This document shows, piece by piece, positions 1 to 64,000 of a DNA stretch of 64,000 bases. Positions within the stretch are counted from its first letter, which is position 1; every line of letters starts with the position of its first letter. A model generated the notes under the pieces. The model searched no databases and was not told the origin of the DNA. It saw only the letters and a list, made by a program, of their open reading frames with translations. The translations under genes were made by a program, and so were the position numbers. Source of the DNA: an uncultured bacterium. GTDB lineage: Bacteria > Chloroflexota > Anaerolineae > B4-G1. Where the stretch lies: NCBI GenBank assembly GCA_965612745.1, contig CBFDTD010000002.1:36-64035 (forward strand), read 5' to 3'.

Positions 1-102
1 GTGGCGCTCACCTATCGGCTTATCCGTTGCCTATCCGCTGCACCAGGCACACGCCCGGCGGTGAACCACAGGGCTCAGCCAGCCAAGCCCTGCGGGCTCA
101 TC

Positions 103-801
103 TCAGCCCTGCAGGGGCTTTGTTCCTGAGCCGGAGGCTTGAGCAGAGCGGAGCCTCCGGCTTTCATCGGCGTTCTGTTCCTCCCTATACCAGCCCGGTC
201 GAGCCATTGTCCCCTCCCAGCCGTGCTCGGCCCACACCTGCCGCTCGTGAGGTAGATCTATGATTTTCTTGACTGCCAGTGACAGGAACAGGGCCAGTGT
301 GTAGGCTGTCATCCACGGCCCGTAGCCGAGGGCCAGCGGCAGGAAGATCACAGCCGCGATGCCGACGACCACGCTGCGGTTGAAATCGCGCATCAGCAGA
401 TGGGCCAGGCCAAACACGCCCACCCCGGCCAGCGTCGAGTAGGGCAGCAATCCAAGCAGGAAGCCCAACGATACCGCCACACCCTTACCACCCTGCCAAT
501 GTAAGAAGATCGAGAAATCATGGCCGACCACGGCGGCGAAGCCGCACAGCAGCAGTACGGGCAGCGGCACGTTCAGTGCGCGGGCCAGCAGATAGGCCGC
601 CAGTCCTTTGAGACCATCCAGAATGGCGGCCAGCATGCCCCATTTCATGCCCACCACGTGCGCCACGTTGCGCGCACCCACGTTTCCCTCGCCCACCTGG
701 CGGATGTTCAGTCCGGTGCGCCAGCGCGCGATAATATACGAAAAGGGAATCGCACCCAGCAGGTAAGCGGCCAGCAGGGCGGTCACATCTCTACCAGACA
801 T
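103..801 (-). CDS. plsY: glycerol-3-phosphate acyltransferase PlsY (paralog 1); roughly 45-aa non-conserved C-terminal tail
   Basis: 232-aa ORF, multi-TM, PlsY-type motifs (GARNVAHV, HDFSIFL, GGKGVA); a plus-strand hairpin+T-run (128-170) lies inside the tail. Confidence 0.8.
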   Translation of the reverse strand: MSGRDVTALLAAYLLGAIPFSYIIARWRTGLNIRQVGEGNVGARNVAHVVGMKWGMLAAILDGLKGLAAYLLARALNVPLPVLLLCGFAAVVGHDFSIFLHWQGGKGVAVSLGFLLGLLPYSTLAGVGVFGLAHLLMRDFNRSVVVGIAAVIFLPLALGYGPWMTAYTLALFLSLAVKKIIDLPHERQVWAEHGWEGTMARPGWYREEQNADESRRLRSAQASGSGTKPLQG

Positions 802-825
802 CGTGACCTCCTCGGTTTGGCCTGC

Positions 826-1395
826 TCAAACGCCTCTCTCGACGCTGGCGTCGCTCACGTGGTCATTGCGCACGCCGCGCAGACTCCCCACCGCGCCGAA
901 GAACTGGGGCAAGAACTCGTTCATCAGGCGGCGCCAGCGCAGCACCAATGTCATCCCCAGATAGGCCACGGCCAGCCAGCCAAAGGCGGGCGCCTCCTGG
1001 AAAGCCGCCCACAACAGGATCACGTAAGGCAGAGCGTAGAAGGGCCAGGCCAGTTGATGGGAGTGCAGGCACCAGAAGAGCAGAATTGCCAGCACCAGCC
1101 CCCCTCCTACCCAGGCCGGAACATAGCCGCTCAGGACCAGGTAGACCGCGATGCCCAGCGAGACGGCCAGGTCGGCCTCGGCGTCGTGTTCACCCACCCA
1201 GGTGGTGTGCCAGGCCTCGTCGCGACGGGCCAGCGGGCCGTCGAGCAGGTCGCTCAACCAGGCGATGATGACAGCGGTGACGACGGTGGGCAGGACGGAC
1301 CTTCCCTGGGATAGTCCCAGCCCGGCGATGCAGAGCCCCAAGATAGCGCGGGCGATGGTCAGCGTGTCGGCCAGTGGTTTGGTGTGTTTCAACAC
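826..1395 (-). CDS. CDP-alcohol phosphatidyltransferase family protein
   Basis: D-G-x2-A-R...G-x3-D-x3-D motif (DLLDGPLARR...EHDAEADLAVS); start trimmed to GTG at 1395, 5 nt after a GGAGGG Shine-Dalgarno; 8-nt overlap (GTGTTGA) with the upstream plsY2 stop. Confidence 0.75.
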   Translation of the reverse strand: MLKHTKPLADTLTIARAILGLCIAGLGLSQGRSVLPTVVTAVIIAWLSDLLDGPLARRDEAWHTTWVGEHDAEADLAVSLGIAVYLVLSGYVPAWVGGGLVLAILLFWCLHSHQLAWPFYALPYVILLWAAFQEAPAFGWLAVAYLGMTLVLRWRRLMNEFLPQFFGAVGSLRGVRNDHVSDASVERGV

Positions 1396-2075
1396 TGTGT
1401 CCCTCCTCTTTTTTGATCGGGCGTTGAATTCTCCGGCCGGCGATGGGCCCACGTCTCCCAGTCCTCGATGTCCCGGTCCAGGAGCAGGCGGCGGGCCAGC
1501 ACCCGCCAGCGCTCCGAGCCGGGTGGCAGGGGCTCCCGATTGGCCTCCAGCCGCTTGGCGACGATGAGGAAGAACATCCCCACGCAGGCCCACACCATCG
1601 CCGGGGGCTGCCCGGTGATGTGGGCCAGCATTGGGAGGGTGACGAAGCCCACCAGCGGCATCACCGGATTGCGCAGCAGCCGCCCGATGGCCAGTGCCAC
1701 CAGCATCCAGGGAAAGCCCAATGGAAAGGCCACCGTCAACACGCCCAGGCAGGAGCCGATGCCCCGTCCGCCGTGGAAGCCCAGGTAGAGCGGCCAGTTG
1801 TGGCCCACAACGGCGGCCAGGCCGGAGGCCAGCGCGGTGGGCAGCCCCAGCCCCAGCCGCAGCCCCAGCCAGGTGGGCAGTGCCGCCTTCCCCATGTCCA
1901 GCAGCCCCACCACGACGACGGCCGGGCGGGAGACGTTCTCGTAGACGTTGGAGCCGGTGACGGCGTGGGTGCCGTACCGGCGAATGTCAATCCCCCGCAT
2001 CAGCCGGCCGGCCAGATAGGCGAAGGGGATCGAGCCCATCAGGTAGCCGATCAGTACCCATAAAATGTGAAGCAC
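1389..2075 (-). CDS. plsY: glycerol-3-phosphate acyltransferase PlsY (paralog 2)
   Basis: PlsY-like multi-TM protein (GSIPFAYLAGR, HNWPLYLGFHGGRGIG); start trimmed to GTG at 2075, 11 nt after a GGGAGGAG Shine-Dalgarno that lies within the DegV 3' end. Confidence 0.75.
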   Translation of the reverse strand: MLHILWVLIGYLMGSIPFAYLAGRLMRGIDIRRYGTHAVTGSNVYENVSRPAVVVVGLLDMGKAALPTWLGLRLGLGLPTALASGLAAVVGHNWPLYLGFHGGRGIGSCLGVLTVAFPLGFPWMLVALAIGRLLRNPVMPLVGFVTLPMLAHITGQPPAMVWACVGMFFLIVAKRLEANREPLPPGSERWRVLARRLLLDRDIEDWETWAHRRPENSTPDQKRGGTQC

Positions 2076-2083
2076 AGCGTATA

Positions 2084-2929
2084 CTACTCCTCCCAATAGA
2101 AAGTCACGCCCAGGGCCCCAGGGCCACCGTGCGCTCCCAGCACCGGGGTCAGTGTCGTCAGGTGTAGTTCGGCACAATAAAAGCGCTCTGCCACTGCCTG
2201 ACGCAGATGTTCCGCCCTCTCCAGGGCATCGGCGTGGAACACGGCTACGTGGAGCGGGCCACTATGTGCTCTCTCGGTCATCAGTTCCAGCAAGCGGTGG
2301 GCGGCCCTGGCTCGACCGCGAGCCAGGCCGAGTATGCGTAATTGTCCCGCCTGCAGGGAGAGCATGGGCTTGACTCGCAATGCTGGCCTGAGCAGATTTG
2401 CCGCGACGGACAATCGTCCACCCCGCACCACGTACTCCAGCGTATCCAACGTGGCCAGGAGTTGGACCCTCGAGATGACTTCGCGCATCTTCTCTACTAC
2501 ATCGGTCAGGCTCGCCCCCGCTGCGGCAAGCCGGGCCGCCGCTAAGACGACGAACCCCTGTCCCATGCAAGCCGAGCCGGAGTCCACGATCCGGATGGGC
2601 AGCGATGAGACCTGACGTGCGGCCGCCATTGCCGAACTCAACGTGCCGCTCAGTTTCTTGGGCAGGTGAATGGAGACGATAGCGCGGGCCTGTTCGGCCA
2701 GTCGCTGATAGACCTCCACGAACTCGCCGACGGATGGCTGCGAGGTGGAAAAAGGCCCCTTACCATCGCGCAAACGGCGGTAAAACTCATCGGCGGTGAT
2801 GTCCACCTGGTCGCGGTAGAGCCGCTCCCCCAGGCGAAGCCAGAGGGGAACGACGTGGATGTGGTATTGGCGCACCAACTCAGCCGGCAGGTTGGCCGCC
2901 GAATCGGTCACCACAGCGACCTCGCGCAT
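2084..2929 (-). CDS. DegV family fatty-acid-binding protein (FakB-like)
   Basis: 281 aa; AVVTDSAANLP N-terminus; typical DegV fold motifs. Confidence 0.85.
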   Translation of the reverse strand: MREVAVVTDSAANLPAELVRQYHIHVVPLWLRLGERLYRDQVDITADEFYRRLRDGKGPFSTSQPSVGEFVEVYQRLAEQARAIVSIHLPKKLSGTLSSAMAAARQVSSLPIRIVDSGSACMGQGFVVLAAARLAAAGASLTDVVEKMREVISRVQLLATLDTLEYVVRGGRLSVAANLLRPALRVKPMLSLQAGQLRILGLARGRARAAHRLLELMTERAHSGPLHVAVFHADALERAEHLRQAVAERFYCAELHLTTLTPVLGAHGGPGALGVTFYWEE

Positions 2930-2953
2930 CTCTCCCCCCTTCTCGCTGCTCGC

Positions 2954-3814
2954 TCACTCCGCTGTACCATCCTCACTGTAGAACGCCAGCCCCACCAGCC
3001 CCGGTCCGGCCGCGCTGCCCATCACGGGCGTGAACTCGGTGACAAGCAACTCCAGGCAATCGAAGCGGGCCGCCACCTCCTGACGCAGTTGCTCTGCCTC
3101 GGCGGGGGCGTCGGCGTGCATCACCGCCACGTGGACCGGATGGCCTCCCACGTGTCTTTCCATCTCCTGCAGCATCACGCGCAGGGCCTTCCGTGGCGTG
3201 CGCGGTCGGGCCAGGAGGTCTACTCCCCGACCATCAATGCACAGGATGGGTTTGATGTTCAGCGCCGAGGCGGCCAGGCTCACCGCCCGCCTCACCCGTC
3301 CTGTGCGCCGCAGGTATTCCAGCGTGTCCAGCATACCGAACACCTTGGTGCGACGGCTCACCCTCTCCGCCTCCCGGGCCACCTCCTCCGGGTTGGCTCC
3401 ACCCGCCGCTGCCCGCGCTGCTGCCAGCACGGCGAACCCCTGGCCCATGGCCGCCGTACCGCTGTCAATGACCTGTACGGGCACCACCCCTTCCACCGCC
3501 TCGCTCGCCACCCGTGCTGCCTGATAAACCGCGCTCAGTTTGGAGGAGACGTGGATGGAGACGATGCTCTCTACTTTCTCTCTCAGCCGGGTGTAGACCT
3601 GTATAAAGTCACCCACAGACGGAGCCGAAGTCGTGGGCAGGCTCCTGACCTCTCTCAGGCGACGATATACCTCGCCGGGCGTGATGTCCACGCCGTCCCG
3701 ATAGGTCTGATCGTCCCACAGGAGCAGAAGGGGCACCACGTGGATGTGGTATTCCTTCACCAACTCCATCGGAAGGGCGGCGGCGGAATCGGTGACCACT
3801 GCCACCTGGTTCAT
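2954..3814 (-). CDS. DegV family fatty-acid-binding protein (second paralog)
   Basis: 286 aa; VAVVTDSAAALP N-terminus; paralogous to 2084-2929. Confidence 0.85.
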   Translation of the reverse strand: MNQVAVVTDSAAALPMELVKEYHIHVVPLLLLWDDQTYRDGVDITPGEVYRRLREVRSLPTTSAPSVGDFIQVYTRLREKVESIVSIHVSSKLSAVYQAARVASEAVEGVVPVQVIDSGTAAMGQGFAVLAAARAAAGGANPEEVAREAERVSRRTKVFGMLDTLEYLRRTGRVRRAVSLAASALNIKPILCIDGRGVDLLARPRTPRKALRVMLQEMERHVGGHPVHVAVMHADAPAEAEQLRQEVAARFDCLELLVTEFTPVMGSAAGPGLVGLAFYSEDGTAE

Positions 3815-3817
3815 CGC

Positions 3818-4225
3818 TCACCTCCTCTTGTCAGACCAATAAGCGCCGATGCGCCCGACCCCCATAGCCAGCCCGAAGGCCAGGACGATCGAGCCAGCGA
3901 CGTTGATGTCCTGCCATCTCCAACACCCAGGGCAGGGCAGGATCCCTCCCAGCCAGGCTCCTCCGACCCCGGCCGCCAGGGTGGTCCAGATACCCCCCGG
4001 CGGTTCACGGCCCTGCATCAGGTATCTGCCGCTGACGTAGCCGGCGAGCAGCCCAATGGCTAAAACGACCGGCGCGCTCCATGTCCCGGTCGTTTCTGCT
4101 GATTCCCCGGTGGGGGGAGGGGCCAGATATTCCAGCCCGTAGGTGAGCAGCCCCCACAGAGCGGTGATAACCAGCAGGATCAGTACCACCCCGCCCAGCG
4201 AGAGTTTAGGATCACGGGTAGACAC
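3818..4225 (-). CDS. small integral membrane protein (4 predicted TM helices, Gly-rich)
   Basis: 135-aa hydrophobic ORF; stop 4 nt upstream of the DegV start; good GC3. Confidence 0.55.
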   Translation of the reverse strand: MSTRDPKLSLGGVVLILLVITALWGLLTYGLEYLAPPPTGESAETTGTWSAPVVLAIGLLAGYVSGRYLMQGREPPGGIWTTLAAGVGGAWLGGILPCPGCWRWQDINVAGSIVLAFGLAMGVGRIGAYWSDKRR

Positions 4226-4389
4226 ATAGCCTCCTGTGTACCGGCCCGGCGGCCGGCCAGGCCAATTTTAGTGGCTTCGCTCACCAAGCCCAGCAGATTT
4301 GGCAATCCGTGGGAGCGGATGGGCAGCCATTTTATTTTAGCACGTGGGGATTAAAAAGAGGGGAGAAGAGGATAAAAAACGCATGAAAA

Positions 4390-5076
4390 TCACGGCCTGC
4401 GGAAGCGGTATCCCACCCCGCGCTCGGTGAAGATATACCGGGGCCGGCTTGGGTCCGGCTCCAGTTTGCTCCGCAGGCGACCGATGTAGACGCGCAGGTA
4501 GTCAATCTCGTCCACGTATTCCCGCCCCCAGACGCGCGTCAGGAGCGTTTCGTGGGTGAGGACGCGGCCGGCGTTGCGCACCAGGTGGTAGAGCAGCCTG
4601 TACTCGGTATTAGTCAGCGCTACCGGCCTTCCGGCCACCGTCACCTCCCGCGTGACGAAATCCACCCGCAGGTCATCACAGACGAAGGGCTCCTCGTGGG
4701 CCAGGGGCCAACTCTGCGTCCGGCGCAGCACCGCCCGGATGCGGGCCAGCAGTTCCAGGTGCCCGAAGGGCTTGGTGACGTAATCATCCGCCCCCAGTTC
4801 CAGCCCGCGCACCTTGTCCAACTCGCCTTCCCTGACGGTGACCATGATCACCGGCACGTCGGAGAAGCGGCGTATCTCCTGCAGAACCTCAAAGCCATCC
4901 ATCTCCGGCATTGCCACGTCGAGCAGGACGATGTCCGGGTTCTCCTGGGCCACCAGTTCCAGCGCCTGCTCCCCTTCGGAGGCGGTCAACACCTCCCAGT
5001 CGGGTTCCTGGAAGTTCAGGCTCCAGGTGATGACTTTGAGCATATCGGGTTCGTCGTCTACGACCAGGACTTTCAT
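4390..5076 (-). CDS. OmpR/PhoB-family response regulator
   Basis: REC domain (VLVVDDEP...DVAMPEMDG) plus winged-helix C-terminus (...GVGYRF); 4-nt overlap with the kinase gene. Confidence 0.9.
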   Translation of the reverse strand: MKVLVVDDEPDMLKVITWSLNFQEPDWEVLTASEGEQALELVAQENPDIVLLDVAMPEMDGFEVLQEIRRFSDVPVIMVTVREGELDKVRGLELGADDYVTKPFGHLELLARIRAVLRRTQSWPLAHEEPFVCDDLRVDFVTREVTVAGRPVALTNTEYRLLYHLVRNAGRVLTHETLLTRVWGREYVDEIDYLRVYIGRLRSKLEPDPSRPRYIFTERGVGYRFRRP

Positions 5077-6842
5077 TTGGGGATGGTGAAATAGAACCGG
5101 CTGCCCGCGCCGGGCTGGCTCTCCACGCCGATGCTTCCTCCGTGGAGGCTCACCAACTGACGGGCGATGTACAGCCCCAGGCCCACGCCGGCCGGACTTC
5201 GCCCGGTGCTCAGGGTGTAGAACCTGTCAAAGATGTGCTCCTGCTCTTGCGGCGGAATGCCAGGCCCATCGTCCTGCACACTTACTTCTACGGCTTCTTC
5301 CCGCTCCCGCACGCTTACCTGGATGTGACCGCCCCTGGGAGTGAACTTGTGGGCGTTGGAGAGCAGGTTATTGAGCACTTGCTCGATACGCCGCCGGTCC
5401 ACAGAGACCGGGCTGAGACGCGGTGGCAGATGCAGGGTGACCCTTTGCTGCCACTCCTCCGTCAGAGGAACGAAGGCCTGCACCGTACGTTTCACGAGGG
5501 CACGCAGGTCGGTGGGTTGCCGGCTGAGGGTCACTTGCCCCGCCTCCAGCCGGGTGACTTCCAGAAGGTCGGCGACCAGTCCCTCCAGTCGTTTGGCATG
5601 GTGCTCGATAGTCTCCAGCAACTCCCGACGCATCTCGGCGGAGCAAGCCTCTCCCTGCTCTCGCAGCAACGCCAGCGAGGTCATCAGAATGGTCAAGGGG
5701 GTGCGCAGTTCGTGGGAGACGGAGGAGACGAAACCGGCCTGAAGCCGCTCCAGCGCCTGCAACTGCTCCACCTGCCGCTTTTCGGCCTGGTAGAGGCGGG
5801 CGTTGCGCACGGCGATAGCCGCCTCCTGGCCCAACGCGCTGAGGAACGTCAGGTCTTCCGCGCTGTAGTCGCGGGGCTCACGGTGGCCGACGTCCAGGAA
5901 GCCGATGGGCCGGCCGTTCAGGAGCAGGGGCACCGAGGCTCCGCAGACGATGCCCTCGTGCTGTAGCGTGGTCAGGAAAAGGCGATACTGCTCCGGGGGA
6001 GAGAAGGACGGCGCAAAGACGTAGGGCCGGCCTGTTTCGAGCATCGTTGTCACTAGTTCGTCCTCCATCGGCCAGCGCACATCGGCCAGAGATACGCTGT
6101 CCATCCCGTGCACCGCCGCCGGCCGCAGGCGACGCCCGTCCTCCTCAACCAGGGAGACAAACGCGACGTCCGCCTCCAGGACGCGGCAGGAGGCCGTGAC
6201 CACCGTCTGTAGCACGTGCTGGAGATCCAGGCTGGTGCTCAATTGCTGGAAAATCTCGTTCAGGGCGGTGAGGCGGGAGACCAGTGCTCTCTCCCGCTCC
6301 GTCTCCTGACGCTCCTGGCGGAGTTGCTCCAGGAACAGGGCGCACAGGATGGCGACCAACGGCAGCAGTGCCGATTTGACCACCACGCTGTAGATAGTGT
6401 AAGGAAACTGATGGCTGGCCGGGTTGAGTAGGCAGATGGTGACGTACAGGACGTGGAGCAGCAGGGCCACGACGACGGTCTGCACCAGGTTCAGGTAAAA
6501 AGCGGCACCGGCGACGATGAAATAGAAGATGACGAAGAAACTGGAGTGGAAGCCCCCTGTCAGGTAGATGGCGACGGCGGCGACCAGCGCGTCCAGGGCC
6601 AGGAGGTTGAGGGGGCGGCGGGGCCAGACGAAGAGGCGACCCAGTGCCTGCATCAGGAGGTTGTAGACGACGACGGCAGGGAACACGGTGGACATAGGGA
6701 GCAACACGCCCACGGTGAAGGGATTGAAGAGGGAAAGGATGAGGACCAGCAGCAAAGCCAGCCAGCGCAGGCCCATGAAAACGGTGTCTTTCCCTCTGGG
6801 ACGGAGGAGATACGCCTTTAAATCCTTGATTCTCCCTATCAT
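5073..6842 (-). CDS. sensor histidine kinase with N-terminal multi-TM region and GAF domain
   Basis: H-box HELRTPLT, HATPase_c G-boxes (GGSIGVES...GSRFYFTIPK), hydrophobic N-terminus. Confidence 0.9.
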   Translation of the reverse strand: MIGRIKDLKAYLLRPRGKDTVFMGLRWLALLLVLILSLFNPFTVGVLLPMSTVFPAVVVYNLLMQALGRLFVWPRRPLNLLALDALVAAVAIYLTGGFHSSFFVIFYFIVAGAAFYLNLVQTVVVALLLHVLYVTICLLNPASHQFPYTIYSVVVKSALLPLVAILCALFLEQLRQERQETERERALVSRLTALNEIFQQLSTSLDLQHVLQTVVTASCRVLEADVAFVSLVEEDGRRLRPAAVHGMDSVSLADVRWPMEDELVTTMLETGRPYVFAPSFSPPEQYRLFLTTLQHEGIVCGASVPLLLNGRPIGFLDVGHREPRDYSAEDLTFLSALGQEAAIAVRNARLYQAEKRQVEQLQALERLQAGFVSSVSHELRTPLTILMTSLALLREQGEACSAEMRRELLETIEHHAKRLEGLVADLLEVTRLEAGQVTLSRQPTDLRALVKRTVQAFVPLTEEWQQRVTLHLPPRLSPVSVDRRRIEQVLNNLLSNAHKFTPRGGHIQVSVREREEAVEVSVQDDGPGIPPQEQEHIFDRFYTLSTGRSPAGVGLGLYIARQLVSLHGGSIGVESQPGAGSRFYFTIPK

Positions 6843-7672
6843 TACCCCTCAACAACCAGCACTCCCCACAGCAACCATCCGGCTATGAGGATAATCACCA
6901 CGGCGAAGACCCGCCTGAGCCATTTCCGGCCCACCTTAGGGGCTAACTGGGCCCCAATGTGCCCACCAACGGAGGCGATCACGGCCAGCGGCAGGGCCAA
7001 AGCCAGATTCAGGCGGCCGGCCATCAGATGGCCTAACAACCCGGTCGCTGCTGTGAACGTGACCATCAACGCCGATGTGGCGGCGGCAATGTCCATCGGC
7101 ACATCGCCCAACAACACCATCGCTGGAACCTTCAAAAGGCCCCCCGAGATGCCCTCCGCACCGGCAAGCAGGCCGGCCAGTGCCGTGACCGGCATCAGGA
7201 TAGCCAGGTTGACCTGATACTCGCGGTTGGCGAAACGGCGGTGCCATCCCCGCCGGCCGGTCAGCAGCCCGCCATCATTGAGGAAATGCACCGGATACAG
7301 CATCAGGCACCCGGAGGAGAGCAAAAGAAGAGCGAGTACCCCCTTCAACATCCTCACGCTGACTGCGCTGGAGAAATAGCCGCCGATGAAGGCCGTCGTG
7401 AATGTCAGCGGCTCAATGCACAATGCCAACTTCCAATCCACCCGCCTCGCCCGCCCGTAGACCAGTGTGGCCGAAAGCGATGCCACCAGGATGATAAACT
7501 GGCTGACTAGCGCTGACTGATGAAAAGGAACCCCCAGCACCAATAGAAGCGGCATATATAGCGTCCCCCCGCCTATCCCGATCATTGAGGAGAGGATGGA
7601 GACAAACAGAACGAGGACGCAGGCGATACCTTCGTTGAGCGTGGCAATCTCCTTGGGATAGTAGAAATACAT
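6842..7672 (-). CDS. TauE/SafE family sulfite/anion exporter
   Basis: multi-TM with GIGGG and PLLL motifs; start trimmed to the internal Met (MYFYYPKE). Confidence 0.8.
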   Translation of the reverse strand: MYFYYPKEIATLNEGIACVLVLFVSILSSMIGIGGGTLYMPLLLVLGVPFHQSALVSQFIILVASLSATLVYGRARRVDWKLALCIEPLTFTTAFIGGYFSSAVSVRMLKGVLALLLLSSGCLMLYPVHFLNDGGLLTGRRGWHRRFANREYQVNLAILMPVTALAGLLAGAEGISGGLLKVPAMVLLGDVPMDIAAATSALMVTFTAATGLLGHLMAGRLNLALALPLAVIASVGGHIGAQLAPKVGRKWLRRVFAVVIILIAGWLLWGVLVVEG

Positions 7673-7845
7673 CGTGCCGTGATACCATTCTCTCACGGCA
7701 CGGCACAATTGTCAAGGGAGCCACGTGTTGCATAAGTGGAGGCCCGAACTTGTTCGTGCTTCGCTCAGGCCCTTCCACAGCGAGTTGCGGTCTCCGGAGC
7801 CCCTCGTTTCCCTTAAGCCGATGCTCCTGGTGCCGACGTGAAGGT

Positions 7846-8566
7846 TCAATCCAGCCGCCGCCGTAGGATGACCGCAGCCAGCGCGAAGAGCAGCGCTGTG
7901 AACCCGGCCAGCACCGCCAGATCAAAAGCCATCGGCCAGCCGGGCGTGCCCAGCAGGGCCGCCTCCACAGCCTCTACCGCGTAGGTCAGCGGCAGGGCTC
8001 TGGCCAGCACCTGCAGGACGGCGGGCAGGCGGCTCAGGGGCACGAACACGCCGCAGAGGAAGATCATCGGGAAACGGAGCAGGTTGGCCAGCGTCTGCGC
8101 CTCGAAGACCTCCCGCACGGCCACGGAGACAAGGGCTCCCAGCGCGGAGAAGGCTGCCGTGGAAAGAAGGAGCGCCAGAAACGCCGGGGCCAGACGCCAG
8201 GCCGCCAGGCCGAAGCCGGCGGTCACCCCCACCAGCACCACCGCGCTGATCGCCAGCCCGAAGAGGATCCCGCCCAATACTTTCCCCGCCAGCATCGCCG
8301 GCAGGGTGATGGGGGCCAGCATCAACCGTTCCAGGGCTCCCGTTCGCCGCTCAAAGGTGATGACGATGGCCTCCATCGAGGTGGCACTGAAGAGGGCGGT
8401 CATCGTCACCAGGCCGGGGGCCAGAACCCGCAGGTCGCCGGGGGTGCGGATGGCGAAGGCCAGGATGAGCGCGCCGGGGAAGAGTATCCCCCAACTGATG
8501 TTGGGTGGCTTGAGATAGTAAGCCCGCATGTCCTTGAGGGCGATGTAAAAGATGCCGCGCAGGTCA

Positions 8567-8577
<11 letters not shown>
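7846..8577 (-). CDS. ABC-2 type transporter permease
   Basis: 243 aa, six hydrophobic segments; overlaps the ATPase gene. Confidence 0.8.
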
Positions 8578-9481
<904 letters not shown>

Positions 9482-9496
9482 AGATCTCCTGCTCCT

Positions 9497-10687
9497 TCAC
9501 GGGCAGCGCACGATGTCCTGTGCCCACAGGCAGTCGGCACAGGAGGGACACCAGCCCCAGCAGCCCTCGTTGGCCTCGGTGATGTCGCACGTGTCCCGCA
9601 GGTCGCAGTCCACGCAGGAGGGGAAGTTGAAGCGGCGCACCTCGGCGCGGAAACGGACGTACTCATCGGAGGTCCAGATCTCCGCCAGGGTGGCTTCATT
9701 GACGTTGCCCAGGGTGTAGCGGGTGACCTCCTTGCGGCGACCAAAGATGTAATAGGGATAGGAGTGGGAGAGGGCGTAGCAAGGGCTCACGCCACCATCC
9801 CAGCCTATCACCGGCGCATTGCTGGCGATGAAGCGGCAGCGCCGCTCCGCTCCCCAGTTCATCCTCGGCAGTTCCAGCGTGCCCCAGAGGAGCCAGTCGC
9901 CGCTTCTGACGGGCCAGCCGGTAGAGAGGGGCAGGGGTGGGGTCTCGTCCCGACCATACAGCGTCTCGGCCGCCATCTCGGGGGTGTGGGGCAGGACGTG
10001 AGTCACGATGACCCGGTTGGCCCCCAGCCGCCGGGCCTGCTCCATCACGGCAGGCAACTCGGCCACGTTACTCTTCAGCGCCACGAACTCGATCCCCAGA
10101 CGGGGGAACGAGGTCCCCCGCTCCGCCTTGATGCGGTTGAGGGTCTCGATGTGGCCCAGCACCGTCCGCAGGTCGGCCCCCCGCCGCACGTCGGCGTAGG
10201 TGTCCGGGTCGGCCCCGTCCAGCGAGACCATGACGACATCCACCCCCAGGTGTACCAGCGCCTCGGCCCGCTCTTCGTCCAGCAGCGTGCCGTTGGTGCT
10301 GACGGTCACCTTGAGGCCCAGGTCCTTGACCGCTGTCAGAAAGTCCAGGATACGGGGGTGGACGAAAGGCTCGCCGTAGCCGCCGAAGACCACCTCGCGC
10401 AGTTCCGGCAGGTCCCGCAGTTGGGCCACGACCCGCTCAAAAGTGGCCGGCGGCATATCTTCCAGCGGCTCATTCCACACGTTGCGCACACAGGTGCGGC
10501 AGTGAAGGTTGCAGCGCGTGGTGGCCTCCAGGTAGACCTTGCGCACATCGGGACGGAGAGGGTGGAGCACCAAGCCGGTCTCCGTCTCCTCCAACAGCAC
10601 TTCGCCGCCGGCCTCCCAGCCATAGCGGCGGCGAAGTGCGGTAGGAATCGTCAATCGTCCGTTGGCATCAAGATTCACTCTGGGCAA
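9497..10687 (-). CDS. radical SAM/SPASM-domain peptide-modifying enzyme with N-terminal AbrB/SpoVT-like swapped-hairpin domain
   Basis: CNLHCRTC (CxxxCxxC) radical SAM motif; Cys-rich C-terminal SPASM region (CYALSH...CVDCDLRDTC...CWGWCPSCADC); N-terminal ~45 aa (GRLTIPTALRRRYGWEAGGEVLLEETETGLVLHP) resembles AbrB/MazE; TTG start 6 nt after a GAGGAGG Shine-Dalgarno. Confidence 0.85.
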   Translation of the reverse strand: MPRVNLDANGRLTIPTALRRRYGWEAGGEVLLEETETGLVLHPLRPDVRKVYLEATTRCNLHCRTCVRNVWNEPLEDMPPATFERVVAQLRDLPELREVVFGGYGEPFVHPRILDFLTAVKDLGLKVTVSTNGTLLDEERAEALVHLGVDVVMVSLDGADPDTYADVRRGADLRTVLGHIETLNRIKAERGTSFPRLGIEFVALKSNVAELPAVMEQARRLGANRVIVTHVLPHTPEMAAETLYGRDETPPLPLSTGWPVRSGDWLLWGTLELPRMNWGAERRCRFIASNAPVIGWDGGVSPCYALSHSYPYYIFGRRKEVTRYTLGNVNEATLAEIWTSDEYVRFRAEVRRFNFPSCVDCDLRDTCDITEANEGCWGWCPSCADCLWAQDIVRCP

Positions 10688-10780
10688 GAGGGACCTCCTC
10701 GAATCTGGCGGTAACTCAATTTTGCCATATCCATCTCACTTGCGTGCTCTTCCCACCGGGAAGATGGCATCCTCCGCTCA

Positions 10781-11044
10781 TCAGTCACCCTCGAAGTAAT
10801 AGAGCGAAGGGATTTGCTCTAGCGCGAGCCGCAGCGCCGGCTTGAGGCGCTCGTAGGCCCACACCGCCTCCATGTCCCTCAATTGCGGGTTGCCCAGCAG
10901 GTGTTTGATTAGCCGGATGGCGTTGACACCGCCGCCCACATCCTCGCCCTGGCGCAACAACGCACCGACGGCCTCCTCTACGTAAGATGGCGTCAGGCGT
11001 GGCTTGAGCGCCTCGACTTGCCGTCCCAACTCCTTGTATTTCAT
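10781..11044 (-). CDS. hypothetical 87-aa protein (no Cys; C-terminus ...SLYYFEGD); candidate precursor or accessory protein of the radical SAM locus
   Basis: strong Shine-Dalgarno (GGAGGTGA) 7 nt before the ATG; high GC3; followed by a hairpin before the radical SAM gene. Confidence 0.55.
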   Translation of the reverse strand: MKYKELGRQVEALKPRLTPSYVEEAVGALLRQGEDVGGGVNAIRLIKHLLGNPQLRDMEAVWAYERLKPALRLALEQIPSLYYFEGD

Positions 11045-11217
11045 CAGGATTCACCTCCATCACTGAAAACTAGCCAGAATCGCCCGTAACCGTCAATGTA
11101 GAAAGGCATTCGATCAGCCCCGGGCTTCAGTTTCTCCAGCAACTCCCGCGCTACATAGACGGTCAGGTCGCCGACCTCAAATTGGACGAATCCCTCCGGA
11201 TCGTCAGGCGTGCCCAT
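11044..11217 (-). CDS. hypothetical 57-aa ORF, translationally coupled (TGATG) to the 87-aa ORF
   Basis: Found by manual translation; start codon lies inside an inverted repeat (11214-11231); weak Shine-Dalgarno; mixed GC3. Confidence 0.3.
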   Translation of the reverse strand: MGTPDDPEGFVQFEVGDLTVYVARELLEKLKPGADRMPFYIDGYGRFWLVFSDGGES

Positions 11218-11247
11218 CCGACCGGATGGGCCTTTGAAGAAGTTTCA

Positions 11248-11343
11248 TCAGCCCAGGCAGACCATACGCCAGGCGACGTTGAGGACGCCGCCGTGCTTGC
11301 GGATAAACTCGCGCACCCAGCGGGATGGCAGCATCGCCTTCAT
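11248..11343 (-). CDS. hypothetical 31-aa peptide MKAMLPSRWVREFIRKHGGVLNVAWRMVCLG
   Basis: Found by manual translation; Shine-Dalgarno GGAGG 5 nt upstream of the ATG; very high GC3 (about 27 of 31 codons end in G/C); sits between the Fe-S protein gene and the hairpin. Confidence 0.35.
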   Translation of the reverse strand: MKAMLPSRWVREFIRKHGGVLNVAWRMVCLG

Positions 11344-11394
11344 CGTGACCTCCGTACTCCATTCCTGACTCCACCCCAGGGGGAGGGAAGGGGG

Positions 11395-11946
11395 TCACCT
11401 CTCCCGCGAGCCGATGGCGGGCAGGTCCACGTTTAGCAACTCGGCCAACTTCGCTCGCTGCCCGGCGTACTGGGGCTCCCCGAGTACCGGGCAATCCTCC
11501 AGTTTCACGTGGCCCGCCACCAGTTTGCCGGCGAAGACGAAGCAGGTCGGCTGGCCACAGGCCTTGCAGTTGGTCTGTGGAAGGAGTTTGTAGACCTCCA
11601 CCGGCCCTGGGCGGCGATGCATCTCGTAGTCCGGCTCGATCTCCTCCCGTCGCTCCCAGGTGCGGTTGACCAGTTTCACCAGTCCCTGCGCCACCTTCTC
11701 CGCTTCTGTCCGATCCTCCAGGTCGCCGATGGCGATCTTGTGAGGCCAGAAGGCGATGTTGCGTCCGCCTTTTTTCCAGGATAGCGCGGGGGCCTGGGGG
11801 TTGTAGACTGCACCACGCAGGGTGCGGTTCAGGTAGGGCAGGGCGGGGCTGATGTCCACGTTGAGATGGACAGTGGCGGCGAACTTCTCCGCCCCCGGTT
11901 CGCAGGGGATGGTCTCCACCTCCAGGTCATAGTCCTCGATTAGCAT
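11395..11946 (-). CDS. Fe-S cluster-binding protein with PF04060-like motif (LPxTNCKACGQPTCFVFAGK), as found at the N-terminus of corrinoid/Fe-S protein AcsC
   Basis: 198-aa ORF trimmed to the internal ATG 5 nt after GAGGAGG; the upstream Lys/Arg-rich extension is encoded by the purine-rich ribosome-binding region. Confidence 0.65.
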   Translation of the reverse strand: MLIEDYDLEVETIPCEPGAEKFAATVHLNVDISPALPYLNRTLRGAVYNPQAPALSWKKGGRNIAFWPHKIAIGDLEDRTEAEKVAQGLVKLVNRTWERREEIEPDYEMHRRPGPVEVYKLLPQTNCKACGQPTCFVFAGKLVAGHVKLEDCPVLGEPQYAGQRAKLAELLNVDLPAIGSRER

Positions 11947-12140
11947 ATCATCCTCCTCTGTCGAGCGCCTCCTCCTCTTCCCCTTCATCACCGACCAAAT
12001 AGGTTGCCGCTGACCTCACTGATGCCCGCTCCGGTCACCTCGATGAGCACCTTTCAGCCCCCCCTCCAACCTCTGGCTGCGGCCGGCGTTGTGGATGCAG
12101 ATGAACAGCACCGTCTCCGCCGGCAACCCCCTGGAGCCCT

Positions 12141-12902
12141 TTAGCCCAGCCATACGTCCTTGATCAAGATCAGCGCTGCGACGCCCAGCAGGACCCCTCC
12201 GAAGAGCCTCCGAACGGCGCTAGATTTGAGCCGCTCGGCCATCAACCGCGAACCGATCTGGCTTCCCAGCAGCACTGCCATGACGGTGGCGATCCAAACA
12301 CCCCACTGGGGATGGGCCGCCGTAGTCAGGTGGGAAACGAAACTGGAGAGGCCCGAGCAGGTGACCACAAAAGCTGACGTCGCGGCGGCATTCCTGGCTT
12401 CCAGCCCGGCCATATACAGGAGCGGCACGACGAAGGATCCCCCACCGCGTCCGATCAATCCGGCGATCAGCCCTAACCCACCGCCGGCAGCCAGGCCCAG
12501 GGCGGTGCGCTCCCGAGGCGAGAGGCTGCCACGCCTGGGTTTCCAGCCAGAGAGCATCAACACCGCTGCCGTGGCGGTGAAAAGGGCAAAGAAGGCCAGA
12601 AGCGGCTTGACCGGCAACCGCACGTTGAGCCAGACGCCCACCGGGGCGAAACCGATCATCGTCACGGCGAACGGGACGGCCACCGACCAGGCAATCAATC
12701 CCTTGCGAGCGTAGGTGATCGCCGCCGAACCGCTGTTGACCACGTTGAGCAGCATCCCCAGGGGAATGGCCTCCGTCTTGAAGTCCATCCCCAGCCAGAA
12801 AAGGACCGGGATGTAGAGTTGCGACCCTCCCATCCCCAACATCGAGAAGACGAGAGCGATGACGAAGAAGAGGGGTGGAGCCCAGTAAAGTGAGTGCATC
12901 AA
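12141..12902 (-). CDS. TauE/SafE family exporter (second paralog)
   Basis: 253-aa multi-TM protein with GxGGG motifs. Confidence 0.8.
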   Translation of the reverse strand: MMHSLYWAPPLFFVIALVFSMLGMGGSQLYIPVLFWLGMDFKTEAIPLGMLLNVVNSGSAAITYARKGLIAWSVAVPFAVTMIGFAPVGVWLNVRLPVKPLLAFFALFTATAAVLMLSGWKPRRGSLSPRERTALGLAAGGGLGLIAGLIGRGGGSFVVPLLYMAGLEARNAAATSAFVVTCSGLSSFVSHLTTAAHPQWGVWIATVMAVLLGSQIGSRLMAERLKSSAVRRLFGGVLLGVAALILIKDVWLG

Positions 12903-12978
12903 AAAGTGCCTTCACGCTGGCGCGGGCAGGTGCGACGCACTCTGGAGGGGCGTCGCACCTGCTTGCTTACGCCTCCGC

Positions 12979-13767
12979 TCACCAGATACGGATGCCGAAG
13001 TAGCCCAGGATGAACTTGAGCGAGACGTACAGGAAGTAGAGGCCGAAGATCAGTTTCAGCGTCGAGGGTTTGAAGCGTTTAATGATCCGCGCTCCTACCT
13101 GTGCGCCTCCGATGGTGCCGAGCGCCAGCAGCAACCCCGCTGCCAGGTTGACGTACCCCTGGGCCAGTTTGATCCCCCCACCCACCACGGCCAGGGGGAT
13201 CATCGTCGCCAGTGAGGTGCCCATTGTCACGTACACCGGCGCGCCGAAGAGGTAGATCATCCCCGGCACTAGGGCGTAGCCTCCGCCCAGCCCGGCGATC
13301 CCCGTGGCTACCCCGACGATGAACCCAAAAATCGCCATCCCCCAGGCCGAGCCAGGGATGGTATTTCCCTCCCGCTGGGGCATCTTCCGCCGGGCGATCC
13401 CCTCCCACACCATGCGGGTGGCCGGCCAGAGAAAGATCAGCCCCAGAATCAGCCCCAGTAGTTTCGTCTGCCCGACCAACAGGGTGAAGAGCCAGGAGCC
13501 CAGGAGCACCCCCAGGATGCCGAACCCGCCCAGCCAGAGGGTAGCCCGCAGGTCCAGGTTGCGCTTTATCAGGTGTCCCCAGGCCCCGGAGATGGCGGTG
13601 AAGATGACGGCGAAGAGTGTCGTGCCCACAGCGATAGGGGCGTCAAAGCCCACCCAGAAGTGGATGATGGGCAGCATGACGCTGCATCCCCCGGTGCCGA
13701 TCAGCCCGCCCAGGAGTCCGGCGGCGAAGCCGACGATGACCAGGATGATCCCTGTCACGACCGTCAT
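12979..13767 (-). CDS. TauE/SafE family exporter (third paralog)
   Basis: multi-TM protein; start trimmed to MTVVTGIIL; ATGA overlap with the uspA-like stop. Confidence 0.8.
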   Translation of the reverse strand: MTVVTGIILVIVGFAAGLLGGLIGTGGCSVMLPIIHFWVGFDAPIAVGTTLFAVIFTAISGAWGHLIKRNLDLRATLWLGGFGILGVLLGSWLFTLLVGQTKLLGLILGLIFLWPATRMVWEGIARRKMPQREGNTIPGSAWGMAIFGFIVGVATGIAGLGGGYALVPGMIYLFGAPVYVTMGTSLATMIPLAVVGGGIKLAQGYVNLAAGLLLALGTIGGAQVGARIIKRFKPSTLKLIFGLYFLYVSLKFILGYFGIRIW

Positions 13768-14219
13768 AGCCCCGCCCCTCCTTTCGATGGGTTGTTCTCC
13801 AGCCCCGGCCGGACCACCAGCACCGAGCAAGGCGCGTGGGTCACGACGCGGTTGGAGACGCTGCCCAGCAGGAACGCCTTGATGGGCGAGAGGCCGCGGT
13901 GCCCCACCACGATCAGGTCGAAGCCACCCTCTCGGGCTGCCTGCACGATCTCCTCAGCGGGGTCTCCCTCCCGCAGCAGCAACAGGGCCTCGACCCCGGC
14001 TCCTTTCAGGATCTCCCGCGGCTTGTCGAAGACCTCCCAGGCCTCCGGATCCTCAGGCGGAGCCGCCGTCGGCATCGGGCCTACAGGTGTGGGTGTCGTG
14101 GGGATGACGTTGAGCAGTGTCACCTTCTTGATCCCCCTCTCGGCAGCCAACTTGGCCGCCGCCTTCACCGCCGCGAGGGAGTAATCCGAACCGTCTACGC
14201 AAACCAACATTTTTTTCAT
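13764..14219 (-). CDS. universal stress protein UspA family
   Basis: MKKMLVCVDGSDYS...LIVVGHRG...SVSNRVV; start at the internal ATG (14219) preceded by GGAACAAGAA. Confidence 0.8.
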   Translation of the reverse strand: MKKMLVCVDGSDYSLAAVKAAAKLAAERGIKKVTLLNVIPTTPTPVGPMPTAAPPEDPEAWEVFDKPREILKGAGVEALLLLREGDPAEEIVQAAREGGFDLIVVGHRGLSPIKAFLLGSVSNRVVTHAPCSVLVVRPGLENNPSKGGAGL

Positions 14220-14415
14220 TTCTTGTTCCTCCTCATACTTGATTAGATTGATCGTTTCAACCAACTTGTGGCGGCGAACCGGCAGGCTACACAACACGAG
14301 TAGCGAAGGATCGGCGGCGGGCGCTTCCGCCCGGGGCCGCACCCCGAAAGACACATACATCTCCGGCGCATCTCTTTTCCCTCCCTGTCCCTCCCCCGCA
14401 CGCAGGGGAGGGAAA

Positions 14416-15735
14416 TTACAGCACCGCCAGCGCCAGCCCAAAGATGTATCCCGCCAGCGTGCTGAACACCGTCACCAGCCCCACGTAGACCCAGGTGCGC
14501 TTCGGCCCCAGAATCTTGCTCGTCACCAGGATGGATTGCAGGCTCAGTTCCGGGTCGGCGATCAGATAGGCTAGCAGCGGTCCCCGATGCATCCCCAGGT
14601 CCAGGAACATCCGCGCGATGGGCACCTCCACCAGCGTGGGAAAGTACATAAAGACGCCGAACAACACCCCCATCAAATTGGCCCAGATGATATTGCGCCC
14701 TGCCAGCGTCTGGATCCAATGCTCCGGGATGATCGCCTTGACCATTCCGGCCCCAAAGACGCCTACCACCAGGAGTGGGAAAATCTGCTTGACAAACTTG
14801 TACGTCTCCCACAGCCAGGCCGCCAGCAGGTGACGCTCCAGCCCGCGCGCCGCCACGACCACCGCCGCCAACAACACCGCCTCGCCCAGGAAGCGACCCG
14901 TGAAGCCTATCACCAGGCTGCCGCCGCTCTCTACCTGCGGCGCGGCAATGAGCAACGTCACCGCCACTAACCCCAGTGAGGCCCATGTCCAGCCGGTAAA
15001 ACCTTTCATCACGTTTCTCAGGCCCAGCCAGGCGGCCGGCGTGATCAGCAGCAACATCAAAATCAAGGCCGCGCCCCGCAAATCCAGGTGCATCCCGTCC
15101 AGGGACGCCAGCAGCCCTGCCGGCATGTCAAACGGCAGAGTGACCGAGAACCAGGCGCGGGTCAGCAGATCCACCTGGAGCGTGCCAACGACGAGGACGC
15201 CGATCAGCAGGACAAAGAGCCACCACACGGCCGGGTTGACCTGCGCCCGTTGGCTGAACAGCCCAACGTCTTCTTGCGCGCCGGTCTTGTCCCCGAACAG
15301 CCAGGCCATGATCAGCCCGATGCCGATACCAAAGACAATGCAGAGGACGACGCGGGCGGTGGCGATGTCCATCCCGATGGCCGCGCCGGTGTAGGCAATG
15401 GCCAGAATGTTGACCGCCGGCCCGACAAAGAGAAAAGTGATGGCCGACCCCAGCCCCGCCCCGCGTTTCCAGATACCGGCAAAGAGCGGCAGGATGGTGC
15501 AGGAGCAGACTGCCAGCACGAAACCCCCCACCGCCGAGGCCGGGTAAGAGATCCACTTGCTGGCCCGTGGCCCCAGGTAGCGGGTGATCGTCTCTTTGGG
15601 GATGAGGGCGCTCAACGCCCCGGCGATGAAAAAGGCCGGTACCAGGCACAGGAGCACGTGGGCGGCCAGGTAATCCAACAGCCCGATCCAGCCGGAGCGG
15701 AGCAGCATGACGGCGTATTCGACGACGGGGCTCAT
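14416..15735 (-). CDS. DUF318/ArsP-like permease (COG0701)
   Basis: 439-aa multi-TM protein with CSC motif (AVCSCTILPLF); start trimmed to MSPVVEY; ATGA overlap with the thioredoxin-like gene. Confidence 0.75.
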   Translation of the reverse strand: MSPVVEYAVMLLRSGWIGLLDYLAAHVLLCLVPAFFIAGALSALIPKETITRYLGPRASKWISYPASAVGGFVLAVCSCTILPLFAGIWKRGAGLGSAITFLFVGPAVNILAIAYTGAAIGMDIATARVVLCIVFGIGIGLIMAWLFGDKTGAQEDVGLFSQRAQVNPAVWWLFVLLIGVLVVGTLQVDLLTRAWFSVTLPFDMPAGLLASLDGMHLDLRGAALILMLLLITPAAWLGLRNVMKGFTGWTWASLGLVAVTLLIAAPQVESGGSLVIGFTGRFLGEAVLLAAVVVAARGLERHLLAAWLWETYKFVKQIFPLLVVGVFGAGMVKAIIPEHWIQTLAGRNIIWANLMGVLFGVFMYFPTLVEVPIARMFLDLGMHRGPLLAYLIADPELSLQSILVTSKILGPKRTWVYVGLVTVFSTLAGYIFGLALAVL

Positions 15736-16010
15736 TTTTCCGCCTTCGCTCCGTCCAGTGCCTCCCGCAGCCAGGCGATCGTCTCCTCCACGGTCGGGAT
15801 GCGCCCGGCGCAGACCAGTTTCTCGTTCACCACCAGGGCCGGGGTGAACATGACGGGGTATTTCATGATCTCGCCGTAGTCCTGCACGTGCTGGATCGTC
15901 GCCTCCAGCGAGGGGTCCTCCTCCATCAGCGTCTCCAGCGCGGCAACTGCCTGCTGCTCCACCCAGTTGCACGCTTCGCAACCGGCTCCCAGCACTTTGA
16001 TGTTGAGCAT
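15732..16010 (-). CDS. thioredoxin-fold redox-active disulfide protein (CxxC: GAGCEAC)
   Basis: about 92 aa; GGAGGAGACT Shine-Dalgarno before the ATG at 16010. Confidence 0.75.
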   Translation of the reverse strand: MLNIKVLGAGCEACNWVEQQAVAALETLMEEDPSLEATIQHVQDYGEIMKYPVMFTPALVVNEKLVCAGRIPTVEETIAWLREALDGAKAEK

Positions 16011-16063
16011 AGTCTCCTCCCTAGTGATGCAAGTTGCAGGGTGCAAATCACCCAGTCACCAAG

Positions 16064-16282
16064 TCACTCAGTCACCCCTTTCTTCTCACACTCCATACAC
16101 ACATCCGTCTTCCGATTCGTCCAGTACACCAGCCCACAGCCGGGGCAGGTGACCTTGCGCAGGCTGCTCTTTTTCTTGGGGCGCGGCCGCAGTTCCGGCG
16201 GTAACGCCGCGAAGCCGTCCTTCATACAAGTGCATTGCACCAGCCGATCTTCCACATCCCTTGGTGCCTTCACGCAGTCCAT
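16064..16282 (-). CDS. small Cys-rich putative zinc-ribbon/metal-binding protein (72 aa, 9 Cys)
   Basis: CxC...CPGC...CMEC arrangement; lies between the ArsR and thioredoxin-like genes. Confidence 0.5.
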   Translation of the reverse strand: MDCVKAPRDVEDRLVQCTCMKDGFAALPPELRPRPKKKSSLRKVTCPGCGLVYWTNRKTDVCMECEKKGVTE

Positions 16283-16327
16283 CCTCCTGTCCTTTCTTTC
16301 CGTGTCACCATCCAGTAGCCGCTTTGC

Positions 16328-16657
16328 CTAGCACTCCCCACGGCAGAAGGGGCACGTACAGTGCGACAGCCGTTCTGCTTCCGTCACCGAGCCTAGCATT
16401 TCCCCCAACAGCCGTTCCACCCGTGAGTCGGCCAAGCGGTAGTAGACGAACAGTCCATCCTTGTAGCTCTCTATCACCCCGGCCTCCCGCAGCACCCGCA
16501 ACTGCTGGGAGACGTAGACCTGGGGCCGCCCCAACACCGCCTGCAGATGGCAGACGCAGGCCTCCCCCCGCCGCAGTTCGTCCAGGATGCGCAACCGGGC
16601 CGGGTGGGAGAGGAGGCGAAACAGCCGGGCTGCATAGCGATAGGAATCTCGCTTCAT
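16328..16657 (-). CDS. ArsR/SmtB family metalloregulator with C-terminal CTCPFCRGEC
   Basis: winged HTH (RLRILDELRRGEACVCHL); start trimmed to MKRDSYRY. Confidence 0.85.
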   Translation of the reverse strand: MKRDSYRYAARLFRLLSHPARLRILDELRRGEACVCHLQAVLGRPQVYVSQQLRVLREAGVIESYKDGLFVYYRLADSRVERLLGEMLGSVTEAERLSHCTCPFCRGEC

Positions 16658-16714
16658 TTCACCGCTATATGCAAAAAAGTGCATATATTTTACACCCAAC
16701 ATTCATTTTCGTCA

Positions 16715-16732
16715 AGATGACAGGCGTCATCT
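16715..16732. promoter_or_regulatory. 7-bp inverted repeat AGATGAC-N4-GTCATCT, candidate ArsR operator
   Basis: perfect inverted repeat about 60 nt upstream of the ArsR start codon. Confidence 0.4.
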
Positions 16733-16877
16733 GAAGCAGGGGTAAAATGTCAGGAGGTACGAGGCGAGCATCGCCGCCGCCCTCGGCTGATCGCCCGATC
16801 CGGCGTCTCACGTCCTCACGGGGGTACCTGGCGCGGCAGAGGCGTGGGGTCGTCCGCGTCGTGCTTGTCGGCGCATT

Positions 16878-17211
16878 CTACGCCCCCTCCTGTACCGGCC
16901 GGCAGGTGACGTGTAGATAGGCGAACTCCCCACGTGGTGGAATCAGGTCGGTGACTTCGGTGACCTCGAACAGTTCGTCGCCCAGTTGCACTCGGTCGCC
17001 GACGCGCGGCGGGGCATCCAAATTGACAATCGCGCCCGGGTGCGGTTTGCCGACGATGACGTAACTGATCGTCAGAGGGATCGCCCTCGCGGATGATGAC
17101 GTCGCCAGCGTTGTAGACAGCCTCCTGACCCAAGGCGGCAATCTGCTCGATTTGCTCAGGCGTGAGCCCGGAGAATAACTCGCTGCGTTGCAGCAGATCG
17201 GTGACTGACAT
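16878..17211 (-). pseudogene. stand-alone cyclic-nucleotide-binding (Crp-like) domain protein disrupted by a +1 frameshift near 17085
   Basis: frame 1 encodes MSVTDLLQRSELFSGLTPEQIEQIAALGQEAVYNAGDVIIREGDPSDD; the continuation (YVIVGKPHPGAIVNLDAPPRVGDRVQLGDELFEV...) is in the neighbouring frame (ORFs 16816-17211 and 16878-17141). Confidence 0.5.
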
Positions 17212-17213
17212 GG

Positions 17214-17738
17214 CTATCTTCTCTTGTCGGCAGTCAGGAATGCCTGCGCCCGTGCGACGTAATGCGCAGCAAAGGTGTGCAGGCGTTCGATCTCTTCGTC
17301 CGTAAGTTTCCGTACCACCCGCACTGGCATGCCCAGCGCCAGGTGCCGGGGTGGGATGGTTATCCCCTCGGGCACCAGCGCGCCGGCCCCAACCAGCGCC
17401 TCCCGGCCCACGACCGCGCCGTTGAGCACGATGGCGCCGATGCCGACCAACGCCCCATCTTCGACGGTCGCGCTGTGGAGTACAGTCCGGTGGCCGATGG
17501 TCACCCCCTCACCCAGCGTGCATGGCTGGCCCTCGTCTGTGTGGATAATGGTGAGATCCTGAACGTTGGTGCGGGGGCCGATGATGATGGGCGCATTGTC
17601 GCCCCGCAGCACGCAGCCGAACCAGATGCTTGCCTCGGCTGCGATGTGCACCTTGCCAATAATGGTCGCGTTCGGCGCGACATAGGCGGTGGGGTGGATG
17701 AGTTCGGGATGATGGGTGATGTCCATGCTGGTATTCAT
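17214..17738 (-). CDS. gamma-class carbonic anhydrase / hexapeptide-repeat protein
   Basis: left-handed beta-helix repeats, His ligands (HTDEG...HRTVLH). Confidence 0.8.
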   Translation of the reverse strand: MNTSMDITHHPELIHPTAYVAPNATIIGKVHIAAEASIWFGCVLRGDNAPIIIGPRTNVQDLTIIHTDEGQPCTLGEGVTIGHRTVLHSATVEDGALVGIGAIVLNGAVVGREALVGAGALVPEGITIPPRHLALGMPVRVVRKLTDEEIERLHTFAAHYVARAQAFLTADKRR

Positions 17739-17919
17739 ATTGTACCACAAAAATGGTTAGCGCGCATAAGCGTTGGGTCAAGTAGGACGAGATGCCATCT
17801 TGTCGCACATTCATCCCAGGGCCTATGCACGCCCACCAAAAACGCGGGCTTTCGTAGTTCGGTTGCCTTTTGCCCGCTCTCTGTTACAATTGGCTTAATC
17901 GCAGCGGGAGGCAAAGCAA

Positions 17920-20003
17920 TGGACAAGATCTTCTATCCCGATAGCGTCGTGGTCATCGGCGTTTCGGAGCGGCCCGACAATCTGGCCGCCAACATCATCC
18001 GCAATCTGCTGGAGTTCGGCTACAATGGCGACGTCTACGCCGTCGGGCTGCGGAGTGGTCAGGTGCACGGCATCCCCATTCTCACGTCGGTGGAGGCACT
18101 GCCCGAAGGGGTGGACCTGGCCGTGATCCTGACCCCGGCGGCGACGGTGCCCGGCCTGCTGGACGCCTGCGGAAGGAAAGGCACCCGCCGGGCGGTGATC
18201 GAGTCGGGTGGTTTCGCCGAGTTCTCGGAGGCGGGGCGCAGGCTGGAGGAGCAGGTCTGTGAGGTGGCACGCCGTTGGAACATCCGCTTCGTGGGCCCGA
18301 ATTGCATCAGCGTGGTCAATACAGAGAATGGGCTGTGTCTGCCCTTTGTCGACCTCAATCCGCGGGCGGTCAAACGCGGGCCGGTCTCGGTGCTGGCGCA
18401 GAGCGGCGGGGTTTCCATCACCTACGCACTCTTGCTCAGCGAGGCCGGGCTGGGGGTCAACAAAGTCGTCAGTATGGGCAACAAGGCCGATCTGGACGAG
18501 GTGGATTATCTGACGTATCTGCTGGACGATCCGGGCACCGAGAGCATCTGCCTCTATCTGGAAAGCATCGAGGAGGGACGTCGCCTGGTGGAATTGGCCG
18601 CCTCGTCGCCCAAGCCGGTCATCGTGCACAAGGCGAACACTGCCCAGGCGAGTGCCCAAATCGCCTTTTCCCACACGGCGGCGCTGGCCAACGACGACCG
18701 CATCGTCAGCGCGGCCCTGCGACAGGCCGGAGTTGCACGAGCCGGGAGTTTCGACGATGCGGTGGCGCTGGCCCAGGGGTTCGCGCTACCGGTGGTGCGG
18801 GGCAACGATCTCATCGTCGTCTCGCGCTCCGGGGGGCACGCGGTGGTGGCCGCCGACGCGGCGGGGGCCAACGGCTTCCACCTCGTCCCCATCCCGGACA
18901 ACTTCCTGGCCGGGGTGCGGAGCCTGTTCCCTGCCGACGTCATCGCGTTGACCAATCCACTCGACCTGGGTGTCATCTTTGACTTCGATCTCTACGGCCA
19001 CATTGTGGAGGAGTGCCTGCGCGTCCTCGACCCCGATGCGCTTTTGCTGGTGCACACCTACAGCGCCGGTCCGGAGGGGGAGATGTCGCGCCGACTGGCC
19101 CACAGGCTGCGGGGGTTGAGCCGCGAACTGGACAAGCCGGTGGCATTCTGCGCTTTTGCCCAGAGGGAAGAGGTGGAGGCGCTCAGGCAGGGACTGGATT
19201 ATCCTGTCTTTACCGAGATTGAGGCGGCGGTGCGGGCGCTGGCCGCCTCCCGTGACCGGTACGTCCGCCCGGCACGGCTGCTCCCGTTGCCCTCCACGCC
19301 GGCCGGCCGTCCGCGCGAGATCGAAGGGCTGTTGACCCACGGCGGGGTGCTGACGACCGATGCGGCGTTGGGCTTATGCGCGGCCTTTGGCATCCCCACC
19401 GCCAAGTGGGCCGTGGTGGAAAGCGTCGAGGGCGCACTGGTGGTCGCCAGCGCGATAGGCTACCCGGTGGCGCTCAAAGCGCTCTCGCCCGACGTGGTGC
19501 ACAAGTCAGACGTAGGCGGGGTGGTGTTGGGGATCGAGAGCCCGGATGCACTGCGGACGGAGTTCGCCGCGCTGCTGGCGCGGGTGGAGGAGCGCGTACC
19601 GGGTGTGCAGGTGGAGGGCGTGCTGGTGCAGCAGATGTTGTCCGGAGGACGGGAGGTCATCCTGGGCGGCAGGCGCGACCCCAGTTTCGGGCCGGTGGTG
19701 ATGTTCGGGCTGGGCGGGGTGTATGTGGAGGTTTTCGAGGACGTCGCTTTTCGCCTGGCCCCGCTGACCCGCGAGGAGGCCGAGGAGATGATCTCCGAGG
19801 TACGGGGGAGCCGCCTGCTGCAGGGCGTGCGCGGCCAGGCACCGGCGGACGTGGGGGCGGTGGTCGAGGCGCTGCTGGGCTTGTCGCGCCTTCTGGTCGA
19901 ATGCCCCGAAGTTGCGGAGATTGACGTCAATCCATTGCTCGTGTTCGAACACGGCGTGGCAGCGGTGGACGCGCGGGTGGTAGTGGATCGGCAGAAAACT
20001 TGA
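17920..20003 (+). CDS. ADP-forming acetate--CoA ligase / NDP-forming acyl-CoA synthetase (fused alpha CoA-binding and beta ATP-grasp domains)
   Basis: N-terminal CoA-binding/succinyl-CoA-synthetase-like region, C-terminal ATP-grasp (YPVALKALSPDVVHKSDVGGVVLG); real start at 17920 after GGGAGG; the upstream part of the 913-aa ORF overlaps the minus-strand carbonic anhydrase gene. Confidence 0.85.
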
Positions 20004-20036
20004 CGAAACGGGGCTTTTCCGTTACAATCGCCTGCG

Positions 20037-21365
20037 ATGTTTGAGAACCTGACCGACAAACTCCAGGCTGTCTTTCGGCGGTTGGGCAGGCGTGGTATCC
20101 TGCGCGAGGCCGACGTAGATCAGGTGCTGCGCGAGATTCGCCTGGCTTTGCTGGAAGCCGATGTACATTATAAAGTGGTCAAAGACTTCATCGGCCGCGT
20201 GCGCGAGCGGGCCATCGGCGCCGAGATCACCAAAAGTCTCAGCCCGGCCCAGATGGTGATCAAAATTGTCCACGAGGAACTGATTAAGACGCTGGGCGAA
20301 CCGGGGCGGTTGGAACTGAAAGGATCTGTGCCCTATGTCGTTATGCTGGTCGGCCTGCAGGGTTCGGGTAAGACGACGACGGTGGCGAAACTGGCCCGCT
20401 ATCTCAAACATAGCGGTCATCTGCCCCTGATGGTTGCCGGTGACACCTATCGCCCGGCCGCCATCAGGCAACTGGAGGTGTTGGGTCGCCAACTGGATCT
20501 GCCGGTTCATAGCGAAGGACAGCAGGTCCTGCCACCCAAAATCTGCGCTAACGGCGTCCGCGAAGCACGCCGGCGGGGCTACGATGTAGTCGTACTCGAC
20601 ACGGCCGGCCGCCTCCAGATTGACGATGAGATGATGGCCGAACTGGAGGCGGTCAAGCGGGCAACGAAGCCGGTCGAGACGCTCCTGGTGGCCGACGCGA
20701 TGACGGGGCAGGAGGCAGTGAACATCGCGGCCGGCTTCCACGAGCGCCTCGGGCTGACCGGGTTGATCCTGACCAAAGTGGATGGCGACGCTCGCGGGGG
20801 GGCGGCCATCAGCATGCGGGCCGTCACCGGTGTGCCGATCAAGTTTCTGGGCACCGGAGAGAAGACCGACGCGCTGGAGGTTTTCCATCCCGACCGCTTG
20901 GCCTCCCGTATCCTGGGGATGGGGGACGTGCTGACGCTCATCGAGCGGGCGGAGGCCGCCTTCGACGAGGAGCAGGCCGAGCGGTTGGAGCGCAAGTTAC
21001 TCGAGGCCAGTTTCGACCTGGAGGATTTCCTGGAGCAACTGCGGCAGGTCAGGAAGATGGGGCCGCTGAGCCAGATTCTCGACCTGGTGCCTGGGATGGG
21101 AAAGTTGGTTCGGGATGTCTCGCCTGAGATCACCGACCGGCAATTCAAGCACGTTGAGGCAATTATCCTCTCAATGACACCAGAGGAACGGCGCAATCCA
21201 CGCATCATCAACGGCAGCCGCAGGAAGCGCATCGCGCGGGGTAGCGGCACGACGGTGCAGGAGGTGAACGCGCTGCTCACGCAGTTCCGCCAGATGCAGC
21301 GGATGATGAAGCAACTGGGGAAGGGGAAGGGAGGCCTGCGGGGGCTGATGCGGATGTTTGGGTAG
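20037..21365 (+). CDS. ffh: signal recognition particle protein Ffh
   Basis: GTPase motifs GLQGSGKTT, DTAGR, TKVDG; C-terminal Met-rich M domain. Confidence 0.95.
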   Translation: MFENLTDKLQAVFRRLGRRGILREADVDQVLREIRLALLEADVHYKVVKDFIGRVRERAIGAEITKSLSPAQMVIKIVHEELIKTLGEPGRLELKGSVPYVVMLVGLQGSGKTTTVAKLARYLKHSGHLPLMVAGDTYRPAAIRQLEVLGRQLDLPVHSEGQQVLPPKICANGVREARRRGYDVVVLDTAGRLQIDDEMMAELEAVKRATKPVETLLVADAMTGQEAVNIAAGFHERLGLTGLILTKVDGDARGGAAISMRAVTGVPIKFLGTGEKTDALEVFHPDRLASRILGMGDVLTLIERAEAAFDEEQAERLERKLLEASFDLEDFLEQLRQVRKMGPLSQILDLVPGMGKLVRDVSPEITDRQFKHVEAIILSMTPEERRNPRIINGSRRKRIARGSGTTVQEVNALLTQFRQMQRMMKQLGKGKGGLRGLMRMFG

Positions 21366-21434
21366 GAGGCAAGAGGCAGGGAGCAGGAGACAAGGACGGA
21401 AGCGTACTTATTGAGCGGTGAAACGATACCGGTT

Positions 21435-21487
21435 CTACTGACTATCAATCTATCAACTACCAATTTACCAATCACCAATCTACCAAC
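21435..21487. repeat. tandem TACCAAT(Y) octamer-like repeat, about 6 units
   Basis: ctatcaatctatcaactaccaatttaccaatcaccaatctaccaac immediately upstream of the rpsP Shine-Dalgarno. Confidence 0.7.
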
Positions 21488-21501
21488 ACGACAGGAGGAC
21501 T

Positions 21502-21954
21502 ATGGTCAAGATCAGACTGCGCCGTGTAGGCAAGAAAAAGCAACCCAGTTACCGGGTGGTGGTGGCCGATGCGCGAGCCCCACGCGATGGGCGCTTCATC
21601 GAGGTCATCGGCTTTTACAACCCACGCACCGACCCGGAGACGGTGAGAATTAAAGAAGACCGGGCCTTGCACTGGCTGAGCGTTGGAGCGCAGCCCACCG
21701 AACCGGTGGCCCGGTTGCTGAAGAAACAGGGCACACTGGCCCGCTTCGAGCGGCTTAAGCAGGGCGAGCCTCTGGAGGCACTGTTGGCCGAGGCGGAGGA
21801 AGCGGCCCAGGCCGCGCCGGAGGTCAGTCCCAAAACCCGCCGAGAGTTGGCAATATCTGCGGCGGAGGAGCCTGCGGAAGAGCCGGCCGTCGAGCCCGAA
21901 ATGGAGCCTGTTGAAGTCGGAGAGGAGAGTGAGGAGGGAGAGACGGAAGAGTAG
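21502..21954 (+). CDS. rpsP: 30S ribosomal protein S16 with acidic C-terminal extension
   Basis: [34 protein letters not shown]... Confidence 0.95.
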
Positions 21955-22049
21955 CCCGTGTCCCGTCGCAGTGGAACTTTGCTCCCCCACTGCGTCTCCA
22001 TACAGTCTATAGGATCTACATCCACTACTCCAGTGAGGGAGGAGCAACT

Positions 22050-22286
22050 ATGGCTTCGCTGAAGGAATTGGTCGAGTTCATCGCCAAGTCGTTGGTAGAT
22101 GATCCATCCCAGGTGTATGTCTCCGAGATCGAGGGGGAGACCTCGGTGATCCTGGAACTGCGGGTCGGCCCGGAGGACATGGGCCGTGTGATCGGCAGGG
22201 GTGGGCGCACCGCGAACGCTATGCGCACACTCGTCCGGGTGCTCGCCGCCAAACAAGGGAAGCGAGCCACCCTCGAAATCGTCTAA
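22050..22286 (+). CDS. KH-domain RNA-binding protein (UPF0109/YlqC-like)
   Basis: [19 protein letters not shown] motif; conserved position between rpsP and rimM. Confidence 0.85.
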
Positions 22287-22292
22287 GCGCCG

Positions 22293-22883
22293 ATGGGTGG
22301 TACCACACAATGTGATAGCGAGGGTGATGGGGGCTCAGGGGAAGTGCATACGCCTGAGCCCCGCTATTTGGCGGTCGGGCGGGTGCTGCGGCCGCACGGC
22401 GTGCGGGGTGAACTGCGCATTGAAGTTCTCACCGATCACCCCGAACGGCTGCAACAGCACGCCCATTTCTACCTCGCCTCCCCGAACTCCCCTGAAACGG
22501 TGCGGCGCTATCCGGTCGAGAAGTTGCGCCGATCCAGAAAAGTGCTGCTGCTCAAGTTGGGCGGCTGCGACGACCGGAACGCCGCCGAGGAACTGCGTGG
22601 TCAACTGGTGCAGATACTCTTTGAGGAGGCTGCACCACTTGAGGAAGGTGAGTACTATCACTTTCAACTCATTGGCGTGAAGGTGGAGACGGAAAGCGGC
22701 GAGGCGCTGGGCCGGATAGTCGAAGTGCTGGAGACCAAAGCCAACGACGTCTACGTCGTGCATGGGCCACGGGGCGAGGTGCTCCTGCCAGCGGTGGAAG
22801 ACGTGGTGCTTGAACTCGACCTGGAGTTGAAGCGGATGGTGGTGCGCTTGCTGCCGGGCATGTTGGGAGGAGACAACACATGA
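22293..22883 (+). CDS. rimM: 16S rRNA processing protein RimM (start uncertain, possibly GTG near 22341)
   Basis: LAVGRVLRPHGVRGELRIE... plus a PRC barrel C-terminus. Confidence 0.8.
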   Translation: MGGTTQCDSEGDGGSGEVHTPEPRYLAVGRVLRPHGVRGELRIEVLTDHPERLQQHAHFYLASPNSPETVRRYPVEKLRRSRKVLLLKLGGCDDRNAAEELRGQLVQILFEEAAPLEEGEYYHFQLIGVKVETESGEALGRIVEVLETKANDVYVVHGPRGEVLLPAVEDVVLELDLELKRMVVRLLPGMLGGDNT

Positions 22884-23989
22884 ACGACCTGCGCTATTGG
22901 GTTGGATTCAACGTCGTGCGTGGTATCGGCCCCACGCGGCTGCGGGCATTGCTCGATTACTTCGGGGACGCGGAACGGGCCTGGCATGCCCCGGCCGAGG
23001 CGCTGCGCCGCGCCGGACTGGACCGCCGCTCGCTGGAGAATCTGCTGGCGACCCGGGCCACGCTCGATCTGGATCGGGAGTTGGAGCGGATTGCGGCCGC
23101 TGGCGCACAGGTACTCACGTGGGAAAGCCCCGGCTATCCCTGCCTCCTCCGCGAAATCTCCAACCCCCCCCCGGTGCTCTACGTCAAGGGCACGCTGACG
23201 GAGGACGATGCCTGGGCAGTAGCGGTCGTCGGCACGCGGCGGGCCTCGGCTTACGGGCGGGAGGTGACCCGCCGCCTGACCATAGCACTGGCACGTAGCG
23301 GTATCACCATCGTCAGTGGGCTGGCGCGAGGAATTGATGCTGAGGCGCACCGGGCAGCGCTGAAGGCAGGGGGACGCACTATCGCTGTGCTAGGCTGCGG
23401 CATTGACCGGGTCTACCCTCCGGAGCACCGTGGGCTGGCCGAGGAGATCATCGCGCACGGGGCGCTGGTGAGCGACTATCCACTGGGGACGCCGCCGGAA
23501 GGGGTCAATTTCCCCCCACGCAACCGCATCATTAGCGGGTTGAGTTTGGGCGTGCTCATCACCGAGGCCGGGAAGGGAAGCGGAGCGCTCATCACCGCCG
23601 ACTACGCCGCCGAGCAAGGGCGGGATGTCTTCGCCGTGCCGGGTTCTATCCTGATGCGCGGTAGCGCCGGTACCAATGCGCTCATCCAGGAGGGAGCCAA
23701 GTTAGTGCTCGGCCCGGAAGACATCCTGGAGGAACTGAATCTGACGATGGTGGCCGAGCAGATGGAGGCACGTCAGGTGCTCCCGGCCGACGAAACCGAA
23801 GCGGCGCTGTTGACCTACCTCTCAACCGAGCCAACCCACGTGGACGAACTTCGGCAGCAGGTGGGGTTACCCATTGCGCAGGTGACCAGCACGCTGGCGC
23901 TGATGGAGTTGAAGGGGATGGTGCGCCAGGTGGGGGGGATGAAGTACGTCGTGGCTCGCGAGCCGGGCGTGGAGTACGTGGTGGATTAG
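22880..23989 (+). CDS. dprA: DNA processing protein DprA/Smf
   Basis: Rossmann-like core (VVGTRRASAYG, GLARGIDAEAH, GCGIDRVYP) and C-terminal winged helix. Confidence 0.9.
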   Translation: MNDLRYWVGFNVVRGIGPTRLRALLDYFGDAERAWHAPAEALRRAGLDRRSLENLLATRATLDLDRELERIAAAGAQVLTWESPGYPCLLREISNPPPVLYVKGTLTEDDAWAVAVVGTRRASAYGREVTRRLTIALARSGITIVSGLARGIDAEAHRAALKAGGRTIAVLGCGIDRVYPPEHRGLAEEIIAHGALVSDYPLGTPPEGVNFPPRNRIISGLSLGVLITEAGKGSGALITADYAAEQGRDVFAVPGSILMRGSAGTNALIQEGAKLVLGPEDILEELNLTMVAEQMEARQVLPADETEAALLTYLSTEPTHVDELRQQVGLPIAQVTSTLALMELKGMVRQVGGMKYVVAREPGVEYVVD

Positions 23990-23992
23990 AAG

Positions 23993-24100
23993 TTGGTAGG
24001 TTGGTAAATTGGTAGATTGGTAGATTGGTAGATTGGTAAATTGGTAGATTGGTAGAGCGATGGTTGGGACCAACGTACCAGTTTACCAGTTTACCAATTA
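23993..24100. repeat. TTGGTA(R)A octamer array (about 8 units), central palindrome GGTTGGGACCAAC, then 3 inverted TACCA(R)TT units; long imperfect hairpin
   Basis: read directly from the sequence immediately after the dprA stop. Confidence 0.75.
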
Positions 24101-24121
24101 CCCATATAGCGGAGGGCAGAA

Positions 24122-25192
24122 TTGTACTACGCATTGATTATGGCCGGAGGGGTTGGGACACGCTTGTGGCCCCTCAGCCGCCGCCATCGCCCCAAGCAGT
24201 CGCTCAGGCTGGTCGGGGAGCGCACGATGTTCGAGCACGCGGTGGATCGGCTCGCGCCCCTGTTCCAGCCGGAGCAGATTTTCGTCGTCACCGGCGCTGA
24301 GCACGTGGAGGCACTGGCAGCGCAAGCGCCCGATTTGCCGCCGGAGAACTTCATTATCGAGCCGGAGGGCCGTGGCACTGCGCCTTGTATCGGGCTGGGG
24401 ACGATTCACCTGCGTCGGCAGGACCCCGAGGCGATTATGGCCGTGCTCACCGCCGATCACTTCATCGCCGACACAGCGCGCTTCCGCCGGGTGCTGGTTG
24501 CAGCGGCCCAAGTCGCTGAAGAGGGCCACCTGGTCACGCTGGGGATTGCGCCTTCGTCCCCCTCAACCGGTTTCGGCTACATCAAGCAGGGAGAGAGCCT
24601 GGGCACGGTGGAGGGCTTTCCGGTCTTCCGCGCCGAGCGGTTCACCGAGAAACCGAGCCCGGAGACGGCGCTTCACATGGTCGAGAGCGGGGAATACTCG
24701 TGGAACAGCGGCATGTTCATCTGGCGCGTGGACCGCATCCTGGAGGAGTTCCAGCGCCAGATGCCGGAATTCTACGTGCAACTGGCGGAGATAGAGGCCA
24801 CGCTGGGCACATCCGGCTACGAGGCGACACTGAACCGCGTCTGGCCGCAGGTGACCAAGCAGACAATTGACTACGGGGTGATGGAGGGGGCCGAGGACGT
24901 GACGGTCATCCCGGTGGACATCGGCTGGTCAGATGTGGGCAGTTGGACCAGTCTTTCGGAGTTGCTGCCGGCCGACGAGGAAGCAAACGTCGTCGTCGGC
25001 CCGCACGTGGGGATTGATACGCACGAGACGTTGGTCTTCGGCAGAAAGCGGCTCATCGCCACCATCGGGCTGGAAGGGCTGGTAATCGTGGACACGGAGG
25101 ACGCGCTGTTGGTCTGTCCCAGGGAGCGTGAACAGGAGGTGCGGGAGATCGTTCGGCAACTGGAGGAGAGCGGACGCAGCAAATGGCTTTGA
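24122..25192 (+). CDS. mannose-1-phosphate guanylyltransferase-like nucleotidyltransferase
   Basis: ALIMAGGVGTRLWPLS N-terminus; start TTG at 24122 or ATG at 24139. Confidence 0.8.
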   Translation: MYYALIMAGGVGTRLWPLSRRHRPKQSLRLVGERTMFEHAVDRLAPLFQPEQIFVVTGAEHVEALAAQAPDLPPENFIIEPEGRGTAPCIGLGTIHLRRQDPEAIMAVLTADHFIADTARFRRVLVAAAQVAEEGHLVTLGIAPSSPSTGFGYIKQGESLGTVEGFPVFRAERFTEKPSPETALHMVESGEYSWNSGMFIWRVDRILEEFQRQMPEFYVQLAEIEATLGTSGYEATLNRVWPQVTKQTIDYGVMEGAEDVTVIPVDIGWSDVGSWTSLSELLPADEEANVVVGPHVGIDTHETLVFGRKRLIATIGLEGLVIVDTEDALLVCPREREQEVREIVRQLEESGRSKWL

Positions 25193-25677
25193 GCCCGGCC
25201 GACTTCGACCCCCAGGTGGTGGCCGAATACGACGTCACTGCAGAGACTCTCGACCGGGTGGTGCGCTACTTGCGGCTGCTACAAGGCCCCGACGCCCCGG
25301 CGCTGGCCGACATCGCCATCGGCGGCTACTACGGCACGGCGGCGCTCTTGCACGAGGTGATCGAATTGAACATCCTGCTGAAACGGGAGCCGGGGCTGTT
25401 GGAGATGGACGAGGAGAGTGCATTGAACTTTTGGCACGCTAACACAGATGCGCACATCACGGCGCTGGTAGCGGAGTACACCTATCTGCAGCGCCGAATC
25501 CGGCAGGTGTTAGGCGAGAAGGTGAGCGTTGGCGCTTTACTGTGGGTCAACGCTGACGAGCACGACTTCGCCATGCTGGCCACGTCAGATTGGCCGGGGC
25601 CTTTGCGTATACCTGATGCGGCGGAGGTTGACCGAGCGCGACGTTTGCTCGGGTGTTTAAAGGAGAGAACTCTATGA
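25183..25677 (+). CDS. hypothetical protein A (164 aa) of a duplicated two-gene module
   Basis: ORF with good GC3; ATGA overlap with gene B. Confidence 0.7.
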   Translation: MALSPADFDPQVVAEYDVTAETLDRVVRYLRLLQGPDAPALADIAIGGYYGTAALLHEVIELNILLKREPGLLEMDEESALNFWHANTDAHITALVAEYTYLQRRIRQVLGEKVSVGALLWVNADEHDFAMLATSDWPGPLRIPDAAEVDRARRLLGCLKERTL

Positions 25678-26096
25678 GAGTTAAATACAGATTGGTAGAG
25701 AAATGGCTGGCCGACACAGGTGTCTGGTTTCCCTGGGGGATGTTCTACGAGAACTGCAGCGGGATGTTTCCAGAGCGTACACTGTTGACCCGAGCGATCC
25801 CTGACGATGACCGCCGAAAGGCACGTTACTTTGGACAGCGGATCGAACGATTTCGCCCCACTGTGGAAGAGGCGGAGATCGTATTAGGCGAGTACGCGGA
25901 CCGCTATCGCGTCCTGCCCGAGGTCCGCACCGTCGAGGGTGAGAACTACCGCGAGATACGCGACCGGCTGTGGGAGGTGATCTTCGAGGAGATGGACAAG
26001 CGGCGGGCGGAACGCCGGGTCGAGTACGCCGTGCCGGAGCCGACCTACGTACCGTTGCGGGAAAAGTCCGAGGGAGCGGTTGAGACGGAGTCATAA
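25674..26096 (+). CDS. hypothetical protein B (about 140 aa) of the duplicated module
   Basis: start MRVKYRLVEKW coupled to the A stop codon. Confidence 0.7.
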   Translation: MRVKYRLVEKWLADTGVWFPWGMFYENCSGMFPERTLLTRAIPDDDRRKARYFGQRIERFRPTVEEAEIVLGEYADRYRVLPEVRTVEGENYREIRDRLWEVIFEEMDKRRAERRVEYAVPEPTYVPLREKSEGAVETES

Positions 26097-26098
26097 GA

Positions 26099-26596
26099 GT
26101 GAGGCAACTTGCGCCGGCCGACTTCGACCCCCGGGTGGTGGCCGAATACGGCATCACCGCAGAGACTCTCGACCGGGTGGTGCGCTACCTGCGGCTGCTG
26201 CAAGGCCCCGACGCCCCGGCGCTGGCCGACATCGCCATCGGCGGCTACTACGGCACGGCGGCGCTCCTGCACGAGGTGGTCGAACTGGACATCCTACTGG
26301 AACGGGAGCCGGGGCTGTTGAATTTGAAGTGCAGGCAGATGCGGGCTCTCTGGGAGCGCAACAAAGACGCCCACGTGGCGGCTCTGGTGGCCGAGTACAC
26401 TTATCTCCAGCGTAGAATCAGGGAAGTGCTTGGCGAAGAGGTGGAGATCGGTGCTCTGCTATGGGCCAATACTACCAAGCGCGACTTTGACCTGCTTGCC
26501 GAATCGGATTGGTCAGGCCGCCTGTACGTCCCCGATGCAGCAGCGGTTGATCGAGCGAGGCGACTACTGGCCCGCCTGAAGGAGGTGGGACTGTGA
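26099..26596 (+). CDS. hypothetical protein A' (paralog of 25183-25677)
   Basis: the first ~75 aa are nearly identical to A; the remainder is about 60-65% identical. Confidence 0.7.
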   Translation: MRQLAPADFDPRVVAEYGITAETLDRVVRYLRLLQGPDAPALADIAIGGYYGTAALLHEVVELDILLEREPGLLNLKCRQMRALWERNKDAHVAALVAEYTYLQRRIREVLGEEVEIGALLWANTTKRDFDLLAESDWSGRLYVPDAAAVDRARRLLARLKEVGL

Positions 26597-27012
26597 TTGT
26601 GAGATACAGAGTGGTCGAGGATTGGCTGGACGATGAAGGTGTCTGGTTCCCCTGGGGCGTGTTTTATGAGAATCGCGGCAGCGACCTCGCGGAGTATACC
26701 CTCCTGATACGCGCTATCCCGGATGATGACCGGCGGAAGGGGCGCTACTTCGACCGGCGTATCCGAGAGTTACGTCCCAGCATCGAGGAGGCTGAAGTCG
26801 TGTTAGGCGAGTACGCGGACCGCTATCGCGTCCTGCCCGAGGTCCGCACCGTCGAGGGTGAGAACTACCGCGAGATACGCGACCGGCTGTGGGAGGTGAT
26901 CTTCGAGGAGATGGACAAGCGGCGGGCGGAACGCCGGGTCGAGTACGCCGTGCCGGAGCCGACCTACGTACCGCTGCGTGAAGGAGCAGAGGAGCCGGAG
27001 GAGGAAGACTGA
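26593..27012 (+). CDS. hypothetical protein B' (paralog of 25674-26096)
   Basis: the C-terminal ~70 aa are encoded by DNA 100% identical to B over about 170 bp; the N-terminus is about 55% identical. Confidence 0.7.
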   Translation: MIVRYRVVEDWLDDEGVWFPWGVFYENRGSDLAEYTLLIRAIPDDDRRKGRYFDRRIRELRPSIEEAEVVLGEYADRYRVLPEVRTVEGENYREIRDRLWEVIFEEMDKRRAERRVEYAVPEPTYVPLREGAEEPEEED

Positions 27013-27019
27013 GATCAGC

Positions 27020-29440
27020 ATGGAAGCCTACTGTGTAAAGTGCAAAACCAAACGTGAGATGCAGGATCCCAGGCCGGTGTTCACCAGCAAGGGAATGCCG
27101 GCCACACAGGGGTTTTGCCCGGTGTGTGGCACGAAGATGTTCAAGATGGGTCGTACCTCAGCCCACGAGGGACTCGACCCGGAAGGGAACACCGTCGTGT
27201 CCAAAGCCAAAGCCGAACTGGCGAAGAAGCCCAAGATGGTGATCGTCGAGTCGCCGGCCAAAGCGCGCACGGTGGGGAGGTTCCTGGGCAGGGACTACAT
27301 TGTCCGCGCTTCAGTAGGGCACGTGCGCGACCTGCCCTCCAATCGGATGGGAGTGGACATTGACGACGATTTCCGGCCTCACTATGTCATCCCTGCCAAG
27401 CGCAAGGACGTGGTGAGGGAACTGCGGGCGGAGGTCAAGAACTCGTCCGAGATTTATCTGGCGACCGATCCGGACCGGGAGGGGGAGGCTATCTCCTGGC
27501 ATCTGACTCAGGCGCTCAAATCGGCCATCGGGCGGCGGCCCGTGCACCGCGTCGAGTTCCACGAGATCACGCGCGACGCCATCGAGCACGCCTTCGCCCA
27601 CCCACGCAAGATTGATATGCGGCGGGTGGAGGCGCAGCAGGCGCGGCGCATCCTCGACCGCCTCGTCGGCTACACGCTCAGCCCACTGCTGCGCGACAAA
27701 CTTGGGCGGCGCGGGCTCTCGGCGGGGCGCGTGCAGTCGGTGGCCGTGCGGCTGGTCGTCGAGCGGGAGCGGGAGATCGAAGCCTTCGTGCCCGTCGAGT
27801 ACTGGTCCATAGAAGCGGAGTTGGCCAAACAGGAAGAGGCAAAGCGCAGTTTCATCGCCCGACTGCATCGCATTCGTGGGGAGGAGGTGGAACTCCACAG
27901 CGAGGCCGAGACGCAGGCGGTCGTGGCCGAACTGGAGAAGGCCATCTACGCTGTGACGAAGGTGAAGGAGGGGCAGCGGCGGCGCAGACCCGCGCCTCCC
28001 TTCATCACCAGCACGATGCAGCAGGAGGCCTCGCGGCGGCTGGGGTTCACGGCCCGGCGCACGATGCGCTTCGCCCAGCAACTGTACGAGGGGGTGGACC
28101 TGGGTGACGGCCCGGTCGGTCTGATCACCTATATGCGCACCGACAGCACCAACGTGGCGGAGCAGGCGCAGGCGGAGGCGAGGGAGTACATCGTCCAGCA
28201 ATACGGCGAGAAGTTCGTACCGCCCAAGCCGCCGCGCTACAAGACACGGGCCAAGGGGGCCCAGGAGGCCCACGAGGCCATCCGCCCCACCAGCGTATTT
28301 CGCACTCCCAAGTCGCTTAAGCCGTACCTGGATCGGAACCAGTACCGGCTGTACGAACTGATCTGGCGGCGCTTCGTCGCCAGCCAAATGGCGCCGGCGG
28401 TGTACGACACTATCGCTGTGGAGATCCTGGCCGGCCCCCCCGAGGGAGAGAAGCCCTACCTCTTTCGCGCCAGCGGATCCAGCCTGCGCTTCAAGGGCTT
28501 TCTGGCCGTGTACAGGGAGGCGAAGGACGAAGACGAAAGGGGAAAGGACGCCAAGGAGGAGGAGCGTAAGCGGGAGGAGATCCCGCCGCTCACGGTGGAC
28601 GAGGTGCTCGACCTGGTGCGGCTGCTACCGGAGCAGCACTTCACCCAGCCACCCCCGCGCTACAGCGAGGCCACTCTGGTGCGGGCGCTGGAGGAGTACG
28701 GCATCGGCCGGCCCAGCACCTACGCCCCGATCATGTCCACCATCCAGCAGCGGGGGTACGTCGAGCGGCGCGACGGGCGGCTGCATCCCACCGAACTGGG
28801 GATCATCGTCAACGACTTGCTGGTTGGGCACTTCCCAGATTACATTGACGTCGGCTTCACAGCCCAGATGGAGGAGGATCTGGACCTAATCGCCAGCGGT
28901 AAGCGAGAGTGGGTGCCGGTACTGCGCGATTTCTATGAGCCATTCTCTGCCGCGCTGTCCCAAGCCCGAGAGAAAATGCCCACCGTCCAGATGGGCAACG
29001 AGCCGACGGGTGAACTGTGCCCGCAGTGTGGGCACCCGCTGATTTACAAGTATGGGCGCTTCGGCAAGTTCATCGGCTGCAGCAACTTCCCCGCGTGCCG
29101 TTTCCGCAAGCCGATCCTGGTCAAGACCGGCGCCAAGTGCCCGGAGTGCGGGGGCGACCTGGTGGAGAAACGGACGCGGCGCGGGCGCACCTTCTACGGT
29201 TGTGCCAACTACAGGGCCGACGACCCTGACTCGTGCAGGTTTGCTGTGTGGAAGCGTCCCCTGCCGCAGCCGTGCCCGGAATGTGGCGGGTTGCTCACCG
29301 AGGCGCGCAAAGGCTGGGCCAAGTGCATCGCCTGTGAGGAGGAGTTCGAGATCGAGAGCCTGCCTCGGACACAGGCCGAGCCACACGGGGCTGAAGGCGC
29401 CACACTGGGAGAGCAAAGCCCCTCTGGGACCGAATCTTAG
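27020..29440 (+). CDS. topA: DNA topoisomerase I with N-terminal C4 zinc ribbon and C-terminal Zn ribbons
   Basis: Toprim (KMVIVESPAKARTV), catalytic region; N-terminal CVKCKTK...CPVCGTK; C-terminal CPQCGH...CPECGG...CPECGG; start at the ATG (MEAYCVKC) rather than the GTG at 26978. Confidence 0.9.
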   Translation: MEAYCVKCKTKREMQDPRPVFTSKGMPATQGFCPVCGTKMFKMGRTSAHEGLDPEGNTVVSKAKAELAKKPKMVIVESPAKARTVGRFLGRDYIVRASVGHVRDLPSNRMGVDIDDDFRPHYVIPAKRKDVVRELRAEVKNSSEIYLATDPDREGEAISWHLTQALKSAIGRRPVHRVEFHEITRDAIEHAFAHPRKIDMRRVEAQQARRILDRLVGYTLSPLLRDKLGRRGLSAGRVQSVAVRLVVEREREIEAFVPVEYWSIEAELAKQEEAKRSFIARLHRIRGEEVELHSEAETQAVVAELEKAIYAVTKVKEGQRRRRPAPPFITSTMQQEASRRLGFTARRTMRFAQQLYEGVDLGDGPVGLITYMRTDSTNVAEQAQAEAREYIVQQYGEKFVPPKPPRYKTRAKGAQEAHEAIRPTSVFRTPKSLKPYLDRNQYRLYELIWRRFVASQMAPAVYDTIAVEILAGPPEGEKPYLFRASGSSLRFKGFLAVYREAKDEDERGKDAKEEERKREEIPPLTVDEVLDLVRLLPEQHFTQPPPRYSEATLVRALEEYGIGRPSTYAPIMSTIQQRGYVERRDGRLHPTELGIIVNDLLVGHFPDYIDVGFTAQMEEDLDLIASGKREWVPVLRDFYEPFSAALSQAREKMPTVQMGNEPTGELCPQCGHPLIYKYGRFGKFIGCSNFPACRFRKPILVKTGAKCPECGGDLVEKRTRRGRTFYGCANYRADDPDSCRFAVWKRPLPQPCPECGGLLTEARKGWAKCIACEEEFEIESLPRTQAEPHGAEGATLGEQSPSGTES

Positions 29441-29708
29441 CCGTTTTGCCCTTTCTCGCTAATTCGCTGGTTCGCCGAGGGATGGTTCAGAATGAATTGA
29501 CACTTTCTCACGCGGCCCGCACGGGCATGAAGTGCCCGTGCTACGAAGTGGCGCCCGACGAGTCGGGCTTACGCCGCAACACAGCAGGAAAACGGTCTTT
29601 GCGGCAAGTAAGGGGGATTGATCCCCCGCTGCTCTGTAGCCCGGCGACTTCATCGCCGGGCGGCGGTGTGCAGCAGACATCAAAGTGTCACCCTATTTTC
29701 GCCTGTAA

Positions 29709-30641
29709 TTGAACCATCCCCTCGCCGATATGGATATGAACGAGTTGCTAGAGCAATTTCTGACCCACCTGCGGGTAACCAGGAACGCCTCGCCTTATAC
29801 GATCAAGAACTATAGCAACGACATCGGCCAGTTTCTGGACTACTGTCGGACCAAGGGGGTGGGTTCGCTGGAGCAGGTGGACCGTTCGCTGCTGCGGGGT
29901 TACCTGGCGGAACTGGACGCCGTCGGCTACGTCAAAGCCAGCATCGCCCGCCGCGTGGCGGAACTGCGCTCTTTCGGCGACTTCCTGGTGCGGGAGGGAG
30001 TGCTGGAGCGCAACACCTTTCGCACGGTCAGCGCCCCCCGTGTCCCCAAACGGCTGCCGCACTACCTGACAGTCGCCGAGGTGGAGGCGCTGCTGGCGGT
30101 GCCCGATACGTCCACCCCACGGGGCCTGCGCGACCGCGCCATCATCGAGGTGCTGTACGCAGCGGGCCTGCGGGTCAGTGAGTTGGTGGGGTTGAACGTG
30201 GCGGATGTGGATCTGCATCAGGCCCTGGTGCACGTGGTGGGGAAGGGGGGCAAGGAGCGCATCGGGCTGTTGGGGCGACCGGCGGTGCAGGCATTGCGGG
30301 CGTATTTGAAGGTGGGGCGTCCGGCGTTGCTGGGGCAGCGGCCAACCAACGCGCTGTGGCTCAACCACCGAGGTGGTCGCCTGACGACGCGCGGGGTGGC
30401 GCTGATATTGAGTAGGGCGGGCAAGCAAGCAGGCATCCGCACGCCTGTCTCTCCCCACATTCTGCGCCACTCCTTCGCCACGCATCTTCTGGATGGAGGT
30501 GCCGACCTGCGTATAGTGCAGGAATTGTTGGGCCACGCCAATCTCGCCACAACCCAAATCTACACTCACGTCAGTCAAAGTCGGGCGCGGGAGGTTTACA
30601 TGCGAGCACACCCGCGGGCTGGAACCTCCGATTTGCCCTAG
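29709..30641 (+). CDS. xerC: tyrosine recombinase XerC/XerD family
   Basis: R...HxxR...Y active-site pattern (ILRHSFATHLL...HANLATTQIYTHV). Confidence 0.85.
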   Translation: MNHPLADMDMNELLEQFLTHLRVTRNASPYTIKNYSNDIGQFLDYCRTKGVGSLEQVDRSLLRGYLAELDAVGYVKASIARRVAELRSFGDFLVREGVLERNTFRTVSAPRVPKRLPHYLTVAEVEALLAVPDTSTPRGLRDRAIIEVLYAAGLRVSELVGLNVADVDLHQALVHVVGKGGKERIGLLGRPAVQALRAYLKVGRPALLGQRPTNALWLNHRGGRLTTRGVALILSRAGKQAGIRTPVSPHILRHSFATHLLDGGADLRIVQELLGHANLATTQIYTHVSQSRAREVYMRAHPRAGTSDLP

Positions 30642-30745
30642 TCGCCGCTTTATGGTAAAGTATTAGTGTGCTGGTGGCACCTGTAGTACAATGAGCATAG
30701 TGAGGATGCCTGCATAGGGAGATAGGCATAGACAAGGGGGCAAAG

Positions 30746-31804
30746 ATGGACAACATCCTGCAATTCGTTCAGCAGCGCAGGACCTCGGTGGCGCTGATCG
30801 GCGGGGTCGTGCTGGGGCTGCTCCTGGGATTGGCTATCGGCTGGTGGTGGTGGCCGGTCCAGTGGACTAATTCCACGCCCAGCAACCTGCGCTCCGATTT
30901 CCAGAGTGATTACATCCTCTGGGTTGCCGAGCACTACGCAACCACCGGTGACCTGGAATGGGCGCGCAGCAAATTGGGTGTGGAGTACTGGAAGGAAGGC
31001 CAACTGGCCGAGACGCTGGAGCGGCTGGCGCAGGATCGCGGCGGGCAGGAGGCGGTGCGCCTGCGAGCCTTGAAGCAGGCCCTGGAGCCTCAACCCGAAG
31101 CCACACCGGTCGCGCCGACGGTGAGTTTTTGGGCAAGGCTGCGCCCGATAGCGGCAGTTTGCGGTGTTGGCTTGTTGGTGCTGGCGCTTGTGGGGGGAGC
31201 GTTGCTCCTCTTCAGCCGATGGAGCAGTCAACGTGCCGCGCGGGGGCCGGTGGAGCGGGGCAGGGGGATAGCCGAAGTCCCTCCCCTCGAACGGGTTTCC
31301 TGGGGTGCTGAAGGCCCGCCCCTGGCTCAGTTCGTCACGACTTATAAACTGGGGGATGATCACTACGATCCCTCGTTTAGCATCGAACTGGACAGCGGCG
31401 AGTTCATGGGCGAGTGCGGCGTGGGCATCTCGGAGACCATCGGCGTGGGCGCACCCAACAAAGTCACCGCTTTTGAGATTTGGCTGTTTGACAAGAACGA
31501 CATCCGCACTGTGACCAAGGTGCTGATGTCGGACTATGCTTTCCACGACGAGGCGTTGCGTGCCAAATTGGCCCCCAAGGGAGAGCCGGTGCTGGCCGAG
31601 GTGGGGAAGGATGTGATCCTGGAGACAAAGATGCTGCGTTTGCGGGCGCGCGTCGTGGAGGCGGAGTACGGGACGGGGAATCTGCCCCCTGACAGTTTCT
31701 TCGAGAGATTGACGGTGGACCTGGCAGCCTGGGTCAAGCCGGAGGAGGAGGAAACACGGCCAGCGCCTGAGGTTGGTGCTCCCGTTACGCCGCCTACACT
31801 GTAG
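30746..31804 (+). CDS. hypothetical membrane protein (2 TM, WWWWP motif)
   Basis: 352-aa ORF, N-terminal TM helix plus a second TM around residue 130. Confidence 0.55.
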   Translation: MDNILQFVQQRRTSVALIGGVVLGLLLGLAIGWWWWPVQWTNSTPSNLRSDFQSDYILWVAEHYATTGDLEWARSKLGVEYWKEGQLAETLERLAQDRGGQEAVRLRALKQALEPQPEATPVAPTVSFWARLRPIAAVCGVGLLVLALVGGALLLFSRWSSQRAARGPVERGRGIAEVPPLERVSWGAEGPPLAQFVTTYKLGDDHYDPSFSIELDSGEFMGECGVGISETIGVGAPNKVTAFEIWLFDKNDIRTVTKVLMSDYAFHDEALRAKLAPKGEPVLAEVGKDVILETKMLRLRARVVEAEYGTGNLPPDSFFERLTVDLAAWVKPEEEETRPAPEVGAPVTPPTL

Positions 31805-31889
31805 TTGACAAGATTGGCCCTAGCGTGGACTGCGTGGATAGACACCCTTGCCGTGGCAGCGCGGCGGGGGTGTTCGCTTGGGGGGAGCG

Positions 31890-32534
31890 ATGCGACGTCT
31901 ACTGCGGGCCTTTCTGCGGCTCTTCTTCCGTCTGCTGTATAACGAGTTCGCCTGGGCCTATGACCTGGTATCGTGGGTGGTCTCGTTGGGACAGTGGCAG
32001 GCGTGGGAGCGTACGGCGATTCCATACCTGCGGGGCGGGCGGGTGCTGGAACTGGCTCACGGCCCCGGTCACCTGCTGATAGCGATGGCGGAACACGGTC
32101 TGGCCCCGGTGGGGCTTGACCTCTCGCCATACATGGGACACCTGGCGCGGCGGCGGTTGAGGAGGGCCGGGCTGGCCGTCCCGCTGGTGCGGGCCCGTGC
32201 GCAAGCGATTCCCTTCCGCGACGGATGCTTCGACAGCGCCGTCGCCACCTTCCCCGCCGAATTCATCCTGGACCCCCGTACATTGCGGGAGACTGCACGT
32301 GTGCTGCGATCAGATGGTCGGCTGGTCATTGCGGCCTGGGCCCGCCTGAGTGAGCACGACCCGCTCTCTCGCCTCCTCAGGTGGCTCTATCGGGTGACGG
32401 GGCAGGGAGAGTCACTTTCTGGCGGCGGTGAGGCGATGCTGATAGAGGCGGAGTTCGTTCAGCGCACCGTGTGGGAGCGGGTGGGGCGTAGTGAGGTGAT
32501 GCTGATCGTGGCGGATAAGCAGCGACGATGTTAG
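31890..32534 (+). CDS. class I SAM-dependent methyltransferase (type 11)
   Basis: VLELAHGPGH motif I; start trimmed to MRRLLRAF. Confidence 0.75.
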   Translation: MRRLLRAFLRLFFRLLYNEFAWAYDLVSWVVSLGQWQAWERTAIPYLRGGRVLELAHGPGHLLIAMAEHGLAPVGLDLSPYMGHLARRRLRRAGLAVPLVRARAQAIPFRDGCFDSAVATFPAEFILDPRTLRETARVLRSDGRLVIAAWARLSEHDPLSRLLRWLYRVTGQGESLSGGGEAMLIEAEFVQRTVWERVGRSEVMLIVADKQRRC

Positions 32535-32663
32535 AGGAGGTCCGGCTGGAGCGAGTGGGAGAGAGGTCGGACGCTCGCTTCGGCGGGGTTCCCCGGCTGA
32601 AGCCGGAGCGCCCAGTAGAGCCGTTTGCCCCTTCGCGGGCTTTGTGGTAAAATAAAAGCGCGC

Positions 32664-32740
32664 GGTGGGTGTGGCCTAATGGTTAAGGCACCTGGTTGTG
32701 GCCCAGGAGATTGTGGGTTCGAATCCCATCACTCACCCCA
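32664..32740 (+). tRNA. tRNA-His (GTG) with G-1 and encoded CCA
   Basis: manual folding: acceptor GTGGGTG/CACTCAC, D arm GCC/GGC, anticodon loop TTGTGGC, T arm GTGGG TTCGAAT CCCAT. Confidence 0.85.
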
Positions 32741-32741
32741 G

Positions 32742-32768
32742 AAAGCCGGACTTGATCCGGCTTTCATT
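32742..32768 (+). terminator. rho-independent terminator AAAGCCGGA-cttgat-CCGGCTTTC followed by a T-rich tail
   Basis: perfect 9-bp stem followed by ATTAT. Confidence 0.7.
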
Positions 32769-32779
32769 ATACACCAACC

Positions 32780-32852
32780 GCCCCCGTAGCTCAACGGATA
32801 GAGCGTCGGACTTCGAATCCGCAGGTTGCGCGTTCGAATCGCGCCGGGGGCG
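32780..32852 (+). tRNA. tRNA-Arg (TCG)
   Basis: acceptor GCCCCCG/CGGGGGC, D arm GCTC/GAGC, anticodon loop CTTCGAA, T arm GCGCG TTCGAAT CGCGC; one T-C mismatch at the top of the anticodon stem. Confidence 0.7.
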
Positions 32853-32886
32853 CCTGGGAGAACGGGCATAGCACGTCGGGTGTGTT

Positions 32887-33432
<546 letters not shown>

Positions 33433-33440
33433 CGCAGTGC

Positions 33441-34496
33441 CTATATGACGTATATCGGACTGCTGAAGATCCAGCCCCGATGCCCCAGGTGGTAATTGCG
33501 GTAGCCTTCGACACGATATACGCCTGGTTCGGCGGTGGTGTATTTAAGATGTCGCCCTCTGACCCGGGCCACCACCCTCCCGTTGAGCAGCAGACGGATG
33601 TCGGCGCTGTGGGGCGTCTGGACCTCAAAAATGACCGCCCCCGTGCGTACCAGTTCATCGCCCATCAGCGCGTAGTTGGCACCGCTGCGGGCGTGGAAGC
33701 GGAAGCCAGTTGTGGGGACTGGCAGGTCGTAGCCCACCCAGGTGTGGCCGGCCCGCAACGCGCTGTAGACCAGCGGTTTATCGTGTTCCAGGAGGCCATT
33801 GAGTGGACGGTCGGTGAGGATGTGGGTATTGACGCAGCGGAAGAGATACTCGTAGGGGAACACCACGCGACGAAGGGGCCCCAGCGAATAGGTGGTGCCG
33901 TGGGCATCGGAACCGCCGATGGCAGCGATGCGCTTTCCCTGGGAGAGCAGTTCGTCCCACTGGCGCAGTGTGGCTCTGAATGGCCCACGGATGCCCCGGG
34001 CCGGAAAGTAGGCGTAGTAGACCGCCGCCAGTTTGTTGTGCATAAGTCCCTTGAACTCGGACATGTAGTTCCAGATTTCGAGCCCTGTGTATCCTGTGAC
34101 GTCCCAATCGGCCCACGAGATGGCGACCAGATCAGGGCTGATAGGGCTGCGGTATTCGAAAGGGTGGGCCAGGTAGCAGAAACCGCCTCGCCGGTTCACT
34201 TCGTCAATCAAGCCCTGTGGGTCCGAGGCCAGGGGAGCCAACTCAGCCTCGGCGTTGTAGACCAGGAGGTGGTTGGCTTGAGGTCGGCGGCGCACGTCGT
34301 GGATCTCCTCGCCCACCAGGAGCAGTACCTTGTCATAATAACCCTCGACTCCGTCTACCCACACGTTGTGGTCGGTGACGATGACGAAGTCGAGCCCGGC
34401 CTTGGCCGCCGCCTGTGCGACCTCAGCGTGGAGGGCCTCCCCGTCCGAGTAGGGGGTATGCACGTGAGGATTGCCCACGTATTCGTAGATGCTCAT
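33441..34496 (-). CDS. PHP-domain metal-dependent phosphoesterase (CehA/McbA-like)
   Basis: HVHTPYSDG, VTDHN, GGSDAHG motifs; start trimmed to MSIYEY. Confidence 0.8.
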   Translation of the reverse strand: MSIYEYVGNPHVHTPYSDGEALHAEVAQAAAKAGLDFVIVTDHNVWVDGVEGYYDKVLLLVGEEIHDVRRRPQANHLLVYNAEAELAPLASDPQGLIDEVNRRGGFCYLAHPFEYRSPISPDLVAISWADWDVTGYTGLEIWNYMSEFKGLMHNKLAAVYYAYFPARGIRGPFRATLRQWDELLSQGKRIAAIGGSDAHGTTYSLGPLRRVVFPYEYLFRCVNTHILTDRPLNGLLEHDKPLVYSALRAGHTWVGYDLPVPTTGFRFHARSGANYALMGDELVRTGAVIFEVQTPHSADIRLLLNGRVVARVRGRHLKYTTAEPGVYRVEGYRNYHLGHRGWIFSSPIYVI

Positions 34497-34599
34497 AGGT
34501 GTGAATCTCCTTCTGCGCGAAGTCGCGCACTGCTCGTCGCCACAACCGTTGTTCCTCGGTCCAGCCAAAGTCCATATCCCTGCCTCCTGCATCCTGACT

Positions 34600-35805
34600 C
34601 TACCACACCCGGCAGATCAACCCCTTCAGGTACGCCCCCTCCGGGAAGGTGAGCGCCACGGGATGATCGCTCCCCTGCGCCAGGTGGCCCACAATCTGTG
34701 CATCCCGCTCTGCATCCACCGCTGCGCCGAAGACGATCTTTTGGAACAAGTCGGCGGAGACCGCCCCCGAGCAGGAGCAGGTGAACAGCACACCACCCGG
34801 TCGGAGCAACTGGAAGGCGAGTAGATTGACATCTTTGTAGGCCCGCGCTGCTCGCTTTACCTCCCGCTCGCTGCGGGCGAACTTGGGTGGGTCGAGCACG
34901 ACCACATCGAATTTACGGCCCTGGGCACGGTAGCCACGCAGGACGCTGAAGACATCGCCCTCCACGTACTCAACGCTGCGATGCTCGAAGCCGTTGAGTG
35001 CAAAGTTGCGCTGCGCCAGGTCCAGTGCCGGGGCCGAACTCTCGACCAGCGTGACCTGTGCCGCCCCACCGGCTGCCGCGTGAACGCCGAAGGCTCCGCT
35101 GTAGGCGAAGACATCGAGTACTTCTGCTTCGTTGCAGAAGGCCGGCAACCGCCCCCGGTTCTCTCGCTGATCCAGGTAGAAGCCGGTCTTGTGGCCCCGC
35201 CGAATGTCCACCAGGAAGCGATGACCATTCTCCAGCACCTCTATTAACTCCGGCGGTTCCTCCCCCCACAGCGAACCGGTGCGCTGTTCTAGGCCCTCTT
35301 TCGTCCGTGCCTCTACATCGGAGCGTTCATAGATGCCTCGGGGTGCGAGCAGGTCCACCAGCGTGGCCACGATTTCGTCCCGCCACCGTTCCACGCCCAG
35401 TGTGAGGAACTGCACCACCAACCACTCGCTGTAGCGATCCACTACCAGCCCCGGCAGGTAATCCGATTCGGCGTGCACCAGCCGATAGGCGGTGGTGGTC
35501 GGGTCGTCGGCGAGGGTCTGGCGGGCGGCGACCGCTCGTGCCAGCCGCCGCCGCCAGAAAGCCCGGTCCACCGGCTCATCCTGCTGCCAGGTCAGCAGCC
35601 GCACCGCGATTTGGGAGCGCCGGTTGAGGTAGCCCCGCGCCAGCCAGTTGCGGCCCGCATCGCGTACCTCGACCACGTTGCCTTCAGATACCTCCCCTTC
35701 GATGCGCTCGATCGCGCCGGAGAAGATCCAGGGATGGCGCTGGAGCACCGGCCTGGCGCGATTGCGCTTGAGCACAACTGTCCCGCTCACACCGCCATTT
35801 GTCAT
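34600..35805 (-). CDS. rlmI: 23S rRNA (cytosine-C5)-methyltransferase RlmI-like (PUA plus class I methyltransferase)
   Basis: VLDVFAYSGAFG motif I, DPPKF motif IV. Confidence 0.85.
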   Translation of the reverse strand: MTNGGVSGTVVLKRNRARPVLQRHPWIFSGAIERIEGEVSEGNVVEVRDAGRNWLARGYLNRRSQIAVRLLTWQQDEPVDRAFWRRRLARAVAARQTLADDPTTTAYRLVHAESDYLPGLVVDRYSEWLVVQFLTLGVERWRDEIVATLVDLLAPRGIYERSDVEARTKEGLEQRTGSLWGEEPPELIEVLENGHRFLVDIRRGHKTGFYLDQRENRGRLPAFCNEAEVLDVFAYSGAFGVHAAAGGAAQVTLVESSAPALDLAQRNFALNGFEHRSVEYVEGDVFSVLRGYRAQGRKFDVVVLDPPKFARSEREVKRAARAYKDVNLLAFQLLRPGGVLFTCSCSGAVSADLFQKIVFGAAVDAERDAQIVGHLAQGSDHPVALTFPEGAYLKGLICRVW

Positions 35806-35828
35806 TTGTTCATTTGCTCATTTGTCAT

Positions 35829-37025
35829 TCAGATCACCCCCACCGCCTTCCCTGCCCGTTCGAAGACGTCCAGCGCGTAGGCGATATCCTCCTCCGAGTG
35901 ATCCACTGTCACGTTGGCCCGCAGCCGCGCCAGCCCGACCGGCACGGCGGGAGAGACCACCGGCAGCACGAAGAGACCCCCCTCCTGGCACGCCTTCGCC
36001 ATCTGAAAGGCTCGCTCGTCCTCGCCGCAGATGATGGGCACGATGGGGGTCTCGCTGTTGAGGGTGTTGAAGCCCCGCGCCTTGAGCCCGCCCAGGAAAA
36101 GTTCGACGTTGCGCTGGAGCATCTTCACGCGCCATGTCTCCTCCTCGATCACCTCGAACGATGCCTTGGCGGCGGCGGTCTGAGCCGGGGGCAGCGAGGC
36201 CGAGAAGACGAACGCCCGCGCTACGTGCTTCAGATACGTGATTATCTCCTGCTTTCCCGCCACGTACCCGCCCACGCTGGGGATGGGCTTGGAGAGCGTG
36301 CCCATGTACAGGTCAATGGCATTATTGAGCCCAAAGTGCTCCTCGATGCCGTGGCCCGTCTCGCCCAGCACGCCCACGCTGTGGGCCTCGTCCACCATCA
36401 ACAACGCGTCGTACTCGCGGCACAGCCGGCTTACCTCTGGTAGATTGATGACGTCGCCGTCCATGCTGAAGACGGCGTCCACGACGACCAGTTTGCCGGC
36501 GTTGGGGTCAGCCTGTTGCAGTCGCCGCTCCAGGCCGGCCATGTCGTTGTGGCGGAAGCGCACGAACTTGGCCTGGCTGAGCAGGCAGCCATCCACGATG
36601 CTGGCGTGGTTGTACTTGTCGCAGATGACGACGTCGTTGCGGCCCACGAGCGCGGACACGGTCGCCAGGTTGGTGACGTAGCCGCTGGAGTAAACGATGG
36701 CCGCCTCGGTCTTCTTGAAGCGGGCGATGGTCTCCTCCAGTTCGTCGTGCAGCGGCAACGTGCCGGCCAGGATGCGCACGCCGTGGGTACCCGTTCCATA
36801 GCGGGCCAGTGCCTCCTGCGCCGCCGCCGTGATCTTCGGATGTCCCAGCAGGCCCAGGTAACTGTAGCCGGCGAACAGGAGCATGCGCCGCCCGCCGGTT
36901 GTGACCCAGGCTCCGTCCAGTTCCTCCAGGGGTTGAAGGTAGAAATACCACCCGGCCTCTTTAACTTGGGCCACGCGCTCGTTCATTGCCTCAATGCGCT
37001 GTTGAATTGGATTCATAATTGCCAT
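35829..37025 (-). CDS. PLP-dependent 2-amino-3-ketobutyrate CoA ligase / 8-amino-7-oxononanoate synthase family
   Basis: SMDGD, TLSK PLP-lysine region. Confidence 0.85.
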   Translation of the reverse strand: MAIMNPIQQRIEAMNERVAQVKEAGWYFYLQPLEELDGAWVTTGGRRMLLFAGYSYLGLLGHPKITAAAQEALARYGTGTHGVRILAGTLPLHDELEETIARFKKTEAAIVYSSGYVTNLATVSALVGRNDVVICDKYNHASIVDGCLLSQAKFVRFRHNDMAGLERRLQQADPNAGKLVVVDAVFSMDGDVINLPEVSRLCREYDALLMVDEAHSVGVLGETGHGIEEHFGLNNAIDLYMGTLSKPIPSVGGYVAGKQEIITYLKHVARAFVFSASLPPAQTAAAKASFEVIEEETWRVKMLQRNVELFLGGLKARGFNTLNSETPIVPIICGEDERAFQMAKACQEGGLFVLPVVSPAVPVGLARLRANVTVDHSEEDIAYALDVFERAGKAVGVI

Positions 37026-37150
37026 ACCTCCGTAGAAATCTTTTGCCGATACTCAGGACTTGACTGTAGTAGCGACTTCAGTCGCTCTGATCTGGCTTTG
37101 AACGACTGAAGTCGTTACTACGAGCAAAATCGCCGGGGTCCGGTTTGCTG

Positions 37151-39376
<2,226 letters not shown>

Positions 39377-39402
39377 TCAGCAAGCGGTGGGCCTCTCTTT
39401 TG

Positions 39403-39645
39403 CCTTTTTCGCGCTCGCTCCTTTCGCGTTCGCTCCTTTCGCGTCCGCCCCTTTTGCGCCCGCCCCTTTCGCGTTCGCCCCTTTCGCGTCCGCCTTTTTC
39501 GCGTTCGCCCTTCTCGCGTCCGCCTTTTTCGCGTTCGCCCTTTTCGCGTCCGCCTTTTTCGTGTTCGCCCCTTTCGCGTTCGCCCTTTTCGTGTTCACCC
39601 TTTTCGCGTCCGCCTTTTTCGTGTTCGCACTTTCGCGATCCAAAC
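39403..39645. repeat. tandem array of about 16 copies of a 15-bp unit (consensus TTTCGCGTYCGCCCY) in the ligA / GT39 divergent intergenic region
   Basis: direct, contiguous repeats with no spacers. Confidence 0.85.
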
Positions 39646-39704
39646 GCTTCCCTGGGCGAACTGCCGGGCCGACTTTGCCGGGGTACGACTCTCTCTGAAC
39701 CCGC

Positions 39705-41729
39705 GTGACGAAGCGTTTCTACTCCCACCAGTTGTTAATCGTCGGCATTCTCCTGCTGGCGGCTGGCCTGCGGCTGACCCGGCTTGACCTGATCGAGTTC
39801 AAGTACGACGAGGCGACGACTGCCCGCAGTGCCCTGGCGATTGTCCGCGAGGGACGGCTCCCCGCGATGGGGATGATCAGTTCCCAGGGGCCCCGCAATC
39901 CGCCGCTGATGAGTTACGTGCTGGCGTTGCCTTTCGCCCTCTCCCGTGACCCCCGACTGGCGGCAGGCTGGGTAGCGTTCCTGGGTGTGGTGGCGGTGGG
40001 GCTGGCCTACTGGGTTGGGCGGGCTTACTTCGACCGGCGCGTGGGTGCGCTGACGGCTCTCCTCTTTGCCGCCAGCCCGTGGGCGGTCTTCCACAGCCGC
40101 AAAATCTGGGCGCAGAACCTGCCCGCTTTCACGCTGCTCTTCGTGGCTGCCGTCCTGGCGCTAGTGGTGCGCCGCAAGCCCTGGGCGCTGACAGGCGCGC
40201 TGGTAGCGGCGGGATGCCTGGTGGGCCTCCACCTGGGAGGGCTGGCCTTTTTCTTCATCCTGGCGGTGATTGTGGTACTGTTCCGCCGTCACGTCCGCCC
40301 CGCTCCCCTGCTGGTTGGCCTGGCGCTGCTCGCGCTCATCCTCAGCCCCTACCTGCTCCACGATGCCCTCCACGGCTGGCCCAACATACGCGCCTTCGCG
40401 GACCTTGTCAGGCGGGAGGCGACGCCGGACCTGCAGGCCCCGTGTATGGCCGCGCTGATTGTCGGCGGCTACCACCTGGAGGACCTGGCCGGTGTGCGCC
40501 ACACAGACTTTGTGGCCTCCATCCTCGACCTGCGCCGGCTCGACTGGGTGGAAGTCACGCTTTTCTGGGCTGGCCTGGCTTGGCTGGCCTGGCGGGTGGG
40601 ATGGGAAGCGCTGACCCACCGGGGGCGTCTCTCACGCGAGGGGGCAGCGCGGCTGGTGCTCCTCTGCTGGTTCAGTGTGCCCGTGGCGCTGCTGCTGCGT
40701 CGCGGTGCGCCGGTGCATCCCCACGACCTCATCCTGCTCTACCCGGCGCAACACCTGGTCATTGCGCTCCTCCTCGTGGACGCGATGGACCGGGGAAAGC
40801 AGACCGCATCTCACGTTTCACGCTTCACGTTTCACGTTTCACGTTTCATCCCCCACGCCTGTCTCCTGCTCATCACCCTGCTCCTCGCCTGGCACGTCTA
40901 TCTCCAGGAATCGCTGCTGACCTTCGTGGACACGCACGACACACCGGGTGGGTACGGCGCGCCGGTCAAATACGCGCTGGCGGCGGCCCGTCAAGTCGAG
41001 GCACTCCTGGCCGAGGCCGGGGATGCGGAGTTGATCGTCCTCCTGCCGGGGGCCGAACCCCGCTACGATGGGCAGGCGGCCGTCTTTGACGTCCTGCTGG
41101 GGCAAAATCGCCGCCTGGTGGATGGGCGACAGGCGCTGGTGCTGCCGGCCCACCCGACGGTGTACCTGGCGCATCCCAAAGCCGAGCCAGCGGTATCGGC
41201 GCTGGCAGAAGTGGCCGCCGAGGTCGGGCCGGCGTTACCCGTGCGAACCGGCAGTGACGCGACATACCGCTTTTTCCGCTGGCAGCCGACCGCGGTGACT
41301 CCGGCTCACCCCTGGGATGGCGAGCCCGTGTGCTGGGCCTCCGGCGTGAGGTTTCTGGGCTACGACTGGTCGGGCGAACCCCGGCCCGGCGGCACGGTAC
41401 ACTGGACGCTTTACTGGCGCGTCGAGGGCCAGCCGTCGGCGGGAAACGACGTCCATTGGTTCAACCACCTGGTAGACGGCGAGGGCAATCGCTGGGGACA
41501 GATGGACGGGGTGGGGTATCCGGCGTCTGGGTGGCGCGTGGGCGACATCGTGCTCACTTGGTTCGACATCGCCATCAGCGCCGACGCACCCCCGCCCCCG
41601 TATTTCATCCGCAGCGGGATGTACACCTACCCGGACGTCGTCAATGTCCCGTTGGTGGACGCGGCTGGCAGTCCGGTGGGCGAGTTTGTGGAATTGGGCC
41701 CGGTGGGGGACAGGGCTTTCCCAAAGTAG
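39705..41729 (+). CDS. ArnT/PMT-like (GT39/GT83) integral-membrane glycosyltransferase with periplasmic C-terminal domain
   Basis: multi-TM N-terminal half with the DE motif region (FKYDEATTA); GTG start; contains an in-frame GTTTCAC heptamer repeat at 40811-40849. Confidence 0.7.
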   Translation: MTKRFYSHQLLIVGILLLAAGLRLTRLDLIEFKYDEATTARSALAIVREGRLPAMGMISSQGPRNPPLMSYVLALPFALSRDPRLAAGWVAFLGVVAVGLAYWVGRAYFDRRVGALTALLFAASPWAVFHSRKIWAQNLPAFTLLFVAAVLALVVRRKPWALTGALVAAGCLVGLHLGGLAFFFILAVIVVLFRRHVRPAPLLVGLALLALILSPYLLHDALHGWPNIRAFADLVRREATPDLQAPCMAALIVGGYHLEDLAGVRHTDFVASILDLRRLDWVEVTLFWAGLAWLAWRVGWEALTHRGRLSREGAARLVLLCWFSVPVALLLRRGAPVHPHDLILLYPAQHLVIALLLVDAMDRGKQTASHVSRFTFHVSRFIPHACLLLITLLLAWHVYLQESLLTFVDTHDTPGGYGAPVKYALAAARQVEALLAEAGDAELIVLLPGAEPRYDGQAAVFDVLLGQNRRLVDGRQALVLPAHPTVYLAHPKAEPAVSALAEVAAEVGPALPVRTGSDATYRFFRWQPTAVTPAHPWDGEPVCWASGVRFLGYDWSGEPRPGGTVHWTLYWRVEGQPSAGNDVHWFNHLVDGEGNRWGQMDGVGYPASGWRVGDIVLTWFDIAISADAPPPPYFIRSGMYTYPDVVNVPLVDAAGSPVGEFVELGPVGDRAFPK

Positions 41730-41823
41730 GTCAAATTGGCAATTTGACCCACAGCGCGTGGGGGAGGATTGGTATTGACAGATTATTGCCAATAGGCTAT
41801 AATGCGTGCAGGAGGTGAGGAAA

Positions 41824-42084
41824 ATGGCTGTAGCGAAGGTGATGATCTCTCTGCCCAGAGAATTCCTGGTGGAGATTGACCGCGTAGCCCGAGAGGAGCA
41901 CCGTACTCGCAGCGAGTTGCTGCGCGAAGCAGTACGACTCTACTTACGAACGCGGCAGGCTGTGCCGGGAGACGATCCCCGTGTGCGGCAGGCGGTAGCA
42001 GTTCAAGACCAATTGGCAGCGGAGGACCGGGCAGTAGGATGGGACAGCACGGCCGAACTTCGGCGCTGGAGGGAGCGACGGTGA
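41824..42084 (+). CDS. ribbon-helix-helix (CopG-like) antitoxin
   Basis: MAVAKVMISLPREFLVEIDRVAREEHRTRSELLREAV; Shine-Dalgarno GGAGGTGAGG; GTGA overlap with vapC. Confidence 0.7.
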   Translation: MAVAKVMISLPREFLVEIDRVAREEHRTRSELLREAVRLYLRTRQAVPGDDPRVRQAVAVQDQLAAEDRAVGWDSTAELRRWRERR

Positions 42085-42533
42085 ACTATGTTCCCTCAAC
42101 TGTGGTTGTCCTCGACACCTCGGTGGTCCTCAAGTGGTTCAGGCAGGGTGAGGTGGGAGCCGAAAAGGCATTGGCATTGCGTGCAGCCTATTTAGACGGC
42201 GCTCTCGGCATCGCGGTGCCTGATCTGTTGCTTTATGAACTCGGCAACGTGCTGCGTTACAAGCCTGACTTCGATAGCAATAAGGTGACAGCAGCGGTCG
42301 AGAGCGTATTGGCAATGGGTCTCTCCTGGCACGCCGTGACGCAGGACCGATTGGTCCGCGCTGTAGAGATTGCCTTTACCCATGATGTGACAGTATACGA
42401 TGCCGCTTTCGTCGCGCTGGCGGAGAATCTGCAGGCCGATTTTGTCACGGCGGACGAGCAATTGGCCCATCGGCTTCTGGGAGTGGAAAAAGTGTACACG
42501 CTTCGAGAGGTTATTCCCCCGCGTGCTGCCTGA
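42081..42533 (+). CDS. vapC: PIN-domain ribonuclease toxin VapC
   Basis: VVLDTSVV...YDAAFVALAE...VTADEQL acidic PIN residues. Confidence 0.75.
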   Translation: MNYVPSTVVVLDTSVVLKWFRQGEVGAEKALALRAAYLDGALGIAVPDLLLYELGNVLRYKPDFDSNKVTAAVESVLAMGLSWHAVTQDRLVRAVEIAFTHDVTVYDAAFVALAENLQADFVTADEQLAHRLLGVEKVYTLREVIPPRAA

Positions 42534-42551
42534 AGGCAAGGTTTGGGATTT

Positions 42552-44871
42552 GAAGGCTGACCTGGCTACTCTGGGCGTCCTGCTTCTGGTCATCCTCGCC
42601 TTCTTCTGGCCGCTCATACTCGCCCACCAGTGGATTCCGCGTGGCGGCGGCGATCTGGTCTCTTTCCTATGGCCTGTCTATCGCTTCGCTGCTCGCAGCC
42701 TCCGGGCAGGCGTCATCCCTCTCTGGAACCCCTACCTTTACAGCGGCGCCCCCTTCGTTGCCGACAACCAGTCCGGTGTCTTCTACCCGGTCAACCTGCT
42801 GACCTTCGCCCTCTTCGGTGAGCCCTCCTACGCGGTGATGGAGGGGCTGGTCGTTTTCCACATGTGGCTGGCCGGCGCAAACCTATTCGCCCTGGCGCGG
42901 GGACTGGGCCTGCGCCGGCCCGCTGCGCTGTTCGGTGGATTGGCCTTCGCCCTCTCTGACCTGTTCGTGACCCACATCGGCAATCTGAATCTCAACGCGA
43001 CGGCGGCCTATCTCCCGCTGCTCCTGCTGCTGACCCATCGCGCCCTGACGCGGGGAAGCCCCGGCTGGGCGGCCGGGGCCGGGGTGGTGCTGGCGGTGGC
43101 AGCGCTGGCCGGACACGGCCAGGTGTTCCTCTTCCTGGCCCTGATGCTCGTGCTCTACCTGCTCTATCGGCTGGCGGCGGACTGGCGGCGCGGGTTGCGC
43201 ACGTTGGGACTGGCAACGCTCATCGTCGCCGTGGGAGTGGGGGGAGCGGCGCTGATGCTGCTGCCGGCCCACGAGATGGTCGCTCACACCGGGCGGGGCC
43301 ATCTGCCCTACGACGAGGCGACCCGCTACTCGCTGCCGCCGCGGGCGCTGGTCGGTTTGCTCGCCCCCGGCTTCTACGGACGCGGGCCGGCCGGCTTCTG
43401 GGGCCCCTGGGAGCGGGTCGAGGTGGGGTATGCGGGCGTGGCGACGCTGGTACTGGCGGCCGTGGGGATAGCCGTTGGCGGTCAGCCGCTAGCCGTTAAG
43501 GGAAACAAGGAAACGGAGGTGCGGGAGGGCAAGGGAGCAGAGGAGCAAGGGAGCAGAGGAGCAGGCGAGCAGGTGAGTGAGGGTTTTCCGGTCAGCTTTT
43601 TCTCGCTCTTGGTGGCGGTGGCGCTGCTCCTGGCGATGGGACGTTACACGCCGCTTTACGGACTGCTGTACCGCTATGCGCCCACCTTCGACCAGGTGCG
43701 GGTACCGGCGCGGTTGATCCTGCTTGCCGACCTGGGCCTGGCGATGCTGGCGGCCTACGGCCTCGACCGGCTGCTGCGGGGTGAGGTGGGGCGCTGCGCT
43801 GTGTGGGTCGGGCTGGGTGCGCTGGTTGCCGGGGGGATGTTGCTGGCCGTGGGGCTGCCGCAGGCGCGGATGGTGCCTCCCCCTGACCGCGTCCCGCAGG
43901 CCACGATGAGCATCGTCATCGCCGCCGTGCTGCTGGGGCTCAGCGGACTGCTTGTCTGGCTCACTCGACGGCATCGGTGGGCGGCCTGGCTGCTCCTGCC
44001 CCTGCTGGCGGCCGATCTGATCGGGCTGGGCTCCACGCTGGAGGCCGAACCCCACGACCCCACGCTGGGCTTCCGCCACGAGGACGTCGTCGCCTTCCTG
44101 CGACGGGACCCCAACCTCTTCCGCATCGAGGGGACGGCTGGGGCCTGGCAGCCGGATGCGGCGCTGGTGCACGGTCTCTACGACATCGGCGGCGTCTACA
44201 ACCCGCTGGGGCTGGCTCCGTACCAGGCCTACCGCTGGGCGGTGGGGGAGCGGGGCGCACCACTTTACAACCTGCTGGGCGTCAAATACGTCCTGGCCGA
44301 CAAAGGCAGGCCGCCCGGCAACGAGCGGCTGGTGCCCGTCTACACCGCGAACCCGGAGATTGACGTCTACCTGAACACGGCGGCGCTGCCCCGGGCGCTG
44401 CTGGTCTATCGCTCGCAGGTGGTGCCCGACCACACGGCGGCGTGGGAGGCGATCCACGCGCCGGAGTTCGATCCCACACAGACGGTGATACTGGAGCAAG
44501 GGCAGATTGGAGATTGGAGAGCAGGGGTTGGAGAGGGCGGTGGCCACATCTCGTTTGTGCGCTACGGGCTGAACGAGGTCGAACTGGCGGTGCGCACGCC
44601 GGTGAGCGGATACCTGCTGCTGAGCGACGTGTACTATCCGGGCTGGCGGGCGGAGGTGGACGGTGTGCCCACCGAGGTGCTGCGGGCCGATTACGTCTTC
44701 CGCGCGGTTCTGCTCCCCCCGGGTGAGCACACCGTCAGGATGGAGTTCGCCCCGTGGACCTGGCGCGTGGGCCTGGCGGTGAGCGTCGTCACCTGGGCAG
44801 GGTTGGGCATCTGGGGCATCGTGGCGCTGTGGCGTAAGTATCCCTCTGGTTTGCCAGGCTGTCAGTCATGA
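42552..44871 (+). CDS. YfhO-family membrane glycosyltransferase-like protein (start uncertain: TTG 42552 or GTG 42522)
   Basis: about 770-aa multi-TM protein; N-terminus WPLILAHQWIPRGGGD...; the upstream part of the 42400 ORF overlaps vapC. Confidence 0.75.
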
Positions 44872-44915
44872 TATATACTTGGGGTACGGATTAGTATTGC
44901 AGGAGGTGATAGACA

Positions 44916-45191
44916 ATGAGTACAGCACAGATGATGCGCCGCATAATGATCACGGTGCCCCCTCACCTGTTGCGACAGGTTGACGAAGCGGCCACACGAC
45001 TTCACTTCAACCGCAGCCAATTCATCCGCCGGGCCATCGAGTTCTTTCTCGAAGAGCAGCGCCGCCGGGAACTGCGGGAGTTGCTCAAGGAGGGATACCT
45101 GGCCCGTGCCCAGGAGAGTCTGGAAATAGCGGAGGCGTTTTATGCGGCTGAGCAAGAGGCATGGGACCTCTACGCACCGTGGGAGGAGTAG
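44916..45191 (+). CDS. ribbon-helix-helix antitoxin
   Basis: MITVPPHLLRQVDEAATRLHFNRSQFIRRAIEFF. Confidence 0.75.
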   Translation: MSTAQMMRRIMITVPPHLLRQVDEAATRLHFNRSQFIRRAIEFFLEEQRRRELRELLKEGYLARAQESLEIAEAFYAAEQEAWDLYAPWEE

Positions 45192-45194
45192 ACG

Positions 45195-45551
45195 ATGCCA
45201 CGCGAATACCTCCGTGGGCACATCTATTACGCCCGGCTGGACCCGGTCGTCGGGCATGAACAGGGTGGGCATCGCCCCGTGCTGATCATCCAAAATGACA
45301 TCGGCAATTGCTTTGCACCCACTGTGATCGTCGCCGCTATTTCCTCATCGCTGTCGAAAAAGCCTTATCCGACCGAAGTGCGTGTGCCAGCAGGTGCCGG
45401 TGGGCTGACCAGAGATTCGGCAATCCGATTGGATCAGATCCGCACGTTGGACAAGCGCCGCCTGGAGCGTCACGTAGGGCAACTCGACGTGGCGACGATG
45501 CAGCAGGTGGACGAGGCCATCAAGATCAGCCTGGGGTTGGTCCCCCTATAG
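45195..45551 (+). CDS. mazF: MazF/PemK-family endoribonuclease toxin
   Basis: RGHIYYARLDPVVGHEQGGHRPVLIIQND... Confidence 0.85.
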   Translation: MPREYLRGHIYYARLDPVVGHEQGGHRPVLIIQNDIGNCFAPTVIVAAISSSLSKKPYPTEVRVPAGAGGLTRDSAIRLDQIRTLDKRRLERHVGQLDVATMQQVDEAIKISLGLVPL

Positions 45552-45562
45552 TGCGATCATCT

Positions 45563-45690
45563 TCCCAGCACCTGCCGCGCGATGACCAGACGCTGGATTT
45601 CGTTGGTACCCTCGCTGATGGCGCACAGCCGCCGGTCACGTACATGCGCTCGATCTGTGGCGCCCACGCCGTGACGCAATAGAAGGCTCG
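45563..45690 (-). pseudogene. remnant of an acyl-CoA dehydrogenase 3' end (about 100 bp, roughly 90% identical to 47169-47265), frameshifted
   Basis: direct nucleotide comparison with the 3' end of the intact acyl-CoA dehydrogenase gene at 47166. Confidence 0.6.
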
Positions 45691-45739
45691 CGCCAGATGT
45701 GAAAATCCGGCGCGAGCCTGCTTTGCCCATCACCAAGGT

Positions 45740-46846
45740 CTATTCGACGGTGTACGTAATTCTGTCATCCCCTCCCGGATCGTTGTATTCAATGGTGCTA
45801 TCATCAAGCCATTTGGGATTGAAGCATTTCGCTACTGCACTAGCGATTGTTTGTGTGCTTCGACTGTTAAGATCGTAGACAAATAGGGTAACTTGCTGCT
45901 GGCTCTTTGCGAACTCTTCCGCGTCATCGGCAACATATATTTGTGGACAATCGCTATATACCAGTTTTGCCGTGTTAACATTCAGATCATATTCCTCGGG
46001 AATAGCCAACTCGGAAATGTCGTAAAGCGTCGTTTGCCACGAAGATACCTCGATCCTGTAAAATGTCTGTGGGCTTGGCCCCGCGCTGATAACACCCCAA
46101 AACTCCCTGCCGTCCTTTGACCATTCTACCAAGCCAAGATGAGCAGGGAGAGGTGCATGTACCTTCTCGTCGTGGGCGGTCAGTTGGTCGGCAGTAAACC
46201 TCTGTACAACATTACCCCGAAAGTCAAGGAAGATCAGCCTCTGCCAGGTATTCTTCAGGTCGGAAATGCGCAGAGCAATGTATCTCTCATCCGGTGCTAC
46301 ACGGAAATCAAACCCCTGGGCCGAATAGATCCTTGTTCCTTTCCCCTCAGCATCGTATCTCCAAAGTTCATCCCTCCACTCTCTTGAATACCATTTCTCA
46401 GGAGTATATCCAACTCTTCTGATGATGTAGAGATTTCCGTTGTGATATTCACAGTTGTGATAGTGACCGAGGTAGACGTCTGAAAGCGTCACACACAGCG
46501 CCTTCTCTCCCGTCACTCTGTTCTCCACGCACACGTCGGTCTGGCTGCTATCCCGGGGATTGGCCACCATCCTGATTTCGACATCGCCATAGGTGCTTGA
46601 TCTGGGTCTCAGGTCGGGTGTGGGCTCAGGTGTTGCTGTAGGCGTAGCGGGAATAGGTATCGGCGGGCGCGTGGAACGCGGGGTGACAGTGGCAGTGAGC
46701 GTGAGCAGCGTGGATGTTGTTGTCAGGGACGGCGTCTCCGTCGGTCTGGCTATAGGCGATGGCGTTGTCGCCGGGCCACTGCAGGCGGTGAGAGCCAGCA
46801 GGATCAGCATCAACAAGGATAACCAATGTAACCTTGGCGTCTCCAT
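45740..46846 (-). CDS. lipoprotein with Thr/Pro-rich linker (lipobox LTAC), encoded in a low-GC island
   Basis: signal peptide LLMLILLALTAC|SG; GC visibly lower (about 45-50%) than the flanks. Confidence 0.7.
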   Translation of the reverse strand: METPRLHWLSLLMLILLALTACSGPATTPSPIARPTETPSLTTTSTLLTLTATVTPRSTRPPIPIPATPTATPEPTPDLRPRSSTYGDVEIRMVANPRDSSQTDVCVENRVTGEKALCVTLSDVYLGHYHNCEYHNGNLYIIRRVGYTPEKWYSREWRDELWRYDAEGKGTRIYSAQGFDFRVAPDERYIALRISDLKNTWQRLIFLDFRGNVVQRFTADQLTAHDEKVHAPLPAHLGLVEWSKDGREFWGVISAGPSPQTFYRIEVSSWQTTLYDISELAIPEEYDLNVNTAKLVYSDCPQIYVADDAEEFAKSQQQVTLFVYDLNSRSTQTIASAVAKCFNPKWLDDSTIEYNDPGGDDRITYTVE

Positions 46847-47165
46847 AATGCCTCCATCACTATCAGAATAAGACACTTCACGACGGGTATAGCGAAAACA
46901 CCCTCCCCTGGGGGAAGGGGCCTATCAGGGGAGCAAGTATCGCCGCCGGTGCGCCGTAACGAAGCTCTAACACACCGGCGGCGGACGTACCCAAACCTGG
47001 GATTACTTATTGTAATACTCGGCTATTCTAGAGGGGCTCCAACCAGATCCGGTATAAGCAGCTAGCGTTTTGTAAGTTGAGCCATCTAGTGGATCGTTGA
47101 TGCGGTAGGCTCTTGGATCATAGATATCATATGGGCAACCTCTGCACATCGGGTGCGGGTACTGA

Positions 47166-48308
47166 TCAGTCCCGCAGCACCTGCCGCGCGATGACTAGAC
47201 GCTGGATCTCGTTGGTGCCCTCGCCGATGGCGCACAGCCGCTGGTCGCGGTACATGCGCTCGACGGCGTACTCCCGCACGTAGCCGTAGCCGCCGTGGAT
47301 CTGGAGTGCCTTGTAGCAGGCGTGCTCCGACACCTCCGTGGCGAAGAGTTTGGCCATGGCTGCCTCTTTGGTGAAGCGCACACCCTGCTCCTTGAGCCAG
47401 GCGGCACGGTGGACCATCAGGCGGGCGGCCTCGATCTCCGTGGCCGTGTCGGCGATCATCCACTGGATGGCCTGGAACTTGGCGATGGGCCGGCCGAATT
47501 GCACCCGCTCCTTGGCGTAGGCAACGGCTTTCTCGAACGCCCCTTGCGCCAGCCCCACCGCCATCGCTGCGATGGCGATCCGCCCGGCATCCAGCGTGAC
47601 CAGGAACTGCTTGAACCCCTCGTTCTCCTTGCCCAACAGGTTCTCCGCCGGGATGCGGCAGTCCTCGAAGAAGAGTTCCGAGGTCACGGAGCCTCGCAGC
47701 CCCATCTTCTTCTCGTCCCGCCCGGGCTGGAAGCCGGGAGTGCCTTTTTCGATGATGAACGAGGAGATGCCCCGTGTGCCCTTCTCGGGGTCGGTCTTGG
47801 CCGTGATGACGACGACGTCGGCGATGGAGCCATTGGTGATGAAGATCTTCTGGCCGTTGATGACCCACTCATCGCCATCGCGGACGGCGCGGGTGCGCGT
47901 GGCCCCGGCATCGGAGCCGGCCTGGGGCTCGGTCAGGCCGAAAGCGCCGATCTTCTCCCCGCGTGCCAGCGGCACCAGGTACTTCCGCTTCTGCTCCTCG
48001 GTGCCGAATAGGTAGATGGGCTCGCAGCAGAGGGAGGTGTGGGCGTCCAGCATTATGGCCATAGAGCCGGAGACGCGGGCGATCTCCTCCAGCGCGATGA
48101 CCAGGCTCATATAGTCGCAGCCGGAGCCGCCGTACTCCTCCGGGAACGGAAGGCCCAGGATGCCCAGTTCGCCCATGCGGCGGAAGAGATCGTCGGGGAA
48201 CCGGTCTGTCTCGTCCATCTCCTCGGCGCGGGGTGCGATCTCCTTCTCGGCGAACTCCCGCACCATGCGGCGGATCATGCGGTGTTCTTCGGTCAGTTGG
48301 AAGTCCAT
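47166..48308 (-). CDS. acyl-CoA dehydrogenase
   Basis: 380 aa; FAD/substrate motifs (GSDAGATRT, IYEGTNEIQ-like ...GEGTNEIQRLVIAR). Confidence 0.9.
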   Translation of the reverse strand: MDFQLTEEHRMIRRMVREFAEKEIAPRAEEMDETDRFPDDLFRRMGELGILGLPFPEEYGGSGCDYMSLVIALEEIARVSGSMAIMLDAHTSLCCEPIYLFGTEEQKRKYLVPLARGEKIGAFGLTEPQAGSDAGATRTRAVRDGDEWVINGQKIFITNGSIADVVVITAKTDPEKGTRGISSFIIEKGTPGFQPGRDEKKMGLRGSVTSELFFEDCRIPAENLLGKENEGFKQFLVTLDAGRIAIAAMAVGLAQGAFEKAVAYAKERVQFGRPIAKFQAIQWMIADTATEIEAARLMVHRAAWLKEQGVRFTKEAAMAKLFATEVSEHACYKALQIHGGYGYVREYAVERMYRDQRLCAIGEGTNEIQRLVIARQVLRD

Positions 48309-48323
48309 CGTTTTGCTCCTTGT

Positions 48324-49091
48324 TTATTTCCCAATCACCATCCCCGTCGGGTCAATCTCACGCAGGATGCGGCGCACCTGTGGTGACGGTGGCTCAGTTG
48401 TGCCCACCTGGTCCGGGATGATGAGTTCGAAGGCGCTGTTGGCGCAGATGTCGTCCACCGTGACGCCGGGGTGGGTTGCCAGGAGCCGCATACGCTTGCT
48501 ATCCTCGTCGAAGTCGTACAGCCCCAGTTGGGTGATGACGCGGTAGGGGCCACTGCCCGCCGGCAGTCCGGCCCGCTCGCGAGCCCCAGGCCCGTCCAGG
48601 TAGCCCGGCGTGGTGAGGAAGTCCAGATGCTCCACAAAGCGGCGCTTATCCTGGCGCATGACGATGATGGTGCGCCAGCAGAAGGAGCCAATGTCGTTAG
48701 CCCCGCCGCTGCCAGGGAGCCGTACCAAGGGGTGATCCCACTCGCCGATGACGGTCGTGTTGAGATTGCCGTAGGGATCAATCTGTGCCGCGCCCAGGAA
48801 GCCGTAATCCACATAGCCGGCCTGCCCCGCCGACATCACTTCGTGCATGCTGGAGGCGGCCACGGCCCGGTAGAAGGTGCGGCTATCGCCGACGGAGATG
48901 GGCAGCACTGGCACCTGCGGGCCGATGCCGCCCGCCTCGAAGATAATGAGCAAGTTGGGCGCGTGGGTGCGCTGGGCCAGCATTGCCGCGATCATCGGCA
49001 GCCCGGTGCCGACGAAGACCGATTTGCCGTCCTCCAGCAGCCCGGCCGCGACATAGGCGAGTAGTTCGGTGGGGGTGTAGTCCTCGTTCAT
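48324..49091 (-). CDS. CoA-transferase subunit B (glutaconate/3-oxoacid CoA-transferase family)
   Basis: 255 aa; FEAGGIG...GSGGANDI. Confidence 0.85.
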   Translation of the reverse strand: MNEDYTPTELLAYVAAGLLEDGKSVFVGTGLPMIAAMLAQRTHAPNLLIIFEAGGIGPQVPVLPISVGDSRTFYRAVAASSMHEVMSAGQAGYVDYGFLGAAQIDPYGNLNTTVIGEWDHPLVRLPGSGGANDIGSFCWRTIIVMRQDKRRFVEHLDFLTTPGYLDGPGARERAGLPAGSGPYRVITQLGLYDFDEDSKRMRLLATHPGVTVDDICANSAFELIIPDQVGTTEPPSPQVRRILREIDPTGMVIGK

Positions 49092-50107
49092 TTCTTCTCC
49101 TCCAACCAGGGCGCGCGCAGCGGAGCCTCCAGATGCTCCACCTGGCGCAGGTACTCCAGCCGCTCCTCTCCCCCAATTAACTCCAGATACTCGGCGAAGT
49201 CCTCAACACTGTAGACATACCTCTCGAAGTACTCGGCCGCGCCCTCATCCGTCTTCGAGAGGCGCAGCCATTCGCCGATGTGGTCCTCGTCGAAGTAGTA
49301 CCGGTCGGGCATCAGCGTGGGATGCGCGCCGTAGGGCGCCTCGATGACGGCGTCCACCAGGTAGTAGGGGATGAGCGTGCGCCAGGGCTGACTGCGGATC
49401 ATTTCCTCGTCCACGATCTCCTCGGTGGTGATGATCAGCCTGCGGGCGGCGCGGGCCAGTTCAAAGTCCTCGACGGCAATGCCGTCAACCTGGCAATTGC
49501 CATACTTGTCGCAGCGGTGGACGTGCATCAGCACCACGTCGGGGTAGCAGGCAGGAAGAAGTGCGATGGGCTTGCCGCTGAAGGGGTCCTCGATGACTTT
49601 TGCGGAACTGTGGGCCAGCGTGTCGGTGCCGAGCATCACCCGGGTGGGGATGAAGGGTAGCCCCATCGCGGCGGCCAGGAAGCGCCACTGGTAGCCGGCG
49701 TTGCTGATCTCGGCCACTACCTGGCAGCGTCCGCTCTCGACGGCGCGACGCGAGGCGGGAGAGAGCCCACGCAGTTCGTGCCCGAAGGCGTAGGCCACCT
49801 CGATGCGGCAGACAGCGCCGGCGGCAATGAGGACATCGGAGTCGTGGACGGCAGTCTTGCCGCAGAAGGTAAGGTCGCGCTTGTGCTGGCGGATGATCTC
49901 GTAGATGGCGGCCATCGAAACACGGATGTGGCCGAAGCCACCACAGGCGATGATAGCCCCATCGGGCACGTATCGGGCGATCGCCTCGCGCAGCGTGGTG
50001 CGTTTGTCTTCCAGGGCGCGTGACTTGTGGGCAGCGACCCAGGCGCGGTGTTCGTCCGGGTCGTGCCAGCCAATCAGTTCGCCTTGACCTGTTTGTAGAA
50101 TATCCAC
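49088..50107 (-). CDS. CoA-transferase subunit A
   Basis: 339 aa; IACGGFG; 4-nt overlap with the subunit B gene. Confidence 0.85.
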   Translation of the reverse strand: MDILQTGQGELIGWHDPDEHRAWVAAHKSRALEDKRTTLREAIARYVPDGAIIACGGFGHIRVSMAAIYEIIRQHKRDLTFCGKTAVHDSDVLIAAGAVCRIEVAYAFGHELRGLSPASRRAVESGRCQVVAEISNAGYQWRFLAAAMGLPFIPTRVMLGTDTLAHSSAKVIEDPFSGKPIALLPACYPDVVLMHVHRCDKYGNCQVDGIAVEDFELARAARRLIITTEEIVDEEMIRSQPWRTLIPYYLVDAVIEAPYGAHPTLMPDRYYFDEDHIGEWLRLSKTDEGAAEYFERYVYSVEDFAEYLELIGGEERLEYLRQVEHLEAPLRAPWLEEKK

Positions 50108-50244
50108 CTTATCTTCCTCCAGACGTTTGACTACGATGTCGTAGCCCCTGCCGCGGACAACGAGGACGGGGCGACGGGCTTCGGCCGGGTTCTGCCCATA
50201 GACCCGTCGCCCCGCGAATCCGTTACTGTCCTGGAATTCGCGTT

Positions 50245-50718
50245 CTACACCGGCTTGAAGTACGCGATGTCCAAGATGCTTCCCTTCCGCTCCGCTTTGT
50301 CCTTAAAAACGGCCTCCACGCACATCCCTATGCAGACTTGGTCAGGCTTGACCTCACCCAAGTAGTGCACCAGGCCGCCGTCGGTGCCATCCAGGTGCAC
50401 GAAGGCCAGGGCGCGCGGCTCCGGGAGCGGGTTGCCGTCCAGATCCAGGTGGACTATGGTAAAAGTGTGCACCCGGCCGGTGGCTGGCACCTCGACCCAC
50501 TCCTCCAGGTGGGCGAAGCACCGCTCGCAGTAGAGGCGCGGCGGGACGTAGGTGATGCCGCAGGTCGGGCAGACGGTGCCCAGGAACCGGCCATTCTCCT
50601 GAATCTCACGGAAGAACTTCTCTCCGGCGATGCCGACGGTATAGCGGCCCTGGGTAGGCATATCTCCTTCCCAGGCCAGGGCGTCGTGCAAATGTTCGAT
50701 TCGGTGCAATACACTCAT
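50245..50718 (-). CDS. DUF35 OB-fold / zinc-ribbon protein (thiolase-associated)
   Basis: CPTCG...CERC rubredoxin-like ribbon plus OB fold. Confidence 0.8.
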   Translation of the reverse strand: MSVLHRIEHLHDALAWEGDMPTQGRYTVGIAGEKFFREIQENGRFLGTVCPTCGITYVPPRLYCERCFAHLEEWVEVPATGRVHTFTIVHLDLDGNPLPEPRALAFVHLDGTDGGLVHYLGEVKPDQVCIGMCVEAVFKDKAERKGSILDIAYFKPV

Positions 50719-50730
50719 CTCTGCCCTCCT

Positions 50731-51234
50731 CTACTCCAGCGGCTTAAAGTAGGCGATGTCGGTGATGGCGCCGATGCGCTCCTCGGCCGGCTTCCACACC
50801 GCTTGCACCCGCATGCCGATCTTGACCGCTTCCGGCTCCACCTCGCCCAGCAGATGCATGATGCCCATCCCGGGTGAAGCGCCGTCAATCGCGATGACGG
50901 CCGGAATCTGCGGCTTCTCCAGCCGGATCATATCCCAGGTGACGTAGCACAGCGAGTAGGTGATGACGGTGCCGGTGTCCTGGAGGGGCACCCAGCGGTC
51001 GGTGGCACAGAAGCACTGCTCGCAGAACATACGGGGCGGGATCATCACCCGGCGGCACTGGGGGCAACTGCGCCCGATCAGCCGGCCCGCTTTCAACTCT
51101 TGCAGGTAGCGGCCGATGGCCACGCCGGCATCCCAGGCATAGCGGGCGTTGGGATCCCACGTCTCAAAGAGGACGCGGCCTTCCTCGAAATCCTTGCTGC
51201 GAAGGTATACGGTATCGTACACGTGCTCTCTCAT
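50731..51234 (-). CDS. DUF35 OB-fold / zinc-ribbon protein (second copy)
   Basis: CPQCRR...CEQCFC; start trimmed to MREHVYD after GGAGG. Confidence 0.8.
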   Translation of the reverse strand: MREHVYDTVYLRSKDFEEGRVLFETWDPNARYAWDAGVAIGRYLQELKAGRLIGRSCPQCRRVMIPPRMFCEQCFCATDRWVPLQDTGTVITYSLCYVTWDMIRLEKPQIPAVIAIDGASPGMGIMHLLGEVEPEAVKIGMRVQAVWKPAEERIGAITDIAYFKPLE

Positions 51235-51262
51235 TTCTTGCCTCCTGCTTCCTGCATCCTCA

Positions 51263-52429
51263 CTAAACACCCATCACAACCACGGTGCCGACCTGCATCA
51301 GGTCGCCCCAGGCCTGGGCCAGGCCGCGCTTGGGCTGGCCGGGCACCTGGCGGGCGCCCGCTTCCCCCCGCAACTGCCAGAAGATCTCGGCCACCTTCAT
51401 CAGGCCGGCGGCGGCAATGGGATTGCCCACTCCCAGCAGCCCCCCTGAAGGGCAGACGGGCAGGTCGCCATCCCGCTGTGTGACGCCTGCTGCGGTGGCT
51501 TCGGGGGCCTTCCCCTTGTCGAACAGCATCAGCCCTTCCAGGTGGTGCAGTTCCTTGTAGTCGAAGGGGTCATAGGGCTCGACGATGTGAATCTGCTTGC
51601 GCGGCTCGGTAATGCCGGCCATCTTGTAGGCCATCCGCGCCGCCTCCTCGACGTAGACGGGGTAGGAGAGGTCGCGGTTGGTCCAGTAGGCGGTGTCGAG
51701 TGACCAGCCCACTCCCTCGATCCAGACCGGCTTATCGGTCACGCGGCGGGCGACGTGCTCCGCGCACATCACGAGGGCAACAGCACCGTCGGTGACGGGG
51801 CTGACGTCCAGCCGCTGCACCGGCCAGGCCAGCACCTCGGAATTGAGTACGTCTTCGACGGTGATGTTAGGGTCGCCCAGCAGTGCGGCGGGATGGTCGG
51901 CGGCGTTGCGCTTGTTCTTGACCGAGACAAGCGCGATGTCCCGCTTATCCAGCCCATAGCGGCTCATATAGGCGTTCATCTCTAGCGCGAAGATCCAGAG
52001 CAGGTTCGGCCACAGCGGCCGCTCGGTGGTATGGTCGAAGATGGTGAGAAAAGCCCCCTGCGGGTGGGGCTGGCAGGAGGACATTTTCTCCTCGCAGACG
52101 ACCAGGACGGTATCGAAGAGGCCGCTGGCGACGTGGTACCAGCCCTGGAGCACGGAGAAAACGCCCGTGCCCCCGCCGACGTAGCCGCGCATCACCGGCT
52201 TGCCCCAGGCCCCACAGCCGTCGGAGAGGTACTCGCCTTTCATGTGCACGCTGTCAAAGGCGTCAGGCGCGGTGCCGATGACGACGGCGTCCACGTCGTC
52301 CAGCGTCAACTCGCACGATTCCAGCGCCAGGTGGGCAGCCTCCCAGGCCAGTTCCTTGGCTGTCTCCTGAGCGCGGCGGACGAACTTGGTCATCCCCGCG
52401 CCGACGACAGCAACGCGATTTCCACTCAT
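51263..52429 (-). CDS. thiolase-domain protein (SCP-x / condensing-enzyme type)
   Basis: 388 aa; thiolase fold; C-terminal GGLLGVGNP. Confidence 0.85.
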   Translation of the reverse strand: MSGNRVAVVGAGMTKFVRRAQETAKELAWEAAHLALESCELTLDDVDAVVIGTAPDAFDSVHMKGEYLSDGCGAWGKPVMRGYVGGGTGVFSVLQGWYHVASGLFDTVLVVCEEKMSSCQPHPQGAFLTIFDHTTERPLWPNLLWIFALEMNAYMSRYGLDKRDIALVSVKNKRNAADHPAALLGDPNITVEDVLNSEVLAWPVQRLDVSPVTDGAVALVMCAEHVARRVTDKPVWIEGVGWSLDTAYWTNRDLSYPVYVEEAARMAYKMAGITEPRKQIHIVEPYDPFDYKELHHLEGLMLFDKGKAPEATAAGVTQRDGDLPVCPSGGLLGVGNPIAAAGLMKVAEIFWQLRGEAGARQVPGQPKRGLAQAWGDLMQVGTVVVMGV

Positions 52430-52439
52430 CGTTCACCTC

Positions 52440-53591
52440 CTAGTTACTCAGGATCACGGCCGCGCCGCCGGTGGTGGGCACACCGCGCCAGCCGAAGGCC
52501 AGGCCGACCTCGGCGCCTTCGATCTGGCGTGGCCCAGCCTCACCGCGCAGTTGCAGCACCACCTCCAGAACGCGAGCCAGCCCGGTGGCATCGAGCAGAT
52601 GGCCCTCGCCGAGCGCACCACCGGAGGGGTTGACCGGGAACTCGCCGGAGAGTTCCGTGCCCCCCTCGGCGGTCCAGGGGCCAGCAGCGCCTGGCTGACA
52701 CAGCCCCAACGCCTCCAGGTGTTGCAGTTCCTTGTAGGCGAAGGTGTCGTCCACCTCGGCGAAGTCGATCTCCTGGCGAGGGCTCTTGATGCCGGCGGTG
52801 CGGTAGGCCATCTGGGCCGCGTCTCGGGCGTAGCGGGCCTCTCCCCAGGGGCGGCTCTCCAGCCAGAAGGTGTCGTTGGCCCATCCTACGCCGCGCACCC
52901 AGACCGGCCTGTCGGTGAGGGCACGGGCGGTGGAGCCCTCGGCCAGCACAAAGACGATGGCTCCATCGCTGTGGCCTGCACACTCCAACCGGGTCAGCGG
53001 CTCGGCCAGCGGCTCGGAGGCCAGCACGTCATCGGCAGAGACGGCGGCCCCGTATCCGGCCAGCGGGTTGAGCAGTGCGTTGTTGCGGTTCTTCGCGGCC
53101 ACGCACGCGCACTCCCGATGGGTCGTCCCGGTCTCGGCCATGTAGCGCCGCATCTCCATCCCCGCCACGTAGTAGGGATGGGCGGCCAGCGGTCGGTTGA
53201 AGACCGGGTCGAAGGCGAAGGCCAGGATGTAGGGCAAGGTGAGGATGTTGGAAGCCTTGCTGTGCCCCTCGACGACGACGATGTCGAATTGGCCGGTGAG
53301 AATCTGCATCACGGCCGCCGCCAGGCCGTGGATGCCCTCACCGGCGATGGTCTGGACGGGGCGATGCAGCGCGCCCAGTTGGTCGGGCACGTACTCGTCG
53401 AAGATGCTGGTGCCCTCGTTGTAGTCCTCAGCGACGGTGACGAAACTATCCACGTCCCGGCGGGGGTCAATCCCGGCCTCTTCGTAAGCCTTGACCGCGG
53501 CCTCGTACATCAGTTCTTTGTACGACAGGTCAGGCGTGATGGAGCGGAAGCCGCTCCAACCAACTCCCACGATGGCAACTTCTCGGATCAT
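52440..53591 (-). CDS. thiolase-domain protein (second paralog)
   Basis: 383 aa; paralogous to 51263-52429. Confidence 0.85.
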   Translation of the reverse strand: MIREVAIVGVGWSGFRSITPDLSYKELMYEAAVKAYEEAGIDPRRDVDSFVTVAEDYNEGTSIFDEYVPDQLGALHRPVQTIAGEGIHGLAAAVMQILTGQFDIVVVEGHSKASNILTLPYILAFAFDPVFNRPLAAHPYYVAGMEMRRYMAETGTTHRECACVAAKNRNNALLNPLAGYGAAVSADDVLASEPLAEPLTRLECAGHSDGAIVFVLAEGSTARALTDRPVWVRGVGWANDTFWLESRPWGEARYARDAAQMAYRTAGIKSPRQEIDFAEVDDTFAYKELQHLEALGLCQPGAAGPWTAEGGTELSGEFPVNPSGGALGEGHLLDATGLARVLEVVLQLRGEAGPRQIEGAEVGLAFGWRGVPTTGGAAVILSN

Positions 53592-53712
53592 AAATTACCT
53601 CCTCATTGTGCTTCTATCTTCTCAATCTAGGCCAGCGCGATGGCCTCAATGCGCTCGCGCAAGTAGTTCAAGCGTCGCTTGATGGACTCGTCCACCTCGT
53701 CGCGGATCGCGT

Positions 53713-54627
53713 TCACCTCCCTTCCGATAAAGCCCCATCGAAAAAGGCCCCTACTCTTCGCTCCCATTCCTCCGGAGCGGCCTGAAGGTAGCCACCGTGA
53801 CCGCAATCAGGCACGATCCACAGCGCCTTCGGCTCGCCAGCCGCCTCGTACTGCTCCCAGGCGTGGCCCGCGTCGGCCTCGTGTTCGCCGTAGATAAGGA
53901 GTAGAGGGCGTGGGCTGATTTGCTCAATCACGCGGATGGGGCTGATAGATCGGGTGTCAACTCCTGTCTCCCAGCGGAAGAACAAGGGATGCGTGCTATA
54001 GAGCAGACGTGTCAGTATAGAACACTGCCTGTCGCTATCGGTGATGTCGGCGGTGAGATCGTAGAAGCCACCCTCAGCCACCACTGCCTCGATGCGCTCG
54101 TCCCGCGCCGCCCCCAGGATGGCGATCACTCCTCCCAGGGAGTAGCCCAACACCCCCACGTGGGCCACGCCCGGCCGGCTGCGCGCCCACGTCACCGCCT
54201 CCGCCAGATCGGCCGCCTCCCGGTGGCCCAGGGTGGCCTGCCCCTCGGGGTGGGCGCAGGAGCGCAGTTCGGTCATCAACAGGCCATAGCCGTGGCGGGC
54301 CAGGATCGCTCCCTCTCGCAGCATCCCGTCCCGCGCGCCGTTTATGCCCGGCAGCAGGACGATCACCGCGCCGTTCTGCGGAGGAAGATACCAGGCCCGA
54401 AGCGCCAGCCCGTCGTGGCTGGTGTAGGTGACATCTTGCGTGCCCTCAATCCCCACATCGGCCGGGGTGGCCCCCGTCTCCCTGCACCCGGGGTGGGTGA
54501 GAGCGTGGATGTAGAGGGCGCTGGTCAGTAGCCCGTATCCGGCGATGCCTCCTACCAGTCCTGCGGCGAGGGCGACAACCGTCAGCTTTGCCAGGCGCAG
54601 CCAGTACCGGCGGTCTCGTTGCACGAG
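53713..54627 (-). CDS. alpha/beta-fold hydrolase with N-terminal TM anchor
   Basis: GYSLGG nucleophile elbow; ...PDCGHGGY; start trimmed (GTG about 54627) because the upstream part of the 566-aa ORF overlaps the plus-strand kinase. Confidence 0.7.
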   Translation of the reverse strand, partial: LVQRDRRYWLRLAKLTVVALAAGLVGGIAGYGLLTSALYIHALTHPGCRETGATPADVGIEGTQDVTYTSHDGLALRAWYLPPQNGAVIVLLPGINGARDGMLREGAILARHGYGLLMTELRSCAHPEGQATLGHREAADLAEAVTWARSRPGVAHVGVLGYSLGGVIAILGAARDERIEAVVAEGGFYDLTADITDSDRQCSILTRLLYSTHPLFFRWETGVDTRSISPIRVIEQISPRPLLLIYGEHEADAGHAWEQYEAAGEPKALWIVPDCGHGGYLQAAPEEWERRVGAFFDGALSEGR

Positions 54628-54720
54628 GTCATTGTATACCAAATAGGGCAAAATGCAAAGTCGCCTAGCCTTGCCGAATTCCCTAATACGGGTATACTGG
54701 TAACTTGAGATTGGCAGAGG

Positions 54721-56361
54721 ATGGCTCCAAGCATGTTCAACCTCACCGGCAAGACCCTCGGCAAGTACCGCCTCATCGAGAAACTGGGCCAGGGTGGGAT
54801 GGCCCAGGTCTATAAGGCCTACCAGCCTGACTTGGACCGGTACGTCGCCATTAAGGTTCTGCACCCCCACCTGACCGGCGACGAGGATTTCGCGGCCCGC
54901 TTCCGGCGGGAGGCCCGCGCCGTCGCTGTGCTTCAGCACCCCCACATCGTCCGCGTCTACGACTTCGACACCGACGAGGGGCTGGCTTTTCTGGTGATGG
55001 AGTACCTGGAAGGGATCAATCTTAGAGAGCGACTGCGTGACCTGAACTGCCATGGGGAGTTGATGGATCTGGAGGAGGTGGGGCGCATTGTGGGTGCGCT
55101 GGCCGACGCGCTGGATCACGCCCATCGTCAGGGATTGGTGCACCGGGACCTCAAACCCTCCAACGTAATCATCACCGCCGACGGACGCCCGGTGCTGACC
55201 GACTTTGGCATCGCCCGGATGGTGGATGCCACGGTCATCACCGAGAGCGGTGGCACGCTGGGCACGCCAGCCTACATGTCGCCTGAGCAGTGCCGAGGGG
55301 AGCCTGGTGATGCTCGCTCCGATGTCTACTCCCTGGGGGTGCTGCTGTACCGACTCTGCACCGGGCGCGTCCCCTTCGACGCCGATACCCCCTACGCGAT
55401 CATCCTCAAGCACATCACTGCGCCGCTACCCCCACCTCGTTCCATCCGCCCGGAGTTGCCCGAGGCCGTCGAGCGGGTGATCCTCAAGGCGCTGGCCAAA
55501 GATCCCGGCGACCGCTACCAGACGGCGGGTGAGATGGGGCGTGCCCTTCGCGTCGCCCTCGAAGCACCTCCGGCCACGCCACCTCCCTCCCGCCACCGCG
55601 TCATCTTGCGCGGCGCTCTTGACGCTGCCAATGAGTGGTTTCAGACGGTGCTGCCCACTTCTCGACGCCGTGGCCTCCTGCGCACCGCAGCGTTGATCGC
55701 TGCTACCAGTGTTATGTGCCTGCTTCTGTTGCTCGCCACCCGCCCTTTTCGGATACGACGTTTCCTGGCTCATCTCACCCCCCCACCTGCCCCCGAAACA
55801 GGTCGCGCCACGCTGATTCTCGCAGGACCTGACGTGGTGGCCGATACCTGGCTTAACCCCGACCTGCCCGACGAAACTTGGCACGAGACCGACCTGGTGC
55901 ACCTGCAAGGCCCGCTCACCCCTGATCGGCTCCTGTTCCGCTTTGACTTGGCCGACTTGCCCGTTGACGCCACCGTCATCTCGGCCACGCTCACGCTGCG
56001 GGTGGAACTATGGGGCGATCAGTCCTTCCCCGGCGCCGCCGTCGTCTACCGGGTGCTGACCCCCTGGGAGCCCGCCATGGCAACCTATAACGAGCCGTGG
56101 AGCGCGCCGGGCCTCGTCGCCGGCGTAGATTACGACCCCACGCCGCTCGATGTCGCCCCCGTACCCGACGCGGGACACCTGACCTTTGATGTAGGCCGGG
56201 CGCTGGTATCGTGGCACGAGCGGAGCGAGCCCAACTACGGCCTGGTGGTGATGATGTCGGAGGACAGCCACAACCAAGCCCACCATTGGGTCTACATGAG
56301 CGAGCAGCCCGACCCCGCCGATCGGCCCACATTGCGCATCGCCTATGAGGTGGCGCCGTAA
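54721..56361 (+). CDS. Hanks-type Ser/Thr protein kinase with single TM and about 180-aa extracytoplasmic C-terminal domain
   Basis: GQGGMAQVYKA, VAIK, HRDLKPSNV, DFGIA, GTPAYMSPE; TM region LIAATSVMCLLLLLA. Confidence 0.9.
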   Translation: MAPSMFNLTGKTLGKYRLIEKLGQGGMAQVYKAYQPDLDRYVAIKVLHPHLTGDEDFAARFRREARAVAVLQHPHIVRVYDFDTDEGLAFLVMEYLEGINLRERLRDLNCHGELMDLEEVGRIVGALADALDHAHRQGLVHRDLKPSNVIITADGRPVLTDFGIARMVDATVITESGGTLGTPAYMSPEQCRGEPGDARSDVYSLGVLLYRLCTGRVPFDADTPYAIILKHITAPLPPPRSIRPELPEAVERVILKALAKDPGDRYQTAGEMGRALRVALEAPPATPPPSRHRVILRGALDAANEWFQTVLPTSRRRGLLRTAALIAATSVMCLLLLLATRPFRIRRFLAHLTPPPAPETGRATLILAGPDVVADTWLNPDLPDETWHETDLVHLQGPLTPDRLLFRFDLADLPVDATVISATLTLRVELWGDQSFPGAAVVYRVLTPWEPAMATYNEPWSAPGLVAGVDYDPTPLDVAPVPDAGHLTFDVGRALVSWHERSEPNYGLVVMMSEDSHNQAHHWVYMSEQPDPADRPTLRIAYEVAP

Positions 56362-56383
56362 TGGAGAACGCGCTTTGTCTGGT

Positions 56384-56992
56384 ATGATGGGCGAGGGCAT
56401 CCCTTATCTGATAGATGCAGCGGGGCGGCAGTTCCCGCTGGAAGGCGGAGTGGTCATACTGGGCCGTTCTCCCAATTGCGACGTTATCATTCCTGACCAG
56501 CGGGTCTCCCGGCGCCACGCCGAGGTTCGCTGGGATGGCGAAACCGCCACACTGTGTGACCTGGGCAGCGCCAATGGCACTTTCCTCAACGGACGCCGCA
56601 TCACTACCCCTCAGACGTTGCACGACGGCGACGAGATTGGTATCGCCAGTGCCCTCTTCTCCTTCCGCGACCCCGAGGCCACCATTCGCGTAGCCGAGTT
56701 TCCTCGGCTGGTGGTGGACGAGGCCACAGGCGAAATCTGGGTCAACCGGAACCCCATCTCCCTCTCCCCCAAGGAACAAGCCCTGTTCGATCTGCTCTAC
56801 CACAACGTTGGCCGTGTATGTTCCAAGCAGAGGATCGCCGAGGCGGTTTGGCCGGAGTACCAGGCCGAGGTGTACGACTACCAGATTGAGAGCCTGGTCA
56901 AACGGCTGCGCGAGAAACTGGAGCCCGACCCGCGCCACCCTGTGCTGATCCTCACCGTGCGTGGGCGGGGATACAAACTGATCATTTACTGA
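56384..56992 (+). CDS. FHA-domain protein fused to an OmpR-type winged-helix DNA-binding domain
   Basis: FHA (VILGRSPNCDVIIPDQRVSRRHAEV...GSANGTFLNGRRI) followed by a trans_reg_C-like region (LSPKEQALFDLL...LVKRLREKL...VRGRGYKL). Confidence 0.8.
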   Translation: MMGEGIPYLIDAAGRQFPLEGGVVILGRSPNCDVIIPDQRVSRRHAEVRWDGETATLCDLGSANGTFLNGRRITTPQTLHDGDEIGIASALFSFRDPEATIRVAEFPRLVVDEATGEIWVNRNPISLSPKEQALFDLLYHNVGRVCSKQRIAEAVWPEYQAEVYDYQIESLVKRLREKLEPDPRHPVLILTVRGRGYKLIIY

Positions 56993-57394
56993 TCGCTAAT
57001 CCTCCAACTGTTGGCTAATTGTTGGCTGCAGGTTGGGCGGGCCGGCGCCAAAGACGGTATCCTTGAGGCAGAATCCGTGCCATCCTGCCCATCCGTGGTT
57101 CTCAGCACGAAAGTGGTTGCCGTGGATCACTACAACGAATTTGGAATAAAACGAATGGCTGGGTGAAGAAGAATCCGTTGGTTTCTCAATTCGCTGTAGT
57201 GTTGTCGCTGTAGTGTTGCTGGGGCGAAAAGCGGGCTTTCCGAGAAGGCTCTCACCGCGAAAGGAGGCGATGTCCCGTGTGACCGACCACTAGGCAGGCG
57301 TCGGCTGCGCTACCCGTAGCCATGCCGATCAGAGGCACGACTGCAACCTGCCCCGCCATTTGGGGCATAGCCACGATTGAAAGGAGAATTTCAA

Positions 57395-59770
57395 ATGAAC
57401 AGGAAATGGATACTGGCTGCTATTCTAACTCTGGGTCTGCTGGCAGTCACAGCGGCCGTGGCTCTCTCATGGTCGGATGTAGACCCGGCGACCGGCGCTG
57501 GCCCCGACTTCATGATCTCCCTGCCGCTGGACGACCAGGCCGCCCCCTCTGTGGCCTACAACTCGGATGATGATGAGTATCTGGTGGTCTGGTGGGACGA
57601 GCGCCCTGGCACCGACGACGCGGACATCTACGGCCAAATCTTCTCCGCCAGCGGCATCCCCCAGGGCGACAACTTCGTGGTCTCCAGCGCTGCCGACGAG
57701 CAGGGTTACCCCCACGTCGCCTACAACTCGACCGACCATAACTACATGGTGATATGGCGCGACAAGCGAAGCGGCACGAACTACGATGTATACGGCCAGG
57801 TCGTCAACACCGACGGCACCCTCTCAGGCACCGATTTCGCCATCAATACCGATGCCGGAGATCAGAAGCCCAAGGACATAGTCTACGATCCCAACGCCAA
57901 CCATTACCTGCTGGTGTGGGTGGACGATGGCGAGAACCGGATCGAGGGGCAACTGCTAGATAACGTGGGAGGACTCATCGGCACCAATGCTTTCCCCATC
58001 GCCGCTGGCGGTGACCGCCCACGGGTGGCCTACAACAGCAACCGCAACAGTTACATGGTCGTCTACGAGCAGGGAGGCGACATCTACGGCCAGGCCATCG
58101 CCGGTGACGGCTCACTTTCTGGCTCCACCTTCGTCGTCTGCGACGACTCTTCCGAACAGGCCACCCTCGATCTGGAGTTCAACTCCAACACTCACGAGTA
58201 CCTGGTCGTCTGGCGGGATGAGCGCAATGGCAACTGGGACATCTACGGTCGGCGCATAGACGAGGACGGCAATCTGCAAGGAGATGAGATCGTTATCTGC
58301 GACGACGCCGCCGGCCAGTACGGCCCGGAGGTGGCCTACAACGAACGGGTCAACCAGTGGCTGGTGGCCTGGGTTGATCATCGGAACCTGGACACCAGCG
58401 GCACAGACATCTACGGCCAGCGGGTGCGGGGGTCCGACGGGAGCCTGGCTGGGCAGGGCAACTTCGCCATCTGCGATGGCCCTGACGACCAGAGGAGCGT
58501 GGCGCTGGCCGCCCGGCCCACTTTGTTGGGTGCCGAATACCTGGCGGTGTGGGAGGATCAACGCAGCGGCGACGGGCTGGAGATCGTCGGACAGCGCGTC
58601 GGTGCGCTGCTGGGTACGCTCAACTGGCACGATGTCAACATCTCCGCGCCGCTGGGGAGCCAGGAGCACCCCCGCGTGGCCTACAACTCCACTGATCGGC
58701 AGTTCCTCGTCGTCTGGCAGGACGAGCGCGACGGCAACTCGGACATCTACGCCCAGATCGTGCTCACCACCGGCATTCCCATCACCGATAACATCGTCGT
58801 GCGGGACGAGGCTCACGAATTAGTGGACCCCGTCGTGGCCTATAATCCCTACGCCAATACCTACCTGATTGCCTGGGAGGACGAAACAGAGGGAGACATT
58901 GAGGGTGTCATCCTCGAACATGACGGGGACCTCGCCGGCAGTGCCTTTGACATCTCCGCCGGGGATGATGCGCGTCAGAACCCGGCCGTGGTCTTCAACC
59001 CGGATGTCAGTTGGTACCTGGTCGTTTTCGAATACCAGACGGAGGATGGGAAGGACATTTATGGCCGCCATGTGGAGGCTGACGGTGACCTGCCCGGAGA
59101 CGACTTCCCTATCTCCACAGCGAACGGCGACCAACTCTTCCCGGATGTGGTCTACAACGACTATGACGACGCATATCTGGTTGCCTGGAGCGACACACGA
59201 GACGACGAGGGCGACGTCTATGCCCGGCGGGTGCTCGTCAACGAAACCGTTCTCGATGAATTCGCCATCTCCACGGCCAACGACGCTCAGACTTGCCCTG
59301 CCCTGGCCTGGAACGAGGACGACAACGAGTACCTGGTGGTCTGGCACGACTACCGGGACTCCGGCACCACCGGCGCCGACATCTATGGCCAGCGGTTGAG
59401 TAATACCGGCGGCCTGGAAGGGGACAACTTCGCCCTCTGCACCGCCTCGGACCACCAGATGTATCCTCGTGTCAACTACATCAGCGCTTATGGCCGCTAC
59501 TTCGTCACCTGGCAGAGTGGGAGTGATGCCACCAGTTGGGACATCTACGGGCAGAACGTGAACGCCGATGGTAGCCTCTATCTTGGTAACGTGCCGCTCT
59601 TCGTCTTCTCCGGCTACCAGCAGCGGCCCGATGGGGCCTTCAGCCCGGAGGCCGATCGTGGGCTGACGGTGTGGCAGGATGGGCGCAACGGCGCCACCTT
59701 CAAGATCTACGGTCGCATCAAGGAGCCGCGGTTCCCCGTCTACCTGCCGCTCGTGCTGCGCAATTACTGA
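57395..59770 (+). CDS. secreted protein with about 16 tandem ~48-aa repeats (P.VAYN...YLVVW.D.R.G..DIYGQR...DG...G) and C-terminal tail RFPVYLPLVLRNY
   Basis: signal peptide; highly regular repeats; start at ATG 57395 after AAAGGAGAA. Confidence 0.8.
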   Translation: MNRKWILAAILTLGLLAVTAAVALSWSDVDPATGAGPDFMISLPLDDQAAPSVAYNSDDDEYLVVWWDERPGTDDADIYGQIFSASGIPQGDNFVVSSAADEQGYPHVAYNSTDHNYMVIWRDKRSGTNYDVYGQVVNTDGTLSGTDFAINTDAGDQKPKDIVYDPNANHYLLVWVDDGENRIEGQLLDNVGGLIGTNAFPIAAGGDRPRVAYNSNRNSYMVVYEQGGDIYGQAIAGDGSLSGSTFVVCDDSSEQATLDLEFNSNTHEYLVVWRDERNGNWDIYGRRIDEDGNLQGDEIVICDDAAGQYGPEVAYNERVNQWLVAWVDHRNLDTSGTDIYGQRVRGSDGSLAGQGNFAICDGPDDQRSVALAARPTLLGAEYLAVWEDQRSGDGLEIVGQRVGALLGTLNWHDVNISAPLGSQEHPRVAYNSTDRQFLVVWQDERDGNSDIYAQIVLTTGIPITDNIVVRDEAHELVDPVVAYNPYANTYLIAWEDETEGDIEGVILEHDGDLAGSAFDISAGDDARQNPAVVFNPDVSWYLVVFEYQTEDGKDIYGRHVEADGDLPGDDFPISTANGDQLFPDVVYNDYDDAYLVAWSDTRDDEGDVYARRVLVNETVLDEFAISTANDAQTCPALAWNEDDNEYLVVWHDYRDSGTTGADIYGQRLSNTGGLEGDNFALCTASDHQMYPRVNYISAYGRYFVTWQSGSDATSWDIYGQNVNADGSLYLGNVPLFVFSGYQQRPDGAFSPEADRGLTVWQDGRNGATFKIYGRIKEPRFPVYLPLVLRNY

Positions 59771-59774
59771 GCAC

Positions 59775-59816
59775 GCCAGGGCCGGGCGCTGGCTCGCGCC
59801 GCCCCCCGGCCCTGGT
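59775..59816 (+). terminator. GC-rich hairpin CCAGGGCCGGG...CCCGGCCCTGG followed by TCACGTTTC
   Basis: 11-bp inverted repeat directly after the stop codon. Confidence 0.6.
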
Positions 59817-59858
59817 CACGTTTCATGCATCACGTTTCACGCGACAGGAGGTGAACCG

Positions 59859-61658
59859 ATGAAAAAGCAACCATCCCGCCGCATCACCCGCCGTGAATTC
59901 CTCATCGGCGCGGGGGCCGCGCTGGCCGGCGCGGCGCTGGCCTGTGGACGGGAGCGCCCCACCGCCACCGCCGTCCCCGCCCTCACTCCCGTTTCCACTC
60001 ACACCCCGGCTCCCATCATCCCCACCGCCCCTCCGGAGCGGGCCACCGACCTGGTGCTTATGAACGGCAAAATCATCACCGTGGATCCTGCCGACACTAT
60101 CGCCCAGGCGGTCGCCGTCAAAGACGGCCTCATCCAGGCGGTCGGGAGCGATGGCGACGTAGCGCCCCTGATCGGCGAGGCGACGCGGGTGGTGGACCTG
60201 GGCGGTAGGGCCGTCACCCCCGGCCTGATTGACGCCCACAATCATCTACAAATACTGGGCCTGCTGCAGGGCTTCTACGTGCCCCTGATGCCGCCGGAGG
60301 TCAGGTCAATCGAGGATATGCAGGCCCGGCTGGCCGAGGTCGTGGCTCAGACGCCCGAAGGGGAATGGATCATGGGCTACTTCCTGGCCCTCGGACGGCT
60401 GCCCAATCGGCATGACCTGGATCCTGTAGCGCCCAACCATCCGGTCTGGCTTATGCAGCAAGGTGGACACTACGGCTCGGCCAACAGCCTGGCGCTCCAG
60501 ATCGCCGGCATCACCGCCGCCACACCGAATCCGACCGGCGGCGTCATCGAGCGGGACGCCAACGGCGAGCCGACCGGCGTCTTCTACAACCACCGGGCGA
60601 TGGACCTCCTGCGGCGGTACATTCCCCGCTACACTCCGGAAGACGTGCGGAACAACATCGCCTACGCCCAACCCATCTTCGCCGCCGCCGGCGTCACCAC
60701 TTTTCACGACAACAACGTGCGCGGCACGGACACCGTAGCGGCCTACTTCGACACCGACCGGGAAGGGAAGATGCTGATCCGTGGCCAGGTATACTACACG
60801 CTGGAGTGGCCGAGGGACCTGGACAGGGCACTGCAGGAGGTCGAATACTACGAAGGAAACGGCCTTATGCGCTTCGCCGGCTTTAAGTTCTTGCTCGACG
60901 GCCAGGTGCACATGGCTTACTGCCACGAGCCCCACAACGGCGTGCGCTGGGACATGCCCACCTGGGACCCGCAGACCTTCAAAGAGGCCGTCCGCGCCCT
61001 GCACGACACGGGCTTGCAAATCTGCATCCACTGCGTTGGCGACGCGGCGGTGGACCTGACGCTGGACGCCTACGAGGAGGCGATGAATGCCAATCCCCGC
61101 CCCGACCCGCGCCACCGCATCGAGCATTGCGTCCTTTGCACGCCGGAGGCTACCCAACGCATGAAGGACCTGGGAGTGGTGGTCAGCACCCAGCCGCAGT
61201 TCATCCGTCTGGGAGGAGATGTGTGGCCGACCATATTCGGCGAGGAACGTATGTCGCGGGTCATAGTCACCCGCGAGTGGCTGGAGGAGGGCGTCGTCGT
61301 GGCCTTGGGCTCCGACGCGCCGACCACCCCCTGGCTGACGCCCCAGGTGACCCTCTTCGGCGCTGTGCGGCGCGCCACCTATTCCAAAGAGCAGGTGGGC
61401 CCCGAGCAGTGCCTGACCGTGCAGGAGGCGCTGCGGGCGCACACAATGGGCTCCGCCTACGCCGGCTTTGAAGAGGATGTCAAGGGCTCCATCGAGGTGG
61501 GCAAACTGGCCGACCTGGTCGTTTGGAGCGAGGACCCCTACACCGCTTCGCTCAAGCGGTTATGGCAGATCCCGGTTGACGTGACGCTCGTCGGGGGGAA
61601 AATCGTCTACCAGAGCGGGGATACCTCCCTCCTCCCGCGCCGGGCGGGGGACTTGTGA
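59859..61658 (+). CDS. TAT-exported amidohydrolase-family (amidohydro_3) metal-dependent hydrolase
   Basis: [21 protein letters not shown] twin-arginine signal; GLIDAHNHL metal-binding motif; AGGAGGTGA Shine-Dalgarno. Confidence 0.85.
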
Positions 61659-61689
61659 ACGTAGAGCCGCCAGCCCCGTCGTCCTGGAC

Positions 61690-61898
61690 CCTGACCACCA
61701 GCACGCCGATACCTACCTCTGGGACTTCGGTGACGGTGACCAGAGCGAGAACCCGGAGCCGATGCACGCCTACTGGAGCGGTGGGACGTACACCGTCACC
61801 CTGACCGCCGGCAACGTGTGCGGCAGTGACCAGGCCACGGCGACGATCACGGTCCGGCGCTGCGTCTATCTCCCGCTCGCGCTCAGGGACTACCAGTA
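61690..61898 (+). pseudogene. orphan fragment encoding the C-terminal part of a PKD domain (WDFGDG...) plus tail CVYLPLALRDYQ; no start codon or N-terminal region
   Basis: manual translation; frame is continuous with amidohydrolase 3' DNA but out of frame. Confidence 0.4.
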
Positions 61899-62000
61899 GC
61901 CCTTCCGACGCGGGCACAAGCGCGAGGGGCTGCCCCCCAGGGGGCAGCCCCTCGTGGAGCCAACCAGAGGCATGCGCAAACTCATACCCGCCCCTCTTTG

Positions 62001-63329
62001 TCAGACCGTAATTCGTCCCAACCGCTGCACCAGCACTTCCTCCAGCGTTGGCTGGCCGATGACCTGGAGTTCGTACCGCACCCGGTCTACCGGGTGGCGC
62101 ACGTTGATCAGCCGCCGCAGGTCAATGGGCGTGGCCACCAGCACCAGGTCGCACTCGACCATATTGATTGTCTCCTCCAGATCCCGCACCTGGCTCTCGC
62201 CATATCCCATCGCGGGCAGGAGCGGGCCGACATGCGGGTACTTCTCGAAAGCGGCGGCGATGGAGCGGACGGCGTAGGGGCGGGGGTCCACCAACTCCGC
62301 TGCGCCGAATCGGCGGGCTGCCACCACTCCAGCCCCGTAGGCCATCTCCCCGTGAGTCAGCGTGGGGCCATCCTCGACGACCAGCACCCGCTTGCCCCGG
62401 ATCGCCCGCGGATCCTCGACGAAGATGGGGGAAGCGGCCTCCACCACGACGGCCTGCGGATTGACCGCGTAGACGTCCTCCCGCACCTGGGCCACTCCCT
62501 CAGGGCTGGCCGTGTCCACCTTGTTGATGACCACCACGTGCGCGGCACGCAGATTGGCCTCGCCGGGGTGATAGCGCAGTTCGTGACCAGGCCGGTGAGG
62601 GTCTGCCACCACTATGTGCAGGTCGGGATGGAAGAAGGGGAGATCGTTGTTTCCCCCGTCCCAGACCACCACATCGGCTTCTTCCTCCGCCTGGCGCAGG
62701 ATGCGCTCGTAGTCCACCCCGGCATAGACCACCACCCCCCGATCCAGGTGCGGCTCGTACTCCTCTCGCTCCTCGATGGTGCACCTGTTACGCTCCAGAT
62801 CCTCGTAGGTGGCGAACCGCTGCACTGCCTGGGTGGCCAGGTCGCCGTAGGGCATCGGGTGGCGAACCACCACCACTTTTTTGCCCATCCGCTGGAGTAC
62901 ATCGCAGACGTGCCGGGTGGTCTGGCTCTTGCCGCAGCCAGTGCGCACGGCACAGACGGCGACGACCGGCTTGCGGCTCTGGAGCATCGTCGCACCGCTC
63001 CCCATCAGCCGGAAATCGGCCCCTGCAGCCAGCACCTGTGAGGCCCTGTGCATCACGTACTCGTGGGAGACGTCGGAGTAGGCGAAGACGACCTGATCCA
63101 CCTGGTAGCGGCGGATCAGGTCGGTCAGTTCCGCTTCGGGGTGAATGGGAATACCATCCGGGTACAGGTTCCCAGCCAGTTCCGGCGGGTAGCGACGTCC
63201 CTCGATGTTGGGAATCTGGGTGGCGGTGAAGGCGATGATCTGATAGTCCGGGTTGTCGCGGAAGTAGACGTTGAAGTTATGGAAGTCGCGCCCGGCGGCG
63301 CCCATGATGATGACGCGATTTGCGGCCAT
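62001..63329 (-). CDS. P-loop protein resembling cyclic 2,3-diphosphoglycerate synthetase / DUF1611 family (tentative)
   Basis: about 440 aa; GCGKS P-loop-like motif; start trimmed to MAANRVIIMGAAGRDF. Confidence 0.55.
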   Translation of the reverse strand: MAANRVIIMGAAGRDFHNFNVYFRDNPDYQIIAFTATQIPNIEGRRYPPELAGNLYPDGIPIHPEAELTDLIRRYQVDQVVFAYSDVSHEYVMHRASQVLAAGADFRLMGSGATMLQSRKPVVAVCAVRTGCGKSQTTRHVCDVLQRMGKKVVVVRHPMPYGDLATQAVQRFATYEDLERNRCTIEEREEYEPHLDRGVVVYAGVDYERILRQAEEEADVVVWDGGNNDLPFFHPDLHIVVADPHRPGHELRYHPGEANLRAAHVVVINKVDTASPEGVAQVREDVYAVNPQAVVVEAASPIFVEDPRAIRGKRVLVVEDGPTLTHGEMAYGAGVVAARRFGAAELVDPRPYAVRSIAAAFEKYPHVGPLLPAMGYGESQVRDLEETINMVECDLVLVATPIDLRRLINVRHPVDRVRYELQVIGQPTLEEVLVQRLGRITV

Positions 63330-63333
63330 ATGG

Positions 63334-63630
63334 TTAGTCCTCGGTAGATGATGAGTCTGGAGTGGGGATGGCGGCCTCATCCTCCTTGTTGCGCACCAGG
63401 AAAAGCCACAGCAGCAGGGGCACCACCCAGACCAGGATGCTCAGGCAGAGCGGAGCGATGCCAAAAGCGGGCGGAATAGCACCTCTCCTTCCGCCTGGGC
63501 CTAACTCAGTGCTCCAGGTCCCTACCCCGGTGAAGATCAGGATGCTTCCAATGCACAGCGGAATTGTGCAGCACAAGAACGTGAGGATGGCCGCGACGAT
63601 GGTGATGATCGTACCGGTTTGTTTTGTCAT
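63334..63630 (-). CDS. small membrane protein (2 TM)
   Basis: AAGGAGG Shine-Dalgarno 7 nt before the ATG; a TTGACA-like -35 element upstream. Confidence 0.55.
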   Translation of the reverse strand: MTKQTGTIITIVAAILTFLCCTIPLCIGSILIFTGVGTWSTELGPGGRRGAIPPAFGIAPLCLSILVWVVPLLLWLFLVRNKEDEAAIPTPDSSSTED

Positions 63631-63672
63631 CTCGATTCCTCCTTGTCAATAGATATGTTTACGCTGGTCTGC

Positions 63673-63857
63673 GGTGCAAAGCGCGACGGAGGCCCCGATT
63701 TAGCGGGGATTTCCCGGCTGAAGCCGGGCCTCCGATCCCCTTTTGCACCGAGTACTGCGCTAGTTTCTGTGCGAAGCGTGACGGAGGCCCCGATTTAGCG
63801 GGGATTTCCCGGCTGAAGCCGGGCCTCCGATCCCCTTTTGCACCGAGTACTACGCTA
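63673..63857. repeat. two tandem copies (period about 95 bp) of an 89-bp element with nested palindromes GGTGCAAAG / GGAGGCC / CCCCG-CGGGG / CCCGGCtgaaGCCGGG
   Basis: copy 1 at 63673-63761 and copy 2 at 63768-63857 are nearly identical; REP-like. Confidence 0.8.
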
Positions 63858-64000
63858 ATCGGGCCAGCAGGATGCCGACCTCATACAGGAGCAGGAAAGG
63901 CACCATAACCAGCAGCATATTGACCGGGTCGGTGGTGGGCGTGATGACCGCCGCTCCGATGGCTGCGCCGATGATGACGACGCGCCGTGCTTTGGCGAAC
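63850..64000 (-). CDS. tatC: Sec-independent translocase TatC, C-terminal part (gene continues beyond the window)
   Basis: the last TM and tail ...TPTTDPVNMLLVMVPFLLLYEVGILLARLA resemble the TatC C-terminus. Confidence 0.55.
   Translation of the reverse strand, partial: FAKARRVVIIGAAIGAAVITPTTDPVNMLLVMVPFLLLYEVGILLARLA

What the first reader, a model, noticed from the sequence alone, without database searches (positions are those of the whole stretch)
25183..27012. Tandemly duplicated two-gene module of unknown function with mosaic identity (gene-conversion tracts)
Genes A (164 aa) and B (~140 aa), coupled by an overlapping ATGA, are repeated immediately downstream as A' and B'. Identity is patchy. 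The first ~75 codons of A and A' are nearly identical at the DNA level, and the last ~170 bp of B and B' are 100% identical (25880-26050 versus 26803-26970). The rest is only 55-65% identical at the protein level. That pattern is what recurrent gene conversion between diverged paralogs produces. Neither protein carries a motif I can assign; B has a conserved W-rich N-terminus (VWFPWG.FYEN) and an acidic tail. A coupled, duplicated, diversifying pair beside topA, xerC and tRNAs is typical of immunity/toxin-like or defence modules, but function is unknown.
Basis: partly seen in the sequence, partly recalled or inferred. Interest (0 to 1): 0.7.

Follow-up and report, generated by a model that had tools for sequence, protein, structure and literature searches.

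The report
Tandem orphan gene pair, gene conversion
Two anciently diverged versions of an uncharacterised, always-paired two-gene module found only in Anaerolineae sit side by side inside a housekeeping operon and are being partly homogenised by gene conversion; what the two proteins do is still unknown, and nothing ties them to toxin or defence systems.

Summary
The layout is A1 (25183-25677), B1 (25674-26096), A2 (26099-26596), B2 (26593-27012). This is a 919-bp unit repeated in tandem, 76% identical overall. One tract is 94% identical (25195-25401). One run of 171 nt is exactly identical (25884-26054 = 26803-26973). The block between them is about 60-70% identical.

Gene conversion is well supported. 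Synonymous differences between the copies are 0.11 and 0.05 in the two tracts but 0.69-0.77 in the middle block. The background between species is 0.37-0.53. The middle blocks group with different orthologous types in other genomes. Three near-identical strain contigs carry seven differences in B2's tract, and the window has B1's base at all seven.

The copies are therefore two old types placed in tandem, not a fresh duplication.

A and B are orphan families. They have no Pfam, NCBIfam, PHROG, PADLOC or PDB sequence match and no fold match, despite confident models. They occur only in Anaerolineae. An intact A is always followed by B. They sit in stable positions inside housekeeping operons and are absent from the viral contigs scanned.

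The toxin/defence reading is not supported. My working model is a cognate A:B complex in which A carries an invariant His/Glu site. Biochemical function remains unknown.

The parts
24122..25192 (+). Upstream operon gene: manC-like NTP transferase (mannose-1-phosphate guanylyltransferase type). Its stop overlaps the A1 start.
   Evidence: ORF. Orthologues in relatives carry PF00483 and PF22640. The manC-to-A adjacency is conserved in about 45 loci.
25183..25677 (+). A1, 164 aa, type I. All-alpha orphan protein with invariant Y29, H57, E58, E61, H91, E98 and N123.
25674..26096 (+). B1, 140 aa, type I N-terminal half with a converted C-terminal half. Beta-rich N-terminus, helices, and a disordered acidic tail.
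26099..26596 (+). A2, 165 aa, type II.
   Evidence: Its C-terminal half groups with L001 at 77% but is only 62% identical to A1.
26593..27012 (+). B2, 139 aa, type II. Its stop lies 8 nt before the likely topA ATG at 27020.
   Evidence: N-terminal half 88% to L001_B, 64% to B1.
25195..25401 (+). Homogenised tract 1, copy 1 (N-terminal half of A); partner is 26114-26320. 94% nucleotide identity.
   Evidence: pS 0.11 against 0.24-0.36 for the same segment between genomes, 0.37-0.53 in flanking genes between species, and 0.77 in the next segment.
26114..26320 (+). Homogenised tract 1, copy 2.
25402..25883 (+). Variable block, copy 1 (C-terminal half of A1 plus N-terminal half of B1). Type I, GC 0.56-0.57.
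   Evidence: identity profile; pS 0.69-0.77; groups with orthologues, not with copy 2; GC.
26321..26802 (+). Variable block, copy 2 (C-terminal half of A2 plus N-terminal half of B2). Type II.
25884..26054 (+). Conversion tract 2, inferred donor copy (C-terminal half of B1). 171 nt identical to 26803-26973.
   Evidence: L021's B1 tract is identical to the window's.
26803..26973 (+). Conversion tract 2, inferred recipient copy (C-terminal half of B2). At seven positions (26844, 26883, 26916, 26949, 26951, 26968, 26969) the window has the B1 base, while three sister-strain contigs differ.
27020..29440 (+). Downstream operon gene topA (type IA topoisomerase with an N-terminal DUF5679 zinc ribbon). 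The longest ORF starts at GTG 26978.
   Evidence: Pfam annotations of orthologues.

Best explanation
SHOWN.
- The window carries two different, anciently diverged types (I and II) of a self-contained two-gene module, A then B. They lie head to tail between manC and topA, inside the rimM-dprA-manC-...-topA-xerC gene string.
- Each type has orthologues at the same locus in other Anaerolineae.
- The contiguous middle block of each unit (C-terminal half of A plus N-terminal half of B) is saturated at synonymous sites between the copies. It is older than the species splits.
- The two outer segments (N-terminal half of A, C-terminal half of B) have been homogenised within the genome by gene conversion.
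- The last event copied at least 126 bp of B1 over B2. It happened after this strain split from strains that are about 99% identical to it.

INFERRED.
- A and B are made in coupled amounts (overlapping stop and start codons, each with its own Shine-Dalgarno sequence) and work as a cognate A:B complex.
- A is the active partner. Its N-terminal half carries an invariant His57-Glu58-x-x-Glu61 ... His91 ... Glu98 ... Asn123 constellation. These residues lie on helices 48-68, 88-110 and 116-123 of the model. His57/Glu61 are spaced i,i+4 and His91/Glu98 i,i+7, so each pair should share a helix face. This looks like a metal-binding or hydrolytic site.
- B is its binding partner or modulator.
- The variable block encodes the type-specific A-B interface. 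Co-resident modules are thereby kept from cross-talking, and that is why conversion stops at the block's edges.
- The module is a non-essential, vertically inherited, lineage-specific accessory function that rides on host operons. It is not a mobile defence island.
For: Structure and conversion:
- pS between the copies is 0.113 (A N-terminal half) and 0.046 (B C-terminal half), against 0.769 and 0.694 in the middle.
- Background pS between the window and relatives in dprA, manC, xerC and topA is 0.37-0.53.
- In segment trees A1/B1 group with L025, L028 and the first pair of L026. A2/B2 group with L001. In the C-terminal half of B the two window copies are sisters at 100%.
- Contigs L019, L020 and L021, from three samples, share 7 differences in B2's tract that the window lacks. 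At all seven the window matches B1.
- The B1-to-A2 junction is present in L020 and L021.

The module as a unit:
- Of 48 intact A genes with enough downstream sequence, 44 are followed by B within 60 nt. Three are followed by an A-like::B fusion. One is followed by a very divergent B.
- Natural fusions exist: P0137 (full A fused to B) and P0134, P0186 and P0187 (A-like N-terminal domain fused to B).
- Invariant residues hold down to 22% identity.
- Both models are confident.
- dN/dS is 0.07-0.38 in every segment where dS could be estimated.
- In context 1, distances in A's C-terminal half and B's N-terminal half correlate at r=0.85. The two outer segments correlate at r=0.80. Other pairs give 0.69-0.72.
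- The arrays in L026, L010 and L062 show the same layout, an old middle with younger flanks.

Host integration:
- Two stable contexts dominate: manC-[AB]n-topA in about 45 loci and FTCD_C-[AB]n-FolD-Fhs in about 27.
- No sigma-70-like promoter was found in 21500-31000, and no convincing terminator lies inside the manC-to-topA stretch. The one terminator-like pattern there, at 26646 inside B2, is within chance expectation.
- No viral copies were found.

Dispensability: deletions or frame-splits of the module occur in L014, L022-24, L081, L013, L016, L056, L067, L078 and L080.
Against: - No biochemical or homology evidence exists for any activity.
- The metal-site reading rests only on conservation and helical spacing. 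Model coordinates could not be inspected.
- No A:B complex prediction could be run.
- The A-C-half/B-N-half correlation may reflect physical linkage alone.
- Conversion may stop at the variable block simply because divergence there blocks recombination, not because of selection.
- The neighbours differ between lineages (manC/topA, folate C1 genes, aldehyde dehydrogenase, a Ser/Thr kinase). That gives no functional clue and is also what a selfish module would show.
- The perfect 171-nt identity could be an assembly consensus error.
Confidence: 0.6

Rival explanations
1. Toxin-antitoxin-like, immunity or defence module. A is a toxic effector and B its cognate neutraliser. Several specificity types are kept because each B neutralises only its own A.
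For: - The genes are small, translationally coupled and always paired.
- Distribution is patchy and restricted to one lineage, and decay is frequent.
- In some loci A is disrupted while B stays intact: L022-24 and L081. In L014 a deletion removed the C-terminal part of A and most of B together. Both fit loss of the toxin before or along with the antidote.
- The module sits in four unrelated operon contexts.
- Tandem arrays hold unlike types.
- The catalytic-looking residues are lost in the A-like domain that is fused to B.
- B has a disordered acidic tail.
Against: - No match to any PADLOC, Pfam, NCBIfam or PHROG model.
- No DNA-binding antitoxin domain, and no sigma-70-like promoter of its own. 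The genes overlap housekeeping neighbours.
- The position is syntenic across relatives whose DprA is only 63-69% identical. That is unusual for toxin-antitoxin modules.
- No mobile-element genes lie nearby and no viral copies were found.
- Both proteins are acidic.
- The family is tiny: 78 clusters for A at 50% identity among 1.84 billion representatives. Known toxin-antitoxin families are broadly spread (my own knowledge).
Confidence: 0.25
2. The exact 171-nt identity, or the tandem itself, is an assembly artefact of a metagenome-assembled genome. The cause would be a collapsed or mis-threaded repeat, or a chimera of two strains that each carry one module.
For: - Only the window's assembly has the tract at 100%. 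L019, L020 and L021 show 7 differences.
- Other assemblies of the same strain break inside B1 or A2: L019, L101, L102 and L103. The repeat clearly troubles short-read assemblers.
Against: - The B1-tail to A2-head junction is a unique sequence. It is found in the window and in two independent contigs from other samples.
- manC-A-B-A-B-topA arrays also exist in another genome with a different second type (L026). They also occur in the folate context (L010, L061, L062).
- Even the sister strains show 96% identity in that tract against about 65% in the adjacent block. The mosaic therefore does not depend on this assembly.
Confidence: 0.1
3. A recent in-situ duplication followed by fast divergence of the middle. 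In this view the similar tracts are similar only because of strong purifying selection, with no gene conversion.
For: The N-terminal half of A is conserved in every homologue, at 78-92% amino-acid identity. Protein-level similarity there needs no conversion.
Against: - Synonymous sites tell the opposite story. pS is 0.05-0.11 in the tracts against 0.69-0.77 in the middle and 0.37-0.53 between species.
- Each middle block has closer orthologues in other genomes than in its neighbour.
- dN/dS in the middle is 0.13 where it could be estimated (the N-terminal half of B). In the C-terminal half of A, dS is saturated. This does not look like positive selection.
- The strain polymorphism shows a discrete replacement event.
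Confidence: 0.03

Closest known systems
Concerted evolution of tandem or dispersed bacterial paralogues by gene conversion (for example tufA/tufB in Salmonella; rRNA operons). Recalled from my own knowledge.
   Same: - Paralogues lie in direct orientation.
- Tracts have far less synonymous divergence than the rest.
- Segment phylogenies are discordant.
- A discrete tract differs between near-identical strains.
   Different: - Here conversion is partial. It stops at a contiguous variable block that spans the boundary between two genes.
- The two units are different old types rather than copies of one gene.
Polymorphic toxin / immunity cassettes (CdiA-CT/CdiI, Rhs-CT/RhsI and their orphan arrays). 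Recalled from my own knowledge.
   Same: - The layout is conserved 5' part, then a variable block covering the 3' end of gene 1 and the start of gene 2.
- Several old types occupy one locus.
- Tandem arrays hold unlike types.
- The conserved flanks could serve as recombination anchors.
   Different: - A is a 164-aa cytoplasmic protein. It has no visible signal peptide and no secretion, delivery or repeat domain in its sequence. No signal-peptide predictor was run.
- The invariant catalytic-looking residues lie in the conserved half, not the variable half.
- Only half of B is variable.
- No toxin or immunity family matches.
Type II toxin-antitoxin operons
   Same: - Two small, overlapping, co-oriented genes that are always found together.
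- Non-essential, often decayed, and sometimes present in more than one copy.
   Different: - No recognisable toxin or antitoxin fold, and no DNA-binding domain.
- No sigma-70-like promoter of its own was found.
- Embedded in housekeeping operons and syntenic over deep divergence.
- Confined to one bacterial class.
Orphan (no-Pfam) lineage-specific protein families of uncultured Chloroflexota
   Same: Every database name for these proteins is 'hypothetical protein'. All sources are Anaerolineae, Anaerolineales, Caldilineales or Chloroflexota MAGs and metagenomes.
   Different: Unlike most such orphans, both proteins give confident structure models that match no solved fold. They also show an unusually clear population-genetic structure.

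Membership tests
Tandem paralogues undergoing gene conversion (concerted evolution) | Two homologous units in the same genome | tested here: met
   919-bp period in direct orientation.
Tandem paralogues undergoing gene conversion (concerted evolution) | Tracts whose synonymous divergence is far below that of the rest of the unit and of the species background | tested here: met
   pS 0.046 and 0.113 against 0.69-0.77, with background 0.37-0.53. Run-length permutation test.
Tandem paralogues undergoing gene conversion (concerted evolution) | Phylogenetic discordance between segments: paralogues are sisters in converted tracts, and orthologues are sisters elsewhere | tested here: met
   Neighbour-joining trees and identity matrices by segment.
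Tandem paralogues undergoing gene conversion (concerted evolution) | Donor and recipient identifiable from strain polymorphism | tested here: met
   Seven sites in B2 carry the B1 base in the window only. This is subject to read-level confirmation.
Type II toxin-antitoxin system | Two small adjacent co-transcribed genes | tested here: met
   Overlapping ATGA and GTGA codons. Of 48 intact A genes, 44 have B within 60 nt and the other 4 have a fusion or a divergent B.
Type II toxin-antitoxin system | Toxin belongs to a known toxin family or fold | tested here: not met
   No Pfam, NCBIfam, PADLOC, PHROG or PDB match for A or B.
Type II toxin-antitoxin system | Antitoxin has a DNA-binding domain and the operon is autoregulated from its own promoter | tested here: not met
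   No HTH, RHH or AbrB hit. No sigma-70-like promoter in the region. A1's start overlaps manC's stop. The promoter scan covers sigma-70 consensus only.
Type II toxin-antitoxin system | Growth arrest by one partner, rescued by the other | not testable with these tools
   Needs expression experiments.
Known anti-phage defence systems (PADLOC-DB v2) | Significant match of at least one component to a defence-system HMM | tested here: not met
   The only hit is B1 to REase_II at E=0.011 and 13 bits. It is absent in B2, A1 and A2.
Known anti-phage defence systems (PADLOC-DB v2) | Location in a variable defence island or on a mobile element | tested here: not met
   Flanks are conserved housekeeping genes in about 45 and about 27 loci for the two main contexts. 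No copies in IMG/VR.
Polymorphic toxin / immunity cassettes | Variable block spanning the toxin's C-terminus and the adjacent immunity gene, flanked by conserved sequence | tested here: met
   The variable block is A residues 75-164 plus B residues 1-69. Only half of B is included.
Polymorphic toxin / immunity cassettes | Large secreted or delivered toxin with trafficking or repeat domains | tested here: not met
   A is 164 aa and acidic, with no detected domains and no visible hydrophobic leader (and its sequence). No signal-peptide predictor was run.
Zincin-like metallopeptidases (HExxH) | HExxH motif on an active-site helix packed against a beta-sheet | tested here: not met

The most novel reading that the evidence does not exclude
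A-B is a previously undescribed polymorphic two-protein system with two new folds. A would be a metal-dependent effector held in check by a type-specific partner B. Several ancient specificity types would be kept at one chromosomal locus. The interface block would be held intact while its conserved flanks recombine. In short, a new toxin-antidote or self/non-self style system private to Anaerolineae.
Probability: 0.25. Interest if true: 0.7.

Novelty: new variant of a known kind. Interest (0 to 1): 0.45.

Why it matters
- The window gives a clean natural example of partial concerted evolution. Donor, recipient and a minimum tract length can be read directly from strain variation.
- It also shows a boundary where conversion stops at a block that spans two genes.
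- It defines two orphan protein families. A has about 80 clusters at 50% identity and B about 115 clusters at 90% identity, out of billions of proteins searched. Both have confident models that match no solved structure, and A has a sharply conserved His/Glu site. They are good targets for structural and biochemical work in a poorly studied phylum.
- If the variable block does encode cognate specificity, the locus would be a compact system for studying how paralogous protein pairs are kept from cross-talking.
- If the module is only a dispensable accessory complex, the finding is a well-documented but ordinary case of duplication plus conversion.

Tried and rejected
Homology and fold searches that found nothing meaningful:
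- Pfam, NCBIfam, PADLOC and PHROG scans of all four proteins.
- Pfam scans of every member of both alignments and of distant members. Only scattered chance-level hits came up. Examples are K-box, Mut7-C in 2 of 28 members, and REase_II at 13 bits.
- PDB sequence and profile searches with four alignments. Nothing below E=0.09.
- Foldseek of A against BFVD viral structures. Best E was 0.89.
- The AlphaFold-database library (afdb50) was unavailable.
- An exhaustive profile search of 1.84 billion representatives with A. Only the family itself was found.

Other dead ends:
- A literature search for the HExxE motif. Only unrelated metalloprotease-mutant and iron-sensor papers turned up.
- Rfam on the whole window. 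Only the two tRNAs were found.

Ideas considered and dropped:
- HEPN, HD, hemerythrin, ferritin-like, zincin and homing-endonuclease readings of A. None of their defining motifs or folds fits A's sequence or its all-alpha model. This rests on my own reasoning.
- A functional link to the neighbours (manC/topA). The pair sits in four unrelated contexts.
- An island-integrase reading of xerC. It is syntenic in all relatives.
Full report
**1. What is in the sequence**

Four plus-strand ORFs fill 25183-27012 with no spacer longer than 2 nt.

| Gene | Coordinates | Length | Start |
|---|---|---|---|
| A1 | 25183-25677 | 164 aa | ATG; overlaps the stop of the upstream manC-like gene |
| B1 | 25674-26096 | 140 aa | ATGA overlap with A1 |
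| A2 | 26099-26596 | 165 aa | GTG |
| B2 | 26593-27012 | 139 aa | GTGA overlap with A2 |

- Each start is preceded by a GGAG/AGGAG element (read).
- The likely topA start (ATG 27020, opening a DUF5679-type zinc ribbon) follows 8 nt after B2.
- No sigma-70-like promoter was found in 21500-31000, and no convincing terminator lies between manC and topA. The pairs therefore look like internal genes of a long operon.
- The unit repeats with a 919-bp period.
- A global alignment gives 76% identity overall. There is a 94% tract at 25195-25401 and an exact 171-nt run at 25884-26054 = 26803-26973. The region between them is about 60-70% identical.
- Shuffling alignment columns never gave a run longer than 61 (by sites) or 72 (by codons).

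**2. Is the tandem real?**

- Two independent metagenome contigs, L020 (99.6% identical) and L021 (98.5%), cross the unique junction from the B1 tail to the A2 head.
- Other assemblies of the same strain break inside B1 or A2. That is what a near-identical repeat does to short-read assemblers.
- Heterotypic A-B-A-B arrays also occur at the same locus in another genome (L026). They occur in a different operon context as well (L010, L061, L062).
- The arrangement is therefore biological.

**3. Gene conversion**

Nei-Gojobori proportions of synonymous differences (pS) between the window's two copies are as follows.

| Segment | Residues | pS between copies |
|---|---|---|
| A, N-terminal half | 23-74 | 0.113 |
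| A, C-terminal half | 75-160 | 0.769 |
| B, N-terminal half | 1-69 | 0.694 |
| B, C-terminal half | 70-128 | 0.046 |

- The same statistic for dprA, manC, xerC and topA between the window and its relatives is 0.37-0.53.
- The middle block is therefore older than these species splits. The outer tracts are much younger.
- Segment-wise trees agree.
  - In the middle block A1/B1 group with L025, L028 and the first pair of L026 at 64-85% amino-acid identity (79-85% to L025 and L028). I call this type I.
  - A2/B2 group with L001 at 77-88% (type II).
  - The second pair of L026 groups with L003 (type III).
  - The window's own copies are only 62-64% identical there.
  - In the C-terminal half of B the window's copies are identical, while the other type I copies (L028, L026 first pair, L022) are 69-81% identical to them.
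- Strain comparison gives the most direct evidence.
  - Three contigs from three different samples (L019, L020, L021) are 98.5-99.6% identical to the window.
  - All three carry the same seven differences in B2's tract, at 26844, 26883, 26916, 26949, 26951, 26968 and 26969.
  - The window has B1's base at all seven. L021's B1 tract equals the window's.
- This is the footprint of a B1-to-B2 conversion of at least 126 bp in the window's strain. It lies on top of older homogenisation, since the tract is already 96% identical in the sister strains.
- The alternative is a consensus error in this one assembly. I rate that at about 10%. It would remove only the latest event.
- For the N-terminal half of A the case rests on pS of 0.11 between the copies. 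The same segment gives 0.24-0.36 between genomes.
- dN/dS is 0.07-0.38 in all segments where dS could be estimated, so both genes are under purifying selection.
- The converted tracts are also more GC-rich (0.63-0.67) than the variable blocks (0.56-0.59). That would fit GC-biased conversion, but I did not test it.

**4. What the module is**

*Family size and range*
- A and B each define a small orphan family.
- Single-sequence searches of 5.8 billion clusters found 59 clusters for A and 47 for B.
- A profile of diverse B sequences found 115 clusters.
- An exhaustive profile search with A against 1.84 billion 50%-identity representatives found only 78, many of them fragments.
- None carries a Pfam domain or any name other than 'hypothetical protein'.
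- Every named source is an Anaerolineae, Anaerolineales, Caldilineales or Chloroflexota MAG.

*Pairing*
- I surveyed 93 non-redundant loci from reference genomes and metagenomes.
- Of 48 intact A genes with at least 450 nt downstream, 44 are followed by B within 60 nt.
- Three are followed by a fusion of an A-like N-terminal domain to B.
- One is followed by a B too divergent for the HMM but visible as an overlapping ORF beginning MIVRYR.
- A distant member, P0137, is a full A fused to B.
- Obligate pairing, translational coupling and two kinds of natural fusion all point to a physical A:B complex. This is inference.

*Genomic context*

| Context | Approximate number of loci |
|---|---|
| rimM-dprA-manC-[AB]n-topA-xerC | 45 |
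| FTCD_C-[AB]n-FolD-Fhs | 27 |
| [AB]-aldehyde dehydrogenase (Caldilineales) | 4 |
| Ser/Thr kinase-[AB], with a PQQ-type beta-propeller gene downstream where sampled | 4 |

- The position is stable within each lineage. The first context persists among relatives whose DprA is only 63-69% identical.
- No transposase or phage genes accompany the module. xerC is part of the conserved string.
- A scan of IMG/VR found no copy.
- This picture fits vertical inheritance inside host operons, with occasional relocation. It does not fit a mobile island.
- The module is dispensable. Internal deletions or frame-splits occur in L014, L022-24, L081, L013, L016, L056, L067, L078 and L080.

**5. Structure and likely mechanism**

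*Models*
- AlphaFold2 models are confident. A has pLDDT 94.7 and nine helices.
- B has pLDDT 82.8. It has a three-stranded N-terminal sheet, two helices, a small hairpin, a long helix and a disordered acidic tail.
- Foldseek of A against viral models gives nothing.
- PDB profile searches give nothing.

*Conserved residues*
- Across A homologues down to 22% identity the invariant residues are Y29, H57, E58, E61, L65, H91, E98, L102, L119 and N123.
- H57/E61 are spaced i,i+4 on helix 48-68. H91/E98 are spaced i,i+7 on helix 88-110.
- I read this as a metal-binding or hydrolytic site. This is inference. I could not inspect coordinates.
- In the A-like::B fusions the site is lost (H57 to N, E58 to R). 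That would suit a non-catalytic scaffold copy.
- B's invariant residues (R6, W18, G22, E88) do not suggest catalysis.

*The variable block*
- It is one contiguous DNA stretch encoding the C-terminal half of A and the N-terminal half of B.
- In the manC/topA context these two segments co-vary at r=0.85. The two outer segments co-vary with each other at r=0.80. Mixed pairs give 0.69-0.72.
- The arrays in L026, L010 and L062 show the same old-middle, younger-flank pattern.

*Working model (about 0.6 overall)*
- The block encodes a type-specific A-B interface.
- Modules living in the same genome are of unlike type and so do not cross-talk.
- Conversion acts freely on the shared outer halves. It is stopped at the block by divergence, by selection, or by both.

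**6. Rivals**

- *Toxin-antidote or defence-like module (about 0.25).* It is compatible with the pairing, the decay pattern (A disrupted while B is kept), the unlike types and the several operon contexts. No family, fold, promoter, mobility or distribution evidence supports it.
- *Assembly artefact.* Covered in section 3.
- *Recent duplication with fast divergence, or selection without conversion.* Both are contradicted.

**7. Comparison with the known, and novelty**

- The process is textbook concerted evolution.
- The layout resembles polymorphic toxin/immunity cassettes: conserved flanks around a variable core that spans two genes, with several old types at one locus.
- The defining features of those systems, and of type II toxin-antitoxin systems, were tested and not met.
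- The proteins themselves match nothing known.
- I file this as a new variant of a known kind: a mosaic tandem paralogue array built from two undescribed protein families. Interest is moderate, 0.45.
- The evolutionary analysis is clean and the families are good structural targets. However, function is unknown, and orphan gene pairs are common in uncultured phyla.

Noticed in passing
window 23979-24096 (dprA-manC intergenic region): An 8-nt tandem array, (TTGGTAGA) x8, lies at 23993-24056. About 20 nt later come 2.6 copies of TACCAGTT (24076-24096), which is close to its reverse complement. This is the only sizeable non-coding stretch upstream of manC-A-B-A-B-topA. It could be a regulatory or structured element.
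   Followed up: partly
window 27020-29440 (topA); L001 6874-9228; L028 844-3171: Among close relatives topA falls into two divergent forms. pN against the window is 0.19 in L001 and L028 but 0.07-0.08 in L003 and L022, and the difference is spread along the whole gene. The flanking dprA and xerC are uniformly similar. The split does not follow the A-B module type.
   Followed up: partly
L049 6510-7253; L074 2030-2773; L076 499-1245 (proteins P0134, P0186, P0187): One lineage has a full-length A followed by a 251-257 aa protein. That protein fuses an A-like N-terminal domain to a complete B. In the A-like domain the conserved H57/E58 and YY residues are replaced (N/R and EV).
   Followed up: partly
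L014 6001-6355; L022 4779-5414: These are decay products of the module at the syntenic site. In L014 a deletion joins A residues 1-96 to B residues 112-136, so the whole variable block is gone. L022, L023 and L024 (three samples) lack A residues about 36-117 but keep an intact B.
   Followed up: partly
window 25400-25999 and 26400-26799: GC content drops to 0.56-0.59 in the two variable blocks. It is 0.63-0.67 in the homogenised tracts and the flanking genes. This would fit GC-biased gene conversion or a different history for the blocks.
   Followed up: no
L010 6242-6660 versus L061: In the folate-context arrays the variable block of the first module is 93-98% identical between two genomes. 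Its conserved flanks are only 73-90% identical. This is the reverse of the within-genome pattern. It suggests that the flanks are scrambled by conversion from the neighbouring copy while the block stays true to type.
   Followed up: partly
window 32665-32854: tRNA-His(GTG) and tRNA-Arg(TCG) lie 5.6 kb downstream of the module, beyond topA and xerC. They are not adjacent to the module and show no sign of being an integration site.
   Followed up: yes

Follow-up and report, generated by a model that had tools for sequence, protein, structure and literature searches.

Propeller gene, its product and its neighbours

The window, by which we mean the whole 64-kb stretch of DNA that was analysed, contains a gene coding for a secreted 791-residue protein, hereafter called the propeller protein. 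Genes for a Ser/Thr kinase and for a regulator lie upstream, and an amidohydrolase gene and a pseudogene remnant lie downstream. The position of each feature, together with the basis of its assignment, is given in Table 1.

Table 1. Features of the propeller locus, with their positions in the window
Feature	Position	Strand	Basis
Ser/Thr protein kinase, one transmembrane segment, extracellular DNRLRE domain	54721..56361	+	NCBIfam kinase models
Regulator: FHA domain and OmpR/PhoB-type winged-helix DNA-binding domain, no receiver domain	56345..56992	+	NCBIfam; Pfam FHA and Trans_reg_C in orthologous loci
Three direct repeats TGTTGG, TGTTGG, GGTTGG, exactly 11 bp apart	57009..57036	.	Conservation
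Propeller gene: secreted protein, 791 aa, 14 beta-propeller blades and YLP-box tail	57395..59770	+	ORF, Shine-Dalgarno, homologue N-termini
Signal peptide, about aa 1-25, MNRKWILAAILTLGLLAVTAAVALS	57395..57469	+	Sequence reading; modelled helix 2-25
14 contiguous repeats, about 52 aa each, aa 46-776	57530..59722	+	Repeat HMM, AlphaFold2, Foldseek
YLP-box, F780-R789, FPVYLPLVLR, then N-Y; stop codon 59768-59770	59732..59761	+	NF050076 alignment, conservation
Amidohydrolase (Amidohydro_3), Tat-like RRxFL, lipobox-like N-terminus	59859..61658	+	NCBIfam; close relatives' loci
Pseudogene remnant: last PKD domain, N-terminally truncated, YLP-box variant VYLPLALR (61864-61887), stop	61660..61899	+	Translation

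The open reading frame of the propeller gene, on the + strand, may be read from a TTG (57377) or from an ATG (57395) to 59770. The ATG is likely the translation start, since the Shine-Dalgarno sequence AAAGGAG (57381-57387) is found 7 nt upstream of it and homologues of the protein begin with MNRKW. The N-terminus, MNRKWILAAILTLGLLAVTAAVALSWS, resembles a Sec signal peptide, with a basic N-region, a hydrophobic core and a cleavage region of the AVA/ALS type as judged from the sequence, and AlphaFold2 models a helix at residues 2-25, where the pLDDT is lower. The signal peptide that had been proposed from the sequence alone is therefore confirmed, with its exact cleavage site being a presumed one. 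An exact-sequence lookup gave no database record of the 791-residue protein; 851 homologues were found, and the named ones belong to Chloroflexota or to Anaerolineae MAGs.

About 16 repeats of about 48 residues had been counted in the sequence-only reading. The repeat HMM gave a different figure, that is 14 adjoining units from residue 46 to 776, with a period of about 52-53 residues, an independent E-value of 1e-15 to 1e-28 for each unit and the consensus Q..P.VAYN....EYLVVW.D.R.....DIYGQR....G...G..F.I. The same HMM gave 0 matches on 200 shuffles, and the repeats are far above chance. The AlphaFold2 model of the protein (pLDDT 91.9, pTM 0.88) is all-beta and contains 57 strands, four per repeat, and the top 50 structures retrieved by Foldseek are tandem propellers, including the EML/UTP WD40 pairs, LRP6 and GH74. 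The structure prediction thus agrees with the beta-propeller, which had been suggested earlier from the spacing of the repeats along with a beta-solenoid as the alternative, and in the model every repeat folds into a single blade of four strands. Going by the structural matches, the 14 blades most likely form two beta-propellers of seven blades each.

The Pfam search of the propeller protein returned only noise at E<=1. The family PF22847 (Glyco_hydro_43_rel), a precomputed label on homologues, was considered and dropped, the label being merely 'faint'. The sole match in a profile search of the PDB was the lectin CV39L, and it was weak (E 1.1e-6, best stretch 21.8 bits). CV39L is a seven-bladed PropLec7C lectin, whose ligands are L-Fuc and Man (PMC11186620). 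The propeller protein shares with the PropLec7C lectins BP39L and CV39L (PDB 6gxs) the repeat period of about 50 residues, the strand motif of the YLV.WQD type and the beta-propeller fold, but the likeness is confined to the repeat core: these lectins consist of one seven-bladed propeller of 376 residues (about 39 kDa), as compared to 14 blades and 791 residues, and have no YLP tail, so that the protein does not conform to the single-propeller PropLec7C type. The best repeat-level match in NCBIfam, TIGR04275 'beta_prop_Msarc' (E 1e-8, four stretches), covers model positions 18-34 of 40 and reaches 34.8 of the 85 bits required by its cutoff, which leaves the protein outside that family. Considering its weak sequence kinship to seven-bladed bacterial lectins, our best guess is that the propeller protein may be a glycan- or ligand-binding surface protein.

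The kinase gene is found upstream of the propeller gene in five of the six loci examined, and the DNRLRE domain of the kinase (residues 403-540) is recognised by NF033679 with 52.8 bits (cutoff 34). The TGTTGG repeats are kept in the related loci L002, L001 and L241, where the rest of the spacer is unalignable. They represent a candidate operator of the upstream regulator, and expression of the propeller gene would probably be controlled by the adjacent kinase and FHA-winged-helix regulator through these three repeats. The amidohydrolase gene is linked to the propeller gene in close relatives only and is absent beside the 60% and 35% homologues; for this reason, it probably does not belong to the system.

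The YLP-box tail and its distribution

The propeller protein ends in RFPVYLPLVLRNY, immediately followed by the stop codon. This tail is disordered in the AlphaFold2 model (pLDDT 43-58), where the stretch F-P-V-Y-L-P-L-V-L-R and the N-Y that follows it lie outside the propeller fold. The claim that the tail cannot be matched to any named signal did not hold, because two models of NCBIfam release 20, NF050076 'sort_motif_YLP' (11 positions) and NF053834 'ultrashort_CTERM' (10 positions), both described as 'YLP-box putative sorting motif-containing protein', align exactly to residues 780-789. The consensus of the YLP-box is aromatic-x-[VI]-[YF]-L-P-[LV]-[VI]-[LV]-[RK]-x(0-4)-COOH. Its core near the C-terminus, [VI]-Y-L-P-L-V-L-[RK], is present in the propeller protein as VYLPLVLR-NY-stop, two residues from the end, and VYLPLVLR is the commonest form in genome and metagenome scans.

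With the full-length protein as query, NF050076 stayed at 9.6 bits, below its cutoff of 15, while a match to NF053834 was not reported. With the isolated 26-residue tail, NF053834 gave 13.0 bits (cutoff 10) and NF050076 14.6 bits, which is below its cutoff. Other long proteins with perfect YLP tails likewise reach only 11.3-14.4 bits. The propeller protein is like the NCBIfam YLP-box proteins in the consensus VYLPLVLR, its near-terminal place, the signal peptide and the Chloroflexota host; it is unlike them in that the full-length protein stays below the curated cutoffs and in that the YLPLALR variant of the PKD remnant goes undetected. By its sequence, the tail is a member of a catalogued, uncharacterised motif family that carries 'putative' in its name. 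Although the YLP-box is already modelled by NCBI curators, the literature searched contains no paper, experimental or other, on the 'YLP-box' or YLPLVLR in bacteria and no explanation of the motif, and the preprint on C-terminal sorting signals does not mention it (Haft, 2023; bioRxiv 10.1101/2023.06.07.544157).

A second tail, reported in the sequence-only reading at the end of an orphan PKD fragment, is indeed present downstream. The PKD remnant, which begins directly after the amidohydrolase stop (61658), ends in CVYLPLALRDYQ, and its tail, RRCVYLPLALRDYQ followed by the stop codon, ends at 61899. The PKD-like core WDFGDG...YTVTLT is recognisable (TIGR00864 stretch, E 1.7e-9), and the identical ORF in the strain-level contig L002 gives weak PF00801/PF18911 matches. 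It is not a complete PKD domain in an expressed gene: the first strands are missing, no upstream start codon and no signal peptide were found, and an internal ATG would give 45 residues. The remnant is absent from L001. At least 13 further loci of Chloroflexota have the architecture of a last PKD domain followed by a YLP-box, and the fragment is the degraded 3' end of a different YLP-box gene. The window contains two such tails in all, besides two out-of-frame chance matches.

About 103 of the 120 listed homologues of the propeller protein keep the YLP tail, at identities from 96% down to 30% and with propeller or PKD domains before the tail alike. In the 108 listed homologues where a near-terminal x-L-P was located, Y or F is present in 98, L in 97 and P, set by the search, in all 108; V or I is found at position -1 and R or K at +7. 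The R or K is followed by 0-4 variable residues, mostly N, S, G or D, and is itself the last residue in 11 of the 108 tails. When genomes were scanned for [VI]YLPLVLR-xx-stop, 77 of the 80 titled loci were from Chloroflexota. One MAG (CAZHAX01) gave six matches to one narrow pattern on three contigs, and at least 11 other MAGs gave two or three. In a metagenome scan carried out without the requirement of a stop codon, a stop followed after 0-4 codons in 97 of 124 matches, as compared to about 21% expected by chance, and 26 of 37 independent loose matches were also near a stop.

A set of 108 carriers of the motif falls into 30 similarity groups, with 5398 of 5778 pairs (93%) giving no BLASTP match at 1e-8, and an N-terminal hydrophobic signal is present in 53 of 70 complete carriers according to a crude hydrophobic-segment rule. 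Their domains include beta-helix, VWA, PKD, DUF4394, peptidase and propeller, and proteins of about 100 residues are found as well. Altogether, the motif occurs on hundreds of unrelated secreted Chloroflexota proteins, several per genome, and these data show that the YLP-box ends many otherwise unrelated secreted proteins of Anaerolineae and Thermoflexia-type Chloroflexota. Choice-of-anchor Q and X domains are found immediately before YLP tails. In some propeller homologues the tail is replaced at the end of the protein by a Por_Secre_tail domain (P0102 and P0112) or by SLH domains (P0098, P0104 and P0119), which shows that the YLP-box fills the slot of the C-terminal sorting or anchoring module of other lineages. 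The earlier proposal of a shared C-terminal sorting or anchoring signal is supported by the retention of the tail among homologues, by the unrelated carriers and by this swap, and the comparative evidence supports a sorting or retention function.

Comparison with known sorting signals and search for a partner

The attributes of CTERM signals include a transmembrane-length hydrophobic region (attribute 4), two to five terminal basic residues (5), a signal peptide in most carriers (6), unrelated carriers (7) and another or no signal in homologues elsewhere (8) (Haft, 2023; bioRxiv 10.1101/2023.06.07.544157). The YLP-box has attributes 1-3 and 6-8. It lacks attribute 4, as just L-V-L follows the proline in a tail of 10-13 residues, and attribute 5, as it has a single R or K and no basic cluster. 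It shares with the tripartite systems LPXTG/sortase, PEP-CTERM/exosortase, PGF-CTERM/archaeosortase, GlyGly-CTERM/rhombosortase and MYXO-CTERM/myxosortase a signature motif with an invariant proline, the C-terminal place, the many carriers per genome, the signal peptides, the unrelated carriers and the presence of other sorting signals in homologues. In contrast to these systems, only three to four hydrophobic residues follow the proline, a single R/K takes the place of the Arg cluster, and a folded PPC domain is sometimes found behind the motif. Lacking a membrane-crossing segment and having a single basic residue, the YLP-box cannot directly use the mechanism of any characterised CTERM system.

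The T9SS sorting domain (PF18962) and SLH domains (PF00395), both absent from the propeller protein of the window in the Pfam search, occupy in its homologues the same terminal slot as the YLP-box, and thereby mark this slot as the site of a surface-localisation module. They are folded domains of 45-80 residues with known machinery or ligands, whereas the YLP-box is a disordered decapeptide.

We know of no cognate enzyme for the YLP-box, and a sortase- or exosortase-like partner, the search for which had been proposed together with the signal, was not found in an analysis of gene neighbourhoods. No processing enzyme or receptor is present among the 10 membrane ORFs of the window (TauE, ABC-2, ArsP, PMT_2/YfhO, PlsY and a methyltransferase), and no partner enzyme is present in syntenic loci. 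The neighbours of YLP genes were clustered (634 ORFs at first and 1244 later, drawn from about 240 loci with a YLP-box). In the roughly 1.5 Mb of related DNA covered, which holds 222 YLP genes, no non-regulatory family recurred beside these genes: the recurrent non-YLP neighbours are regulators only, namely histidine kinases, FHA proteins, SARP-like ATPases and PP2C. The transmembrane segment typical of the substrates of such enzymes is also missing.

Three further candidates were rejected. L,D-transpeptidases with LysM and YkuD domains occur in just three loci and need a Lys amine, whereas the motif has mostly Arg. A cut of the asparaginyl-endopeptidase type at the Asn after the Arg is not compatible with an Asn that is not invariant and with the tails that end at R/K. 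An outer-membrane beta-signal was ruled out because the residue pattern does not alternate.

Possible roles of the tail

As a whole, the evidence is probably best explained by a propeller protein that is exported by Sec and whose YLP tail is read at the envelope, with retention of the protein at the surface. After export, the tail would be recognised by a dedicated envelope component at the outer membrane face, and this component would hold the carrier on the cell surface. It is possible, and we propose it tentatively, that an enzyme cleaves the protein within or behind the motif, drops the 0-4 residues or the PPC domain that follow and attaches the remainder, according to a sortase-like logic without a membrane-spanning segment. 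Non-covalent docking of the peptide on a receptor of the envelope, sheath or S-layer appears somewhat doubtful. The YLP-box might be the substrate signal of a novel kind of sorting pathway found only in Anaerolineae and Thermoflexia-type Chloroflexota; because the ten-residue tail has no membrane-spanning segment, its reader would then be an enzyme or receptor mechanistically unrelated to sortase, exosortase/archaeosortase, rhombosortase and myxosortase, an interpretation that we put forward tentatively. In such a pathway the tail might be caught as the last segment leaving the Sec channel, and the occasional PPC domain behind the motif would be the leaving group.

It is unlikely that the tail is a tag for proteolytic maturation or turnover, acting through a tail-specific protease of the S41/Prc type or as a pro-domain cleavage site, so that the carriers would be trimmed or degraded and not retained. 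Such a role would be in line with the hydrophobic and near-terminal character of the tail and with the architecture X - YLP-box - PPC, which recurs in four loci (L142, L131, L108 and L154; PF04151 27.8-54.1 bits, cutoff 25.9); secreted proteases normally lose their PPC domains (Pfam description of PF04151). It would also agree with the internal YLP-box of four propeller-family members. The motif is at times internal, ahead of a PPC, GHL10 or CAP domain, from which it follows that a free C-terminus is not strictly required, and this also counts against the surface-retention reading. However, the variable 0-4 last residues fit poorly with a PDZ-type recognition of the free C-terminus, the trimming of 0-4 residues would have no obvious maturation value, and both the swap with T9SS and SLH domains and the place behind choice-of-anchor domains point to localisation.

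The C-terminal place, and the fact that the carriers are large, repeat-rich and extracellular, might suggest a secretion signal of a non-Sec pathway similar to type I. We consider this very improbable, as a classical signal peptide is present at the N-terminus of the window protein and of 53 of the 70 complete carriers, no conserved ABC/MFP pair is found beside the gene in syntenic loci, and the C-terminal secretion signals known to us are much longer than 10 residues.

A structural role of the tail, in propeller closure or oligomerisation, could be supposed on the basis of the unit alignment, in which EPRFPVY stands in for the fourth strand of blade 14. Against it, the tail is disordered in a model of otherwise high confidence, the F-x-I strand motif is supplied by the N-terminal strand DFMISL, and the motif is also found at the end of beta-helix, VWA, PKD and peptidase proteins and of proteins of about 100 residues. 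As for chance or a local duplication shared with the PKD fragment, the two copies in the window differ at 8 of 30 nt, synonymous sites included, and their contexts are unrelated; this, together with the hundreds of unrelated proteins that carry the motif, upholds the earlier view of a shared signal. All these readings are effectively refuted by the genome, metagenome and carrier-diversity scans. Finally, a signal at the DNA or RNA level (a terminator or repeat element, for example) would explain the location at 3' gene ends, but it is refuted by the 186 DNA versions found in 251 matches with all four bases at each wobble position, which indicates selection on the peptide. The frame-specific conservation, the lack of Rfam matches in 56900-62100 and the lack of a terminator-like site at 59770 also speak against it; beyond this, the Rfam, promoter and terminator scans around the gene gave little information.

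With regard to the window, the result is mostly confirmatory, in that a signal found from sequence alone had NCBI models already. Chloroflexota are filamentous bacteria that abound in sediments, hot springs and wastewater sludge, and to our knowledge their cell envelope and the display of their surface proteins are not well understood. The YLP-box marks a large, varied set of their exported proteins, which includes adhesin-like beta-helices, PKD stalks, peptidases and the propeller, and breaks the rule of characterised prokaryotic C-terminal sorting signals, in which the motif is followed by a transmembrane helix and an Arg cluster. Identifying the reader of the YLP-box would define the surface proteome of this lineage and possibly a new sorting chemistry.

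The propeller gene and its surroundings

The six-frame ORF list contains one long ORF on the + strand, opening at either a TTG (57377) or an ATG (57395). An AAAGGAG sequence lies upstream of the ATG with a spacer of 7 nt, and MNRKW, the N-terminus of close homologues, is found at the matching position. Since the Shine-Dalgarno-type sequence and the homologue starts favour ATG 57395, the product consists of 791 aa, and the gene coincides exactly with the one called in the sequence-only reading. As had been noticed there, the protein begins with a signal peptide; its N-terminus (MNRKWILAAILTLGLLAVTAAVALSWS) is laid out like one of the Sec type, so that export is expected; the C-terminus is RFPVYLPLVLRNY.

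Features of the propeller locus in the window
Feature	Position	Strand	Remarks
Ser/Thr kinase with C-terminal extracellular DNRLRE domain	54721-56361		NF033679, 52.8 bits
Three direct repeats (TGTTGG, TGTTGG, GGTTGG)	57009-57036		spaced by exactly 11 bp; directly behind the FHA-winged-helix stop codon
Propeller gene	57395-59770	+	791 aa
Amidohydro_3 protein	59859-61658		Tat-type twin-arginine motif, then lipobox-like LAC
PKD fragment with second tail copy	61660-61899	+	tail ends at 61899

In five of the six loci examined, one of them with a propeller homologue of only 35% identity, the genes for the kinase and the FHA-winged-helix regulator immediately precede the propeller gene. In one locus (L242) the pair is followed by two propeller paralogues. 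The TGTTGG-type repeats are kept in the orthologous loci L001 (~9857-9885) and L241 (~5567-5595), whose proteins are 70% and 60% identical and whose spacers are otherwise unalignable; they look like a candidate operator of the regulator. The arrangement suggests that the propeller may be the output of the signalling pair. The motifs of the neighbouring amidohydrolase suggest a Tat-exported lipoprotein; the longest call of its ORF, from 59679, makes the protein too long.

Anchored on the DIYGQ motif, the propeller protein contains 14 units spaced by 47-58 aa. An HMM built from these units recognised 14 contiguous domains at aa 46-776, each with an E value of 1e-15 to 1e-28, and gave zero matches in 200 shuffled copies. 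The regularity of the repeats described earlier was thus confirmed, and the estimate of about 16 repeats of 48 aa has to be corrected to 14 of about 52 aa. A Pfam search with the protein returned nothing usable, and the sole NCBIfam match for the repeat region was the beta-propeller repeat TIGR04275 (34.8 bits, under the cutoff of 85). The AlphaFold2 model, obtained with 67 of the homologues aligned (pLDDT 91.9, pTM 0.88), shows a helix at residues 2-25 followed by 57 beta-strands, four per repeat, while the tail is without structure (pLDDT 43-58). According to this model the fold is a beta-propeller, one of the two folds previously guessed. The only solved relative found by sequence profile was the CV39L lectin of Chromobacterium (6gxs, E 1.1e-6), which shares the strand motif YLV.WQD. 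CV39L is a member of PropLec7C, seven-bladed lectins that bind fucose and mannose (PMC11186620); since this relative belongs to a sugar-binding group, a putative glycan- or ligand-binding role is a reasonable guess.

The database search gave 851 propeller homologues, and the named ones all derive from Chloroflexota or Anaerolineae MAGs. They have two main forms, one of ~800 aa and one of ~1100 aa with C-terminal PKD domains; PKD domains precede the tail in about one third of the family. Contig L002 (GCA_029933215.1) shares 98.8% identity with the window across 11.7 kb and hence belongs to the same species. Of its 138 nucleotide differences from the window, 54 are concentrated in ~550 bp (59057-59600), where 22 amino-acid replacements all fall in blade 13 (aa 682-737). 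The clustering resembles a patch of recombination or conversion; in the window version, blade 13 is without its W.D.R motif, which has been lost.

The YLP-box at the C-terminus

The earlier statement that no named signal matches the tail is outdated. NCBIfam release 20 holds two very short models, both entitled 'YLP-box putative sorting motif-containing protein', NF050076 (sort_motif_YLP, 11 positions) and NF053834 (ultrashort_CTERM, 10 positions), and both align to it. On the full-length protein NF050076 aligned at aa 780-789 with 9.6 bits (cutoff 15); with the tail in isolation the scores were 14.6 bits for NF050076 and 13.0 bits for NF053834 (cutoff 10). Perfect VYLPLVLRNx tails of other long proteins gave 11.3-14.4 bits; with these models, ten residues can hardly score higher. 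A literature search found no paper on the YLP-box. The propeller protein is therefore a further case of a signal already catalogued and uncharacterised.

The YLP-box was tested against the eight attributes of C-terminal sorting domains listed by Haft (bioRxiv 10.1101/2023.06.07.544157). A metagenome scan with the pattern [VIM]YLPLVL[RS], in which a stop codon was not required, gave 127 matches, 124 of them assessable; in 97 of these a stop follows within 0-4 codons, with a peak at 2-3 codons and a chance expectation of ~21%. Of 37 independent loose matches in genome loci, 26 were likewise near-terminal. The genome scan ([VI]YLPLVLR-xx-stop) yielded at least 117 loci, 80 of those listed with titles. 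Among the matches listed, 77 of the 80 titled loci are from Chloroflexota (Anaerolineae, Anaerolineales, Thermoflexales, Thermoflexia and 'Chloroflexia' MAGs), and the other three look like chance matches; one MAG has at least six copies and a dozen others two or three each. In the homologues, 97 of 108 motifs have the Leu and 98 have Tyr or Phe (Pro, being required by the search, is present in every located motif). Position -1 is Val or Ile, -3 is His or aromatic, and +7 is Arg or Lys, which in most cases is followed by 0-3 residues.

The carriers are mostly unrelated: 108 fall into 30 similarity groups, and BLASTP similarity is absent in 93% of pairs. Right-handed beta-helices, VWA, PKD and DUF4394 domains occur among them, as do a peptidase and a recurrent ~100-aa secreted family. 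Some propeller homologues have another terminal module in place of the YLP-box, either a T9SS sorting domain (P0102, P0112) or SLH domains (P0098, P0104, P0119). Choice-of-anchor Q and X domains, of a class named for its habit of preceding varied sorting signals, immediately precede YLP tails. The tail is a conserved, position-specific and lineage-specific motif common to unrelated exported proteins and, judging from these sequence comparisons, the YLP-box is interchangeable with known surface-localisation modules. The core of the earlier idea of a shared C-terminal signal was right.

The commonest single carrier is a recurrent secreted family of ~90-120 aa (...YDLSWxTVDGGGG...GGYTLxGGFWGGxxxxYx[VI]YLPLVLRxx), found at L004, L012, L025, L035, L040, L051, L057, L062, L074, L078, L084, L087 and other loci. 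It matches no Pfam or NCBIfam family, and large SARP/BTAD-AAA-TPR-type regulators adjoin its gene in several loci.

The second tail copy

A six-frame regular-expression scan found only one other in-frame tail in the 64 kb, ...ITVRRCVYLPLALRDYQ followed by a stop, so that the second copy reported on a PKD fragment is real. The frame opens right behind the amidohydrolase stop and contains only the last ~75 residues of a PKD domain and the tail, with no signal peptide and no start codon ahead of the PKD-like core. Comparison of the two copies shows 8 differences in 30 nt, among them tac/tat, ctg/ctc and cgc/agg; these differences, with their synonymous-type codon changes, exclude a local duplication. 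The fragment is identical in L002 and absent from L001, the orthologous locus at 70% identity. In other Chloroflexota loci, many large proteins end in a last PKD domain, a short linker and a YLP-box, and the fragment is most readily explained as what decay has left of the 3' end of a further YLP-box gene.

Possible roles of the tail and search for a partner

A sorting or retention role of the tail, by whatever mechanism, is reasonably probable, and the tail would keep the propeller protein at the cell surface. As forms of this role, enzyme-mediated cleavage and attachment can be proposed tentatively, and non-covalent docking of the tail more tentatively still. The motif is non-terminal in about one fifth of the unbiased matches, some of which are chance (short ORFs, or Ser replacing Arg). 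A recurrent architecture places the YLP-box before a PPC domain (PF04151 above threshold in L142, L131, L108 and L154), four propeller-family members (P0028, P0030, P0041 and P0042) have an internal box, and in L213 and L151 just 70-90 residues of the ORF precede the box, which stands ahead of a GHL10 or CAP domain. In L199 an internal box is followed by a PPC (pre-peptidase C-terminal) domain or other extension. Because such boxes exist, a free C-terminus is not strictly needed for recognition; the segment behind the box may act as a leaving group. Internal boxes agree slightly better with processing by cleavage than with binding that is specific for a C-terminus.

A sortase- or exosortase-like partner, for which the sequence-only reading had proposed to look, was found neither in the window, whose membrane proteins are transporters, glycosyltransferases and PlsY, with no reading machinery for the YLP-box, nor in orthologous loci, where neither protease nor transpeptidase was seen. 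ORFs were also called and clustered in ~240 loci (~1.5 Mb) containing 222 YLP genes, and the recurrent families beside these were regulators only (histidine kinases, FHA proteins, SARP-like ATPases and PP2C). The sole transpeptidase-type family seen among the neighbours, LysM-YkuD L,D-transpeptidases, occurs in three of the ~240 loci (L205 and two others), too few for a partner. Since the genes for sorting enzymes and those for their substrates often lie apart, these negative results do not refute an enzyme.

A tag for proteolytic maturation or turnover is improbable, and a non-Sec secretion signal is very improbable; a signal peptide is present in 53 of 70 complete carriers by a crude rule. 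A structural or DNA-level element is hardly credible. All four bases occur at every wobble position (186 distinct DNA versions among 251 matches), which shows that selection acts on the peptide.

Two of Haft's eight attributes are absent: the tail has no hydrophobic stretch of transmembrane-helix length and no basic-residue cluster. What reads a sorting-type signal without a membrane anchor is a potentially important question.
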